A stretch of 64,000 nt of DNA, from contig CAWFQB010000001.1 in assembly GCA_963817895.1 (NCBI GenBank), positions 608,001 to 672,000 on the forward strand, read 5' to 3'. The notes under the pieces are model-generated. The model did no database searches and was not told the DNA's origin. It saw only the letters and a list, made by a program, of their open reading frames with translations. Source of the DNA: an uncultured Chthonomonadaceae bacterium (lineage in GTDB: Bacteria; Armatimonadota; Chthonomonadetes; Chthonomonadales; Chthonomonadaceae). The position numbers and the translations under genes are program-made. This document shows positions 1 to 64,000 of the stretch, piece after piece; positions within the stretch are counted from its first letter, which is position 1; each line of letters opens with the position of its first letter.

Positions 1-199
1 TGCATGGTGATCGGGATAACGCCGAATTGCCTCACCTGAATACGGTAGATAACGCCTTCCCGCATGGGTTCCGGCGGATCGAGCAGGCGGGCGCGGCGGG
101 CGGGCGGCGTCAGCTTGAACAGCGTTTCCACCGAATTGTGGAAGTCCCAGACCTTTCCAGCGGCGCATTCAGGTCACAGCTAAACTCCAAAACCGGCAT
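1..199 (-). CDS. SRPBCC/polyketide-cyclase-like protein, 5' part (runs off window, frameshifted)
   Basis: Manual translation: MPVLEFSCDLNAPLE(fs)VWDFHNSVETLFKLTPP..., a typical SRPBCC N-terminus. Confidence 0.55.
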
Positions 200-450
200 A
201 TCATTCTCTCTTCCGTGTTCGCCTGCCGCGCTATTTCCAATATACTATCACCAGTTCGATTACAAGACAGGGACACGCTTGCTTATACGCTCATGGAAGC
301 CTGCGCATTTTGGTTACGATGCCTCCACAACACCTTTTTCTACGCCAGATGCTTTACGAGAGTTACAACGCGCAGGAAGCACACGCCCCGCCGTCGAAAT
401 CTGCCTTACCCTCTTTCACACTATTTTTACTTTTTTGCGGAGTACCAGCC

Positions 451-1545
451 ATGTTCCGTTTCGATGCCCACAAACCCGCGCATCTGCGCGACAGCATGAC
501 GCGCCGGGATTTCCTCCATGCCGGGGCGTTGTCGCTGCTGGGCATGGGCCTGACCCTGCCGGAATTCATGGCGATGCAGGCGCGAGGCAGCGTCCGCAAA
601 GACAAAGACATCAACTGCATCCTGCTATTTTTGCGCGGAGCGCCCTCACAACTGGATACGTGGGACATGAAGCCCGATGCCCCCATAGAAATACGCGGCC
701 CGTTCAAACCCATAAAAACCAACGTGCCGGGTATGGAGATTTCCGAACTGTTTCCGCGCATGGCAAAACGCGCCGACATGTTTTCCATTGTCCGCTCGGT
801 CTGCCATACCACTGCTGTCACGCATGACACAGGGCATCAGATAATGCGAATGGGACATCTGTTTTCGGGCCAATTGGAGTTTCCGAATAGTGGAAGCGTG
901 ACGCAGCACGCGCAGAATTCGCCGCATGATGTTCTCATATCCACGTCCAAAGCCCGCGAAGCCTCTGATATGAGCAAAGAGCCGGAGCGAATACGCGACA
1001 AATACGGGCGTAACAGGTTCGGGCAATCGTGCCTGCTGGCGCGGCGACTGGTGGAGCGCGGCGTCCGGTTCGTCACTATCAACATGTTCGAGAACGTCTT
1101 CGATGAGATTACGTGGGACATTCACGGCAGCGCGCCGTTCCCGACGATGGACGCTTATGAAACTGTGTGCGGCCCCTGGTTCGACAACGGCTACACCAGT
1201 TTGATTGAGGAACTGAAAGAGCGCGGCCTGTACGACAATACCATTGTGATTGCCACGGGAGAGTTCGGGCGAACACCTAAAATCAACCGGGCGGGCGGGC
1301 GCGACCACTGGCCGCACTGCTGGAGTCTGATTTTGGGCGGGGGCGGCATCAAAGGCGGGCATATCGTGGGCGCGTCCGACAACATCGGCGCCTACCCCAC
1401 AGATCGCCCGACAACTCCCGCCGACATCGCCGCCACTCTGTACACCGCGCTTGGCATTGACCTCACACACGAACCGTCTATCCCCATTGGTCATCCCATT
1501 CCTGTCGTAACAGACGCCACTCACCCTTTACATGAATTGTTGTAG
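451..1545 (+). CDS. DUF1501 domain protein (Tat-like RRDFL signal)
   Basis: TRRDFLHAG, GAPSQLDTWDMKP, CLLARRLVERGVRFV, GEFGRTPKIN, GRDHWP motifs; start chosen at MFRFDAH. Confidence 0.9.
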   Translation: MFRFDAHKPAHLRDSMTRRDFLHAGALSLLGMGLTLPEFMAMQARGSVRKDKDINCILLFLRGAPSQLDTWDMKPDAPIEIRGPFKPIKTNVPGMEISELFPRMAKRADMFSIVRSVCHTTAVTHDTGHQIMRMGHLFSGQLEFPNSGSVTQHAQNSPHDVLISTSKAREASDMSKEPERIRDKYGRNRFGQSCLLARRLVERGVRFVTINMFENVFDEITWDIHGSAPFPTMDAYETVCGPWFDNGYTSLIEELKERGLYDNTIVIATGEFGRTPKINRAGGRDHWPHCWSLILGGGGIKGGHIVGASDNIGAYPTDRPTTPADIAATLYTALGIDLTHEPSIPIGHPIPVVTDATHPLHELL

Positions 1546-1565
1546 ATTAAGGAGCAAAACCGACT

Positions 1566-2943
1566 TTGGAATCCATTTATCCCGTCAAAGACTTCAATCG
1601 CGTGATGTATGCGTGTCAGGTAGACGAACCCGCGACTGAAAGAGAGTGGACTGCGCCATGATTTTTCCAAATTACAGGGCGGCAGCGTTCGTACCGAGTT
1701 GGCAGTAACACTGAATGCGTGGCTGCCCGAAGGCGAGTACCGCCATCGTCTGCTGTGCGGGCATCGCGGGTCAGGCAAATCTACAGAGATGTTGGCGCTC
1801 AAGAAATGGGCGGACAACCACGGCTTTTTGAGTGTGTGGATGGAAGTTGATCTTTACTTCGGATTGGCGGAGTTGCACTTTTCGGATTTGTACTTGCTGG
1901 CAACCGAGGCGGTGGAACGCGCCATGCTGGAAATCGGTTTGTCGCTACCGAAAGAGGAGTTGGAAGCGGTAACAAACTATTTCGCGGAAATTACGCGGGA
2001 GGATAAGGAAACGCGCAAGTCCGAACTCAGTTTGGAAGCCGATGCAGAATTGGGCGCGGGTATTCCCATTATTGGCAAGTTTGTTGCTAAATTTCGTTCC
2101 AACGCGCAGGGGAGTTCCGAACATCTGCAAACGGTGCGGCGTAAAATACGGCAGGACCCGGATACGCTGATTGCAGCGACAAACAGGGTATTGCAAACCG
2201 CGAACAAACTGCTTGTCGTCAATAATCGCGCCAAAGGCTTGCTGCTGCTATTCGACAATCTGGATCGTTACGAGACGCCGAATATCAAGGCGCTGTTGCT
2301 TGATGGAGCAACGCTTGTCCGCAAAATGGCCGCGCATGTGGTTTATACGATGCCGATCAATTTGCATTATGGCCCGGACAGCGCGTATCAGGACTACTAT
2401 GGTGGTCCGGCGCATGTCCTGCCGATGCTGGCATTGCGGCAGCAAAACGCGGATTGGAAAACAACCGTTACCGATAGTCCGTATAAGGAAGAGGCCGTTG
2501 ATGAAATGCTGAAAGCATTGAACCGGCGCATTGAGGTGGCAATGGTTTTTGAAAATGTGGAAGACGCGCGGCTGATGATTAGAATGAGCGGCGGCTGTAT
2601 GCGCGACCTGCTGCATCTGGTGGGTATCGCGTTTCAAAAATCGTTTACGGATATTGACTCGCCACCTACGCGCTTAACTTCTGAGGGCGTACACCATGCC
2701 ATTGCTCAGTACCGCAATGACCTGACGGCAGGACTGCTGCCGGAACACTACAAGGGGCTTGCCTTGATTGCTGACTGCAAGGCAGAGTCGCAAATTCAGG
2801 ACGAAAATCAACTTCTCAAACGGCGCGTATTGCTGCGCTACAAAGACGCTGATAATCCGTGGATTGACGTTCATCCGCTCGTGATCGAAACAAAAGGATT
2901 TCAAGATGCCCGCAGCGCCTCCTCTCCAATCGCCCTCCGATGA
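1566..2943 (+). CDS. P-loop ATPase (AAA/STAND-like), frameshift near 5' end
   Basis: Walker A GHRGSGKS, Walker B LLFDNLD, SGGxxRDL, C-terminal DVHPLV; AAGGAG RBS before TTG at 1566. Confidence 0.85.
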
Positions 2944-4474
2944 CCTGAAAACGGCATTGGACACGCAGGGGGAACGAGAGTACATACAACTGCTCTCCAT
3001 GCTACACACACGCAGGGCATTTTCGCCCTGATGCTGGTGCGCAGCAATTTCACGCCTGCCCTGCGCGACCGGCTACTGGAACGTTTGGCCGCTGACCTTG
3101 CGCCCGCGCCTTTATCTATCGTTCGCGTGACCAAGACAAAATATAATGCGGGTCAAATGCTGGCGGAAGCGGCGCAGTTTACATCCGGTACGGGCGTACT
3201 CGCGCTCGTCGGTCTGGAAGATACGCCAGATATGGTTGTAGAAGGCGGCAAAGAGATGCGCCGCCCGCCCGCGCTTGCCAGTTTAAATCACGGACGTGAG
3301 GCCCTGCGTCGCGCCTGTCGCCTGCCTATTCTCGTATGGTGCAGCGATTGGGTTTATGAAACCCTGCGGGAACATGCGCCCGACTTTTTCGATCATTTCA
3401 CCGGCTTGTTCCACTTCTCAAATGCTAATCCAAATTCAACTGCATACAATGACCATGTGATGCTAACTATCAGAGGCCATGCAGAGAGCGAAGACACACT
3501 CCTCAGCCAAGTTTCTGAAGAGCAACGCCTTGTACGCGCAGAAGTGGACTTTTACACCTCCGAAGTCAATTCTCATCCAGAACCAACACCACAACGCGCC
3601 GAATTACTGATTGGTTTGACGGAGGCCCTGCGTAAACAAACGACAGGCAACCGAGCATCTTTGCTCTCTACAGGCGCGGGAAGCTGTTATGGAGGCGTTG
3701 GCAATACTCTCACCGAAGAGTGAACCCTACGACTGGGCAAAAGGCCAGAACATACTGGGGATAATTTACAATGAACTGCCAATTGGTGACCAAGCCGAGA
3801 ACCTGATGAAAGCTATTGAGTGTTACCAAGCCGCATTGCATGTTGCACATGAAGACACACTGCCTAAGCAGTGGGCAGCAACGCAGAATAATTTGGGCAA
3901 TACTTATACACTTTTGCTCATTGGTGACCAAAGCGAGAACCTGACGAAAGCCATTGAGAGTTACCAAGCCGCATTGCGTGTGTATAGAGAGGACACTCTG
4001 CCACAAATGTGGGCAACGACGCAGAACAACTTGGGAAACGCTTATACGTATTTGCCGGTTGGCGACAAAGGCGAGAACCTGACGAAAGCCATTGCCTGTT
4101 ACCAAGCCGCGCTTCGAGTTCGCCGCGAAGATACGTTGCCGCAGGATTGGGCAACGACGCAGAACAACTTGGGAAACGCTTATACGTATTTGCCGGTTGG
4201 CGACAAAGGCGAGAACCTGACGAAAGCCATTGCCTGTTACCAAGCCGCGCTTCGAGTTCGCCGCGAAGATACGTTGCCGCAGGATTGGGCGGGAACTCTG
4301 ACAAATCTTGGGATTGTACTACAAACCCTCGGTGATAGTGTTGGGGCGCGCAATGCTTGGACAAACGCCATACGCGGGTACATGGCTGTCGGTATGGAAG
4401 ACGGCGTGCGTCAAATGCAGAACTGGATTGATTCTTTGCCGAAAGAGGATGAGGACGTGGGCGAGACGGCATGA
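2906..4474 (+). CDS. TPR-repeat protein with N-terminal LN..RE/APDF domain, two frameshifts
   Basis: ORFs 3031-3723 and 3689-4474 join; 46-aa repeats WAxTQNNLG...AIxCYQAAL; start overlaps the ATPase 3' end. Confidence 0.8.
4010..4290 (+). repeat. Exact 138-bp tandem duplication (one TPR unit)
   Basis: 4010-4147 is identical to 4148-4285. Confidence 0.9.
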
Positions 4475-4623
4475 AGCGCAAATGGCTCACTTTGCCTGAT
4501 ACAGTCCTTGAAGAATAGGCCTTTCGCCTCATGTGGTTCGGGCGGACTGCGGTTAGAATGACTCCAGACAGCGCTATGCGATTACTTTTGCGAACGCGGC
4601 AAGAGCAATTCGTGGCGTGAGGA

Positions 4624-5247
4624 ATGGAGTGCCGTATGGGTTTAACGCGCTTTCGTGCCGGTCAGGGGTTGAGATGGGTTCCTGTCGGGTTGATTGGGGT
4701 TCGGGCGCTGCTTGGGCCGGTTTTGTTGTGGCTTTGCGTTCGGCATGTGGCGGGGTGGTGGATTGTGGCGGCGTTGACGGTCGCGCTGCTTTCGGATATT
4801 TTCGACGGCGTGATGGCTCGGAAGTTGCAGGTGGCGACGGAAAAGTTGCGGGTGGCGGACAGTTGGGCGGACGGCTTCTTTTATGCGTGGATCGTTGCCG
4901 CCGTATGCGTGGCCGCGCCGGACGTAATCCAGCCATTGCGCGGCCCGCTTCTGCTGGTGCTGCTTATGCAGTTTTGTTCCTACGGCTTCGATCTGCTGAA
5001 ATACGGGCGCATCGCGTCCTTTCACGCCGTTTCCGCCAAAATCTGGGGCATCACGCTGTTTGTGGCGACGGTTGCCCTCCTCGGTTTTCATGCGGGCGGT
5101 ATGTGGCTGTGGCCGGCGATTGTCTGCGGGCTGATAAGCAATCTGGAGGGTTTCGCCATGAAACTCGCGCTGCCGACATGGACACACGATGTAAAAAGTC
5201 TGCGCCACGCCCTGCGACTGCGGCAAGAGCTATTGTCCGAACCATGA
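4624..5247 (+). CDS. CDP-alcohol phosphatidyltransferase family protein
   Basis: SDIFDGVMAR...ADSWAD (DxxDGxxAR...DxxxD) motif, hydrophobic. Confidence 0.85.
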   Translation: MECRMGLTRFRAGQGLRWVPVGLIGVRALLGPVLLWLCVRHVAGWWIVAALTVALLSDIFDGVMARKLQVATEKLRVADSWADGFFYAWIVAAVCVAAPDVIQPLRGPLLLVLLMQFCSYGFDLLKYGRIASFHAVSAKIWGITLFVATVALLGFHAGGMWLWPAIVCGLISNLEGFAMKLALPTWTHDVKSLRHALRLRQELLSEP

Positions 5248-5353
5248 TTTTTCATGATTTGGATGATTACCATGATGACCTGCCTGCTCACCCTCCGGTA
5301 TCACGTACAAACTTGCGCTTCAGAATCATGTTAATCACTCTAATCATGCAAAA

Positions 5354-8344
5354 TCATGCTTCAAGACAATCCGCCTCCGCTTCTGCAACCGGGGCGAAAT
5401 TGGGATGCGCGTGGAGCCAGCGAAGCGCGAGATTGCGGACGAGGGGCGCGGGATCGTCGGCTCGGGCTTCGATGGCAGTGCGCGTGGTTTCTTCCTCAAC
5501 GGTTGTCATCGCGCCGCACAGGGAATTGGTCAGCATCAGGCGGTGTTCGGCTTCCACTTTATCACACCAGAAGGCGAGTTCGCGGCGGTACTGCGGGTTC
5601 TCAGGATGGCGGGCAAGGGTGGCAAGCAGCGCGCCCAAACCATCTTCGCCGTGCATGGCGAACTGTACGGAATCGTACACATCGGGATGCGCGTAAGCCT
5701 GCGCGAGCGGCTGAAGTTCCGGCGGCAGCATAGCAAGGGATTGCGTTTCGCCGTCCGTCGCGGCTTTGCGAAAGGCGAGGGCAATATCCCCCGCCGCGTG
5801 GCTGGAAAAGCCCAGTCGCAGCGAATAAATTTGTACGGCTGCCAGAATTGCATCCGGGGGAGCCATTCCGGGGTCGCGGCGATTCATACGGGCAAGTTGC
5901 AATGCCCCCCGCGCCAGATCGTTGCCCGCCGTTGCCATCCCCTGTATCTGCTTCTCACTCCCCTCGCCCCACAGCAGCCACTTTGCAACCGCGACGCGGG
6001 CCTGCTTCGCTCCATCCAGATTCTGTTCCTGCGCGGCCAGAACCGGGCGTATCCGGCGCGGGTCAGCCTCCATCAGCGCCTGTAGTGCCGGGTACGCATG
6101 ACCATTGAGCACGATCTCAATAAGCGCTTCAATAGCTTCCGGCTGTGAGGTTCCGCGTAGCGTGGATACCAAAATCGGTTCGCCGTGATTGGCGGGAACG
6201 GCGTTGAGGAAAGGCGCGGCTTCAACCCTTGTGAAATGCCCCTGCGCCAGTAACGCGCAGGCGATATGGGCATTGCGCAGACTGCGCTTCATATCGCTGT
6301 CCGGCGCGCGGCCCTCCGCCGTTTCAGTCAGCACATGTTTCAGCGCCTGCGTGGTCGCTTCTTCCCATCGCGGCAGGCGGGCCAGCATCGCGGCGGCGGG
6401 CGCGGAACCGTCCCGCAGCAGCATTTGCAGCCACAGCCGCTCGTGGCGGTCGCTTCCCATTCCGGCAAGCAGTTGAATGGCATCCGCCCGTACTTCCGCG
6501 TTCACCGATTCCTCTTTGAGCAACGCCAGCAGGGTATCTTCGGCAGGGCGCGGCGCGTGACCGGAAATCAACTCTGCCCCGACAAGGCGCAGGCGCATAT
6601 TGGGCGCGTGTAGCAGCGCCAGCGTTTTGGATTCGCAGGCGTCCGGGTTGGCGTTGAGAATAGCGCGCGCCTGCCGCCGGGTCGCCGGTTCCAGCAGGCG
6701 CGTTGGCGTGTCCAGCACACTCTCCAGCCACACTTCCGCGCCCCGCCGTTCCAGCAGGGGAGCCATAAAATGGAACTCCGGGGCGGCAGAAACCATTGTT
6801 TTTCCATGATGCGGCGAGGGATTGATGCCTCCCGCTTCCAGCCCGGAAGACGGCTGCGATTTACGGCGTTTGCCGAACAACCCAAACAGAAAATCAGGCA
6901 TAGCGATATTTCCTTTGCGTCCGGCCAGCGCCCCGGCTACAAGCAACGCGATAAAAAAGCATATCAGAGTGGTTGGTGGTTGGTGGTTGGTGGCTGTCGG
7001 TTCGATTGCCGATTGCCGATTGCCGATTGTGGATTGACCGTTGGGAAGCATTTTCGGCTGCTTTGTGCCTGCGACGGCAACAGGATTGTCAATAGCCGTG
7101 TCATTGGATATGGCGCGGCTGTTGCAAGCGCGTTCTCCGTTAAATCGTTTCCCGTTGAATATGGCTGGCAGGGCAGGCAAAACAGGAGTATCCGCGCGTG
7201 TCGCATCGCTGGCGGAACCTGTCACCGGCGAGACAGCAGCAACTCCGTTTTGCGGCACAGAGGCTTCATTGATTGGTTCTGAGGGCGCGGCAGGCGAGGG
7301 CGTGACAGGACGACCTATAAAGGAACCAGATTTAGCGGCAGGCGTAAGTTTTACAGAGGGCGCAACGTTGGAAGGCGCGGTATTTGCGGCAGGCGCAACA
7401 TTCGAGCGGGACACAACATTTGGGGAGAGCGCAAGGTTGGAAGAGGGCGCAATAAATTGCGTCCCTACGGGTTTTCCTGATGCCGCAAAGCCGTACTTTA
7501 GCAGGGAAACGGTGTCGCGCTGCCAGTCGGGGCTGTTGAGAACAACCGTAATCAGGCGCAGTCCATTTCGGCTGGCCGCGCCGACGAAACAAAAACCGGC
7601 TTCCCGCGTCCAACCCGCTTTCACGCCCTCCATACCGGGGACGGTCCACAGCAGCGCGTTCTCATTGGTCAGGAGTGTGGGAGGGCGGTTTCCTGAGCGG
7701 GGCAGAGAATACGCGCGGGTTCTCGCCACATCCGCGAAAACGGGATTTTGCAGCGCGACGCGGGCAAGCAGGGCAAGGTCATGCGCCGTCGAAAAGTGGT
7801 TGGAAGCGGGCAGGCCGCTGGCATTGGCAAAGCGCGTGTTCGTTGCGCCGCTTGCCTGCGCCCACTCATTCATGCGGGTGGCAAAGGCTTCTTCTCGTCC
7901 CGCCATCTGTTCCGCTGCGGCAACACTGGCGTCGTTGGCGCTGGCAAGCAGAATCGCGGCCAGTAAATCCCGCGCGCGAAACGTTTCGCCCGACTTCATA
8001 CCCAATGCGTGTCCGGGCGTTTGCGCGGCGTTGGGAGAAGCAGGAATAATGGTTTCGGGCGGAACGTCGCGGGCAAGCAGAAACCCCGTCGCGATTTTGG
8101 TGGTGCTGGCCGGGGGCAGGCGTTTGTCAGGATTTTTCGCCCATAAAGTCGCGCCCGTGTCCCGATTGATGACGATGGCGGCGGCAGCATGAATGTTCGG
8201 TGGCGCAGCCGTCCCATCCTCGCCCGGTATCGGGGAACACGCGCCCCGAAGCGGCAGCAGAATGGTCAGCAGGATCAGGGCTGTCACCCATCGGGCTGTG
8301 TGTTCGATGCTGTTTTCGCGGATGTCGCTGTAGCCGTTACGCAT
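5354..8344 (-). CDS. D-Ala-D-Ala carboxypeptidase (peptidase S11) fused via Pro/Ala linker and TM to a HEAT-repeat-like domain
   Basis: PASTTK (SxxK), SAN (SxN), KAG(KTG)WT motifs; TM LICFFIALLVAGALA; helical C-terminal repeats. Confidence 0.85.
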   Translation of the reverse strand: MRNGYSDIRENSIEHTARWVTALILLTILLPLRGACSPIPGEDGTAAPPNIHAAAAIVINRDTGATLWAKNPDKRLPPASTTKIATGFLLARDVPPETIIPASPNAAQTPGHALGMKSGETFRARDLLAAILLASANDASVAAAEQMAGREEAFATRMNEWAQASGATNTRFANASGLPASNHFSTAHDLALLARVALQNPVFADVARTRAYSLPRSGNRPPTLLTNENALLWTVPGMEGVKAGWTREAGFCFVGAASRNGLRLITVVLNSPDWQRDTVSLLKYGFAASGKPVGTQFIAPSSNLALSPNVVSRSNVAPAANTAPSNVAPSVKLTPAAKSGSFIGRPVTPSPAAPSEPINEASVPQNGVAAVSPVTGSASDATRADTPVLPALPAIFNGKRFNGERACNSRAISNDTAIDNPVAVAGTKQPKMLPNGQSTIGNRQSAIEPTATNHQPPTTLICFFIALLVAGALAGRKGNIAMPDFLFGLFGKRRKSQPSSGLEAGGINPSPHHGKTMVSAAPEFHFMAPLLERRGAEVWLESVLDTPTRLLEPATRRQARAILNANPDACESKTLALLHAPNMRLRLVGAELISGHAPRPAEDTLLALLKEESVNAEVRADAIQLLAGMGSDRHERLWLQMLLRDGSAPAAAMLARLPRWEEATTQALKHVLTETAEGRAPDSDMKRSLRNAHIACALLAQGHFTRVEAAPFLNAVPANHGEPILVSTLRGTSQPEAIEALIEIVLNGHAYPALQALMEADPRRIRPVLAAQEQNLDGAKQARVAVAKWLLWGEGSEKQIQGMATAGNDLARGALQLARMNRRDPGMAPPDAILAAVQIYSLRLGFSSHAAGDIALAFRKAATDGETQSLAMLPPELQPLAQAYAHPDVYDSVQFAMHGEDGLGALLATLARHPENPQYRRELAFWCDKVEAEHRLMLTNSLCGAMTTVEEETTRTAIEARADDPAPLVRNLALRWLHAHPNFAPVAEAEADCLEA

Positions 8345-8498
8345 GGGTGAATTATCGGCGATAACCTGTGTTTTCTGCTGTGCGCGCGGTATCCAAATGC
8401 AGCAGGATTAGGCCCCGCGCATGGTGAATATTCCTGCGGCTCTGCCATACAAACCGTTTTGATAAACAAGCCATTGAGCGTTTTCAGGAGATACTCGG

Positions 8499-9332
8499 AT
8501 GCACAAGACAAACCTACATAAGAAGAACGTACGCGGGAAGAACATCGGCGCGGGATTGGCGTTGAGCGCGCTGGCGCTGACGGGAACCCTGTTCCTGCAT
8601 GTTCGGGCGCAGGCCGCGCAGGAGGGCGCGAAAGCGGACAGCAAAGCCGCGACGCCCGATTTAATCACGCCCAAAGGCAAAACCATGACGTGGGGCGACA
8701 CGACGGATGAAGACAGCAAGGTGAAGAACGGCAAGCCGGTCGGCAAAGGCTGGAAACCTCTGTTCGACGGCAAAACGCTCAAGGGCTGGAACTACGAAAA
8801 AGGTTACTGGCAGGTTCTTGATGGCGCGATTGTAGGCGACAAACATGGCGACACGCCGCATCATCATTATATGTTCAGCGACAAAGATTACGCGGATTTC
8901 GAGTGCCACATTGACGTGAAAATGACCGGCTACAACAGCGGTGTTTGCGCCCGAATTCATCCCAAAGACTTCGACGACGTGCCGGGTTATCAGGTGGATA
9001 TGGCGGACGGCTACTGGGGCTGCCTGTGGGACGAGCATCACCGCCAGAAGAAAATCGTGGATTATCCGAAGGACGAAGCGGATAAAATCGTTCACAAAGA
9101 CGACTGGAACCACTACTACTTTACGATGCGCGGCCCCCATGTCGTGATGTGGCTGAACGGCGTAAAAACGGCGGATGTGGACGATCCTGAAGGCTACGCC
9201 TCCGGGCCGCTCGGCTTCCAGCTCTGTCATGGCGCCAATACGGTTGCCAGTTTCAAAAACATCTACGTGAAACTGCTGAAACCGACTCTGCCCGGCACGG
9301 CTCCCAAATCCACCGATACGCCGCAGCCGTAG
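8499..9332 (+). CDS. DUF1080 / 3-keto-disaccharide hydrolase, secreted
   Basis: WKPLFDGKTLKGW, NSGV, GYQVD, WNHY, GPLGFQ, FKNIYVK. Confidence 0.9.
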   Translation: MHKTNLHKKNVRGKNIGAGLALSALALTGTLFLHVRAQAAQEGAKADSKAATPDLITPKGKTMTWGDTTDEDSKVKNGKPVGKGWKPLFDGKTLKGWNYEKGYWQVLDGAIVGDKHGDTPHHHYMFSDKDYADFECHIDVKMTGYNSGVCARIHPKDFDDVPGYQVDMADGYWGCLWDEHHRQKKIVDYPKDEADKIVHKDDWNHYYFTMRGPHVVMWLNGVKTADVDDPEGYASGPLGFQLCHGANTVASFKNIYVKLLKPTLPGTAPKSTDTPQP

Positions 9333-9386
9333 CATTATATTTGCTATCCAAGCGATTGTGGTTTTACAAATTGGAATTGAATAGCG

Positions 9387-9427
9387 AAACAACAGGCCGG
9401 AGGCAATTGCCTCCGGCCTGTTGTTCT
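9387..9427. terminator. Intrinsic terminator hairpin
   Basis: aacaacaggccggaggc-aatt-gcctccggcctgttgtt palindrome between convergent genes. Confidence 0.75.
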
Positions 9428-9611
9428 TGTAACATCTATCGTACTTGTCCACGGCGCAACGGCTACATTTCACAATGAGGCGGTAACTGCTTCATTCCTG
9501 GGCCTTCGACACGAAAGAAGCAATAAACCTCTTCCGTAAGTCCCTGTGGACGATGCCAGGCCAATCTTATGGAGTAGACGTATAAAAGGGGTCGTATAAA
9601 TCAGTCTGGAG

Positions 9612-9845
9612 TTAGTGTTTGTTGATCCAGGCCCGCGCGTTGTGCCCTTTGCGCTGCTTCCAGTTATGGTAATTCTTCTTTGCATGGGTTGTGGCATGCG
9701 CTACATGGGCGACCTTCCTTTGTCCCGACTTGTGTATAGCGGTTATGGTGGGATGCGGATCGCGTGGGTTCTGCGCGAACACGGGCAGGCTCACAACGCC
9801 GAGTAGCAGCATGGTCGGGGTAACTCGCAAGAGAAGCGTTTTCAT
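9612..9845 (-). CDS. Small secreted basic His/Lys-rich protein
   Basis: MKTLLLRVTPTMLLLGVVSLPVFAQ signal peptide, AAGGA RBS. Confidence 0.6.
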   Translation of the reverse strand: MKTLLLRVTPTMLLLGVVSLPVFAQNPRDPHPTITAIHKSGQRKVAHVAHATTHAKKNYHNWKQRKGHNARAWINKH

Positions 9846-10017
9846 AGATGTGTCCTTTTCAAAGACTGTTCCCTTTACAAAGGAACAGGGCAGAGAGTAT
9901 TCGCAAGGACGGGAAAGCGAGCGAGAAAGTTCCGGCAGATAAATGTGCGCGAGGGGACACAGGAATTTTTTGCTGTGAACTTTCACCGGTATGAACCACG
10001 CAGTCACCTGAAAAAAT

Positions 10018-11433
10018 TTATTCGCGCTTCTCTCCTTCACGCTTCTCTTCATCTACAACGCCGCCCGATTCAGCGCGGCGAATACGATCCGCCAAACCCC
10101 CATCCAGCACAGAAGAAAGAGTTATCTCCATTTTACCTTCGCGCGCTTCCCGCAACAGCACATCGTTCCCTATTTTAATAGCGTGAGATTTGGACGCGCC
10201 AATGCGTTGCGACAGATAGATGCCCCTGTGACCGGACACGATGTAGCTCAGGATGCAGACAGCGGCAAGCGGAACGGCTGCCGCGCTGCCGAACAGGTCC
10301 ATACCCATGAGGGTACAGGCAAGGGGCGTGTTGGCCGCGCCCGCGAACACGGCCACAAACCCCAATCCTGCAAAAAACAGGGGCGGCTGTCCGGTGACAT
10401 GCGCGAACGCTACGCCCAGCGTCGCGCCGATGCAAAACAGGGGTGTCACTTCTCCCCCCTTGAAACCCGCGCCGAGCGTAATCGCCGTGAACAGAATTTT
10501 CCATCCCCACGCGACAAAGGAAACGTCCCCCGCTGTGAAACTCCGCGCGATCAGCGGCAGTCCCAATCCTAAATAGTCCCGCGTTCCGACGAGATAGGTG
10601 AGGGCGATAATCGCGCAGCCGCCGACAAGGGGGCGCAGCCAAGCCAAAGCGATTTTCGATTTGGCGAAGTGGCTGACGGCATGGGTGAGTTCCGCGAATA
10701 CAACACTGGCCGCGCCGAACAACAATCCCGACAGCGCGATCCATGCCCACAATCCGGGCGTCAACAGGGGCAGGCGCAGCATCGGATACGCATAGTGCCG
10801 GATGCCCCAGGCGCGGCAGACTATATCCCCGACAGTGGCGGCTGCGAAACAGGGTATCAGACCCTCGTAACGGATACGCCCGATGGAAACCACTTCCAGC
10901 CCGAACACGGTTCCCGCAAGCGGCGTTCCGAACACCGACCCGAACCCCCCGCTGATGCCCGCCATAATCAGCAGGCGATGCTCTTCAGCCGAAAGTCGCA
11001 GCGGCCTGCTAACCAGATTGGCGAGTGTGCCTCCCATCTGCACCGCCGTACCCTCGCGCCCCGCCGAACCGCCGAACAGATGCGTGACAACCGTTCCTAT
11101 CAGCACAAGCGGAACCATGCGAAAGGGAATTGTCGCGTCCGGGTTGTGGATACGTTCCAGCAGCAGGTTGTTGCCCGCTTCGACGGATTTACCGTAGACG
11201 TGGTACAGACTTCCAATCGCCATGCCCCCGAACGGCAACAGCCACAGCAGCCAGCCGTTCTGTTCGCGTGTTGTGGTGGCTCGGTCCAGCATAAACAGAA
11301 ACAGCGCGGACGCGCTGCCGCTCAACAGTCCGACCCACGCGCCCAATACGCCCCACTTTGCCAGCGTCCACAGCAGCGCAAGAGGTTCATGGAAATGAGT
11401 ATCAGAACGAAAACGGAACAGGCGAGGAGGCAT
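10018..11433 (-). CDS. CLC family channel/antiporter, fluoride-specific CLC-F (EriC-F) type
   Basis: GNNLL, GREGT and GEVTP signatures characteristic of CLC-F. Confidence 0.85.
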   Translation of the reverse strand: MPPRLFRFRSDTHFHEPLALLWTLAKWGVLGAWVGLLSGSASALFLFMLDRATTTREQNGWLLWLLPFGGMAIGSLYHVYGKSVEAGNNLLLERIHNPDATIPFRMVPLVLIGTVVTHLFGGSAGREGTAVQMGGTLANLVSRPLRLSAEEHRLLIMAGISGGFGSVFGTPLAGTVFGLEVVSIGRIRYEGLIPCFAAATVGDIVCRAWGIRHYAYPMLRLPLLTPGLWAWIALSGLLFGAASVVFAELTHAVSHFAKSKIALAWLRPLVGGCAIIALTYLVGTRDYLGLGLPLIARSFTAGDVSFVAWGWKILFTAITLGAGFKGGEVTPLFCIGATLGVAFAHVTGQPPLFFAGLGFVAVFAGAANTPLACTLMGMDLFGSAAAVPLAAVCILSYIVSGHRGIYLSQRIGASKSHAIKIGNDVLLREAREGKMEITLSSVLDGGLADRIRRAESGGVVDEEKREGEKRE

Positions 11434-11715
11434 AACCTATCCTTTGGAAAACGATTGGAAAGAACAATGCGCGCCATTCTGCAAATGCTTGCAAATATAC
11501 AGGAACAAAGGAATCAGTTTGCTGCACATACGTGGCTGCTGTGCATGAAAATAGCGCTGTAAACGACTGCAAACTTGCGCCATTTCGCAGTCAGGATACT
11601 TTAAGTACGCTAAATGCAGGTTTGCAGAGCAAATTTTGTGAAAATAATTCAAAAGTTTATGTAAAATCTGTGCAAAATCATTGACACAGATATTTAAGTA
11701 TGTTATCCTCTACTC

Positions 11716-12759
11716 ATGTCCAATATTCATGAAGTGGCAAGGCAGGCCGGCGTTTCCGCCGCAACCGTTTCCCGCACGTTCAGCGCGCCCAACCTGCTCA
11801 ACGAGCATACGCAGAAGCGCGTTTTGGAAGTGGCGCGTCGTCTCAACTATCAGCCCCGCAGTCTGCGAGTGGCAGGGACACGAGGCGCGTCGCGTTCCCG
11901 AAGCGTAAGCATCAATGCTATCGGCTTCCAGTTTTTCGCCGCCGCCCCTACGGATACGCTTCAAACGAACACTTTTTACGCGCCCATGCTGGCCGGCGCC
12001 CTTGCGGAAGCCTCCGATCTGGGCCTGCATCTTCTCCTTCATACGACCGACCGGCACAGTCTGGCGCAGGAAGCCCCGCGCATGATCGTGGAGCAGACGG
12101 TAGACGGGATGCTGCTTGTCGGCACGGCGGAACCGGCTATTTTAGCCCGCTTTGCCCAACACGTTCCCCATATCGTACTGCTGGACAACCACGACGAAAC
12201 CGGCGAATACGAGAGCGTGATTTCGGATGGTTTCGGTGGCGCGTTTCGCGCTACGCATTACTTGCTGGAATTGGGCCACCGCCGCATCTGTTTTCTCAGC
12301 GAACCCGGCGTGGCGACCTTTCAGGATCGGCTTCGAGGCTACCGGTGCGCGCTTCTGGAAGCGGGTATCGGACTGGACCCCAACCTTGTCGTGATGGGAA
12401 ACTCGCCGGAAGAGATCGCCCGGCTGGTGACGCAGCGGCTTTCCCACACCGACGCGCCGACCGCCCTCCTGTCAGCAAACGATTACTCCGCGTACTGCAC
12501 CATGCGCGCGTGTCGCGAAATGGGCTTGCAAGTGCCGCGCGACCTGAGCGTAATCGGTTTCGACGATATTCCCTTCAGCGCGCACACGGATGTTCCGCTG
12601 ACAACCGTGCGCGTCAATAAAGAATTCATGGGGCGTCTGGCGGTTTGCCGCCTGCAAACGCGCATGAAGGCCGGTCTGGAGGCAAGCCGCTCGCAGCCCC
12701 CTGTCGGCAATCTGGTTCCCGTTGCTCTCATCATTCGCGATTCTTGCCGCCGCCTGTAG
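11716..12759 (+). CDS. LacI family transcriptional regulator
   Basis: IHEVARQAGVSAATVSR HTH; GHRRI, DLSVIGFDD, LTTV. Confidence 0.95.
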   Translation: MSNIHEVARQAGVSAATVSRTFSAPNLLNEHTQKRVLEVARRLNYQPRSLRVAGTRGASRSRSVSINAIGFQFFAAAPTDTLQTNTFYAPMLAGALAEASDLGLHLLLHTTDRHSLAQEAPRMIVEQTVDGMLLVGTAEPAILARFAQHVPHIVLLDNHDETGEYESVISDGFGGAFRATHYLLELGHRRICFLSEPGVATFQDRLRGYRCALLEAGIGLDPNLVVMGNSPEEIARLVTQRLSHTDAPTALLSANDYSAYCTMRACREMGLQVPRDLSVIGFDDIPFSAHTDVPLTTVRVNKEFMGRLAVCRLQTRMKAGLEASRSQPPVGNLVPVALIIRDSCRRL

Positions 12760-12808
12760 CGCGCGAAGACGGATGATAGTTTCTCAAAGAAGGAGGTGAT
12801 AAAATACT

Positions 12809-13046
12809 ATGCGGACACGATGTATGTGGCCCCGCGCGGGCGCAGCAGCCCTGATTCTGTGCAGCGTCTTGCTTGCCGGATGCAAAAACGGCAGTTCCGT
12901 CACGGCGGATGAAGAACAGAAGTTCAAGAATCCGCCCGAAAGAAATGCCCAAAGAGGCTGTCGAGTTTATGAAGAACCATAGCGCGCCGCCCGCTGGCGC
13001 ACAGGCTCCCGCTGGAGCGACCTCGACTCCCGCGCCGGGAAAATAA
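12809..13046 (+). CDS. Small lipoprotein (frameshifted, not in ORF track)
   Basis: AAGGAGG RBS; MRTRCMWPRAGAAALILCSVLLAGC lipobox; Pro/Ala tail. Confidence 0.65.
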
Positions 13047-13254
13047 GTCCCAACGTTGAATCTTCCGGTAAAACGTTGGGGACGATGTAAAGCGCGGTTC
13101 CGGCCCGCGATGTATATAACGCGCGATGTCGCGCGTCTGTGCAGTCATTTTCTTATTCCTATCCTGAAAATCCCCGATTTTCATGCTCAAGGGCGCGCGA
13201 AGCGCATGAAGACTGTTCTGGAACAAACTCTGATATTCTGTTACGAAGGAGAAG

Positions 13255-14031
13255 TTGATGCAAAGAAGCAAAGGTTTCACACTGATTGAGTTGCTCGTAG
13301 TTATCGCCATCATTGCGATATTGGCGGCCATTCTGTTCCCGGTATTCGCGCAGGCGCGCGCCAAAGCGCGGCAGGCGAGCGGCCAATCCAACCAGAAGCA
13401 GTTGGGTACGGCGGTGTTGATGTACGTGCAGGACTACGATGAAACGTTCCCCATCGGCCTGGATAACGGCTGGTGGATGAGCACATGGATCCGCAACACG
13501 CAGCCCTATGTCAAGAACTTCCAGGTATACCGCGATCCCAGCGATGCCACTCCTGCGGACCCGACGATCACCTGGGCCGGCATTAAAATTTCCTACGGGG
13601 CCAATGGCGCCATTCAATGGAATGGAAGCGCTAATGAGATGGCCGGCGTAATCGGGCTGTCGCAAAGCTGGCTGGCGAACAACACGCGCGCGCTTTCGGG
13701 CGTGAACCGTTCGTCGGAAACCGTTATGTTTGCCGACAAATTCGATCAGGACAACCTCTCCGACTGGGGACTGGGATGCTTGTTCACCGGCGTAAACTGG
13801 TGGGACAACTACGGCCCGCCCGTTCACATGTACGGCGACCTTCCCAATGGCACGAACAGCCCCACCGCGGCTTTCCCCAACGGCCCCGATGGCGCGGTAA
13901 CGGCCATTCATAACAACCAGTCAACCTTTACCTTCTGCGACGGACATGTCAAGTCCCTGAAACCCTCCGCAACCAACCCTGATCCCGTCAATCGTCCTCA
14001 GGACAACATGTGGATCGCCAATCGCAAGTAG
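13255..14031 (+). CDS. Prepilin-type N-methylation / DUF1559 / H-X9-DG protein
   Basis: [51 protein letters not shown]. Confidence 0.95.
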
Positions 14032-14081
14032 AGTTCATAGTTGATAGTCCACTACCAATCAGTCAAAAAGTTCAACTATGC

Positions 14082-14127
14082 AAGCCCGTCCGAAAAATCG
14101 TGAATAACGGTTATTCGGACGGGCTTG
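14082..14127. terminator. Hairpin/terminator between convergent genes
   Basis: aagcccgtccgaa...ttcggacgggctt inverted repeat, flanked by agttgatag/ctatcaact. Confidence 0.7.
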
Positions 14128-14152
14128 TTTTCTCGCTATCAACTGTCAACTA

Positions 14153-15025
14153 TCAACCCATCTCCGCCAGCAAGCCTCGCGTGTAGCCGACGCTTTCCGC
14201 CAGTCCGGGGAGGGGATCGTCCGCGTCTTTTTCGTACTCGAAGTTGGCGTAGTAGGCATACTGAATTTTCAGCATCGCCTGCAAAATGGATTTCACGTTC
14301 AGGACGCCCCGGCCCACTTCCACATTCGCGCCTTTGGGCGTGATGTTGTTGATGTCTTTCAGGTGCATGTCGTACAAACGTTCGCGGTATTTCAACACGG
14401 CTTCGGCGGGATCGTCCCCGGCGCGGGCGGAATGGCCCACATCTATGCACAGCCCGATGCGTTTGTCATACGACTGCACGGCTTTCCACACATCGGTGGG
14501 CGCGGGGAACCGCTTGTCTTCCGGGCCGTGATTGTGGATGGCAAGCTTGATGTCGAACTCTTTTACCATCTTGTCGAGCAGAACCATGCTGTCGGGGTCG
14601 GGGGCGCAGACAATGGTGGGCAGGCCGATGTCACGGGCGTATTCAAAGGCGGCGCGAATGTTCGCCTCGTCGTTTTTCATTGCAACGTTGCCGCAACTGA
14701 CCGGCGTAATGCCCGCGTCCTTGAACTTTTGCGCGACGGCCTTTCGCTCTTCGGGCGTACTCTTCATCGCCAGATGGGAGTCCTTGATGGAAACGTATTT
14801 CAGCCCGACGCGCTGAATGTCCTTAATCGCCAGATCGAGCGGGATTTTGCGCAGGGTGTACGAGGCGACGCCGATTTTCAGCCCGTGCCATAAATCCGCG
14901 TGAGAAACCGTTTTCACGGGCGCGTTTTGCGCGTTCGCGTTCGCGCCGGCCTGCGACATTGCGGCCAGAGTCGCCGCGCCCGTCAGCAGCAAATCCCGGC
15001 GGGAAACCGAAGATGAATGAGCCAT
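14153..15025 (-). CDS. Sugar-phosphate isomerase/epimerase (xylose-isomerase-like TIM barrel), Tat-exported
   Basis: [30 protein letters not shown]. Confidence 0.85.
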
Positions 15026-15256
15026 GTTGTCCCTCCTCCATAGAAATTGAAAACTAGCCCGGCGAAAATAAGGGCGGATGCCGCTTTATTCCGCAACATC
15101 CGCCGTCCTTCCTTCTCTTTTTTGCTGCAAACAATTCAGGCGACAGGCGTAATATCGTCAGACAAAGCGTTTCTCTCAAAAACAAGTTCGCAGGGACACA
15201 ACATGTTGTGTCCCTACCAGTTTCCATCTTGGAATACAGAACTCAATTTCGCGTGT

Positions 15257-15796
15257 CTACTTTTCCGATTCGGCCTTGTCCTCGTAGTAGTGGTTGATGT
15301 GGTCGTACAGGCCGTCCGGGAAGCGCAGTTCGCGGTACACATTGCCCATATCCGGGTCGTTCGGGTCGGGAATAATCTGGAATTTCTGATGCGCCTGTTG
15401 CTCGATGATTCGTTCGCGGCGGGGCGGGTTGTAATCGTGGTCGCGTATCTGAATGTACAGGGCGCGGGCCTGCTCCTCGCTGAATTCCGGCTGTTTGGCG
15501 AGCAGTCCGACAATCTCCTCTTCGTCCAGAAAGTGCCGCGCAATAGCGACAAACGTAAATTGCCCGTAATGTCCGATGTCCGTACCCGCTTCGAGCGCTT
15601 CGAGCAGTCGCGCCATCAGGGGCGAGTCGCGCATGTTTTCGCTGCGGTTGGCGTTGTCGTACTGCTGGTTGTCCCGGTTCTCATGCGCTATCGCGTCCTC
15701 GTCGTTATGGCGGCGATGGTCCTCATGGGTAAGGGCATGTGTATTGTTACGCTTCGTATCTTTGCTAGTATCTTCCTGTGTTTGCGCGCGGTTCAT
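15257..15796 (-). CDS. Hypothetical protein resembling primase large-subunit C-terminal / PriX fold
   Basis: LEAGTDIGHYGQF...PEFSEEQ...YNPP pattern. Confidence 0.5.
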   Translation of the reverse strand: MNRAQTQEDTSKDTKRNNTHALTHEDHRRHNDEDAIAHENRDNQQYDNANRSENMRDSPLMARLLEALEAGTDIGHYGQFTFVAIARHFLDEEEIVGLLAKQPEFSEEQARALYIQIRDHDYNPPRRERIIEQQAHQKFQIIPDPNDPDMGNVYRELRFPDGLYDHINHYYEDKAESEK

Positions 15797-15820
15797 GGCG
15801 TTTCTCCTGCTTTCAAAAAT

Positions 15821-15853
15821 GGTGTTCAGGTGTTCAGGTATTCAGGTGTTCAG
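15821..15853 (+). repeat. 8-mer tandem repeat (GGTGTTCA)x4
   Basis: ggtgttcaggtgttcaggtattcaggtgttcag. Confidence 0.85.
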
Positions 15854-16059
15854 ACTGCCCCTTTTGGCTCTTATCTGGTATTTAGCGCCTGCTGAGTTGT
15901 TCACATAAGTCGAAAACAGGTAAACAAATGTTCCCAAATTTCCCGTCTTTGTTTTCGTTTCTTTCGCCTGGCGCGTTGAACTCTCCCTTCGTCTGGCGCG
16001 TATAAAGACAGGGTGCCGCGCGGCTCGTAATTTATGCGGCACTGCCATAAGGACTCTGC

Positions 16060-17535
16060 ATGTTACGTAAATCTTCCGGCGCGGTCACAGACGACCGCGC
16101 CGATTCCGTTACCAATCCCGATCCCGACTATTCCGCCCTTCCGGGCAATGAGCTGTTTCAGCCGCCCCTGTGGGAGAGCGGACGCGAGATACACAAAGCC
16201 GTCTGGACAATCGCGTGGCCGTCCGTGCTGACCATGCTGCTGCAAACGTTTAACGGCCTGATGGACACGCTATTCGTGGGACATTTGCCCCATGCCAAAC
16301 AAGCCCTCGCGGCTACGGGCATTGGCGGGCAGGTGGTTTTTCTGCTGATCGCGCTGGCGATGGGCGTTTCGGTGGGAACAACCGCATTGGTGGCGCGTTT
16401 TACGGGCGCGAACAGCCACGAGGAACGCCTGCGGGCAACCGGGCAATCACTCACGCTGAGTTTTGTGATTTCGGTTGTCGTGTGCGCGCTGTTTTATACG
16501 GGGCGCAATACGATTGTCGGCTGGATGCTGACCGGGCAGACGGATGCGGAAACCACGCGCCTGTGTTCGCAATTTCTCGGCATCGCGCTGCTGGCGACCG
16601 TGCCGATGTTCCTGATGAACACGCTGATGGGCGCGTTTCGGGGTTTGGGCGACACGCGCACTCCGATGCTGGTACAGTCTATCGCCATTGCCACCCACAT
16701 TACTTGCAACTGGATGCTGATTTACGGTCATTTCGGCCTGCCCGCGCTTGGGGTTCGGGGCGCGGCAACGGCTCTCGCCGTCTCCATTTTTGTGAGCGCG
16801 ATTTTGTATGTGGCAGCCCTGAAACTCCGGTCTCCGCTGCGCGCGGCCCTGTCACCGCGCTATCTGGCGTTCGATCTCACGGGGGAATGGTACAAGCGAA
16901 TTTTGAAAATTGGCCTGCCCGCTTCCATTCAGGCCGTGATACGCTCGCTCGCCATGATGTCGTTTACGGGGTTGCTGGCGCGGACGGCAGAAGGCTCGTC
17001 CGCTGTCGCGGCCATGAGCATCGGGGTACGGGCGGAGGCCATCGCGTACATGCCGGGTTTCGGTTACAGCGTGGCCGCGTCCGCGCTTGTCGGGCAGTAT
17101 TTAGGGGCAAAGAATATCCCGCGCGCCGAACGCAGCGCATGGGCGGCAACCACGCAGGCAATGCTCGTGATGGCGTTTGTCGGGCTGGGCTTTTATCTGT
17201 TTTCCGAACCGCTTGCCGGATTGTTCACAAGCGATCCGGGCGTCCGGCATTTAGGGGCGTTGTATCTGAAAATCAACTCGGTTTGTGAGCCGTTTATGGC
17301 GCTGGGCATGGTGCTGACGGGTGGATTGCAGGGCGCGGGCGATACCATTCGCCCCACCTTCATCACGCTGTTTACGATGTGGGTGGTACGCCTGCCGCTG
17401 AGTTACTGGCTGATGTTCCATTGCAATCTGCAAACGGCGGGCGCGTGGTGGGCGATGTGCGTGACCGCGATACTGGGCGGCGTAATTACGGCTGCGCTGT
17501 TTCAAACCGGCTGGTGGAAGAAGATCAAGGTATAG
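16060..17535 (+). CDS. MATE family efflux transporter
   Basis: DTLFVG, RGLGDTRTPM, IGLPA, LQGAGDT; about 12 TMs. Confidence 0.95.
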   Translation: MLRKSSGAVTDDRADSVTNPDPDYSALPGNELFQPPLWESGREIHKAVWTIAWPSVLTMLLQTFNGLMDTLFVGHLPHAKQALAATGIGGQVVFLLIALAMGVSVGTTALVARFTGANSHEERLRATGQSLTLSFVISVVVCALFYTGRNTIVGWMLTGQTDAETTRLCSQFLGIALLATVPMFLMNTLMGAFRGLGDTRTPMLVQSIAIATHITCNWMLIYGHFGLPALGVRGAATALAVSIFVSAILYVAALKLRSPLRAALSPRYLAFDLTGEWYKRILKIGLPASIQAVIRSLAMMSFTGLLARTAEGSSAVAAMSIGVRAEAIAYMPGFGYSVAASALVGQYLGAKNIPRAERSAWAATTQAMLVMAFVGLGFYLFSEPLAGLFTSDPGVRHLGALYLKINSVCEPFMALGMVLTGGLQGAGDTIRPTFITLFTMWVVRLPLSYWLMFHCNLQTAGAWWAMCVTAILGGVITAALFQTGWWKKIKV

Positions 17536-17659
17536 GTGTTGGGGTGGAAGGCGCAGACTGATAAAGCGCAGACAGTCGGCTTGAATGTCCGGCTGCCTGC
17601 AATTCGTTTCCCGCTGGTATCCGTTCCAGGTTCCATCCGGCTGAACCATCGTAAACCGG

Positions 17660-19157
17660 CTACCAATTACCCGCTAAATTGGACGTGACAGTCACTACAG
17701 AAGTCGCTACTACCGCCTCTTTCCAGTCACTCCCCGCGTAAAACGCCAGATTCAGCGCGTCCATGTCATCCGGCGAACGCCCCAACCGCTTCTTCGTGTC
17801 TGCCTTTGCCTCCACCACGCGCCGCCCCTGCGCATCCACCCGCCATGTTGGAGCCATCGCCTGCGCCCGCAGCAGATTGCGCGACGTTTCGTTCAGGCGC
17901 GACAAATCTATGCGCCCCTCTGAGGCCCGCCCGCTTGTCGCAAACCACAACTCCGAGCGCGTATTCGGAAAACGCTCCTCCTCCAGAGCGCGGCTGCTGC
18001 TGTTCACGCTCGTAAACGTAAACCCCTCCGCCAGATCAACCACCGCGCCCTGCACATCGTCAATGCGGCATGTCACCTCCTGCGGATTTTCACCCGCGTT
18101 CGCATACTCCCGGCATAACTGCTTCAAACGCCCCGCAATCTGCCGGTTGTCCCACCCGTTATGCGTCTCGTGCCACAACGCGCAATTGCCTCGCCGCACC
18201 ACCATACTCGTAAAATCATCCCCGAACCGCGCCTTGTCGCAGCCGATTTGCAGCCGTTCGCTATCCACAACGCCTTGCCATTCCAGACACGCCAGCCAGA
18301 GGGCTTCCGTCCACACGGATGCGCTTCCGCCCGTCGGCCATAACCCCAAAACCCGGCTTTCAAACAGCGGGCCGGGACGATACCATTTCCCGCTTCCGGT
18401 TGGAAACTCAAAATCCTGCGCTGTACAATCCTCCGAAGGCATCGCCGTACACCATTCCGCAAGCCGCCCCTGTACCCATTCCAATCGTACCGCCCGGGGA
18501 AACGGCGCAGGCCTGCCCGCCAAATCCGCCGCGATATTCGGATGCTCCAGCGCGGAAATTTCCATGACGTGCCACTTTTGCGTGTTCTGGCACTCCTCAT
18601 ACGCCCGGCTTGCCGGGTCTGTTGGATTCAAGATCACCAGCCAGTAGGACGACGAACTTGTCATCATGCCCTCCGCCGCATCCCAGAACGCGCTGTCCAC
18701 GCCCGTCGCCTCATCGAACACAATCAGCACATGTTCCGCATGGCATCCCTGAAAGCCGCTGTCGTCACGCGCCGTATACCCGATTGCGAAATGTTCCGGG
18801 TCGGTTTCCATCCTGACAGGCGCGCGGCAGCAAAGCGTTTCGTCGCGCGACAGGCCGCTGCGAACGTATCTCCTTCCACAAAATATCCTGCACCTGCCGC
18901 GCCGTGGGAGCCGTGGTAATGCACAGGCCCGGATCAAAGCAGTCGAAAAACCAGTTTACCAGCCCGCCCGCCAGAAACGACTTGCCCACGCTGTGACTCG
19001 CCTTCACAAACACCCGCTTATGCCGGACCAGCGCCATCGCCGCCTCGATCTGCTTGTCCCACCACTGTACGCCCAAAACCTCCCGCGCATACCCCACCGG
19101 ATCCTCCCGATACCGCGCGAACCGCAAACTATCACTTGCCGCATCCTTTTCTTTCAT
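17660..19157 (-). CDS. Phage terminase large subunit (frameshift near 18830)
   Basis: DPVGYAREVLG, Walker A ASHSVGKS, TAPTARQV, VFDEATGV, LNPT, GCDKARFGDD, RSPDDMDAL. Confidence 0.85.
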
Positions 19158-19340
19158 CCTTCATCCTTTGCAACATCCTTTGCCTTCACCTGCGAACCCT
19201 CTGTATTAACACTTGTCTCCTGTTTTAGAAGTCTTCCGCCAAAAATAATTTACGGCACTCCGCAACCGCCAGAGAACCAGAAAACAAAAAACTCAGGCAT
19301 ATACGCCTGAGTTTCCTGATTCCTGCCTGACCAAAACAGT

Positions 19341-20006
19341 TTACGGCTGATTTCCCGTCGAAAACAGCGAACGCAACCATGCCGCCAACGTTTGCGCCGG
19401 CGGCGCATCTATTTGCAGGTAGCCCTTGCGAAGCGCCTGCCCCAATGGGGTTCCGGGTTCCTCCTGCCATGCCAGCCACGTATGCACCTTGGCTTTGATA
19501 ACGCCTGACGGCGTGGATTTGAACAAACGCTCGTCTTCAGGTATTTGCTCTACTGCCAGTTCCGCCCGCTGCCATACGCGCGCGTCCGTCAGGCGTATTC
19601 TGCTGACGAATGTTTCCAGACTGCCCTCGGCGATATTATCCGGCATCAGCCAGAGTCCCACAATCGGAAGATCAGGCTGCTGCGCCAGAATTGTTCCTGC
19701 CGTGTCCAACTGTCGCGGAACGTTCTGGTAGCCCGCCTGTGTCAGAGCGTATTATACCGCTTGCCACCTTGCCGCAATATCAAGATCGGCATCCAGAACA
19801 ACGCCAAGATGCGTCTCATTGTCCGCTTTCAGGCGTGTTGACAGGCCGCTGATAATCCGTTCCACGCCCTTGCCATCCTCAATGCAAAAGACATTATCCA
19901 AGCCGTGCAGATTGCGGAAATGTCCGAAAAAGTGGAAATCATCCGCGCCCTCCACAAGCAATACATTGTCGGCGGGGCCGTCACCGGGTTGTAATATGCG
20001 CGGCAT
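19341..20006 (-). CDS. DUF3226-like TOPRIM protein (frameshift near 19750)
   Basis: LLVEGADD, GVVLDAD, GLWLMPDN..GSLETF, KAKVHTWLAWQEEPG. Confidence 0.8.
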
Positions 20007-20008
20007 TT

Positions 20009-21130
20009 TCAGCGCACCTCAATTTGATCGCGCGTCACAATCGCAAGTTCGCGCTCACCAAAAATAGTAGGTACGATCTCCCCGCCCCTTTCCCGCAGAC
20101 GAATCAACAAGCCCTCCTCATTCTGATCTTCATCCGCCGCCCGCTGAAACGCTTCGATACAGTCCCAACTATGCGTCGTCGCAAACACCTGCACATTCAG
20201 CCGTTGCGCCACCTGAAAAATCAACTTCCATACTTCAGGCATAACGGAATAGTGCAGTCCGGTTTCAACCTCATCTACAAGAAGAATGCCATCACGCGCT
20301 GCTGTCAATGCGAGTGCAATGTTGGCTATTCGGCTTATTCCTTCACCCAAACTGCGTAAAGGCACAGGCTGATTCATGCCTTTAAGACGAACGATAGGAA
20401 TACGTCCATGTTCGGCATCGCTATCAACTCTGTAGTTGAAATCCGACACTGAGTTTTCTAAAATATGTAACGCTTCTAGTACAGTATTCTGCTCAGGAGT
20501 TAAAGTAATGGCATCCCACATCGCAGGATAAGCCAGTTTCGGATTACTGGTTGTTGAAATAAAAACGCATTTTATACTGTCAGGTGACTCCAAATGAATA
20601 TCAAAACTGCTGTCCAGTAACCTATACACAGGGTAACGACGTACAAAGCCACCTTTTGTTTTTGTCAGCAAGTGAGGAACAGGAATATTCTTCCCTTCAA
20701 AGCCTTCGACTGCGGTCTGCCTGACTAACTCTGCTGTAGGAAGTGTACTTTCAGGTATTGGCGAGAGTTGGAGTAACAATCCCTCTTTATCAGAACCTGC
20801 CGTCCCTACTTTGATTATGCTGTTACTATCAGAAAAAGCATCTCGGCCATAAAACAAATTTTGAACGCTAAAAGATTTGTCCTCGCCTCTAAATTGTGTA
20901 TATGAGTTGCCTCGCACGCGTCGAGGCAACTCATCCCGCGCATCAAGTAAATTCAGAATTTGGTATGCGGAAGCACCACGCGCATACAAGTACAACGCTT
21001 CCAGCAGGGATGTTTTGCCGACGTTATTCTTCCCCGTAATCAGGTTGACGCGGCCAAGCCGTTCGATGCGCAGATGCTCGAAGGCGCGGAAGTTCTGGAT
21101 TTCGAGGGATGGTAAAAGTAGATTAGCCAT
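20009..21130 (-). CDS. AAA_15/AAA_21 ABC-type ATPase
   Basis: IQNFRAF, GKNNVGKTSLLEAL, SLGEG signature, LLVDEVETGLH, TTHS. Confidence 0.9.
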   Translation of the reverse strand: MANLLLPSLEIQNFRAFEHLRIERLGRVNLITGKNNVGKTSLLEALYLYARGASAYQILNLLDARDELPRRVRGNSYTQFRGEDKSFSVQNLFYGRDAFSDSNSIIKVGTAGSDKEGLLLQLSPIPESTLPTAELVRQTAVEGFEGKNIPVPHLLTKTKGGFVRRYPVYRLLDSSFDIHLESPDSIKCVFISTTSNPKLAYPAMWDAITLTPEQNTVLEALHILENSVSDFNYRVDSDAEHGRIPIVRLKGMNQPVPLRSLGEGISRIANIALALTAARDGILLVDEVETGLHYSVMPEVWKLIFQVAQRLNVQVFATTHSWDCIEAFQRAADEDQNEEGLLIRLRERGGEIVPTIFGERELAIVTRDQIEVR

Positions 21131-21187
21131 AATGCGGTTCCTGCGCGTACCGGGTGTCGGTTTGTGACACCCGGTACGCGGCGGGGT

Positions 21188-21847
21188 TTAATGCGGTACT
21201 GCGGCAGAAGTGGAGTGTTCCGGCGAGTTCTGCGTCAGGTAGGCGATGAGGCTTTTGCGGGCATCAGCCTTCATTTTGGGCGCGGTCTTTTTGAGCAGGT
21301 TGTCGAACGCGGCGATCTCCGCCCCGGAACCGGGATAGCCGATGTTGTCCATCGCCCCGTTCTTGCCCGGCATCACGTTGCTGTCGGCAAGTTTTTTGCC
21401 CTTGGCGTCCAGAAACGCGTAAAACGGCAGGCCGGACTTCGCGCCGCTCAAATCGGCCATCACCTTATCCGCGCCCGGATTTTCCAGTGTTTTCTTCGGG
21501 CCGTTCTCGCTGACATCAAGCGGCACAATCACATAATTGTCCGCGAACAGTTTCTTGTACTCCGGCTTGTCCATCACGCCTTCGAGTTTCTTGCACCAGC
21601 CGCACCACGACGCATGGAACATCACCAGAATATTCTTGTGTTCCTTGCCCGCCTGTTCCTGCGCCGACGCCATCAGTTGCGCCGCAGGCAGGGGCGTCGT
21701 CTGCGCGTCCGGCGTGGTTTGCGTGGCAGAAGCGGCAGGCGCGGGCTTCGCCTCCGTCTGCGCCATCACGCCTCTACCCATCAGCGCAACCGCGCCACAT
21801 ACAAGCATCATTGCAACAGTTTTTCGCATTTCGTTTCTCCTTGTCAT
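21188..21847 (-). CDS. Secreted thioredoxin-family protein
   Basis: Signal peptide; FHASWCGWC; GLPFYAFLD. Confidence 0.85.
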   Translation of the reverse strand: MTRRNEMRKTVAMMLVCGAVALMGRGVMAQTEAKPAPAASATQTTPDAQTTPLPAAQLMASAQEQAGKEHKNILVMFHASWCGWCKKLEGVMDKPEYKKLFADNYVIVPLDVSENGPKKTLENPGADKVMADLSGAKSGLPFYAFLDAKGKKLADSNVMPGKNGAMDNIGYPGSGAEIAAFDNLLKKTAPKMKADARKSLIAYLTQNSPEHSTSAAVPH

Positions 21848-21928
21848 GTCTGCATACGCGCGTTGTTCACAGGTTGAACTCTTTTCGCGTCTTTTCGCGT
21901 GTTTCGCGGTTTCACACTAATCCTCGCG

Positions 21929-22687
21929 TCAATCTTCCGGTTCCACAACCGCGCCGAACTTGCGAACCCGCTTCTGGTAATCGGCGAGAGCGGCAATCAG
22001 ATGATCGCGGTCAAAGTCGGGCCAGCAGGTCGGCGTAATGTGGATTTCGCTATACGCTGTTTCCCACAGCAGAAAATTGGACAGGCGCAGTTCTCCCGCT
22101 GTCCGAATTAGCAAATCGGGGTCGGGAATATCGGGCGCGTACAAATGCGCGGCAATAGCCTCTTCCGTAATCTCATCCGGCGCAATATGTCCCTGACGCA
22201 CCTGCTCCGCAAGCGCGCGAACCGAATCAACCACTTCCGCCCGCCCGCCATAATTGATGGCGAGATTGAACGTCAGGCCGTCGAAATCGCGTGTGCGCTG
22301 CATGGCGTCCTCAAATTCGGCGCGCAGGCCGGCAGGCAGTTCGCGCATCCGTCCCGACACCCGCACCCGAACATGATTCTGAATCAGTTCCTCGATTTCC
22401 GCCTGCATCGCCCGCAGCATCAACTCCATCAAACCGCCGACCTCATCCTGCGAACGCCGCCAGTTTTCTGAGGAAAAGCCGTACACGGTCAGATACCGCA
22501 CACCCAGCGCATCCGCCGCATACACGATATTTTTCAGCGTCCGATAGCCCTGATCGTGTCCCCACAGCCGGTTTTTGCCCCGCGCCTGCGCCCACCTGCC
22601 GTTGCCATCCATAATGATCGCCACATGCGCAGGCAGTCGCCCTGGATCAAGCCCCGCTGCCCTCGCGTTCGCTGCCCTGTCGGTCAT
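21929..22687 (-). CDS. uppS: Undecaprenyl diphosphate synthase
   Basis: HVAIIMDGNGRWA, FSSENWRR, NYGGR, DLLIRTAGELRLSNFLLW. Confidence 0.97.
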   Translation of the reverse strand: MTDRAANARAAGLDPGRLPAHVAIIMDGNGRWAQARGKNRLWGHDQGYRTLKNIVYAADALGVRYLTVYGFSSENWRRSQDEVGGLMELMLRAMQAEIEELIQNHVRVRVSGRMRELPAGLRAEFEDAMQRTRDFDGLTFNLAINYGGRAEVVDSVRALAEQVRQGHIAPDEITEEAIAAHLYAPDIPDPDLLIRTAGELRLSNFLLWETAYSEIHITPTCWPDFDRDHLIAALADYQKRVRKFGAVVEPED

Positions 22688-22701
22688 GCTATCAACTTCC
22701 T

Positions 22702-23265
22702 CTAAACTTCCATCAAATCCGCTTCTTTGGCCTTCGTCAGCACATCCACTTCCGCGATGTACTTGTCGGTCAGTTTCTGCACCTGCTCCGCGCCCCGCTT
22801 CTCGTCATTCTCGGAAAGCGGGTTCTCCTTATCCTTGCGGGCGGTAGACAGTTTCTTGATGGCGTCCTGCCGCACCGTGCGTATGGACGCCTTGCCCGTT
22901 TCCGCCTTCTGGTTCACCTGCTTGATGAAATCTTTGCGGCGTTGTTCCGTCAGCGGCGGGATGTTCAGGCGGATGCCCACGCCGTCATTGTTGGGCGTGA
23001 TGCCCACATCTGATTTGGAAATCGCCTTTTCGATATGCGCCAGCGCGCTGCGGTCGAACGGCGTAATGAGCAGTTGGCGCGGTTCGGGTACGGACACCGC
23101 CGCCACCTGATTGAGCGGCAGGCTGGAACCGTACATCTCCACTTTGATGTGTTCCAGAATGCCCGGATTGGCCCGTCCCGTGCGTATCAGCGAAAACTCA
23201 TGCTGCACCGCCTCGATGGACTTCTTCATCTTACTCTCAGCGTCTTTGATTAGATCAGGTATCAT
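22702..23265 (-). CDS. frr: Ribosome recycling factor
   Basis: IRTGRANP, PNNDG, PPLTEQRR, VQKLTD; start MIPDLIKD after GAGG RBS; frr-uppS synteny. Confidence 0.97.
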   Translation of the reverse strand: MIPDLIKDAESKMKKSIEAVQHEFSLIRTGRANPGILEHIKVEMYGSSLPLNQVAAVSVPEPRQLLITPFDRSALAHIEKAISKSDVGITPNNDGVGIRLNIPPLTEQRRKDFIKQVNQKAETGKASIRTVRQDAIKKLSTARKDKENPLSENDEKRGAEQVQKLTDKYIAEVDVLTKAKEADLMEV

Positions 23266-23280
23266 GTTCAGCCTCTTTTG

Positions 23281-23420
23281 TGTAGGATAGGAGTAGCGTC
23301 GTGAACTACCAACACCACGAGGGGTGTGGCTTCCGATTTCAACGAGAACTGGTGACTTTCGCCACTCTGACGTTCCCTCCATCAGCGTTTAGCCTCTCGG
23401 TGATTCCCACCGCGAGTAGT
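23281..23420 (-). ncRNA. Predicted TnpB omegaRNA (reRNA) scaffold plus ~20-nt guide from flanking DNA
   Basis: Overlaps the tnpB 3' end and right end (AACGCTGATGGAGGGAACGTCAGA...CAGTTCTCGTTGAAATCGGAAGCC...TTCAC); guide gacgctactcctatcctaca; 5' limit approximate. Confidence 0.65.
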
Positions 23421-23674
23421 CTCCTGCCCTCACACAGTATGTTCACGGCGGCATTGATGTCCCTGTCGTGCAGGATTTTGCATCGCTCACACGTCCATTG
23501 TCTGTCGGAGAGTAAGAGAGATTGTTTGTGCTGGCAGCAGTGACAGGTTTTAGACGAGGCAAAGAACCTCCCCACCTTTACCACGCGCTTGTTTTGCCAT
23601 TGCGCCTTATACTCCACCATGCGGAGGAACGTGCCAATAGCAGCATCGGAGAAGGACTTGGCTAACTTGGTCAG
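23339..23674 (-). CDS. tnpB: TnpB C-terminal fragment (zinc finger + RuvC-III)
   Basis: (L)TKLAKSFSDAAIGTFLRMVEYKA...SSKTCHCC...WTCERC...HDRDINAAVNI. Confidence 0.9.
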   Translation of the reverse strand: MTKLAKSFSDAAIGTFLRMVEYKAQWQNKRVVKVGRFFASSKTCHCCQHKQSLLLSDRQWTCERCKILHDRDINAAVNILCEGRRLLAVGITERLNADGGNVRVAKVTSSR

Positions 23675-24432
23675 GCCGTTTTGCAGCCCTTTGGCTTTGG
23701 GTTAAACTTTCTGATTGGTATATTGCGCCGTTGCAAAATGCCTCGGACACTTGGGGCGGTTATATGAAAATATGCGGACAATATAGCAGTGCTTTCGCCA
23801 TTTTGGTATCGCAAACATAGCGCGTCCTTTTGTGCGTATGTCAATTTATTTGATTTTTTGTCCTGTGACTTTGCATCAGGATTCGTCCAGCCATGACATG
23901 AGAACCGCTTGCCTTTCGACACCATACCCATTGTTGTAAATGGCAATCCGTGTTCGCGGCAAAATTCCATCATGTTAGGAATTTCTGTCAGTTTACCGTC
24001 AGGTGAAAGTAAACGATGTGGCTCTCCATTTCTATAAGCAAGTGCATGGTGTTCTCTGCTTTCCTTTGTGGCAAACTGATTTTTGGCACTAAGACTGAGG
24101 CGCAATCGGGATTCATCGCTATACTTTACGCCCTTGTTTGTTTTCGTAATCGGGCGCAAATTAAATAGTCGAACACCCGCTGTTTTGTATCGGTCAAAAT
24201 GCTTCTGCTCGGCAACATCACGCGCATCAGCATCAGGCACTACTTCAAGCACAGAAAATTCAAAACAGTTTTCACCGTGCTTGTTCCAAGCATTTTGCAG
24301 GTGACGGTTATCGTGCGTGTTGTTTCGCAGATAACAACGGTGTTGATTCCAGCGTTCAGCCAGATTTTGTGTCTGACCGACATAAACCTTGCCGTTTGCT
24401 GTGCAGGTTATTGAATAGACACCAGCGTTCAT
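23671..24432 (-). CDS. GIY-YIG homing endonuclease (I-TevI-like) with NUMOD-like and C-terminal HTH DNA-binding modules
   Basis: GVYSITCTANGKVYVGQT, RWNQH, LQNAWNKHG, catalytic E (AEQ) and N (LFNL); GVKYSDESRLRLS NUMOD3-like; more AT-rich than tnpB. Confidence 0.9.
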   Translation of the reverse strand: MNAGVYSITCTANGKVYVGQTQNLAERWNQHRCYLRNNTHDNRHLQNAWNKHGENCFEFSVLEVVPDADARDVAEQKHFDRYKTAGVRLFNLRPITKTNKGVKYSDESRLRLSLSAKNQFATKESREHHALAYRNGEPHRLLSPDGKLTEIPNMMEFCREHGLPFTTMGMVSKGKRFSCHGWTNPDAKSQDKKSNKLTYAQKDALCLRYQNGESTAILSAYFHITAPSVRGILQRRNIPIRKFNPKPKGCKTA

Positions 24433-25262
24433 ATTCTCGTTAAGCCTTTGAGGTTCAAGTCCTCGATGCAAAAGGTGTCGAAACGACTCAGAAGACGTGC
24501 CGACAGTTTGTGAAGCCAGTCGTTGCGCTTGTTGCGGACTCTGGCATGGAAGATAGCAACTTGCTTTTTCGCCTTAGCCCGATTGCGGCTTGCCTTCTGG
24601 CAGCGGGAAAGACGGCGTTGCAGGCGTTTGAGTTTGCGTTCGGCCTTGCGATAGAACCTGGGAGGCTTGACTTTCTCGCCCGTGTCAAGGGGCAAAAAGG
24701 ATTGCAGTCCCACGTCTATCCCTACGGGAGCGTCACAGACCGGGGCAATGTCAGGCAGTTCAATATGGCTGACTAAGGTGACATGCCAGTGTCCATCGGC
24801 TTCCTGTTTGATGGTCGCGCCTTTGACAGTTCCCTCCATAGCGCGGTGCAGACGGGCTTTCACCAGTCCGATTTTCGGAAGGGACACTTTGCCGCGCGTG
24901 AGGGTGACATTCTGCGGAATACGAAACGCATTGGGAGTGTGCTTGCGTGATTTGAACGTTGGGAACCGCGCCCGTTTCTCGAAGCAGGCCACGAACGCCC
25001 TGTCCAAATCCATGAGCGTTTGCTGCAACACCTGACTGTGGCACTCTTTCAGGAACGCGGTTTCAGGCAGGCGTTTCAATTTCACCAGTTCCCCCGCAAG
25101 GGCGACATACCCGATGCTTTTGCCTGTCTCTTTGTAGACGGCTTGCTTTCGCGCCAACGCCCAATTCCAGACGAATCTTCTACACCCCGCAAAGCGCAGG
25201 AACTCGTGTTCCTGTTCGAGGGTGGGTTCCAGTCTGAACTTGTAGGTTTTGGTGACAATCAC
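24429..25262 (-). CDS. tnpB: TnpB N-terminal fragment (HTH, WED/REC, RuvC-I and II)
   Basis: KTYKFRLEPT, GCRRFVWN, VGIDVG, RNDWLHKLS, IEDLNLKGL; probable GTG start at 25262. Confidence 0.92.
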   Translation of the reverse strand: MIVTKTYKFRLEPTLEQEHEFLRFAGCRRFVWNWALARKQAVYKETGKSIGYVALAGELVKLKRLPETAFLKECHSQVLQQTLMDLDRAFVACFEKRARFPTFKSRKHTPNAFRIPQNVTLTRGKVSLPKIGLVKARLHRAMEGTVKGATIKQEADGHWHVTLVSHIELPDIAPVCDAPVGIDVGLQSFLPLDTGEKVKPPRFYRKAERKLKRLQRRLSRCQKASRNRAKAKKQVAIFHARVRNKRNDWLHKLSARLLSRFDTFCIEDLNLKGLTRI

Positions 25263-26009
25263 AGGAGGCCCTTCCGCCTGTTCAGGGTTTTGATTTCTGG
25301 TTTGCGATGTACTTGGCAATCATAGCGGCAGAGACGGTTCCTGCGCTGCCGTAGTAACAACCGTCCGACCGGGCGTCCACCCCAAGGGAAGGACACCACA
25401 AGGGGATGGGGTTTTCTGGCCTTGTCTCTATAAAATATGTCAAAATAGCGCCTGCCAACTGTCTACAAACTCAGCAACGCGCCCGTTTGTTCCCGCAGCA
25501 GCGCGACACGACGATGTAATGTTGTTTCGGCTTCGGCCTGCGTATTTCCTGCCGCAAACGGCAAATTGAAAGTGGCGTCATAAATCCGAAAGCAACTGTT
25601 TAGCCCCGTTCTCGGTTCTTGCTTCTGTAGAAACATCTAACTTTATCATGGCGGCTGTTCGATCAGTTCAGACTTGTAGAAAGGCTGATGCAACTCCATA
25701 TATCCATCGCTAATCTACTCAAAATATTGATCTTAATTTGAAGGATTCAGCAGCAACGCGCCTACGGTATTTAGATGAAAGTAGGATACGGACGCGCAAT
25801 GAAAAGACCCTTTTGCGCTCCTCTCTTGATAAAGGCGGAAATGAGTTATTGCGTGTTCCACGTAATGACTGCCAAAATGATGAAATTTGATATAGTCGAT
25901 GGACTAGCGTAAGTGTCACTGTCAAAAAGAAACTTCTATATTGTCCAATGTGCTTGAACATGTAAGAAGCAGAAAGGCAACACTATGATATACCCTGTGC
26001 GTCAGTAGT

Positions 26010-27017
26010 TTAGCCCTTCGCATAGTAGTCTGACACTGCCCGGAACGACTCTTTGGGTTCCCACGCCATATCGGGGTAGGTCACGCCGCGTTGATTGGCG
26101 TAGCTTTTAACCAGACTGTAACTCGCCATGTCGAAGTCCAGACGGGGGATGTCAAGATGAATCAGGGTAGGCGAGACAAAGGTAAAGACAAACGCGCCTG
26201 CTACGCCCTCCCCGTCGAGAATCGTCAGCAGGTCTGTCAGTTCGCGCGCCTGTAAGCCTTCGTCGCGCGTATAGTCGCCGTTAAGTCGTGGCCGCGCCGG
26301 ATCGGAGTTTTCCATAATGGCCCAGCCCATGCCGCCCCTGTCCTCGGCTCCCTGATAGGCGCAGCAGCCAACTTCCGCGATGATGAGGGGCTTATGATAG
26401 CTTGCGTACTGCCGGAGTCGCGCGCCGTATGTGTCACGGTCACGCGCCATGCGGTAGTGGTCCAGGCAGATGTAGTCGAAGAGCGTCCAGTCCACTGCTT
26501 CAAAAGGAACCGCCGCGTAGGTCACTTCGCCGTGAAAGACCTGCCGAACCGCCGCGTTCGCTTCGCGCAAAAAGGCGTTGAGCGGCGCATTATGCTGCCC
26601 GGAATGGAGATTCGCAAACAGCGTCGGCGCGGCAATCCGTTCCATAAAGCTGCCGCCCGGAAGGAGTCCCTGCATGAAAAGCGTGAACTCGCCGCCGAGA
26701 ACAAACACGATTTGCGGCGACTGACGGCGCAACAGTTCAGCTTGCGCGGCGCAATCCAGAATGTAAGCCAGTGTTTCGTCCGCGCTTTTATCGTAGAGTA
26801 ACGGCGAAAGCCAGACTTCCAGCCCCAACTCCCGCGCAATCTGCGCGGCCTGTATCAGCCGCTCGACCTCCTGCCCGGAGATGCGGACGGCGTTGCAATG
26901 CAGGTCGTTGCGGATGATCTCCAGTTCCCGGCGCGTGACGGTGAGATCAAAGACCGGGCGCGCGGCCCAATCACCGAGGCGTGTGCCCACATCGTAGTTG
27001 ACCCCTTTTCGGTTCAT
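26010..27017 (-). CDS. Glycoside-hydrolase-like TIM-barrel protein (family often labelled 'abortive infection protein')
   Basis: MNRKGVNYDVG, RRELEIIRNDLHCNAVRISG, IAEVGCC, WEPKESF; AGGAGG RBS. Confidence 0.6.
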   Translation of the reverse strand: MNRKGVNYDVGTRLGDWAARPVFDLTVTRRELEIIRNDLHCNAVRISGQEVERLIQAAQIARELGLEVWLSPLLYDKSADETLAYILDCAAQAELLRRQSPQIVFVLGGEFTLFMQGLLPGGSFMERIAAPTLFANLHSGQHNAPLNAFLREANAAVRQVFHGEVTYAAVPFEAVDWTLFDYICLDHYRMARDRDTYGARLRQYASYHKPLIIAEVGCCAYQGAEDRGGMGWAIMENSDPARPRLNGDYTRDEGLQARELTDLLTILDGEGVAGAFVFTFVSPTLIHLDIPRLDFDMASYSLVKSYANQRGVTYPDMAWEPKESFRAVSDYYAKG

Positions 27018-27060
27018 GTTTCCCTCCTGATGTCCACAGGTAGACGCGGGTGAGGGCAAG

Positions 27061-28059
27061 TCATTTCGGGCGTAACAATTGTACAAGCATATAGAGTAAG
27101 AAGAGGGCGATATTGACGAGGGAGTAGCGCTGCACGGCTTCGTAGGCATAGTGCGCCGTTTCCACGCGGCAGGCATCTACCACAATGGCGCGGGTGGCCG
27201 GGGAAAGGTCCTGAAATTTGGGGTTGTCGGCCCACAGGCTTGCCAGTCCGTGCCGGCACGTCGCCCACGCGAAACCCCACACGCACAGGTACGCCAGCGC
27301 CGCCGCATAGCTGTAGTACAGGCCCGCGAACACCAGGCTGTAGCATACCGTCGCGCCCAAAAGGGCGGGACCCCAGGGCCAGCCGAGATAATCCATTGCG
27401 GCTTCCTGCAAGGCTCTGCGGGTTTCCCCGTTGGTGGGGTTGCGGCGCAGGCTTTCGGCGTAGTTTTCCACCGCCTCTTTTAACCTCTTCTGTCCAAGCA
27501 GGGCGTCCCCGAGCAGGCGCAGGGCGCGGGAATTCTCCGGTTCCAGATTCAGGGCGGTGCGGCTGCTAATTTCGGCTTCGGCATACTTGTTTTGCGCCAG
27601 ATACACATACGCCCGCGTCCGGTGCGCCAGCCCCTCTTCGGGCGCGACGGCGAGCAGGCGCTGTACCGTGTCTTCCGCTTCGGGCAGGCGGTTGACGCAG
27701 ACCTGCGCTTCGGCAAGGGTACTGAGCGTATAGGTTCCGTCCGGTTCCAGGCGGGCGGCTTCCGTCGCGGCTTCCAGAGCGGCTTTCAGACGGTCAGTAC
27801 GCATAAAAATCACGCTGCGCAGCCGATGCCCCCACTCCTCGCCGGGGTCTACGGCAACCGCGCGATTGGCCCATTCCAGCGCAGTCGCGTACTCCTCCAG
27901 ATTGACGTAAACGTAGGCGAGCATACACAAAATCTCGCCGTTTTCCGCATCAATCGCCAGCGCGTTGTTGAGCAGGGGAATGGCTTCGCGGTAGCGGCCC
28001 ACATCCAGGGCGGCCTGCGCGCGGTTCTTTAATTGAAAAAGGTCGTTTTCGTCGGGCAT
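27061..28059 (-). CDS. TPR protein with C-terminal TM helices
   Basis: Consecutive TPR motifs followed by hydrophobic segments. Confidence 0.85.
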   Translation of the reverse strand: MPDENDLFQLKNRAQAALDVGRYREAIPLLNNALAIDAENGEILCMLAYVYVNLEEYATALEWANRAVAVDPGEEWGHRLRSVIFMRTDRLKAALEAATEAARLEPDGTYTLSTLAEAQVCVNRLPEAEDTVQRLLAVAPEEGLAHRTRAYVYLAQNKYAEAEISSRTALNLEPENSRALRLLGDALLGQKRLKEAVENYAESLRRNPTNGETRRALQEAAMDYLGWPWGPALLGATVCYSLVFAGLYYSYAAALAYLCVWGFAWATCRHGLASLWADNPKFQDLSPATRAIVVDACRVETAHYAYEAVQRYSLVNIALFLLYMLVQLLRPK

Positions 28060-28065
28060 GGCAGG

Positions 28066-28128
28066 TTAGGTGAATAGGTTGTCAGGTTGTCAGTTGTTAG
28101 TTGTCAGGGTTTTAGTTGTCAGGTGTTA
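28066..28128 (+). repeat. Degenerate 7-8-mer tandem repeat (GTTGTCAG/GTTGTTAG)
   Basis: Same family occurs inverted at 33665-33704. Confidence 0.75.
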
Positions 28129-29121
28129 CAGGCGGGTAATCAGCAGGGCCGCCGCAAGCATCATCAGACTTAAAAATACCATTGTCGCAATCGCAAAATA
28201 CGTTTTCGGCCAATCTTCGCGGTACTGCTGTACGATTTGCCGCCGCGCGGAAGCAGGCAGGCGGCGGTAGGCAGGCTGAACCAACAGTAAAACCGCAGGC
28301 GACAGCGTTGTAATCACGGCAATTGAAAGAAATGTGAGAACGGCTGTTACGCCCAGGGCGGCAAGAGGGCTGAGTTCCCATAGAGTAGCCGATATCAAAA
28401 GCGTTATCAAGCAGAGGGCAGCGGCAGTCTGAGAGAATGATGGCAGGCCGATTCTGAAACAAACCTGACGGAACTGCGCCTGTGTTTGTTTATCAGTCGG
28501 CTCGATTTGCAGCGAATGAAGATAGGCTTGTATAGCCTCTCCATTCCGCTCTTGCTTCATCAAGGCCTCTCCCAATCGGCGGTACAAAATCGCGTTTTCC
28601 GCATTGATTTGCAGCCCTGTTAATGCAAAACGTTCCACATTCGCCCATTGTCGCGTGGCTTTGTAGACCCCTGTAAGCAGCAGGTGCGCCCGGACATCTT
28701 CGGGCGCGACTTGCAGCAGGCGTTTGCCGGTTGCTTCCGCCGCGTTGTAATCAGCGTACCGGCGCAGCATCTCGCCCAGATGATAGAGTACAATCGGCGC
28801 ATCCGGTTTATGGCGGGCCGCGTTGTGGGCGGATGCCAGCGCTTCTTCGGCCCTGCCCAGCATGCTTAAACTTGAACTGCGCAGCCGATGCGCCCATTCC
28901 GAAATAGGATTTGTAGACAGGGCTTTATCCGCCGCAGCCAGAGACTTCTCCCACTCTTTCAGGGTCAAATACGCCAGCGACAGATGGCACAGCATCTCGT
29001 CATCGAACGGCGCGGTTGCCAATGCGCGTTCCAGCAATGGCAGCGACTCGCCCGCCCGCCCGATGTCTCGAAGGACGCGCGCCTGTGTCAGCAAATTATC
29101 CACTTCCGGCGAATGTTTCAT
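28126..29121 (-). CDS. TPR protein with C-terminal TM helices (paralog of 27061-28059)
   Basis: TPRs; EWAHRLRS vs EWGHRLRS in the paralog; start uncertain (29121 or 29187). Confidence 0.85.
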   Translation of the reverse strand: MKHSPEVDNLLTQARVLRDIGRAGESLPLLERALATAPFDDEMLCHLSLAYLTLKEWEKSLAAADKALSTNPISEWAHRLRSSSLSMLGRAEEALASAHNAARHKPDAPIVLYHLGEMLRRYADYNAAEATGKRLLQVAPEDVRAHLLLTGVYKATRQWANVERFALTGLQINAENAILYRRLGEALMKQERNGEAIQAYLHSLQIEPTDKQTQAQFRQVCFRIGLPSFSQTAAALCLITLLISATLWELSPLAALGVTAVLTFLSIAVITTLSPAVLLLVQPAYRRLPASARRQIVQQYREDWPKTYFAIATMVFLSLMMLAAALLITRL

Positions 29122-29183
29122 CTTACGGCCTGCATATTTCAATCGGGTATTCGCGTTCATTCGCGGCTGATTTCGTTTAATTT

Positions 29184-30507
29184 TCACAGCATATTGTTTG
29201 TTTTCAGGTACTTGAGCAGGTCGTCGTATACGCCGTCCTCATTGGCGAATTGGGCATAGTGGCGGGCCGTGTCGAACCACGAGCGCACGGTCGGGCGCAC
29301 GTCGCGAATGGCCTTCTGGAAATCCCGCTGCCCGACGGGACGGGCAATGCCGCGCTCCAGCGAGTCCTCCATCGCGAACTCGGTTGCCGAGTCGCACAAA
29401 TGCGCCACATCCGCGCCGGAAAAGCCCTCCGTTTTGCTCACTACCCAGTTTATATCCACGCCTTCAACGGGACGTTCGCGCAGATTGTAGCGGACGATGG
29501 CAGCGCGGGCGGGCGCGTCGGGGGGCAGAACGAGCAGGGTGCGATCCAGGCGGCCGGGGCGGCGCAGGGCTACGTCAATGTCCCAGGGATGATTGGTGGC
29601 CGCCATCACGAAAATGCCCTCGTTGTTGCTTGCCACGCTGTCGAGTTCGGTCAGCAGTTGGTTGACGTATGTGCGCGACCAGGCTTCGCGCATCAGGCTG
29701 CGCTTGCGTCCCAGCGCGTCGAGTTCATCGAAGAACAGGACGCAGGGCGCGTTGCGGCGGGCTTTGCTGAAAATGGCGTGCAGGTTCTTTTCGCTGTTGC
29801 CCACATACGAGTCCAGCACTTCGTTGATGCCCACGCTGATAAACCGCGCGCCCATTTCGCCCGCCGTCGCCCGCGCGATATAGGTTTTGCCGCAGCCGGG
29901 CGGGCCGTACATCAGCAGGCCGCCGCGCAGAGATTTGCCGTACATGCGCCGCATATCCGGGTTTTTCAGGGGCGCGAGAAACGCCATGTTCAGTCGGCGC
30001 TTCACTTCCACCATGCCCGCCACATCTTCCAGCGTCATGTCGGGCGTTTCCATATCGAACAGGCTCTCGGCGTCTTCCGCCTCGCCGTCCTGCGACATGC
30101 GAACGCGTTGCGGTTCCCCGTCGTTATCGTCTTTATCGTCGTCTTCACGGTCGAGCGTATTGCGATAGTTCTGTTGCGGGCGGGTTGTGGGCGTGTCGGA
30201 CAGGCGCGACTCTTCGATGTCTTCCACAAGGCTTTTGGCGCGGTTCCAGCTGCAGGGCTTCGTACAAACGCTTGTAGCCCGCCGCCCGCTCCTTATCTCC
30301 TGTGGCTTCCGCGGCGCGGGTGGCGGCTTGCAGGGCTTCCAGGTGCGCAGGCTGCTTGTTCAGGATACCCGCGGCGTGTTCCAGCGCGTCGTGGGCGCGG
30401 CCTCCATCCAGCAGCATTTGCGCCAGATGCAGGCGCAGGTTGATGTTATCGGGATCGCCGCTGATAGCGGATTCAAGGGCGGCAATGATGGTCGGATCAA
30501 CGGGCAT
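29184..30507 (-). CDS. TPR-AAA+ ATPase (classical AAA/CDC48-Vps4-like), frameshift near 30230
   Basis: N-terminal TPR; YGPPGCGKT, FFDELD, ATNHPWDID, RRPGRLD, GFSGAD. Confidence 0.9.
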
Positions 30508-30569
30508 AAAACCTCACTTCAACAGAAAGTCACGGGCGATGGCTTGTAAAAAATCGCGCACAAAAATAA

Positions 30570-30762
30570 AACGGAGATCGTCAAGCAAAGAACACAGAGC
30601 GTCGTATCCCGCATCTTTGTAGGTCGTATCTCGCATGAGAGCAGTTGCAGGCGAGAGGGAACGGTGAGCATCGTGCCGGGAATACAGATAGGTCGCAGTT
30701 GTAGGCGAATGGTTTACGATCTCCGTTCTTGCGCGCGTGGCCGAAGGCTTCCGCGCGCAAGA
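30570..30762 (-). ncRNA. Candidate structured RNA downstream of the DIP1984-like gene
   Basis: 11-bp perfect hairpin (30727-30762) abutting a 12-bp closing stem (30570-30581/30716-30727); internal 14-nt direct repeats; U-rich tail. Confidence 0.5.
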
Positions 30763-30842
30763 GAGCGCGCTGCGCAATGCAGCGCCAAAACGCGAAAAGC
30801 AGGAGGAAAAGCGGCAGGCTTCTTCCCGCTGTTATTCAAAGG

Positions 30843-31361
30843 TTATTCAAATACGGACAAATCCAGATCAAGGTTGGCTTCGGTGGCATTGCCGGAACGA
30901 ATCGCCTGCTTCAGCGCGGTCGCGCGCTTACCCGCTATTTCGGCAAGGCGCAGGCACTCTTCCGCGCTGACAACGCGCTCCGCGTACTCGTGTTCTTTGT
31001 CGCGCGAACGGGGAGTTCCGCCATAGCCAAACGCGGCCCGCGCCGATTTGTCCTGCGCCGCCGCCGTCCACTGGTTCTTGATACGGTTCGTGCTGCCAAT
31101 CAGTTTGACCGCATATTCCAGCGGCATGGTTTCGCCCTGTACCACAACCGTTACGGCTAGATTATACGCTGACTGCGCCGTTTGCAGTTTGGCGATTTTC
31201 TCCTGCGCTGTTTGGTACGCAAGGAGGAGATTACGCGGGTCGGGCTTGTCGGCGTCTGCGGCAAAGCGATACAGCGCGTCCGTGAACTGCTCGTCGGCCA
31301 GTCGCGCCGTTTCTTTCAGTTCTTCCAGCCGATCCATAATCTGATATCCGGTAATAATCAC
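30843..31361 (-). CDS. Coiled-coil protein, DIP1984/DUF6847-like
   Basis: GGGAGG RBS + GTG; DPRNLL...IAKLQTAQSAYN...GETMPLEYAV pattern. Confidence 0.55.
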   Translation of the reverse strand: MIITGYQIMDRLEELKETARLADEQFTDALYRFAADADKPDPRNLLLAYQTAQEKIAKLQTAQSAYNLAVTVVVQGETMPLEYAVKLIGSTNRIKNQWTAAAQDKSARAAFGYGGTPRSRDKEHEYAERVVSAEECLRLAEIAGKRATALKQAIRSGNATEANLDLDLSVFE

Positions 31362-31607
31362 AATAGGCCTCCCTGCCCGGCCTTCTGTCGCGCATAAACA
31401 CACTGTCTATTCGACACTCGCTGACGGATTCCTGCCGAAATACTATTCAAAACATCGCGAATATTTCGGGCAAACCGTTCCGGTTCGCTTGCAGACAAAC
31501 TGCTGAATTGGAACATCCCACCTGTGCTATAATAGCAATACAACCCAATATCGGCGACAGCGTACAAATAGCGCGTTTGTGGCCGATGCAGCGCAGGGAG
31601 AGACACC

Positions 31608-31883
31608 ATGACCACGACTTCTAAAAAGAGAATATCGCCGCAGATTCCCAGTGAAGAGAAGCAGGCGAAACTGCGCCGTATTGCGCGCGGAAGTCAACGC
31701 GCGATTAGGTATTCCCGAGAAGCCAACCATGACTATTGAGGAATTACATGCCAGCATGCTGGCACACGGCATCAAGCCCGAAGATAACATTCTTTCGCGG
31801 GAGTTGCTGCGTATGCGCTATGGCGATGATTACGATCAAGATGAGTACATGCGCAACTTGACGAGCAGAATAAGAAAGAGTAG
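31608..31883 (+). CDS. Putative antitoxin (VapB-like), frameshifted
   Basis: Small gene directly upstream of a PIN toxin; EDNILSRELLRMR. Confidence 0.6.
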
Positions 31884-31886
31884 ATC

Positions 31887-32392
31887 ATGCCTGCGTTGCT
31901 ATGGGATTCCAGCGCCCTTCAAAACAGTACGCGCCTGAAACAGGAACCGCAACTGTTAAGGCGCTGCTAAATACCACACCTACTTTGGATATGGCGCTGG
32001 CTTACATTGTGTATGCGGAAACTGCTGCCATTCTGCGCCGGAAGACGGAACAACGGGCAAATGAGTTCACAAGAAGATTTCACAGCGTATGCGCGGCGTA
32101 TCTTGAAGCAGATATTCTGAACAGCAATCGCTTTACGTTGTTATCCACATTGGACGAGGACGTACTGGCGGTCATTGTGCTGTCGGACGCGCACAACATC
32201 AACTCTACGGATGCGGCCATGCTTGCCGCTTATCTGCGTTACGCCGAGTTTGTGTCGGAAGACGAGCCGGTTTGCGTACTTGTCGCTGCTGATAATCGGC
32301 TGATCCGCGCCGCCGAAGCGGAAGGCTTGAAAACGCTCAATCCCGAAACGCTTGCCCCGGATGATCTTCCCGCGTTTCTTGCCTCTTTGTGA
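31887..32392 (+). CDS. PIN-domain toxin (VapC-like), frameshift near 5' end
   Basis: MPALLWDSSAL(fs)KQYAPETG; DAAML; LVAADNRLIRAAEAEGL..NPE. Confidence 0.85.
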
Positions 32393-32417
32393 TAGAACCA
32401 TGTGTCGTACTTTGAGA

Positions 32418-33610
32418 TTACCGCGCTCCGGCGGCTAGCAAAATGGCGGCAATGCGGGGGCGCGTGGTTTTGCCTTTGGTGGCGTAACCTAAGACGCTTC
32501 GACCCCGCTTTGTGACCGCGTTGACATCGGCTCCCTGCGCAATGAGCAGGCGCATCATGGCGATTGCGCCCTGCTGCGTGGCGATCATCAGCGCGGTTTT
32601 GCCCAGTTTGTCCGCTGCGTTGACGTTCGCGCCCCGCTTCAGCAGCAGTTCGATAATGGGCTTATGCTTGTGGTTCACGGCACACAGCAGCGCCGTCATG
32701 CCCTGCGCGTCGGCGGCGTTAATGTTCGCGCCCCGGTCGAGCAGCAGTTCCACATTCGCCGCTTTGTTCCCTGCCGCCGCGCAACTGAGCGGCGAAAAGT
32801 AGTCGCTCCAAAACGGCGAACCGGAGGCATTGACATCGGCTCCCGCGTCCAGCAGCAGGTTCAGCAGGGCCCTATCCCGGCTCATTGCCGCGCCCATGAG
32901 AGGCGTGATTCCGTACTCCGCCGCCTCATTCACGTCCACGCCCGCATCCAGAAACATGCGGGCGACTTCCAGATGTCCCGATTTTTGCTCCCCATCGGTA
33001 CACGCCACAAACAAACCTGTGCGGTTGCGGCTGTCGCGATACCGCGCGTCAATGCCGTTTTCCAGCAGCAGCCGCGCAATTTCTACGTTGCCGAACGCTA
33101 CGGTCTGCATTAGAGGGCGTCGCTCCACAGGGAACCGCGCTCTTCCTCCCCGCTTTTTGCCAGCAGCAGGCGAATCAAGACGATGTTTTCGCGCTGCACG
33201 GCCCATTTCGGCAGCCGCGCGTCCATTTGTCCGTTCCACAACACGCTTGCGCCCCGTTCCAGCAATAACTGCGCCACTTCCGTTTGATTGGAAATAACCG
33301 CGTCTACAAGGGGCGTCAGCGTATAATTGGTACGGGCATTAATGTCCGCGCCGCAATCCAGCAAATGCCGAACAATGCCGAGATGCCCTTTTTGAGCGGC
33401 GAGGTGCAGCGCGGTTGATCCCATCTGATCGCGGGCGTCTATGGACACATACGCATGGATGAGCAGCGCCACTTTGTCTTCATCCCCCTCATAAGCCGCG
33501 TCGTGCAGGGGCGTTGCGCTTTCGTTTTCCATTTCCAGCGCGCCCACCCTGCATCTGCCAATCGTCAACACTCCCGCCGGCAGTGGGGTGTCTTCATATT
33601 CCGTCGTCAT
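32418..33610 (-). CDS. Ankyrin-repeat protein (frameshifted)
   Basis: Repeated TPLH/TALH..A..G...LL..GADVN across ORFs 33110-33694 and 32418-33239. Confidence 0.9.
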
Positions 33611-33806
33611 TGCGCCTGCTCCAGAAGAGATACGAGATATAAGATATTGGAGAAATCCAGATGCTGAACACCTAACAACCTGACAACCTAACAACTAACA
33701 ACCTCATTTACCGCAGGAGTTTTCGGCCTGTGCTATAATGAGAGGAACAAACAATTGCTTTCGCGCCCATTCCGACACTACGTTCCTACCTGAAAATGAG
33801 ATACGC

Positions 33807-35611
33807 ATGAATCAAGACCATATCCGAAATTTTTGTATCATCGCCCACGTGGATCACGGCAAATCCACGCTTGCCGACCGCATGCTGGAAACCACCAATG
33901 CCATCGCCAAGCGCGACATGCAGGCGCAGCTTGCTGGACACGATGGATCTGGAGCGCGAACGCGGCATTACCATTAAAATGACCGCCATTCGCCTGCATT
34001 ATATCGCCAAAGACGGGCAGGAGTACGAGTTCAACCTCATTGATACGCCCGGCCACGTAGACTTTACCTACGAAGTGTCGCGCTCGCCTGGCCGCCTGTG
34101 AGGGCGCGCTGCTGGTCGTGGACGCAGCGCAGGGCGTGGAAGCGCAAACCCTCGCCAACGTCAATCTCGCGTACCAGAGCAATCTGGCGCTGATTCCGGT
34201 CATCAACAAAATTGATCTGCCTGCCGCCGACCCGGAGCGCGTTCGCGAAGAGATCGAAAACGTCCTGGCGCTGGATGCGTCCGATGCGGTGCTGGCAAGC
34301 GCCAAAGCGGGCATCGGCATCGTGGACATTCTGGAGCAGGTTGTCGAGCAAAATCCCGCCGCCTTCGGGCGACCCGGACGCGCCCCTCCGCGCCCTGATC
34401 TTCGACAGCAAGTTCGACCAGTATCTCGGCGTGGTCTCGTTATGTGCGCGTGGTGGACGGCGCATATCAAGTCCGGGCAGAAAATCCGGTTCATGGCGAC
34501 GGGCAAAGAGTTTGAAGTCATCGAAGTCGGCACGTTCGCGCCCGGAACGCCGCGTCGGGCAGATGATCGGCACGGGCGAAGTCGGCTATGTGGCGGCCAG
34601 CATCAAAACCATTGGCGACGCGAACGTGGGCGACACGATTACGGACGCGGCCCGCCCCGCAAAGGAATTGCTTGGCAGCATACCGCAAGGCCAAGCCGAT
34701 GGTGTTTTGCGGCCTGTATCCGATTGACGGCGCGGACTATCCCGAACTGCGCGAAGCCCTGTCCAAATTGCAGATTGAACGACGCCGCCCTGTGTTTCGA
34801 GGCGGAAACGTCAGCGGCGCTGGGCTTCGGCTTTCGCTGCGGCTTTCTCGGCCTGCTGCACATGGACGTGATTCAGGAGCGATTGGAGCGCGAGTTCGAT
34901 TTGTCGCTGATTGCCACCTGCCCCTCCGTTATTTACAAGGTGCATCGCACGGACGGCAAAATCATGGATGTGGACAACCCCGCTTTCATGCCCAACCCGA
35001 CTCTGATTGATTTTACCGAAGAGCCGTTTGTGGACGCAACCGTGATTTTGCCGAAAGATTATGTCGGCACGATCATGGAATTGTGCCGGGATCGCCGGGG
35101 CGAGTTCGTCAGCATGGAATATCCCAGCCCGGAGCGCGTGATGCTGCGCTACAAAATCCCGCTTTCGGAAATCCTGATGGACTTTTTCGACCAGCTCAAA
35201 TCGCGCACTAAAGGCTACGCCAGTTTCGATTACGAACTCAGCGGCTATCGCGACAGCAAACTGGTCAAGATTGATATTCAGATGAACGGCGACCCCGTAG
35301 ACGCGCTTTCGTTCATCACGCACCGCGACAAGGCGTATGAGCGGGCGAAACTGATCGTGGAAAAACTCAAGGAGGTGGTTCCGCGCCAGCAGTACGAGGT
35401 GCGCATTCAGGCGGCGATTGGCGGCAAGATCATCAGCGCGGAAACGGTCAAGGCGTTCCGCAAGAACGTGATTGCCAAGTGCTACGGCGGCGACATCACC
35501 CGCAAGCGCAAACTGCTGGAAAAGCAAAAAGAAGGCAAGAAGCGCATGAAGTCGGTCGGCAGCATCGAAATCCCGCAGGAAGCCTTCCTGTCCGTCCTCA
35601 AACTCGGTTAG
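33807..35611 (+). CDS. lepA: Elongation factor 4 (several indels)
   Basis: [73 protein letters not shown]. Confidence 0.97.
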
Positions 35612-35665
35612 GGAATTTGGGAACCGCGAAAGGCGCGAAAGGACGCGAAAAGGAGAAATTGAAAG

Positions 35666-35902
35666 ATGCAGCCAGCATTACACTTGAGAACAACTATTCA
35701 ACCGGGCGGAAAAATCGAAATTGCGGATAAGCAACTGCCTTCGGGCGCGAATGTAGACGTGATCGTTCTCCTTCCGCCTGCGCCGTCTCAGGCGCGTCGT
35801 TCCGCTGTGGATATTCTGGCAGAAGCGCCCGGCCAGCGCATTTTCAAAACGGCGGCGGAAGTAGATGCCATACAGGAGGAGCGCGACAGTTGGGATCGCT
35901 GA
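35666..35902 (+). CDS. Small antitoxin-like protein (cognate toxin apparently missing)
   Basis: IQPGGKIEI...VDVIVL...FKTAAEVD..EERDSWD. Confidence 0.55.
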   Translation: MQPALHLRTTIQPGGKIEIADKQLPSGANVDVIVLLPPAPSQARRSAVDILAEAPGQRIFKTAAEVDAIQEERDSWDR

Positions 35903-35963
35903 CCTTGCGAAATTCTTGCCGCATCATAGGTTGCAAAACACATGAAAAGGCAGAGGAAATATC

Positions 35964-36248
35964 ATGACCATTACGCTGGAACCGGAATTGGAACAAAAAA
36001 TTGAGGCTGTTGCAAAAAGCACAGGGCAGGATGTGAACGGCTTTGTCAGTTTCCTGCTCAGGCGTGGACTGGAAGAACAAGAGTCCGCAGCCACAGACAA
36101 GCAGGCGCATGAGGAAAGATTACGGCGTGAGTTTGAAGAAGCAATGTCTGACCCAATGTTCGTGCAGGATATGGAAGAAACGATGGAAGCGTACAAGCAT
36201 ATAGATGCAGAAACGGCGCGAATGTTGGACGAAGAGGAAGCGGCATGA
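35964..36248 (+). CDS. Antitoxin (RHH-like)
   Basis: MTITLEPELEQKIEAVAK; ATGA overlap with the toxin. Confidence 0.75.
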   Translation: MTITLEPELEQKIEAVAKSTGQDVNGFVSFLLRRGLEEQESAATDKQAHEERLRREFEEAMSDPMFVQDMEETMEAYKHIDAETARMLDEEEAA

Positions 36249-36601
36249 TTAACGCGCCTTATCAGTGGCAAATGGTTCGGGCAGACTTTGACCCGGTACG
36301 CGGTTCTGAACAAGCAGGAACACGGCCTGCCCTGATCGTGTCTCGTGAAGCCATCAACACTTCACTGACGGTTGTAGCCGTTGTGTCGGTAACAACATGG
36401 CGTCCGGGGCGGAGTATACGCTCTACAGAGGTACTGTTGCCTGCCGGACTTGCCGGGCAACCCAACACTTCTGTTGTTATGGCGCAGCAAGTTCGTGTTA
36501 TCGCCAAAGAACGCCTGCTCACGTCCTACGGCTATCTCAACGACGAAGCCCTGCGTGAACAGATACGCGTGGCTCTGAAAACGTACCTTGACCTACTCTG
36601 A
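36245..36601 (+). CDS. MazF/PemK family endoribonuclease toxin
   Basis: FDPVRGSEQAGTRPALIVS, QVRVIAKERL. Confidence 0.93.
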   Translation: MINAPYQWQMVRADFDPVRGSEQAGTRPALIVSREAINTSLTVVAVVSVTTWRPGRSIRSTEVLLPAGLAGQPNTSVVMAQQVRVIAKERLLTSYGYLNDEALREQIRVALKTYLDLL

Positions 36602-36745
36602 ACAGCCTGCAACGTTACGACCTAGCGCCACACTGTAAATTTAGAGCATTGGCAGCAACAAGGAAATTTTATTGCGGCTTGCTAGCTCTATGAGTTGTCT
36701 CGTAGCGACTTCAAAGGTTGGCCGTTACGCGCCAATAGCACACTA

Positions 36746-38746
36746 TCATAGATACTGATAGACGTTCCAACCGGTCAATTGCTGCCCCCAAGTATTGATC
36801 AGCATTTTTTGACCCTTGTACTCAACGTACTGACCGTCAACGATGGTCGCGAACTCCAGTGGCTGTTTCTTGACGTAGACACGTTCGCCAACATGGACTT
36901 TCCCGTTCGTAATAAAATCTGAAAGCCGCTGTTTGCCGGGCATTGCATCCTGTGTGGCGTTGCTTCGAGCATGAAGCAATACCATATTATCTGCCTGCTC
37001 AGTCGTATAAGTTTCAATTAACGCGAACATGCGCTCTGAGCGTTCCTGCAAAAAGCGGTTGAAATCAAAATCCCAATCAGCGCTTGTCAGCAGGTCTGCG
37101 GGGATCAAATGCGTACTGAGGCATTGCGCCAAACAATTGTTCGTTTGTTCAAGTTCACTCAGGTAGGCGTGAGGGGCTTTTTTGCTGATTGAAATGTTGG
37201 TCAATTTGGGAATCAGAGTGCGGTTTGCAACGCAATCTACCAGTTGCTCGGCTCTATCGGAATCAATGTCGGCGAAGTTTGCGGCATTCGCGGTGACATA
37301 AGCGCGTGGGTAGATATGGTGATCCTCCAGTCTCATGCTCATGTCCAATTTTTGCGTATTTTTCCAGTCCATCAGCCCTTGTGAGGCAAAGTTTACCATG
37401 TTGAGAATGCCACGATAAACGGAACTTGCCTTACGATTGTAACTGAGTAAATCGTCTGGTTCTGCAATCAGGGAGCGCATCTTCCCAAAATAGCCCAAAA
37501 TGCTAATGCGTTCTCCACGCGCAACTTGACGCAATACGCCGCAATCCGTAATGATGGTTTCGTTTGAGGATGTGCTGTAACGATTGGAGAAGACGGAACT
37601 CCAGTACCAAAACTGAAGAAACTCGCGCTGTGGTTGTGTCATTTGCGCGAAACTCTTCACCTCACGCAGAAACACCATCATGGGAATAATCATATTCTCC
37701 GAAGGCATCCAATCCTGTGAGAGAATGTAGTGTTGTGCGGCAAGGTAGTTCAAGCTATCCACGTAGAGTTTGCAAACAACATCCCAATACGTTTGGAAGT
37801 CGCTGGCGTCCAAATTCGTCAGGATTGCAGACCTGTCAATTTTTGCAGGCGTATTTTTCTCCTGCGCGACAATGTAGGCCAATGCTCGCACAACAATCTC
37901 GCGATTGAGAATGATGTTCTGGTACTGGCTTTCAAACGCATCCATTTTTTGGCGCAAGTTGAAACCATGATACAGTTTTGCGGCCAGAATGTCCGTAAAG
38001 TTGAGGGTGATGCCTTTGCTGTTGCTGCGCTCAAAGAACAGGCAGAACTTGTCCAAACTCATGTCTAGAAGATAGTACGCGACAAGCGACTGCTTATTCA
38101 ACAACAATCGCGCTTTGTGCATTGCCTGCTGGTAAATACGGGAGGCGGTTTGCAATCCCTGCGCATCTCCTTGCAGGCTTTGCGCATAGGCGGAACGGCT
38201 GAAACACTCATCAATCTGATGAGAAATCCAACTTTTTTCCTCTGCTTCGCAAGCATCTGAAAGCTTGACACTTACGTTGGTTTTACTGTCTGTGCCGCCT
38301 ATGCTTTCGAGAATTGTTTCTAAATCAGAAGGCATTGAATTGGGGTCAAGTCCGGGTTTGAGGATAATATAAACATTGTCCAGACCTTTGCAGGCGCGAT
38401 ATATGGACGTTGTACGCTGCTGTCCATCCAGAACAATACGTAAACCTTGTGTCTGCGCCGCTGCTTTGATTTCAGATTCGGTATAGTCCTGAGTTTTTAG
38501 TTTGGCATTTGAACCCATGCCTTTGCGAGGGCGCATATCCAGTTCGCGCAGGGTCATTCCGAATGATGGTTTACCATAGATAACCGTGCCGATGAAAATC
38601 TCGCGTATCAGGGAGTCGAACAAGTCATAAGTTTTCTCGACCTCCCATCGAAAGTCACGCTGAAACTCCGGCAACATTAGCGTCTTCTTCTCAACGCTTT
38701 TAACAATGTCAAGCAAGGATTCGGTTTGGCTCTGGTTGATGTTCAT
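36746..38746 (-). CDS. GmrSD-like nuclease (DUF262 + HNH/DUF1524-like + C-terminal RAMA-like domain)
   Basis: LPEFQRDFRW, LDGQQR, FERSNSKG, EDHHIYP...ANRTLI...N. Confidence 0.85.
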   Translation of the reverse strand: MNINQSQTESLLDIVKSVEKKTLMLPEFQRDFRWEVEKTYDLFDSLIREIFIGTVIYGKPSFGMTLRELDMRPRKGMGSNAKLKTQDYTESEIKAAAQTQGLRIVLDGQQRTTSIYRACKGLDNVYIILKPGLDPNSMPSDLETILESIGGTDSKTNVSVKLSDACEAEEKSWISHQIDECFSRSAYAQSLQGDAQGLQTASRIYQQAMHKARLLLNKQSLVAYYLLDMSLDKFCLFFERSNSKGITLNFTDILAAKLYHGFNLRQKMDAFESQYQNIILNREIVVRALAYIVAQEKNTPAKIDRSAILTNLDASDFQTYWDVVCKLYVDSLNYLAAQHYILSQDWMPSENMIIPMMVFLREVKSFAQMTQPQREFLQFWYWSSVFSNRYSTSSNETIITDCGVLRQVARGERISILGYFGKMRSLIAEPDDLLSYNRKASSVYRGILNMVNFASQGLMDWKNTQKLDMSMRLEDHHIYPRAYVTANAANFADIDSDRAEQLVDCVANRTLIPKLTNISISKKAPHAYLSELEQTNNCLAQCLSTHLIPADLLTSADWDFDFNRFLQERSERMFALIETYTTEQADNMVLLHARSNATQDAMPGKQRLSDFITNGKVHVGERVYVKKQPLEFATIVDGQYVEYKGQKMLINTWGQQLTGWNVYQYL

Positions 38747-38971
38747 TATCTACTCGCTTCAGAAGTGGATGTAGCGGTTGCCGGCGCAGGCATAACAGAA
38801 AGATCACAAGGCTACCGTATTTATACTAATGACTGTCCGCCAGATGTGGAATGTCTTGCCCGTTATTATCTACCTGTTTTCAAGCGCGGTAATACTATTC
38901 ACCACAACGACAGCACATCCCTGCGTATAATTCGCTTGTGAGTGGTACTGCAAGAACATTTATGCTATGTG

Positions 38972-39585
38972 CTACGGCATGTTGCGCCAGGTGAGGGTTT
39001 TGCTGTTGAAGGCGAGAGGAGCCATTGCCGGATGTTCCACCTGTTTCCAGCCTGCGCCGAGGATGTTGTCGTAGGCGATCCGCATCTGCCGGGCGGCGAC
39101 GGCAGGGGGCATCGCGCCGACGCCCGTACACAGGCCGGGAACCGCGAGGCTGCGGATGGGTTGTTGGGGAGTGTGCGGCGTTGTGCCGCAAAACGGCGAC
39201 TAGACGCCGCCCGCATTGCCAGATAAGCGTTCAGGCTGTCGGGTAACGGGTTGCGGGACGCGCATCGTCGGGGCGGCAACCACAAACGGGATACGGCTGT
39301 CCGGCATGGGAACCACAAGCGCCATGCCGACCGGCAGTTCGCCCAAAAACTGTTCGCGAATGGCCTGCGTGATCGCGTTCCTGCGCCGCGCCCCGGAAAA
39401 AATCGTCAATGCGCTTGTCCACGCCGCCGCTCATGTCGCCGAAACTGTTGGCGGGCGACACGACCGCATCCTCGCCCGCGTCCATCAAATCGCCCTGCAC
39501 AATTTCAACCGCGTCCACGCCGAAAAACTGATCCAGCCACGCATCCGTCATTTCCGCGGTTGGTGTCGCACAGCGTCAGCCGCAA
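38972..39585 (-). CDS. Macro domain (ADP-ribose processing) protein, multiple frameshifts
   Basis: IVQGDL, VVSPANSFGDMSGGVD, AAPTMRVP, PGLCTGVG. Confidence 0.8.
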
Positions 39586-39668
39586 CGCCGCGTCCTTCAC
39601 CCCTTTGCCGAACCCCTGTACCACGTTCATGCGCCTGCGCCTCATCCATCGCGTTAGGGAAACCATGT

Positions 39669-41452
39669 TTACGGCCCCTGCTTGTAAACCCGCACGTAGT
39701 CGACGTACATATCGGCCAGGCCGTCGTAGCGGGACAGATCTACGGGCCAGCCGCCGCCCGTCGCCAGATTGATCATGAAGAACAGCGGCTTCTCTTTGCA
39801 CAGCGGAAGCGTTTCGTGACGGCCCACTTCGATGTTGTCGCAGTAGTAGATCGTGTCGGTCGCGGTGATCTTGCAGCCGTAGGTGTGGAACGTTTCGAAC
39901 CAGGTGGAGGGGATGCCGAATTTGCGCATGTGGGCCGGGTTGCGCATGGCCTCGAACGCTTTGGTTTCGAGCGCTTTGCCCGCCTCGCCCTGATTCCAGC
40001 CGTGGGGCGTAATCATGTAGGTGTCGTCGGCGTTGGGTTCGCGCGGGCCTTCGCCGCCATACGCTTCGATGATGTCCAGTTCATCGACCGGCGTTTTGTC
40101 GCCCAGAGCTTTGTAGTCCGTCATGTAATCGGTCATCAGCCAGAAGGCGGGCCAGGTTCCAATGGCGTTGGGGCCGAGCAGACCGGCACTCGAAGTAGCA
40201 GGGCAGTGCCACCTTGATGCCGCTGCCGTCGTTTTTCAGGGAGGAGATCAGGCCCGCGCTGTGGGTCTTTTCGCTGGCGCGGATACGCAGGTAGTTATCG
40301 ACCTGCGTAAAGGGATTGTTGGGCGAATCGTGTCCGGTAAAGGTCAGCGTACTGAAGTCCTGACTGCCGTTGGGCGGCTTGTGGTCGTAATACGTGGCCT
40401 TTGGGTCGGTCGCTGGAGATGGAGAGCGGGCGCTTGAAATCATCGGCAAAGACCAGCGCCATGCCCTTCGCGGCGGGGGGCGCGGATTTGGGCATTCCCT
40501 CGTTCCAGGAAACGCCGCCTTTGTTGTACAACTGGAGGTAGCAGTTATCGCGCAGGGAGCCGTTGACGCCGGAAATGCGTACCGTGACGGGGCCATGCGG
40601 GTACGCATCTGCGGGAAAGACGAACGAGCCGCCGCCTTTCGCGTCCAGCGCGACAGTTGCGACGGTGGAATCGGAGCCGAAACCACTCCCCTGTTTCCAG
40701 CATTTCACGGTCACGCTTTTGTAGCCCGCAGCGGCAAGCGTGACGCGGGTATCCCCCTTTATACTGGAACAATACGCGGGCGAACTGACGGCAATCTGCC
40801 CGCCCAAAGTCTCGTCCGCGCTTTTGCCGGAATCGGCGCGAATGGCGTCAAAGGCGAGATCGCTTTCGATGGGCAGTTTCGTTTTGTCGTTGGGCTGATA
40901 CACGATCAGCGTGATCCCGGTGATGGGATAGTCTATTTTGCCGTTTTTATCCCCGCCCCATGTTTCATGCGGCGCGTCCAGATCGAACACCGTTTCTTTC
41001 CAGCCCGTGAAATCAATGCTTCCGGCTTTGTACTGGTGGGTTTCGCCATACGCATCCGTTAATTGAATCCCATGCGTACAGCCGGACTTATCTCCCCGCA
41101 GCATGACGCGCAGTTTATGGATCGGCGCATTGATTTTCACTTTGTTGGGGATGCCGAGGTATTGGAACTCGCCCTTGCCGGTGAAGTGGTAATGCAGTTT
41201 CAGGCAATGCTTGCCCTCAAAGGGGTTGTCGGACGAGAGGGCGACCGAGGCGTTCTCGTTGGGAATGTTGACCACCCATACCGTAGGGGCTGCCATCTCC
41301 TTTTCAAAATCCTGCACCATCACGGGCGTTGCTTGCCGCGCCGCAAATCCGCAAAGCGGCAACAGCGATAGCAACAGCAGCAGGGGCGCGCCGGGGAATG
41401 GTTTAAGAGAGGGTATTTTCAGCATAATAGTTTTCATGATAATAGTTTTCAT
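39669..41452 (-). CDS. Secreted carbohydrate-binding module + GH16 glycoside hydrolase (frameshifted)
   Basis: Signal peptide; IDFTGWK CBM; YFECR, WPAFW, catalytic ELDIIE, NLATGGGWP. Confidence 0.8.
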
Positions 41453-43059
41453 GCGTGGAACGGTTCTTTCTCGCGGGATGAATCAAACTCCTGCAATGCG
41501 TCCGGGGCTTTCCATACGTCCGCCGCTTTCAGGGCGAGCGTTGGCTCTTCTGAGGGATGCGCTTTGAGCGGGCGCAACGGCAGGTCTTCAGGACTCGCTT
41601 CCACCGTCATGCCGGGAAGAGCGCGGAGCGCGCCGGGACGCGCGAACCGGGTTGCCAGCGCAAACTCCGCGATTTCGGCCAGCACGACGCGCAGGCCCAC
41701 CAGCATCGAGGCGCGTAGTATGCCGCGTATGCGGGCGTCCCCACCGCGAACCAGCCGCATCAATCCGGTCGGGCGCAGGTGAAACAGAGATTCGGTTAGC
41801 TTTACGCTCCAGAACAGCGCGGCGGGCGACAGATGCGGCGTCCGAATCACCTGATTGCGGTACGTCCACAGGGCCATATCGGTTTGTATCACCTGCTGTG
41901 GATCGGTTTTGCGCCCCGCTTCCGTCCAGAAGTGCGGCGTGATATACACGGCGTTGAGAATGTCGGCGTCCAGCAGCCGGAGTTTGCCGAGTTTCACGCG
42001 CACTGTAGTTCGCGTTTCATCCTCAAGCCCGTAGATGATGTTGACCAGGCTGATAATCCGATTGCGGCGCAGCAGCGCGACGGCTTCGCGGGATACGGCA
42101 AAGGGATTGTTTTTGCGGACGGCAGCCACCACAGGGTCTTCCAGCGACTCCACGCCCATCACCACGTAGTCTATGCCCGCCGCCTTCATTTGCGGCAGCA
42201 GGTCCGCGTTGGCGACGACGCCCGCAGCCGTTATATTGACGTTCAGCGACAGACCAAGATCGGCCTCGATCAACAGCGTCAGCAGTTCTTTCAGCGCGTC
42301 GCGATCTCCGCCAAAATTTTCATCGGCGAACCAGACGATTTTGACGCCATACTGCCGCGCCAGAACCGTCAACTCCCGCGCCACGTTGCCGGGGCTGCGA
42401 TGCCGCCAGCGTTTCCAGAAAAGCCATTGCCCGCAATACGTGCAGGTAAGCGGGCAGCCCCTGCTGAACTGCATACCCGCCGACCGCCCGACCCCGAACA
42501 GGTGGTAGCGCGGCCAGTCCACCAACTCCCAGCCGGGGCGGTAATCGTCCAGATTTTGCAGGGCGGGACGAGTCCGGTTGAGGATAACGCGCTCTTCTCT
42601 TCGCCAGGCCAGACCGGGAATTTCGGCAAGGGAGGAATCCTGTTCCCATGCGGCTGCTAATTCCAACACGGTTTGCTCGGCCTCGCCCCGAACAATCACA
42701 TCAAGAGCGGGACATTCGCGCAGGCTGCTTTCGGCTGCATAAGAGGGGTATACGCCCCCGTAGGCGATACGCGCGCGGGGAAAGGCGGCGCGCAGGGCGG
42801 TCGCGGTGGCAAGGCAAACGGCGTGCGCGGCGGTCGAGCCGGTATGTCCGAGCAGGATGCAGTCGGGGCGAAAGGTTGTTATCTCCGCAACCAGTCGGCG
42901 CGTGTTCCAGCCGTAAAGATCGTTGTCAATCAGGCGTACGCAATGCCCCGCGTCCACCAGCGGGCCGCCGAGAAAAACAAGTCCCAGAGGAATCTGGTAG
43001 CCCAACCCGTAGCGATTGGCGATGAACCGCCGCGCCGGTGTCAGCAAGACAACGCGCAT
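41449..43059 (-). CDS. B12-binding radical SAM protein (BchE-like family)
   Basis: PLGL, YGGVYP, VRGEAE, SRGCPLTCTYC, ADEN, GVES. Confidence 0.85.
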   Translation of the reverse strand: MRVVLLTPARRFIANRYGLGYQIPLGLVFLGGPLVDAGHCVRLIDNDLYGWNTRRLVAEITTFRPDCILLGHTGSTAAHAVCLATATALRAAFPRARIAYGGVYPSYAAESSLRECPALDVIVRGEAEQTVLELAAAWEQDSSLAEIPGLAWRREERVILNRTRPALQNLDDYRPGWELVDWPRYHLFGVGRSAGMQFSRGCPLTCTYCGQWLFWKRWRHRSPGNVARELTVLARQYGVKIVWFADENFGGDRDALKELLTLLIEADLGLSLNVNITAAGVVANADLLPQMKAAGIDYVVMGVESLEDPVVAAVRKNNPFAVSREAVALLRRNRIISLVNIIYGLEDETRTTVRVKLGKLRLLDADILNAVYITPHFWTEAGRKTDPQQVIQTDMALWTYRNQVIRTPHLSPAALFWSVKLTESLFHLRPTGLMRLVRGGDARIRGILRASMLVGLRVVLAEIAEFALATRFARPGALRALPGMTVEASPEDLPLRPLKAHPSEEPTLALKAADVWKAPDALQEFDSSREKEPFHA

Positions 43060-43225
43060 TTCCCGTATCCTCTCCTGCCGCAATGCGCCCCGATGGTAAA
43101 CCGTTCTGCTTCAACGTTTTAATATGGTATTAGTTTATCACAATCGCGCCGAAAGGCAGTACAATCCTGACCGGATGGCGAATATACTTCCTGACCGTCT
43201 CACCAAACATAAAGGAAACAGCAAC

Positions 43226-46200
43226 ATGCCCCTGTCACGCCGCGCATTTGTGGCGCGCGCTGCCGCGCTTGGCGCGATCAGCGAAACTAATCTCCTGTCG
43301 GCTAATGCCGCTTCGGAAGCCGCGCCCGCTCCCCCCGGGAAGGAGGCGGTTCTTACCCTGCCGCCTGTGACGCTACGCGGGTACGGCGCGATTGCGGCGA
43401 CGTTCCGGGTTCTGGATGGAGGACGGGCTTCCCTCACGGCCATTACCTGCGAATCGGCGCAAAAGGCGCGGCTTATACAGGCGAAATACCTGTCCGATCT
43501 GGAACGGCTTCCCGGCCTGCGCCCTGAAAGCCGTGTCGCCAAAGGCGGCGGCGTTTCTCTTCATCATACCCCGTCGGGCGGGGTTGTGGCCTGCTACGCG
43601 CGGGGACGCGACGCGCGGATACTGGCCGCTGTGGATACGCGGGCGCTGGCGCGGCTATGCGATGCCGCGCTTCCTTCCGGCGCGGCGCGGGCGGACTTTC
43701 TGCCCCGCGTTCCCATCCCGATGTGGCTGGATCGCTGGGATCGCTACGGCCTGCTGTGCTACTTCGCCCCGAACGCGCTTCCGCCCGGCGTGTCCGATGA
43801 CGCGCAGACGTATGATTACGCGGACGCGCTGACCTTTGCGCGTACACACGGGCCGCTTGGCCTCGTCGTGTGGACCAATCCCCTGACGGACGATTACGCC
43901 GAGGGGATTACCAACGAGCAGGCGTGGGACTGGATGCAGGCCAATGCGCGGAAGCAGGGGATTCCCGTTCATATCAACACGCAGATAGAGCCGCCGCAAG
44001 TGTGGCTTGCCAACCGTTACCGGGAACAGACGATGCTCAAAGCCCCGCAGTTTTTGGGCGGCTATTACGGCGTAGCCCATGACTCTTCGGGGGTGGGCGC
44101 GATCTCGTGGCTGTCGCAGGAGGCCGAAGACGCGCTGCTTGGCGTGTTTCAGCATACGGTGAGGCGGTTCGCGAAAGCCCCCAATATCGTCGGCTGGCTG
44201 GAACCGCACGGCGAAACGTATGAAGTCGCCCCAAAAGTATTTTCTCGAATCGGGGCCGTATGCCGAAGCCGTGTGGCGCGCGTTCCTGCGCAATCGCTAT
44301 GGCACACTACAGGCTCTGTCCGTTCGCTGGCATCGCAAGGCCGACCATTACAAGGCATGGGAGGAGGTTCGTATCCCTGAAGTCGCCGACTTCGCCGGGT
44401 TCGGACCGGACGCGCTTGATTTGCGCGGAACCTGGCGCGTCAAGTATGCGCCCGCGCCCGACGGCCACGCTTATACGGAGGGGGAAGCCCGAAACCTGCC
44501 CTCGCCACCGCCAATCGCGCCCGTTCCCGCCGAGTGGTATAATCCCGGCTTCGACGACAGCGGTTGGGACGAACTGCTCGCGCCGGGGAATGACCGTATG
44601 CTGTATCTGAAACGCAGCCCGCTTGTGTACCGCCGAACCCTTGACATTCCCGCCGACTGGCTGGCGTCCTCGCCCCGCGTCACGCTTGTTGTCTGGGACT
44701 TGCTTCATCGGGAACATGATGTGACCGCTGTTACCATCAACGGACAGGCGGTAAAAGAGCAGTCTTACGGCGGCAATGAGCAGCACTGGAGTCAGTTCGA
44801 CGTGACGGACGCGCTGAAACCCGGCGCGAACCTGCTTGTGCTGCAAATGCCGCGCGCCCTGATCTGCTACCGCGCCTATCTCACAAAAGAGGTGGTACGC
44901 TTGTATCCGCATCTTGGCGCGTCCAAAAACGCGCAGTGGGCAGACTTTGTGGAGTGGAACATTCAATCGCGGGGTGCGCAGATACGGCGCGGGGCGGAGA
45001 TGATTCGGCAAATAGACCCGGACAGCTCCATCAATTTCATGGCGGCAACCGATTACGCCGATCCGGTCAAAAAAGCGTGTCAGGATTATGGCGGCAGGTT
45101 CCACGACACGGGCAGCATGGCGGGCTTTTGGACGGAAGAAAACACCCTTTTGATGAACGGCATCGGCCTGCCGGTCACTGCGGAAGCCGGGAACGGAGCG
45201 CCCAACGCGAAGGAATTCCAGTTGTTCTGGGGACGCTGGCTGACCGAAGGCGTGACGGGCATCCACTACTTTCAGAACTGGGGCGAGATTGCATGGAATC
45301 CCGACGTGCTGAAGGTGTTCGAGGCGAATCAGGCGATGTATGAAATGGTCGGCAAGTACCACGCGCCATTTGCCCGCGTCGCCGTCCTGTTCAGTTCGCA
45401 AAGCGCGTGGCTGACGGATTTCCCCTGGTTCGCGTCCCCGGAAGATCGCGGCGGCTACTACTCCCGCTTCAACGCGGCGGGACAACTGCTGAATTACTGC
45501 CCGCGCGACGGCATTGGGGCAAAGGACTTCGGAACGCCTGCGGTCAACAAGTACCGCGTGATTATTGACTCCAACTCCGCGTACATGGACGAGGAACTGA
45601 TTGAGGGCATTGAGAAGTTCGCGCGGCAGGGCGGCGTGTTTATCACATACGGGCAGACGGGACGCCATACGCCGATTACGCCGGATGCCTGGCCGATCTG
45701 CAAACTAACCGGGTATGAAGTGTCCAAACCGCAGAATTGGAATGAGGGGCGGGCGGTATCACTTGCGCCGAATCAGGCCGTATTTACCCCGTCGGATTTG
45801 CCGCCACAGACTCGCGCATCGGGATTTGCCCTGAAACCCGTTGCGCCCGACTGCCGGACGCTTGCCGTGTGGGAGGATGGCGCGGTCGCTATCGGGATGC
45901 GCCCCCTTGGCGCGGGCTGGATCGCGCAGATGGGAGCGGAGTTCCATGACGAGCGGTTTGTCGCCGTGACGGGCGCGCTGCTGCGTCATTTTGGCGTTAC
46001 GGATCGAGTTCCCGCAACCGTCGCGCCGCAACGGGGGCTTCACCTGCGCCATTTCATCGGCAACACGGGCCTGCACGACGTCTGGATTCTGTTCAACGAA
46101 TCCGATACCCCGCTCACAACCGACCTGACGTTCCTGACCGGCGTTCATCCCACAACTCTGACCGATGTGGTGAGCGGGCAGGCGATGGCGATTGTTCGCA

Positions 46201-47195
46201 ATTCGCAGGGCGATAAAGTAGCGGGCATCGAACTGGCGGCGTGGCAGTCGCGCCTGTTGGTTTCGCCCCGCGCCGACGTGACGGCTTCGCCGCTGGAATG
46301 GCTGCGATTGCAGCGAAACTGGTGGCAGGGAACCGCCGCGCCGCCCGCCAAACGCCTGCCCACGCCCGCCGAATTGCAGCGCTTTTCCCTCGACCTGACC
46401 GAAGGCTGGGCCTACAAGAGTATTGCGGGCTTGAACGATGAACAGGCGGCAAGTCTGGCGCAGACGGACGTGGAGGATGCGGCCTGGGCAAAGCGTCCGT
46501 TGGGGCTGTGGCTGGAACCGGGCGATAAGAGTGTAAAGCGTCACCTGCTGCGCCGTAAGTTTACCGTTCCCGCGCATTGGACAGCGGGGCAGATCGTGTT
46601 ATGCGCGGACATTCCGGGGGCGCAGTTTTCCTACGCGACGCGCCTGTTTGTGGACGGCAAAGCGTGGGCGGGCGGGCGAACAAGCGTGGACGGGCCGTAT
46701 TTCGACGCGCTCGACAACACGTTCACGCCGGGAAAAACGCATCTGCTGGCGCTGGACATACAGGGCAAATCGTCGCTGACGGGTTCGCGCGGCCCGGTCT
46801 GGCTGTACTATTTGCCGGACGCGAAGGAAAAGCAGGATTTAGCGGGAACCTGGACGGTCTATTCCGACCCGCTGCATAAATCGGGCGACGCGCAGGTTCC
46901 CGGCGACATAGCGGGCATGTTCCTGAGCCGAACTGTGACCATTGACGCGGCGCATAAAAACCGCAATGTGGTGGTCTATTATGAGGCGACGGGGGATCGG
47001 TTTTCCCTGATGATCAACGGCCAGTTGCTGAAGCGCAGCGAACAGATACGGGAGCATGTATGTGTCTTCAACGTGACGCCGCTGGTTCGGTTCGGGGAGG
47101 AAAACCGGATCGAACTGGTAAGCGGTTCCGGGGGCGGAACCAAAGCGATTCAGCGGGTCGAACTTCGCTTTTACGACAAAGGCGCGTATCCTTAG
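43226..47195 (+). CDS. Large Tat-exported glycoside hydrolase (GH42-like catalytic/trimerisation + galactose-binding domains), frameshift near 44230
   Basis: MPLSRRAFV; FLRNRYGTLQALSVRW; FDDSGW; FDVTDALKPGANLLV; ARVAVLFS. Confidence 0.7.
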
Positions 47196-47210
47196 CGTCT
47201 TGTCCAATGG

Positions 47211-47258
47211 CCCTCAACCCCCAACCCCTTCTCCCAAAAAAGCCTGGGAGAAGGGGAG
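47211..47258. repeat. Palindromic intergenic repeat/terminator
   Basis: ccctcaacccccaacccc-ttctccca...tgggagaagggg. Confidence 0.65.
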
Positions 47259-47769
47259 TCGCTTCAGGGCTGTTGAGAACGAGTGGAAAAAGAAAAAGAG
47301 TATGTAGAGACAGCGTCGAAATAGTGGCAATGCAGCGCTTCCAGCCCAGTGTCTCGTTGTGTCAAGTTTTTATGTAGAGGCGTCGTGACCTCCGAATGGT
47401 TACGGCGAACGAGAAGTATGTACAGGCATCTTCTTGCGCCTCCCTTCCAGGTTAGATTGTTGAGAGTTCGTAGTTGATAGAAACTTCGACTTTCAACGGC
47501 CCGCCGCCTGGCTGGTTAGTAAACTCTATTTAGTAGACTTACGTTGCGTATAAAGACGAGGCAAACGCAGGTAAGGTTCGTTTTTTCTGCTGTTTAACAA
47601 GACTTTTTTCTACATTTTTTGCAAATTTTCCTGGCTTTGTCAATCAGAGAGGGAGAAGGCGCAACACAGTGGCGAATGACCCATGACGGGAGATAAATTG
47701 AGCATTTTATATGCGCTGGCGCTGACAGTTAAATAGCCGCCGCGTTCACAATGAACGCAACGGCTAAAC

Positions 47770-47798
47770 TTGACAATACATTCCCAATCTGGAATAAT
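47770..47798 (+). promoter_or_regulatory. Sigma70-like promoter of TA operon
   Basis: TTGACA-17 nt-AATAAT, 5 nt upstream of the ATG. Confidence 0.55.
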
Positions 47799-47803
47799 AG
47801 GCA

Positions 47804-48208
47804 ATGGATGCACAACTGCCTGCATTGAAACCGATGTACTTTGTTGTGGAAGCCGCCCGTGACGATTTGCTGGACGTACCCTTGCCCGTCCGTAAAGAGT
47901 TCGGACACGCGCTGTATCTGGCGCAAACGGGCGCAGCACACCAGAACGCGAAACGGCTACAGGGCTTTGGTTCCGGCGTTCTGGAAGTGGTTGAAAACTA
48001 TGCTGGAGATACGTTTCGCGCCGTGTATACTGTGCGTTTTGCCGAAGCCGTGTACGTGCTGCATGTCTTCCAGAAGAAGAGTACGCGGAAGATTGAAACT
48101 CCACAGAAGGAACTGGATACCATTCAGGTTCGTTTACAGCGGGCGCAACAGCAGCACGAAGAGTATTTGCGCCGTCAGGAAGAGGAACAAAAGAAACATG
48201 GAAGGTAA
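47804..48208 (+). CDS. RelE/HigB-like toxin (Gp49/DUF891 type)
   Basis: KRLQGFGSGVLEV...DTFRAVYTVRFAEAVYVLHVFQKKS. Confidence 0.9.
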   Translation: MDAQLPALKPMYFVVEAARDDLLDVPLPVRKEFGHALYLAQTGAAHQNAKRLQGFGSGVLEVVENYAGDTFRAVYTVRFAEAVYVLHVFQKKSTRKIETPQKELDTIQVRLQRAQQQHEEYLRRQEEEQKKHGR

Positions 48209-48530
48209 CAACAATCCCATACTTGTCAGCGGCAACATCTTCGCTGACCTGAATATTCCCAACGCCGAAGAAGAACTGGAGAAGGCGCAGCTTGGCAGCG
48301 CTATTCGCAGCATCGTTGAGGCAAACGGCTGGACGCAGGAGGAAGCGGCGAAGCAGATGGGTACGTCACAGCCGAAAGTCTCGCAGATCATTGGCGGCAA
48401 ACTGGCGGGATTCACGGCGGATCGGCTGTTGAAATACGTTCGCGCGTTGGAATGTGACGTGGAAATCCGCATCACGCGCAAACCCGCTGACCGCGAACAC
48501 GGTTCCGTCACCGTCGTCTGCGCCGTGTAG
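48198..48530 (+). CDS. XRE HTH antitoxin (HigA-like)
   Basis: SGNIFADL, WTQEEAAKQMGTSQPKVS, FTADRL. Confidence 0.9.
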   Translation: MEGNNNPILVSGNIFADLNIPNAEEELEKAQLGSAIRSIVEANGWTQEEAAKQMGTSQPKVSQIIGGKLAGFTADRLLKYVRALECDVEIRITRKPADREHGSVTVVCAV

Positions 48531-48664
48531 CGGGTCGCTGTATCTCACGGATGGACGGATAGCCTGTCCTCATCCGCGCGATTGGGGTTCATACCCGTTA
48601 TAAACTCTTTCAATTCGGCGTCGCGTCGCGCCAGTTCGGTTTCATCGTCCGTCGCGTCTTCTGT

Positions 48665-49072
48665 TCACCACGAGTCAATCAACGCGATAGCCGCTTTTTG
48701 CTTCGCCGTCAGCGTGATCGGTTTTTGCTCCAGAAGATGTTCAAGGAAGGCATGCATGTCGTCAAAGTCGGCGATACGGGATTGGATGGCGCGGAGGGTT
48801 GGCGTATCAAGACCGGCTTCGAGTTTGGCAGTCCGCGCCTTTAGTTCGTTGATCTGCGCCTGCAACGCTGCTCTTTCCGCCAGCATTCCCTCCCATTGCT
48901 GCTGATGTTGCTGCCTCTCGCGTTCCGCGCCGCGACTCAATATTTGCTCTTCTTCGGCATCCAACTGCCGCAATCCCGCTTCATAAACGGCTCGTTCTTC
49001 CGCAGTCAAAGGTTCGCCTATTACCGCCCTGTAATGCAGCGGCCACCACCCTTTGTAAGTTGCTTCGTCCAT
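48665..49072 (-). CDS. Hypothetical coiled-coil protein
   Basis: AAGGA RBS; WWPLHYR...GEPLTAEE; heptad-rich. Confidence 0.6.
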   Translation of the reverse strand: MDEATYKGWWPLHYRAVIGEPLTAEERAVYEAGLRQLDAEEEQILSRGAERERQQHQQQWEGMLAERAALQAQINELKARTAKLEAGLDTPTLRAIQSRIADFDDMHAFLEHLLEQKPITLTAKQKAAIALIDSW

Positions 49073-49199
49073 GCAAGTTCCTTTCGTCTTCCTTCTATCT
49101 TGCTGCTACAAACGTTGGATACCACTACCAGTTGGCCTCCAAGAGCGGCAAAATACAAACTAATGTTGGTCTTCTGATGCTCGATACATGACTTTGCAG

Positions 49200-49256
49200 A
49201 TTTTTAAGCTTAAAAATACTCTAAAACTTGACAATGTTTACATTTTGGTGTATCCT
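49200..49256 (+). promoter_or_regulatory. Sigma70 promoter with palindromic operator-like sites
   Basis: TTGACA(49228)-17 nt-TATCCT; palindromes atttttaagcttaaaaat and aatgtttacatt. Confidence 0.65.
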
Positions 49257-49277
49257 AATATTTAGAAGGAGAGTAAT

Positions 49278-49889
49278 ATGCCGGACGGAGATCGTTTTCC
49301 ACATTTGAAACCCCGCTATAACACTGTGTACAAGCAGGTATGTCAGGGACAACTCGAACCACAGACAATCGCGCGAAACATTGTAACTGTTCTGCGCAAA
49401 GATATTCAGGATGCTCATGAGACGCCTATTCAGGCTATCAAATGTATCTCTGCGCAACATTCTTTGATTTTGCTGCGACTCCGCTCCGGCATAGCAGTAG
49501 ATTGGTGTGAAGCTATACAACAATTAGCTGATACTGCGCGAACTGTCACTTCTAAATCTATGCGAAGTCTTGTCGAGCGGGCCGGCAATGAAAATTTGGA
49601 TGAACTTCATAAGGGTGACAACTGCGGTGATATGCACACAAATCTTATTCTAAGGTTTCTTCTCCATTTGTATTCTGCTAACTTCGCAGATTGCCTGCCG
49701 ATGATTCCTCAGCATTTCGATAATGCTACTCCTGAAGCTATCAGCGCACAGTTAGAGACTATACAACCTTACGTAGAAGCGGAACTTGCCCGGTTTGCAG
49801 AGGAAATAAGTCGAAAAGGTTCTGACGCCAAACTGCATTTGTCGCGCCGAAATATGCAGCCGATCAATCTGGACGCAGTGGTTGCTTAA
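49278..49889 (+). CDS. Hypothetical helical protein (N-terminus MPDGD), first gene of the QueC-like operon
   Basis: GAAGGAG RBS, intact 203-aa ORF, 17 nt before the next gene. Confidence 0.75.
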   Translation: MPDGDRFPHLKPRYNTVYKQVCQGQLEPQTIARNIVTVLRKDIQDAHETPIQAIKCISAQHSLILLRLRSGIAVDWCEAIQQLADTARTVTSKSMRSLVERAGNENLDELHKGDNCGDMHTNLILRFLLHLYSANFADCLPMIPQHFDNATPEAISAQLETIQPYVEAELARFAEEISRKGSDAKLHLSRRNMQPINLDAVVA

Positions 49890-50131
49890 GTGGTCGATCA
49901 CGATACATGGAGGCGGTATTGTTAAAACTAGATTATACATTTTCTTTTGCTGATACTCGTCAGTCACCCACTCCCATTCAGTTTATCAATCATCATACAG
50001 GCAAACAAATAGAAGCGACTGTTTTCATCAAATATCAGCGCCTTCTTGAGCAGTATGACTCCTTGCCGGATATTATAGTTGATTGTTTGGACCTCGCCGC
50101 CGCATTGTATTTTGCAGATAGCCGGGCACTA

Positions 50132-51261
50132 ATGGGCTAATCATTTAGACATTGTACAAACCTCATGGAAACTGTGCTGTTCCAGAAGCGAGCATGGAAA
50201 CGTTTGTGTCTTCAAGTAGGTCTCGAACTCTTCGGCTAAGACACTCAGCGTCGCACACTGATGATTGTGACCGACCGCTTCTCGCGCGGCTTTCCAGACA
50301 TGTTCCTGCGGGTTCAGCTCCGGGCAACCCGGCGGAAACCACATGATCTCTAAACGCGGGTTCGCTTCCAAAACCGCTTGGACCGCCGCGCCCTTGTGCC
50401 AAGGAGCACGATCCCACAGCAGAAGGAGGGGCAGGTTCGGGTAAGCGTCGAGCAATTTTTGCAGAAAGAGGGCCGAGACCTCGCTATTCATCAAAGCGGA
50501 ACGCAGCAACGTTTCCTTACCGGTTGCCAGGTTAAGCGCCCCGTAGAAGTGCGTGTTGTCGCGACTGGCGCTCACCCGCACCACCGGTGTCTGACCTTTC
50601 TTCGCCCACACGCGCATCAGAGTTGCCTGCAAGTACGCGCTGGCTTCGTCGCCGGTGAGTAAGATGGTCTTGGGCGCATTTAGCGCCACATCGAGGATTT
50701 TTTTTCCAGTTGCTCCTCGAATTCCATGAGTTTGAGAGCGTTGTGGCTCTTGTACTGCTTTTCCGTGCGTTGGTAGCTCATCTCGCACTTGGCAAGGAGG
50801 GTATGCAAGGAAGTGGAACTCTGATAAACTACCCCGTAGTCACGGGCTAAGAGCGTGGCAAGGTCGGGTACACTCCAAAACTGCCCGTCCCCGACACACT
50901 TGTCTTTGCTCAACAACTGCGTAGGTGTGTAGCGGTGCAACTGGTTCTGGAGGGCTTCGAGTTGCTCGCCCGATAGCCGCGCCCGGTTGCCGCCGCGCCG
51001 CGCGTCTGCCAGAGCGGTGAGGCCGTGTTCTTGATAGGCGCGTGTCCAGTTCATCAGGCTGGAGCGACTACATCCACAGATGTCTTGCACTTGGACGGTG
51101 GAGTAGCCCAGTCCATAGAGACGAACCGCTTGGTAGCGGGTTTTGGTGTTCGCATCGGTACAATGCAGGTAAGCCGCATTCAGGGCATTGGCAGCGGCTT
51201 CCTCTAAGTGGAAAGTGCGTTGTCTCATACCTCATTGTACAACATTTATCTGGTTTGTCCA
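50132..51261 (-). mobile_element. IS630 family insertion sequence
   Basis: Imperfect ~30-bp TIRs ending in TTGTACAA; TA(A) duplicated at both ends; two-ORF transposase. Confidence 0.92.
50141..51228 (-). CDS. IS630 transposase (HTH ORF + DDE ORF joined by a frameshift at A8)
   Basis: GDEAS, WDRAPWH, PELNPQEHVW; slippery GAAAAAAAA at 50698-50706. Confidence 0.92.
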
Positions 51262-52454
51262 TAAGGCGTAGGGATGAAAAGTGTCGTATACAATTAAAAA
51301 TGCCCGTTCGCCAACACGAAATCTGGCGTAATTCACAGAACTTGGCGCAACTACAAAACATTCTTGACCATTACACAGGCGATGCATGGCATTTTGAGTT
51401 TGTGCAACGTAAAGCCTCGCCACCGACACAATGTAAGCAGCTTTATCTTCCTCTTCGCGCTGGTGATGCCGTTGAAGTGGCTTTATGGAGTGGAGGACTG
51501 GACGCCCTTGCAGGATTATGCAGTCGCTTGATTGCTCAACCGAAAATGCAGTTCATGCTTGTTGGAACGGGCGCAAACCCGTTCATTCAGTCCCGGCAAA
51601 AAGATATTGCGGACGAGTTTGAGAAAAAGTTTCCGGGTCGCGCAAGGCTGATGCAACTCCCTATACAACTCACAGGAACCAACAAACTGCGTGCAAACTC
51701 CTGTCAGCGTTCCAGAGGTTTCGTTTTTCTGTTGCTCGGCGCTGTATGCGCCTATATGGAGGGGCAACGCACATTACACGTTTATGAGAATGGCGTTGGA
51801 GCCATCAACTTACCTTATCGAGCGTCAGAACTAGGGTTAGACCACACCCGCTCTGTTCATCCTGTATCTTTAATCAAGATGAGCGACTTTGTTTCGCAAC
51901 TTTTAGACACAAGTTTCCAAATTGTAAATCCCTTTGAAGCCTGGACAAAGGGACAAATGTGCTCTTCTCTGGTGGCATTGGACACGGTTTATCTCATCAA
52001 GTGTACAATCTCATGCGATAGACGCCGACGTGAAGCAGTAATGCAATGCGGACGTTGCTCTTCCTGTCTGTTGCGTCGTCAGGCTCTGACGGCAGCGGGA
52101 ATCAAAGATGAAACTGATTACGCGGTCAATGCTTCTATGTCAAAAGAAAATTTGGAACGCCTGCTTGCAAATTCCCATCTTCCGTATATGCGGGAACAAG
52201 TAAAATGTATCCGCGCCTGGCTTGGCGCTCCTGATGTCTGGCCGAAGCTGCCCAAACATTTCCGCGACCTGTCTACAATCAGGAATGTTTTAGCGCAGAG
52301 GCGCAAAGTTGATGGGGTGACAATCCAAAATCAACTTTTACGGCTTTACCAGTGCTACATAGATGAATGGCTGATTTTTGAACAAACTATTGCTTAGATA
52401 TGCAGATGAAAGTTGTTCTTATCTCTTACTGCTGTCTCAGCCAAAGGAAACCGC

Positions 52455-53654
52455 ATGATGAATGCAAACATCCTGGATACTATCAATCCACGCGAACTCG
52501 GCAAGCAGTTGCAGGAAGCGCGTCGCAGAGCAGGGCTGACCCAGGACGACGCTGCAAAGGTCATTGACGTTTCACGCACGACAATCATTGCCATTGAAAA
52601 AGGGGAGCGTCGCGTCAAGGCAGGCGAATTAATCAAGTTGGCGCAGTCGTTCGGACGGTCGGCAGCGGATTTTGTCCGTTCGCGTCCGCAGGTTGAAGCG
52701 TTTCAGCCGCAGTTTCGCGGCCCCTACTTGCGCACTCTTGAAGATGATGCCGAGATTGCGCCTAAGATAGATGAGTTTGAAGACTTATGCAGGGATTATC
52801 TGGAACTGGAACAGATCACGAACTCGCCTCTTAGCCGCAAGTATCCCCCGGAATACAGCATTACGCACCTTCCGATTGAGGAAGTAGCCGAGGACGTTGC
52901 AAACGAAGAACGCTACCGATTAAGATTGGGGGATGGCCCTATTCAGAACCTGCGGGATGTGTTGGAGCAGGAGGTTGGGCTGCGCATCTTCTATCTGGCT
53001 TTACCATCCAAATTTTCTGCAATGTATGCCTACACCGAAGAAACCGGGGCTTGCATCGCGGTGAATAGCCAGCACCCTATAGAACGGCGGCGCATGTCAT
53101 TGACACACGACTACAGCCACTTTCTGGCAAGTCGCTTCAAGCCGGTTATTTTCATTGAAGATCGTTATCAACGCCTGCCGGCAAGCGAGCGGTTCGCCGG
53201 CGCGTTTGCGCCCGCTTTTCTCATGCCCGCTGAAGGATTGACAAGGCGCTTTAATGATGTTAAAAAGGCGCAGGGGAATGTCACACTGGCGGATTTGCTG
53301 CGGATGGCGCACTACTACGGAGTTTCGTTCGAGGCTTTTACAAATCGGCTGGAAGATTTGAAACTGTTGCCTGTCGGCAAAGGCAAGAGTTTGAAAGATG
53401 GCGGCTTGCAAGTGCGCAAAGCACAACAGCAGCTTGGCCTTGATGCTGTTCCTGCTCTGGAGGACCTCCTCCCATTGCGCTATCAGTACCTTGCCTGCGA
53501 AGCTTATAAGCAAGGGCTGATTTCAGAAGGCAGGCTCGCCAAATTCCTGAAAGTAGATCGCCTTGAAGCGCGGCGAATAACGGAAGCGCTTGAAGAGAGG
53601 CAGGATGCGCCGATTTCGGATGATATACTTTCGCCTGTAATGACTCATAAGTAA
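52455..53654 (+). CDS. XRE HTH + ImmA/IrrE (M78) metallopeptidase-like protein
   Basis: LQEARRRAGLTQDDAA...IEKGER; RRRMSLTHDYSH; ERFAGAFAPAFLMP; YGVS. Confidence 0.9.
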   Translation: MMNANILDTINPRELGKQLQEARRRAGLTQDDAAKVIDVSRTTIIAIEKGERRVKAGELIKLAQSFGRSAADFVRSRPQVEAFQPQFRGPYLRTLEDDAEIAPKIDEFEDLCRDYLELEQITNSPLSRKYPPEYSITHLPIEEVAEDVANEERYRLRLGDGPIQNLRDVLEQEVGLRIFYLALPSKFSAMYAYTEETGACIAVNSQHPIERRRMSLTHDYSHFLASRFKPVIFIEDRYQRLPASERFAGAFAPAFLMPAEGLTRRFNDVKKAQGNVTLADLLRMAHYYGVSFEAFTNRLEDLKLLPVGKGKSLKDGGLQVRKAQQQLGLDAVPALEDLLPLRYQYLACEAYKQGLISEGRLAKFLKVDRLEARRITEALEERQDAPISDDILSPVMTHK

Positions 53655-53671
53655 GCGTCAGGAGTAAACAG

Positions 53672-54199
53672 TTGCCAACCGACGTTGTTTTTCGCCACAA
53701 CTGCACCATCCTTGACGCTTGCTGTTCCATTAACTTGCACGAGTCGGGCTACTTCGGTGACATCCTCACAAGCATGTCCACGCGCATCGCCATCGCAGAT
53801 TACGTGTTGAACATCGAACTGAAATCAATCAACCTGTTTTCTCTGACCCTGCTGAACTGGTTAGAAGTTGCTACGCTTGACACCGAGAACGAAGAAGAAG
53901 ATGCTCTCCATTTTATGACAGACCCCTTTATGGATGATGGCGAGGCAATTACCGGGGCAATCGCCCTAAATCGCAACTGGGCAATTGCTACGGATGAAGC
54001 GGCAGCTTCTGCGTTTTTCGAGCAGCGGACACCTCAATTACAGATTCTATCCACTCCCGAACTCATCAAGTATTGGGTGGATATTGCAACTCCATCGCCG
54101 GAGGATGTTCGTACAGCTTTACAGAATGTGGAAGTGAAAGGCAGATACAGGCCGCATAGAACACACCGTTTGTACTCCTGGTGGCAGGCGAACAAGTAA
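53672..54199 (+). CDS. PIN-like domain protein
   Basis: ILDACCSINL, MDDGEA, AIATDEAAA, STPELI. Confidence 0.75.
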   Translation: MPTDVVFRHNCTILDACCSINLHESGYFGDILTSMSTRIAIADYVLNIELKSINLFSLTLLNWLEVATLDTENEEEDALHFMTDPFMDDGEAITGAIALNRNWAIATDEAAASAFFEQRTPQLQILSTPELIKYWVDIATPSPEDVRTALQNVEVKGRYRPHRTHRLYSWWQANK

Positions 54200-54241
54200 G
54201 CTGCTTATTCAGCAAAGCAAGGGCATTGCACATTCATTGAC

Positions 54242-54276
54242 ACAGCCGCCGCGCTCATGAAGAACGCGGCGGCTGT
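54242..54276. terminator. Terminator hairpin between convergent operons
   Basis: acagccgccgcg...cgcggcggctgt. Confidence 0.75.
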
Positions 54277-54306
54277 ATAGCAAGAACCAAAGCAACAAGC
54301 GAACGT

Positions 54307-55131
54307 CTATTTACCCGCCTTGACGGTTTGGGTGATGACGGTAGTTTGCTCGTTGGGGACGCTGTTGAAGGGCTTTTTGGTATCCTTCTTCAAGATACCG
54401 ATGGAACGCAAGAGGCCGCTGATCGGATCGAAGTAATCGTCCACCACGCGCTCTTTGAGTGGAATGATGGCGTTGTCCGTGATGTGGATGTGTTCCGGGC
54501 AGACTTCCGTGCAGCATTTCGTGATGTTGCACATGCCCACGCCGCCCTCGCCCTTTAATTGCTGGCGGCGATTCAGGTCGTCGAGCGGGTGCATTTCCAG
54601 AGCGGCAATGCGAACCATCTGGCGCGGGCCGAAGAAAGCGTCCTTGCGGTCATGTTCGCGCAGAACGTGGCACACGTCCTGACACAGAAAGCACTCGATG
54701 CACTTGCGGAATTCCTGTATCCGCTCCACATCTATCTGCTGCATCTCGAACGGCTTGCCCGCCACATCGGCGCGGGGCTGAAGCGGCGGGATTTTCGTCG
54801 CGACCCGATAGTTCCACGATACGTCTGTGACCAAATCTTTCAGCAGGGGAAACGCCCGCATCGGCCCGACATTGATCGTGCCGCCCGCGAACTCCGGCTC
54901 TTCCACGCGGGTTTTGCACAGCAGGCGCGGCTTGCCGTCAATCTCCGCGCTGCACGAGCCGCATTTCGCCGCCTTGCAGTTCCACCGACAGGCCAGCGTG
55001 GTATCCAGATGCCGCTGTATGTAATGAATCGCGTCCAGCACCACCATGCCCGGCTCGGTCGGCACACTGTACGAAACCATGTCGCCGCCATTGACATCGC
55101 CGCGAAACACGCGCAAAGTTATGTTGTTCAA
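54307..55131 (-). CDS. sdhB: Succinate dehydrogenase/fumarate reductase Fe-S subunit
   Basis: CKAAKCGSC, CIECFLCQDVC, CNITKCCTEVCP. Confidence 0.93.
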   Translation of the reverse strand: MNNITLRVFRGDVNGGDMVSYSVPTEPGMVVLDAIHYIQRHLDTTLACRWNCKAAKCGSCSAEIDGKPRLLCKTRVEEPEFAGGTINVGPMRAFPLLKDLVTDVSWNYRVATKIPPLQPRADVAGKPFEMQQIDVERIQEFRKCIECFLCQDVCHVLREHDRKDAFFGPRQMVRIAALEMHPLDDLNRRQQLKGEGGVGMCNITKCCTEVCPEHIHITDNAIIPLKERVVDDYFDPISGLLRSIGILKKDTKKPFNSVPNEQTTVITQTVKAGK

Positions 55132-55153
55132 ATCAGCCTCCTGCGGAGGGGCT

Positions 55154-55265
55154 AGATACGAGATACGAGATGCGAGATACGAGTAATCATGCTGGTTTGT
55201 ACTGTGGCGCGTTCTTGAATATTAGCAGACACTACTCGTATCTCGTATCTCGTATCTCGTATCTA
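55154..55265. repeat. Inverted pair of heptamer arrays (AGATACG)n / (CGTATCT)n
   Basis: About 4 copies on each arm between sdhA and sdhB. Confidence 0.9.
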
Positions 55266-55270
55266 AACTC

Positions 55271-57091
55271 CTACTTTCCATACTCATCAATCAACGCCTG
55301 CAAATGGGCGGGCATCGGGGGGAGGGGACGCGCTTCGATGTTCACGTGGTCGCCCCGTTTCGTCGCGATTAGATTGTGCTTGCCCCAGTGGGCGACATCA
55401 GCCTTCATATAGTCCAGACGCCATTGCGCCCCCCGGCTCTCCTTGCGTTCGAGGGCGCAGCGGACAATCACTTCCGAGGCTGTCAGCATGGAGTGCAGGT
55501 CGCGGGCCGCATGCCAGCCGGGATTGTAATAGCGGTCGCCCTCGATGTGCAGATTCTGGGCGCGTTTTTGCAGCGATTGTATTTTCTCCAGCGCGTGCAG
55601 CAATCCCTGTTCCGTCCGCGCGATCATCGCGTTCTGCTGCATCTCTTCCTGAAGTTCCTGATGCACCACATACGGATTTTCGCCCGTCTTGCTTTCCAGC
55701 GGAATCAGCAGGGTATCTATTTCGGCTTCCAGTTGTTCCGCGTCAATATTGCCCTGCGGATGCGAACGGGCGAACGCGGCTGCGGCTTCTCCAGCCCGCT
55801 TGCCGAACACCATGATATCCGAAAGCGAATTGCCGCCCAATCGGTTCGCGCCGTGCAGTCCCGCCGCCACTTCGCCCGCCGCATACAGGCCGGGAACCGT
55901 ACTGGCCGCCGTTTCCGGGTCCGCCGCCACGCCGCCCATCGTGTAGTGGATCGTCGGGTACACTTCCATCGCCTCTTTGGTGATGTCAATGCCGCCGAGC
56001 GCGTGGAACTGCTCGTACATGGAGGGTAATTTGCGCTTGATGTAATCCGCGCCCCGGTGCGTCACATCCAGAAACACGCCCTTGTGCGGACTGCCCCGCC
56101 CCGCTTCCACTTCTTTATAGATACAGCGGGCAACTTCGTCGCGCGGCAGCAGTTCCGGCGGTTTGCGGTTGTTCTGTTTGTCTTCCAGCCAGCGCTCACC
56201 CTCTTCCGGCGTGTCCGCGAACTGTCCCTTGTACCGCTCAGGCATGTATTCGGGGTTGAACATGAACCGCTCGCCCTTGTTATTCTTTAGAACGCCGCCC
56301 TCGCCCCGGACGCCCTCCGTGACCAGAATACCGCGCATCCCGTTGGGATAAATCATGCCAGTCGGGTGGAACTGGATCATCTCCATGTCCTGCAATTCCG
56401 CGCCCGCTTCATACGCCATCATCACGCCGTCGCCCGTACCCTCCCACGAGTTGGACGTGTACATGAACATGCGGCCCCAGCCGCCCGTCGCAAGCACAAT
56501 GGATTTGGCCTTGAACAGCACGAACTTGCCGGTTTCACGGTAATAGCCGAACGCGCCCACAACCCGGTCGCCCTCTTTGAGCAAACGAGTCAGCGTGACT
56601 TCCATGTGAACGCTCATGCCCACGCCAACGGCTTTGTCCTGCAGGGTGCGAATCAGTTCCAGGCCCGTGCGGTCGCCGACATGGTTCAGGCGGCGAAAGC
56701 TATGCCCGCCAAACGGACGCTCGGCAATCAAGCCTTCGGGCGTCCGGTCGAAAACCGCTCCATACTGCTCCAATTCCAGCACGCGCTCCGGGGCTTCGCG
56801 CGCGAAAATCTCTACAGTACGCGGGTTGTTGAGATACGCGCCGCCCTTCATCGTGTCCAAAAAGTGGACTTTCCAGCTATCGGGTTCCTTGCTGCCGTCG
56901 GGGTTCGCCATGTTGCCCAGCGCAGCCGCCACGCCGCCCTCGGCCATGACCGTATGCGCCTTACCCAACAGCGATTTCATCACCACGCCGACCGTACATC
57001 CGGCTTCACGGGCGGCAATCACGGCCCGCAATCCCGCGCCGCCCGCCCCGATGACCAGCACATCATATTCAAACGTATCGTAAGATTCCAT
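55271..57091 (-). CDS. sdhA: Succinate dehydrogenase/fumarate reductase flavoprotein subunit
   Basis: GAGGAG, AHTVMAEGG, QFHPTG, TEGVRGEGG, HYTMGG, HGANRLGGNSL, ESRG. Confidence 0.95.
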   Translation of the reverse strand: MESYDTFEYDVLVIGAGGAGLRAVIAAREAGCTVGVVMKSLLGKAHTVMAEGGVAAALGNMANPDGSKEPDSWKVHFLDTMKGGAYLNNPRTVEIFAREAPERVLELEQYGAVFDRTPEGLIAERPFGGHSFRRLNHVGDRTGLELIRTLQDKAVGVGMSVHMEVTLTRLLKEGDRVVGAFGYYRETGKFVLFKAKSIVLATGGWGRMFMYTSNSWEGTGDGVMMAYEAGAELQDMEMIQFHPTGMIYPNGMRGILVTEGVRGEGGVLKNNKGERFMFNPEYMPERYKGQFADTPEEGERWLEDKQNNRKPPELLPRDEVARCIYKEVEAGRGSPHKGVFLDVTHRGADYIKRKLPSMYEQFHALGGIDITKEAMEVYPTIHYTMGGVAADPETAASTVPGLYAAGEVAAGLHGANRLGGNSLSDIMVFGKRAGEAAAAFARSHPQGNIDAEQLEAEIDTLLIPLESKTGENPYVVHQELQEEMQQNAMIARTEQGLLHALEKIQSLQKRAQNLHIEGDRYYNPGWHAARDLHSMLTASEVIVRCALERKESRGAQWRLDYMKADVAHWGKHNLIATKRGDHVNIEARPLPPMPAHLQALIDEYGK

Positions 57092-57357
57092 AAGAGACTG
57101 CCCTGCAAGCGTACAAACGGAAAGAGAATTTAGCCGCGAATAAACGCGAATGAACGCGAATGGAGTACCTGTATATCATAGCACATCGGCGCGTAATCGC
57201 AAAGTGATAATTTTGGATAGAAATTAGAAGTAGGGCTAATAAGTTGTTCATGGAGAGGAAATACCTCCGCCTGTGCAGAAGAGTACGCCAACTGCATTGC
57301 AGCGCTATTCTCCTGAAATCAATACCGTTCCATTGAGGCAATCTTCACCTTAAAAAG

Positions 57358-57440
57358 AGCGTTCGTAGGGACACAACTTGTTGTGTCCTCCTCCGGTAGA
57401 GGTGAGCGCGGACACAACAAGTTGTGTCCCTACGAACGCT
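57358..57440. repeat. REP/REPIN-like inverted doublet (GTAGGGACACAAC...)
   Basis: 31-bp perfect inverted repeat; a single copy also at 15192-15217. Confidence 0.85.
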
Positions 57441-57491
57441 TATTGGAACGGTATTGCTCCTAAAACTGGAAACAAGAGGTTATTCACCATT

Positions 57492-59051
57492 ATGAGCGAT
57501 AATTCTAATTTGCAGGATCGCCGGACGTTTTTGCAGGGCGTGGCCGCCAGTGTTGCGGTGTGCGCCGTAGGAGAGATTACAATGGATACACCCGCGCTTG
57601 CGACGGATAGCACTGGCAAACTGCCCCGCGTTCGATTGGAAGCGGCAGGGATCGCGCCCGCCGCCCTGTCCGCCTTTGTGGATGCGGTGAACGCGAAAGT
57701 CGGTGGACTGCACAGCCTGATGCTGCTGCGGCACGGCAAAGTGGCGGCGGAAGCGTGGTGGCAGCCGTATGCGCCCGCGTATCCGCACATGCTGTACTCG
57801 TTGAGCAAGAGTTTCACAAGTACGGCGGTCGGGCTTGCCGTAAGCGAAAAACTTTTCAGCGTGGAAGACAGAATAATGAATTTCTTCCCGGACCAACTGC
57901 CCGCGTCTATCAGCGATAACCTTGCCGCCATGCAGGTAAAGCATCTGCTTACCATGAACACGGGACACGACACGGATGCGACTGGGCCGACAACTGCGCA
58001 GCCGGAGGGGGATTGGGTACGCGGGTTCCTTGCCCTGCCGGTAGAACACGCGCCGGGTTCCAAATTCGTTTACAACAGCGCGGCCACGTATATGCTGTCC
58101 GCCATTGTGCAGAAGACTACCGGCAAAACCGTACTGGAATATCTGACGTCGCGCCTGTTCGTTCCGCTCGGCATTGAGCATCCGACGTGGGAAACGTGTC
58201 CCAAAGGCATCAACACGGGCGGATGGGGTTTGAGCGTGAAAACCGAAGATATTGCCCGCTTCGGCCAAATGTATCTGCAAAAAGGACAGTGGAACGGGCG
58301 GCAGGTCGTGCCTGCAAAATGGGTAGAACAGGCGACAAACAAGCAGGTCCCCAACGGCGACCCGAACGCGGCAAGCGATTGGAGTCAGGGGTACGGCTAC
58401 CAGTTCTGGCGGTGTCGGCACAACGCATTCCGTGGAGATGGGGCGTTCGGCCAGTATTGCGTGGTGATGCCCGATCATGACGCCGTTCTTGCCATCACGA
58501 GCGGCGTGGGCGATATGCAGGCCATTCTGAACGCGGTATGGGATCATCTGTTGCCCGCGATGCAGCCCAAGCCCCTACCGCAAAGCAGCGAGGACAAAGA
58601 TTTGGCGCGTAAACTGAAAGCGCTTGAGATTCCGGTTCCGCCGGGACAGACGACATCCCCCACAGCCGCCCGCATCTCCGGCAAAACGTTCCGGTTTGTG
58701 GACAATCCGCAGAAAATGGAGGCTGTTACGCTCACGTTCGACGCGGAGGGTTGCCATCTGACATTGCGGGATGCAAAGGGCGAACAGCGCATTACGTGCG
58801 GGAGCAGTCAATGGGTGAAGGGAACCGCCCGTCTGGAGGGCGTTCTTTCCAGCAAAATCATCAACAAAGTGGCGGGGCGGGGTACATGGACGCGCGACAA
58901 CACCTACGAGGCGACGCTGTGTTTCTATGAAACGCCCTATACGCAAACCGTCCTTTGCGCGTTTGAGGGCGATCAGGTGACGCTGACCGTTCGCCGTAAT
59001 GTCGGTTTCGGGCCGACCGCGCTGCCGCCACTGGTGGGACATTCTGCTTGA
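57492..59051 (+). CDS. Serine hydrolase / class C beta-lactamase family, Tat-exported
   Basis: DRRTFL; YSLSKS, HLLTM, FVYNS, GYGYQFW, GAFGQ. Confidence 0.9.
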   Translation: MSDNSNLQDRRTFLQGVAASVAVCAVGEITMDTPALATDSTGKLPRVRLEAAGIAPAALSAFVDAVNAKVGGLHSLMLLRHGKVAAEAWWQPYAPAYPHMLYSLSKSFTSTAVGLAVSEKLFSVEDRIMNFFPDQLPASISDNLAAMQVKHLLTMNTGHDTDATGPTTAQPEGDWVRGFLALPVEHAPGSKFVYNSAATYMLSAIVQKTTGKTVLEYLTSRLFVPLGIEHPTWETCPKGINTGGWGLSVKTEDIARFGQMYLQKGQWNGRQVVPAKWVEQATNKQVPNGDPNAASDWSQGYGYQFWRCRHNAFRGDGAFGQYCVVMPDHDAVLAITSGVGDMQAILNAVWDHLLPAMQPKPLPQSSEDKDLARKLKALEIPVPPGQTTSPTAARISGKTFRFVDNPQKMEAVTLTFDAEGCHLTLRDAKGEQRITCGSSQWVKGTARLEGVLSSKIINKVAGRGTWTRDNTYEATLCFYETPYTQTVLCAFEGDQVTLTVRRNVGFGPTALPPLVGHSA

Positions 59052-59118
59052 CTTCTATGCCGTTGATTTCTATATCTGTCACTTTGATACCAATAGCGCG
59101 TGAGTAGTTCGTATTGTA

Positions 59119-59298
59119 CTACTCCGTCAAGGGTGAACAGTAGGTAGGGGCGCTGCTTGCTGCGCCCAATATGGCGGATTGCTGCATCTTGGTTGAGGAG
59201 GGTTCATCTCCTGTTGTGAGGAGGGTTCAGCCTTTAAAGGAGGGTTCAGCAAGCAGAACCCCTACAACGTATCCTGCCATTCTACCTTGACGAAGTAG
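59119..59298. repeat. 180-bp MITE/REPIN-like element
   Basis: 13/14 terminal IR CTACTCCGTCAAGG; inner GTAGGGG...CCCCTAC REP pair; three AGGAGGGTTCA copies. Confidence 0.7.
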
Positions 59299-59330
59299 AG
59301 TGTTCTGATTTACAGGGAAAAAGTTGGTCA

Positions 59331-60038
59331 ATGAAATTTTGGAACATCGTTGTATTATTCGGTGGCTTGCTGACGGTGTGGCTGCAATGCCCCGGCGAGG
59401 GCAGGCAGACAGATTTTATCGATCAGTATCATCGCATTGTTGGAGTAAGGACACCGATACGTCTGCGTGAAATTGTGCCTGGTGTTCGACTGTATGCCGC
59501 GAACGTCTACTGGAATGAATATATAGAGCATACCGGCACTTACCGACGCCTGATACTTGACCGGGGTGGCAGGAAGCAGATCATCACAGACCTGAACCAA
59601 CTGCGCGGCAGTATTAGAATAAGAGATGAACGATCCGCGCTAGGCTATGCCCGGTTGCGCGCGACCCCAAAAACGTTCACTATGTTCAGGCCGTTAGAGG
59701 TCGAGATCATCCCCTACCGCGAACTTGCTCAGATGCCCTCCTACGGTTTGAAAACTGCCGGGAACTTCGAAAGCGACTACCGTGGCAATCCAGGGACTCT
59801 TTCCAATCACCAGTATCGCATCGGAAAGTTTACGCCGCCTCGTGTTCGGCGGATAGCTCAGGGCTTTGTCATCCAACGCTGGACCTACTCGAATGAAGAG
59901 GGGATCTGCTATGTGCAGGAGTTCGTTGGCAAAGATGGAGCCTATAGCCGTCGCGCCCTGAAGAAGGATATGCAGCAGATTCAGAAGAGTTTGCCGGATG
60001 TACAATGGGAACTGCCCGACCCCTTTGGAGTGGAGTAG
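59331..60038 (+). CDS. Hypothetical secreted protein
   Basis: N-terminal hydrophobic signal; 235-aa ORF. Confidence 0.55.
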   Translation: MKFWNIVVLFGGLLTVWLQCPGEGRQTDFIDQYHRIVGVRTPIRLREIVPGVRLYAANVYWNEYIEHTGTYRRLILDRGGRKQIITDLNQLRGSIRIRDERSALGYARLRATPKTFTMFRPLEVEIIPYRELAQMPSYGLKTAGNFESDYRGNPGTLSNHQYRIGKFTPPRVRRIAQGFVIQRWTYSNEEGICYVQEFVGKDGAYSRRALKKDMQQIQKSLPDVQWELPDPFGVE

Positions 60039-60146
60039 GAGAGTACGATACCGCAACATTCGAGGTTTCCAGTAAGGAGGCCGCTCTGCGCTATGCCCGA
60101 CTGCGTACCACCCGAGTATCACACTGATTTTGCGTGGAGTTTTGCC

Positions 60147-61898
60147 ATGTCTGCTGTTCACTACCGCCACCTTTGTAGTTTGTGGATTGCTCTCATTTTC
60201 TTTCCGGCAGCAACTGTCGGAGCGCGGCAGGCCACGTCGCCAAAGCCCGTTACGCCTGCCTACGCTATCACTGAACTGCAAACGCTCGGTACAACCGGCC
60301 TGCAAATGCGCGACACAAGCAGCCTGAAAACGCTCGACCCAACCAGTGAAGCCAATGCCATCAACAACAGGGGGCAAATCGTCGGCTGGACACAAAACGT
60401 ACTCAACCACCACCGCGCTGTTTTGTGGGAAAACGGCGTGGCAATTGCTACCCTGGGAACATTGGGCGGCGCGAGCAGCGAAGCCCTGGCTCTTAACGAC
60501 AACGGCCAGGTTGTCGGCAGGGCGGCCACTGCGGACGGGAAATCCGTCGCGTTTGTGTGGCAGGATTATGTCATGCGGCGGTTAGCTCTGCCTGACAGCG
60601 GCGACAGCGCCGCCACCGGTACCAACGCCAGAGGGCAGATAGTCGGTTATCGCAGTGTCCGCCGCGTGGAAAAGGCAGGCAAGCCGCCGCGAACCCTGCC
60701 TTTTCCGCGCGCCTTTTTATGGCAGCAGGGCCGCATGACCGATTTGTACGAGGTCGGAACCGGCGGGTACAGTTCTGCCGCCGGGATCAATGCTGCGGGC
60801 GAAGTCGTCGGCGTGTCCGCGCCCGGCAACTTGAACAGTGGCGTTTTCGTGTGGACACAACCCGGCAAATGGTACTTCAGTGACTACGCGATTGTTGGAG
60901 GACACCGGGGCGCAGGCGGAAGCGCAATCAATGACGCGGGCGATGTTGTCGGCAGCGGAATGGTAGGAAACGACCGTCAGGATCGTATCCGGTTTCATGC
61001 GTTCCTGCAACCGAGAGGGGGCGCCATTGACCTGGGCGGGTTTGGCGAGGGCAGCAGTCGCGCTCTTGCGCTCAACAACAAAGGGCAAGTTGTCGGAACC
61101 GCCTTTGTGATGCAGGGAAACACCGAGCAGGGGCATCGCGCTTTTCTCTGGCAGAAGGGAATCCTGACCGATCTGAACGATGCCGTCAAAGCTCATTCCG
61201 GCTGGACGCTGAAAGAGGCGCGCGGTATCAATGACAGGGGGCAAATTGTCGGCGTCGGCGCTCACGGACATTGCCGCCGCGCTTTTCTGCTGACGCCCGT
61301 TCCCGCCGCTAATTCCACCCCTGCTCAGGCAGGAACATCTACGCCCCTGCCTGCCGCCAAAACGCCCAATGAAAGATTATATGAAGGCGCAAGCGGGGAC
61401 AACATCGGACTGATGCAGTCCGCCCTGCGTGATGGCGCGAACATCAACGCGCAGTTCGGCATTAAACGCGAATTTGCGCTGATGATAACGGCAAGAGGGA
61501 ACATGGTAGTGAACATGGAAGCATTCGCGTTTGTACTTCGTCAGCATCCTGACGTAAACCTGCGCGATGAGGCGGGGCGCACTGCCTTGAGCGGGCTGAT
61601 TGAAGACGCGGCCAACAGTTACTTTGAAGCTCACAATGACAACGAGAATGAGTTCCAACCGGAGTATATCCGGTTTCCCGACGAGAGGGTGATACGGCTG
61701 CTGATCAACAACGGCGCGAATGTCAACATCCCCGACATCAAAGGCAAAACTGCCTTGCAGTGGGCGCGAATACTTGTCGCCGAAAGTAAGAGCGACTGGA
61801 ACCACGAACAGGCAGAACATTTCGCCCGTCTGCTGCAAAACGCTGGCGCAAAACGTCGCCCTACGCTGGCTAAATCGGACAACCGGACATGGAACTGA
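60147..61898 (+). CDS. Secreted HAF-repeat beta-propeller fused to ankyrin repeats
   Basis: AINNRGQIVG/LGTLGG/RAFLW repeats, then GANIN/GRTAL/GKTAL ankyrins. Confidence 0.85.
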   Translation: MSAVHYRHLCSLWIALIFFPAATVGARQATSPKPVTPAYAITELQTLGTTGLQMRDTSSLKTLDPTSEANAINNRGQIVGWTQNVLNHHRAVLWENGVAIATLGTLGGASSEALALNDNGQVVGRAATADGKSVAFVWQDYVMRRLALPDSGDSAATGTNARGQIVGYRSVRRVEKAGKPPRTLPFPRAFLWQQGRMTDLYEVGTGGYSSAAGINAAGEVVGVSAPGNLNSGVFVWTQPGKWYFSDYAIVGGHRGAGGSAINDAGDVVGSGMVGNDRQDRIRFHAFLQPRGGAIDLGGFGEGSSRALALNNKGQVVGTAFVMQGNTEQGHRAFLWQKGILTDLNDAVKAHSGWTLKEARGINDRGQIVGVGAHGHCRRAFLLTPVPAANSTPAQAGTSTPLPAAKTPNERLYEGASGDNIGLMQSALRDGANINAQFGIKREFALMITARGNMVVNMEAFAFVLRQHPDVNLRDEAGRTALSGLIEDAANSYFEAHNDNENEFQPEYIRFPDERVIRLLINNGANVNIPDIKGKTALQWARILVAESKSDWNHEQAEHFARLLQNAGAKRRPTLAKSDNRTWN

Positions 61899-62809
61899 CG
61901 GATTTGCGGATGTTTTGTCATTTGATAGAAACCGGCTCATTTTCGCGGGCAGCGGAGCGCAGTTTCGTGTCGCAGTCCGCCGTCAGTCAGCGTTTGCGGG
62001 CGATGGAGCGCGAGTTCGGGCAAACCCTACTGGATCGGGGCAAGGGCAAAGGGCGCGTGACGCCAACCGAAGCGGGCAAAGTTCTCTATGAGGGAGCCAA
62101 GCCTCTGTTGACGCAGGCGGAGGAACTGGAGATACGCCTGCGCGGGCTGAATGAGGAGGTGGGCGGAACCGTGCGCGTGGCAACCGTATATTCCGTAGGT
62201 CTTCACGCCCTGCCCGGACGCCTGAAGCCGTTTTTGGCCGCGCACCCGAAAGTGAACGTGCATCTGGAATACAGCCAGACGGCGAAAGTGGTTCAGGATG
62301 TGCTTTCGGGGGCGGTAGATGTGGGGATTGTCGCCTGCCCGACCCCGCGTACCGGTATTGAAATCCTGCCGTTCAATTCGGAAACAATGGTCGTGATTTG
62401 CGCCCCCGAACACCCGTTCGCGCAAAAGCAGGAGATTGCTCTGCGCGAATTGGAGGGGCAGTCGTTTATCGCCTTTGATGACGACATTCCCACCCGCGCC
62501 CTGATTGATGAAAAACTGCGGGAACGCAATGTCAAAGTGCAGATCATCACGTCGTATGACAACATCGAAACCCTGAAAAACATGGTGGAAATCGGCAGTG
62601 GCATCGCGCTTGTTCCCGAAGGCACGGTGAAGCAGGAGGCGCGGGACGGGCAAATCGCGGTCATCGCGCTTGTACCGGAAGACCGGTTTCAGCGTCCCGC
62701 CGGCCTGCTCGTGAAAAGCAGCAAAGTGCGCCGCGCCGCCGTCCGCGCCTTTGTCAACACGATGCGTCTGGAAGAAGACGCTTCCTCTGACACAACCGCG
62801 CACCCATGA
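61889..62809 (+). CDS. LysR family transcriptional regulator
   Basis: GSFSRAAERSFVSQSAVSQRLRAMERE; TEAG. Confidence 0.95.
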   Translation: MELTDLRMFCHLIETGSFSRAAERSFVSQSAVSQRLRAMEREFGQTLLDRGKGKGRVTPTEAGKVLYEGAKPLLTQAEELEIRLRGLNEEVGGTVRVATVYSVGLHALPGRLKPFLAAHPKVNVHLEYSQTAKVVQDVLSGAVDVGIVACPTPRTGIEILPFNSETMVVICAPEHPFAQKQEIALRELEGQSFIAFDDDIPTRALIDEKLRERNVKVQIITSYDNIETLKNMVEIGSGIALVPEGTVKQEARDGQIAVIALVPEDRFQRPAGLLVKSSKVRRAAVRAFVNTMRLEEDASSDTTAHP

Positions 62810-62935
62810 AATCAGTCTGCGTCCGCAGCTTTAAGGCTGAACAACCAGGCGTGAAGTTGCGCAAAAGCGTTATTTTTGATTTGCCAGCCACGCTTCGACA
62901 TCGGCCCACGCGCCAAAGTCGAACAAATTGGGTCT

Positions 62936-63922
62936 TCAGTCCTGCTTCGCCAGCCAGTCTTCGACTTCTGCCAGCGTCTTGAAGTCGAACAAGGCATAAC
63001 CGAGTTCATCCAACTGCGGTGCAGATAAGCCCTGTAGTCGTGTCTGCAACTTCGTGGATAGAGTGCCAAACCGACGTTGCATTTGACCAAGAAGCAGTTT
63101 TGCCTTACCTTCCTGCAAGCCTTCTTGTCGGCCTTCTTGTCGGCCTTCCGACCACCAACTGCTTACCATTTTCTCTTTCTCCTTCTCTATTTGCGGCAGT
63201 TTTGCAATTGCCTGATCATACTGACGCTGCTCCTCATTGTTAAGTCTCAAGTAGCGGTCAACAAACAGGAAAATCAATTGCGATTTGGCGGGGTCAAGTT
63301 TGAGCGTCAACAGCAGACGCAGGCATTGCAGTTTCACCTTCGGCCTGTCCGCAGGCGCAATCTTCATCTTCGCCATGAGCGCGGTCGCTGCGGGGTTGGG
63401 CTGTTTGACGTACTTGCGCCAACCGATGCGATTCAACTGAATGACGCGATACTGAAAGCGATTGACCACGAAGCCGGGGAACTCAATCACATGCTGTTTC
63501 GGCTCCGGGCGCAAAGGCGTATCGTAGGAGAAGATGACGACGGGATAGACCGGCAGATTGTACTTCTCATACAGTCGGGCGAAGTACCGGAACATGCGCT
63601 TGGGGAACCCCGATTTGGCGGTAGATTGGTTCTCGATGTGGATCAGAAAGAACGCTTCAAAGGGAGTATCTTGTGCTTGTTCTGCGGTTACTGTATTTGC
63701 AAACGCGGCAGGAATTTGCTTGAAGCGCACTTTCACGACAATATCTACCTCGTGCTTGTCGCTCGAAGCAACATCGGTAAACACCTCCTTGTCCAGAAGT
63801 TCATAGTAGGAGGTGTCTATATACGCGAACACATCCGGCAGGAACGCGGCCACGAACTCGAAAAAGAAGTTCGTCAGCAGTTCCTTGAACATTTTGTCAT
63901 GGTCTACGGTTTCGAGGTTCAT
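62936..63922 (-). CDS. Rpn-like PD-(D/E)XK protein with DUF4351 C-terminus
   Basis: HDKMFKELL, EVDIVVKV, IHIENQS, RMFRY, EGRQEGRQEG, LFDF..LAEVEDWL. Confidence 0.9.
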   Translation of the reverse strand: MNLETVDHDKMFKELLTNFFFEFVAAFLPDVFAYIDTSYYELLDKEVFTDVASSDKHEVDIVVKVRFKQIPAAFANTVTAEQAQDTPFEAFFLIHIENQSTAKSGFPKRMFRYFARLYEKYNLPVYPVVIFSYDTPLRPEPKQHVIEFPGFVVNRFQYRVIQLNRIGWRKYVKQPNPAATALMAKMKIAPADRPKVKLQCLRLLLTLKLDPAKSQLIFLFVDRYLRLNNEEQRQYDQAIAKLPQIEKEKEKMVSSWWSEGRQEGRQEGLQEGKAKLLLGQMQRRFGTLSTKLQTRLQGLSAPQLDELGYALFDFKTLAEVEDWLAKQD

Positions 63923-64000
63923 GCCAATATTGTACCCAACTGCAGTCGTCCTGCGGAATTCCTGTCAATCTTTTGCAGGCAGCAGGGAGGCGTGAAGCGC

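Follow-up and report, generated by a model that had tools for sequence, protein, structure and literature searches.

Organization of the Locus

The window analysed here, a stretch of 64,000 nucleotides from the genome of an uncultured Chthonomonadaceae bacterium, carries 35 nt upstream of frr an IS605-family element that lacks tnpA. Its 386-codon tnpB gene (minus strand, 25262-23339) is interrupted after codon 276 by an insert of 763 nt containing a gene for a GIY-YIG homing endonuclease (HEG). The features are as follows, with the basis of each assignment in parentheses where one applies.

23301..25429, minus strand: tnpA-less IS605-family element, approximately 2129 nt with the insert and 1366 nt without it (empty site in genome G002; right end shared with elements L026 and L027)
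25430..25433, minus strand: candidate TAM, TTAT, abutting the left end on its 5' side (position only)
25263..25429, minus strand: left end and non-coding 5' region; GGAAGGG, resembling a Shine-Dalgarno sequence, precedes the GTG start by 6 nt
24429..25262, minus strand: tnpB-N, 276 native codons plus an Ile codon and TGA supplied by the insert (Pfam, PDB 8bf8, alignment with 79 intact relatives)
23672..24434, equally 23671-24433, minus strand: insert of 763 nt, one nucleotide (T) plus a 762-nt ORF (seamless relatives, a contig from public run X3, composition)
23671..24432, minus strand: GIY-YIG homing endonuclease gene, 253 aa (Pfam, I-TevI 1mk0, PHROG, conserved residues)
23339..23671, minus strand: tnpB-C, 110 native codons plus stop (Pfam, PDB 8bf8, survey of start codons)
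23301..23440, minus strand: predicted omegaRNA scaffold and right end, overlapping the 3' end of tnpB; 5' limit approximate
23281..23300, minus strand: putative omegaRNA guide flank, coinciding with the frr leader (frr ATG 23265) (build of IS605-family omegaRNAs)

In G002, a genome of the same genus, the flanks are joined and the element stretch is absent; the left boundary is accurate to approximately 3-4 nt. Homology to L026 and L027 ceases at the right end (...GTTCAC at 23301). Both of these elements also conserve the DNA past the tnpB stop, and the consensus stems of the predicted omegaRNA exhibit two-sided changes (e.g., GUGGC...GUCAC versus CUGGC...GUCAG) among only three sequences; no Rfam family matched the candidate region. 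IS605-family omegaRNAs carry the flank beyond the right end as their guide, which here would be the frr leader.

Apart from the interruption, tnpB is complete. The N half begins at GTG 25262 and ends ...CIEDLNLKGLTR, followed by Ile and TGA (24431-24429); it contains the HTH, WED/REC, RuvC-I (GIDVG) and RuvC-II (IEDL). The native codons of the C half run from ACC 23671 (TKLAKSFSDAA...HDRDINAA...) to the stop at 23341-23339 and encode the post-RuvC-II helix, the zinc-finger/TNB domain and RuvC-III (HDRDINAA). Pfam assigns the N half to OrfB_IS605 (1.3e-22) and HTH_OrfB_IS605 (2.6e-18) and the C half to Cas12f1-like_TNB (1.9e-23), and ISDra2 TnpB (PDB 8bf8) aligns with both, residues 1-269 of the N half on 1-280 (E 3.2e-42) and residues 2-105 of the C half on 290-393 (E 3.8e-23). 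All of the TnpB features, including the split RuvC D-E-D and the zinc-finger TNB, are thus present and shared out over two ORFs, both open and lying in different reading frames, so that no single continuous tnpB frame exists. The break falls between R276 and T277, nine codons beyond the RuvC-II Glu; structurally, it separates the RuvC-II strand from the helix that follows and lies near ISDra2 residue 288.

The Insert and Its Endonuclease Gene

The ORF of the insert is whole, running from ATG 24432-24430 to TGA 23673-23671. Its ATG shares bases with the tnpB-N stop (ATGA), and its TGA overlaps an in-frame CTG of tnpB-C at 23674-23672 (CTGA). These coordinates agree with the first-pass annotation, which had described an insert (24434-23672) that is almost exactly one 253-aa ORF and that splits tnpB as a bare GIY-YIG gene.

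The product matches the Pfam GIY-YIG domain (3.1e-13), a PHROG homing endonuclease family (5e-27) and the catalytic domain of I-TevI (1mk0), the last both by sequence (E 1.1e-11) and by predicted fold (TM 0.87, rmsd 2.1; model pLDDT 93). Y6, Y17, R27, H31 and H40 occupy columns at least 90% conserved among 98 relatives, and E75 and N91 are invariant; we take the catalytic roles of these Y/Y/R/H/E/N positions from the I-TevI literature. In domain order, the catalytic part (approximately residues 1-92) is followed by a helical linker, an I-HmuI-like DNA-binding module (approximately 136-183) and a three-helix HTH (199-235), which correspond in the model to helices at 106-134, a beta/alpha module at 139-172 and a three-helix bundle at 199-235. 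The middle module resembles the DNA-binding region of I-HmuI (1u3e, E 6e-3), and the product also gives a weak CENP-B_N HTH match (0.012) that is far stronger in the relative P0002 (7.6e-8). Judged by sequence and model, the HEG encodes an I-TevI-like GIY-YIG enzyme whose DNA-binding modules form a distinct C-terminal part connected through a linker.

The composition of the insert (GC 0.448, GC3 0.42) is foreign to tnpB (GC 0.53-0.55, GC3 0.66) and to the host. Rfam RNA families, including group I and group II introns, gave no match at E<=1 in 22000-27000 under permissive filters, and there is no space for a ribozyme core, since the ORF occupies 762 of the 763 nt. Pfam identified no Hint domain in the split tnpB, and intein residues are missing from the junctions, where the N half ends in native R276 plus a single Ile and the C half begins with native T277. 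None of 11 pairs of inverted repeats has its arms at both insert ends, and no direct repeat flanks the insert. The interrupting sequence is therefore a bare, free-standing GIY-YIG gene without intron, intein or terminal repeats, as first proposed. An imperfect, codon-preserving repeat had also been noticed at the junctions; it is a 7-of-10 match, and because 1378 of 2000 shuffles reach the same level we ascribe it to chance. A simple scan for sigma-70-like promoters in 23100-25700 yielded none (1.8 expected).

Intact Relatives and Insert-Bearing Alleles

Uninterrupted relatives confirm that removal of the insert restores a seamless 386-aa TnpB with the three acidic residues of RuvC. Three intact proteins of that length (P0019, P0020 and P0021; identity to the N half 91%, 88% and 87%) continue ...GLTR TKLAKSF... 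across the junction with no residue gained or lost, and all four genomic relatives are contiguous. The 5' side of the putative target is conserved at the DNA level even in relatives of 45-50% identity. In the 7.48-Mb genome itself, where eight TNB-domain tnpB loci of all kinds occur, this subfamily has one copy, the split one, so the uninterrupted copies that might have been sought there are lacking. The lineage is likewise present in single copy in 3 of 300 other genomes of the phylum. Homing targets are consequently few, and the abundant tnpB genes once envisaged as targets are not borne out.

Public sequencing runs were surveyed as Logan contigs, which are short (151-596 nt) and of low depth; stretches that they leave uncovered were given no weight, and none of the matching runs listed is RNA. 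In run X3, a 534-nt contig (record 11) from a tnpB approximately 86% identical to that of the window passes directly from 23670 to 24434, so that exactly 763 nt are missing. This run is listed as DNA (with a question mark) and the tnpB is approximately 14% diverged, for which reasons we read the joined form as an empty allele and not as spliced RNA. Other contigs bridge the junctions of occupied alleles: X1 record 3, from the same study as X3, spans the 3' junction (92 nt of tnpB-C and 503 nt of HEG, with 20 differences in 595), and X4 record 21 spans the 5' junction (199 nt of HEG and 53 nt of tnpB-N, with 8 differences in 252). The suggested search for further tnpB alleles with a GIY-YIG gene at this position thus succeeded in X1 and X4. 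Together with the intact relatives, the contigs document presence/absence polymorphism at a single, precise tnpB site and show, as far as short assembled reads can, that insert-free alleles and further insert-bearing alleles with the same junctions exist. Across X1, X3 and X4, HEG-only records differ from the window at 7 of 659 positions (approximately 98.9% identity) and tnpB-only records at 136 of 1065 (approximately 87% identity), a contrast drawn mainly from separate contigs that possibly represent different loci, the bridging contigs giving total difference counts only. No X4 record is at least 99% like the window, so the carrier of the HEG in X4 is not the window's own strain, whereas X2 contains sequence identical to the window and may derive from the same strain.

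Elsewhere the HEG is scarce. It is present in one of the 68 genomes of the order, with no close HEG in the other 67, and the closest matches in 400 other sampled genomes of the phylum reach 35-43% identity over part of its length. Full-length relatives are few (P0002, P0179, P0180 and P0207). Searches of genome and metagenome contigs with the protein, an alignment (A1) and P0002 returned no relative and only a weak HTH match (L006), and plasmid and phage collections hold only relatives less than 60% identical. A scan with a further alignment (A3) recovered 7 genomic and 80 viral loci with distant GIY-YIG genes, none of the 87 with a TnpB HMM match within 3 kb; tnpB was also absent near all 11 GIY-YIG loci from the phylum and relatives searches. 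These counts show no wider association between such genes and tnpB. A link between P0180 and an intact TnpB (P0103), both on contigs of 5039 nt, was not counted, the sources being different.

Among six short TnpB calls examined from the best 120 relatives, no second split at the same site was found. As leads only, we mention P0140, in which TnpB homology ends two residues beyond the equivalent of the split site, and P0141 and P0143, in which a Met start lies at or near that equivalent, a position where relatives have Met anyway. In the literature searched, there was no published tnpB split by a homing endonuclease gene.

A Model for Spread of the Endonuclease Gene

We favor, at a probability of roughly 60%, the explanation that a promoter-less HEG moves by homing from one allele of this tnpB lineage to another, depends on translational coupling to tnpB for its expression and leaves TnpB dead. 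The C-terminal modules of the enzyme would recognize the uninterrupted ...CIEDLNLKGLTR/TKLAK... coding DNA of the lineage, and cleavage would occur nearby; if the enzyme behaves like I-TevI, the cut would lie some tens of bp upstream, within the conserved codons for IEDL. An occupied allele, serving as the repair template, would pass the cassette on to the empty one, and occupied alleles, their recognition site split by the insertion, would be immune. Since it has neither its own promoter nor its own ribosome-binding site, the HEG would be co-transcribed with tnpB, and ribosomes ending tnpB-N at TGA could restart on the overlapping ATG. Loss of TnpB would be tolerated by the cell because tnpB is dispensable, and for the same reason neither intron nor intein would be needed. 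With the IS ends and predicted omegaRNA intact, the cassette could also travel if TnpA acts in trans.

The same insertion in clearly different versions of tnpB, in other samples, suggests that the HEG spreads on its own. Of the earlier proposal of a hyper-parasite homing into tnpB, then, the homing finds support in the same-site insert with diverged flanks and in the insert-free alleles; the abundance of targets does not. TnpB itself is most probably dead, since the N fragment has no zinc finger or RuvC-III and the C fragment no canonical start codon.

Comparison with Known Systems

The HEG product resembles I-TevI, of the phage T4 td intron, in the sequence and fold of its catalytic domain and in its modular, monomer-type build (nuclease, linker, DNA-binding modules and terminal HTH); like the I-TevI gene, the HEG has the orientation of its host gene and adjoins codons of a catalytic motif. 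It differs in lying outside any intron and without expression signals of its own, in having a middle module like the DNA-binding region of I-HmuI, and in occupying a bacterial transposon gene instead of a phage metabolic gene.

Parallels in layout are found among phages. The free-standing endonuclease gene mobE is reported to split nrdA of Aeromonas phage Aeh1, whose halves reassemble via tails derived from the insertion (PMC3045599), and mobA likewise splits gene 39/60 of phage T4 (PMC2988022). In these cases, as in ours, a bare endonuclease gene beside a critical motif has turned one gene into two ORFs, and the ATGA overlap recalls the start-stop overlap UAAUGA described for T4 mobE and nrdA (PMC2988022). 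Unlike the essential phage genes described there, with their reassembling halves, tnpB is selfish and dispensable and has neither tails nor a canonical downstream start; moreover, MobE and MobA are HNH enzymes, whereas the tnpB insert encodes a GIY-YIG enzyme. The "fractured genes," mostly metagenomic, are likewise reported to have an endonuclease gene separating the halves of a conserved gene (Dassa et al. 2009, PMC2677866), but there the halves carry split-intein sequence; neither tnpB junction does, and the tnpB halves match intact relatives position by position. IStrons, group I introns fused to IS605 or IS607 elements with tnpB, are similarly nested selfish elements, joining a TnpB/omegaRNA transposon to the world of introns and homing endonucleases (bioRxiv 10.1101/2023.11.20.567912). 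In an IStron, however, the intron contains tnpB and is removed by splicing, so that the host gene is spared, whereas here the endonuclease gene lies within tnpB and nothing spares it.

If the model is right, several consequences follow. TnpB is the RNA-guided homing nuclease of its own transposon, and a gene for a protein-guided homing nuclease that uses tnpB as its homing site would be a parasite on a parasite. Such a gene could dispense with intron or intein where its target is dispensable, and could shrink to a bare ORF that relies on the transcription and translation of its host gene. In bacterial chromosomes, IS genes, being repeated and horizontally mobile, may offer homing endonucleases a niche that has been overlooked, and inserts of this kind would be a natural route to tnpB inactivation. 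The HEG product would, in addition, enlarge the set of site-specific nucleases by one whose target is defined and conserved.

Alternative Explanations

The leading alternative, which we regard as possible and clearly second to homing, is a single old insertion into an IS now dead, with an HEG no longer mobile and with copies elsewhere reflecting vertical inheritance of the same locus or element. The single copy in this genome, the lack of close HEGs in the rest of the order, the want of another same-site split among the short calls and the identity of X2, possibly the same strain, would all fit. Against it, the HEG ORF is whole and retains every family-conserved catalytic position, its contigs are far closer to the window than are tnpB contigs of the same runs, X4 has HEG junction contigs in a background with nothing nearly identical to the window, and the disparity in GC3 gives no sign of amelioration.

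A second alternative holds that both halves are made, the C half from CTG 23674 or by restart past the HEG stop, and that they form an active RNA-guided nuclease that keeps the element's own homing. We consider this improbable, and equally so the fuller version in which an ORF-only HEG, an obligate hyper-parasite of insertion sequences specialized on one tnpB lineage, uses the transcription of tnpB and is translated by restart at ATGA, while CTGA hands ribosomes to a CTG-started C half, so that both parasites stay functional. The open halves with D, E and D in place, the position of the split between strand and helix and the intact predicted omegaRNA region are compatible with it, and Aeh1 nrdA is reported to function as two chains (PMC3045599). 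At the 102 columns that are at least 95% conserved in the 79 intact relatives, the split gene deviates 3 times, a number that intact members also reach (median 2, range 0-7). Yet the C-half frame contains no ATG, GTG or TTG from the upstream stop (TAA 23704) until ATG 23620, which is native codon 18, so that a canonical start would cost 17 conserved residues; before it, only CTG 23686 and CTG 23674 come into question, with AAAGGG 0 or 12 nt upstream. Neither an independent start for the C half nor determinants of assembly were found, the halves having no added tails such as those reported to be essential in Aeh1 (PMC3045599), and the cell does not need tnpB. HEG pieces approximately 99% identical across runs indicate a recent insertion, so the absence of decay in the halves says nothing about selection. 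A working two-chain TnpB, which the first-pass annotation had thought translational coupling might preserve, is therefore unsupported, the C half having no canonical start codon. A -1 frameshift joining the HEG to tnpB-C was rejected, no slippery site being visible by eye. Were the halves to work together, they would constitute the first RNA-guided nuclease found split in nature, and engineers of compact RNA-guided nucleases would have a ready split site at the junction, nine residues beyond the RuvC-II Glu.

Restoration of one TnpB chain by a cryptic self-splicing intron, or by other removal at the level of RNA or ribosome, has very little to commend it. GIY-YIG genes are commonly carried by introns, and exact removal of the 763 nt would join the halves seamlessly; against this stand the empty Rfam search and the missing ribozyme space, and 763 nt is far above the range of ribosomal bypass, every known case of which is, to our knowledge, far shorter. 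Least credible of all is an assembly chimera, at which a 1408-nt contig of another assembly might hint through a graph break near the locus: that contig itself holds the 3' part of the HEG, encoding its C-terminus, together with tnpB-C, each junction recurs in an independent contig of another study (X1 record 3 and X4 record 21), and the frames and overlaps are exact.

Structure of the interrupted tnpB gene

An IS605-type element carries a tnpB gene divided by a homing endonuclease gene (HEG) into an N-terminal half (tnpB-N) and a C-terminal half (tnpB-C), laid out as follows.

~23301-25429, minus strand: host element, ~1366 nt without the insert, bounded by flank and homology limits
GTG 25262 to TGA 24431-24429, minus strand: tnpB-N, 276 native residues, then one Ile and the stop
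ATG 24432-24430 to TGA 23673-23671, minus strand: HEG ORF, 253 codons, GIY-YIG domain (3.1e-13)
ACC 23671 to stop 23341-23339, minus strand: tnpB-C, Cas12f1-like_TNB domain (1.9e-23)

The tnpB-N start is preceded 6 nt upstream by GGAAGGG, and the product contains HTH_OrfB_IS605 (2.6e-18) and OrfB_IS605 (1.3e-22) Pfam domains. Its native sequence closes with ...CIEDLNLKGLTR, after which come the Ile and the TGA, overlapped by the HEG start codon as ATGA. tnpB-C continues in the third frame (TKLAKSFSDAA...CHCCQHK...HDRDINAA...), different from that of tnpB-N. The closest relatives of tnpB-N are intact 386-aa proteins (P0019, 91%; P0020, 88%; P0021, 87%), uninterrupted across the junction (...GLTR TKLAKSF...), and the halves, each aligned as its own fragment to 79 intact relatives, abut with 0 residues lost or gained. 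The insert is therefore 763 nt long, at 24434-23672 or equally 24433-23671 (a shared A makes both registers valid); in the latter register it is a T plus the complete 762-nt ORF. The first-pass annotation had described tnpB as seamless once a 763-nt insert was removed, and the insert as almost exactly one 253-aa GIY-YIG ORF whose ATG overlaps the tnpB-N stop; the intact relatives and the 79-relative alignment confirm the former, and the ORF coordinates and Pfam the latter. On the solved structure of ISDra2 TnpB, tnpB-N 1-269 maps to residues 1-280 and tnpB-C 2-105 to residues 290-393, so that the split falls just after the RuvC-II strand.

An intron is made very unlikely by the absence of Rfam matches (E ≤ 1) across 22000-27000 and by an ORF that occupies all but 1 nt of the insert; for practical purposes this excludes a ribozyme core, for which the annotation had likewise seen no room. 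Its exclusion of an intein (Hint) domain and of terminal repeats also stands: comparison with intact relatives revealed no intein residues at either junction, and none of 11 inverted pairs within 23600-24500 lies at both insert ends. No direct repeat flanks the insert. The "codon-preserving" junction repeat carries no meaning, its 7/10 match being equalled in 1378 of 2000 shuffles.

The host element and its site

In G002, a genome of the same genus, the flanks are joined and window positions ~23298-25447 are missing; the upstream local alignment stops at 25433 and the downstream one begins near 23300-23305. Homology to the element copies L026 and L027 of related genomes breaks off at ...GTTCAC, 23301. 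These limits define the element bounds of ~23301-25429, within which no tnpA was found. TTAT directly 5' of the left end is, by position, a candidate TAM. DNA is conserved beyond the tnpB stop in L026 and L027, and the consensus fold of the right end (three sequences) contains stems in which both sides have changed, a pattern that fits an omegaRNA. The insert lies ~230 nt or more upstream of this putative omegaRNA region.

The gene for ribosome recycling factor, frr, has its ATG 35 nt downstream of the right end in the same orientation (23265-23301), at a site that is empty in G002. Read-through from the element may supply frr transcripts, and the frr leader would serve as the guide of the putative omegaRNA. 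The genome contains eight TNB-domain tnpB loci and three Y1 transposase loci, with one copy each of the HEG and of the split tnpB's lineage (next best matches, 33% and 28% identical). About 735 kb from the window, L117 (C1:1365650-1367142) pairs a tnpB TNB domain with an adjoining Y1 transposase match that contains a single in-frame TAG; this second IS605-type element is unrelated to the split one and may be degenerate.

The endonuclease

HEG residues ~1-92 match the I-TevI catalytic domain in sequence (1mk0, E 1.1e-11) and in fold (TM 0.87, rmsd 2.1; Foldseek on an AlphaFold model built from a 98-sequence alignment, pLDDT 93). Among 98 relatives Y6, Y17, R27, H31, and H40 are at least 90% conserved and E75 and N91 invariant; we take these to be the catalytic positions, as in I-TevI. 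There follow a helical linker, a small beta/alpha module similar to I-HmuI's DNA-binding region (1u3e, E 6e-3; also PHROG matches), and a three-helix HTH with a weak CENP-B_N match (0.012; 7.6e-8 in relative P0002). The predicted build is that of a classic modular phage-type homing endonuclease. The superfamily is large (50,032 cluster representatives at E ≤ 1e-3), and full-length relatives are few: P0002, P0179, and P0180 (38-43% identity), with P0207 matching over residues 63-241. The insert is compositionally foreign (GC 0.448, GC3 0.42, versus GC 0.53-0.55, GC3 0.66 for tnpB); the neighbours frr and uppS have GC of 0.57-0.60.

Occupied and empty alleles

Among reference genomes the split tnpB with its HEG is a one-off. 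Of 68 genomes from the order, one has the HEG. In the phylum, 11 of 401 sampled genomes, this one included, have matches at E ≤ 1e-5; the other ten align along part of the protein at 33-43% identity. Three of 300 other phylum genomes carry close relatives of the split tnpB, and the gene is contiguous at all four loci. Six short proteins among the 120 best listed TnpB relatives include no other split at the HEG site, being truncated elsewhere.

Public sequencing runs (X1-X4; X1 and X3 from one study) were examined as Logan contigs, which are short and shallow; every run is listed DNA('?'), with at most 0.19 of sampled words per run. A 534-nt X3 contig aligns to 23328-23670 and 24434-24592, skipping exactly 763 nt, and is an empty allele; its tnpB is ~86% identical to the window (68 differences in 502). 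Occupied alleles appear in X1 (record 3, 596 nt, tnpB-C into HEG, 23580-24174, 20 differences) and X4 (record 21, HEG into tnpB-N, 24236-24487, 8 differences), both counts being totals over HEG and flank together. X2 record 7 and X4 record 19 cross the 3' junction with 25 nt on the HEG side, below the 31-nt rule. The window's strain is absent from X4, since no record there is ≥99% alike; near-identical HEG is nonetheless joined to tnpB flanks in that run, and the tnpB-C part of record 19 is ~14% diverged. X2 holds sequence identical to the window and may be its own strain. HEG-only records from X1, X3, and X4 carry 3/171, 2/297, and 2/191 differences relative to the window (7/659 in sum), versus 23/187, 68/502, 14/154, 6/52, and 25/170 (136/1065) for tnpB-only records. 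A HEG that far exceeds its surrounding tnpB in similarity is what recent lateral movement from allele to allele would leave behind. The same-site alleles sought in the first-pass annotation are missing from the reference genomes sampled, but X1 and X4 contigs bridge the junctions and X3 supplies the empty allele.

Three metagenomic TnpB C-terminal gene calls (P0140, P0141, and P0143; 68-78% identical) start no more than two residues away from the tnpB split point and may, from their protein sequences, be further split alleles; 15 unrelated residues precede the TnpB part of P0140. A 1408-nt contig of another public assembly (P0001/P0139) spans the 3' part of the HEG together with tnpB-C, without a difference from the window; the graph of that assembly may break inside or close to the insert, which polymorphism of insert or flanks in that sample would produce. 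P0022, a 313-aa relative (5 member sequences, 4 contigs) nearest to P0019 and not to the window's tnpB, lacks 73 codons surrounding the HEG site, with the reading frame kept (...NDWLHK|QSLLLSD...). The window has CACAAAC at the exact endpoints of this loss, at 24506-24512 (72 nt ahead of the junction) and 23524-23530 (147 nt beyond it), and a microhomology deletion between them would yield a P0022-type allele. Such a deletion might record either a cut by the endonuclease or the loss of an insert, and the allele would be immune to the enzyme.

Proposed homing and the fate of TnpB

We infer that the HEG moves by homing. The enzyme would recognise the uninterrupted tnpB junction region and cut nearby; I-TevI cuts a few tens of bp upstream of its insertion site, and a similar distance would place cleavage in the CIEDLN codons, whose DNA is conserved even in 45-50% identical TnpB relatives. 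Repair from an occupied allele would then copy the HEG ORF into the empty one. The proposed hyper-parasite homing into tnpB is plausible, favoured by the divergence contrast between HEG and tnpB and by the empty X3 allele. A simple scan of 23100-25700 found 0 promoters against 1.8 expected, and HEG expression would have to come from the tnpB transcript by termination-reinitiation at ATGA, as has likewise been proposed for T4 mobE, whose AUG overlaps the nrdA stop (PMC2988022).

TnpB probably loses its function through the insertion, because tnpB-N lacks the zinc finger and RuvC-III and the C frame has no canonical early start. Between the upstream stop TAA 23704 and ATG 23620, which lies 17 residues into a conserved helix, this frame contains no ATG, GTG, or TTG; CTG 23686 and CTG 23674 are the sole candidates further upstream. 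We regard it as improbable that both halves are made and act together. The halves do look undecayed, deviating at 3 of 102 columns that are at least 95% conserved (intact members: median 2, range 0-7), but a recent insertion would explain this equally well. Moreover, neither TnpB half carries an insertion-derived tail, unlike those of Aeh1 split NrdA, which depend on theirs (PMC3045599). The idea of translational coupling that keeps a two-chain TnpB active, lacking both tails and a canonical C-half start, is unsupported.

Relation to known systems

I-TevI-like enzymes are an already known component, and "fractured genes" with split inteins have reportedly been described (PMC2677866). Phage genes interrupted by free-standing endonuclease genes are on record (nrdA by mobE, gene 39/60 by mobA; PMC2988022, PMC3045599), and in IStrons tnpB is carried inside a group I intron (bioRxiv 10.1101/2023.11.20.567912). 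In the literature searched we found no case of an endonuclease gene that homes into tnpB or into an IS gene of any kind, and passages of PMC13565253, PMC10691335, and the IStron preprint contain no endonuclease-in-tnpB case. What appears new here is a free-standing, ORF-only GIY-YIG homing element that targets, in a bacterial chromosome, the nuclease gene of a second selfish element.

Elsewhere in the window, a 373-aa ORF at 20009-21130 (minus strand) has an AAA-ATPase-like N-terminus (GKNNVGKTSLLEA) and looks like an OLD/abortive-infection-type ATPase.
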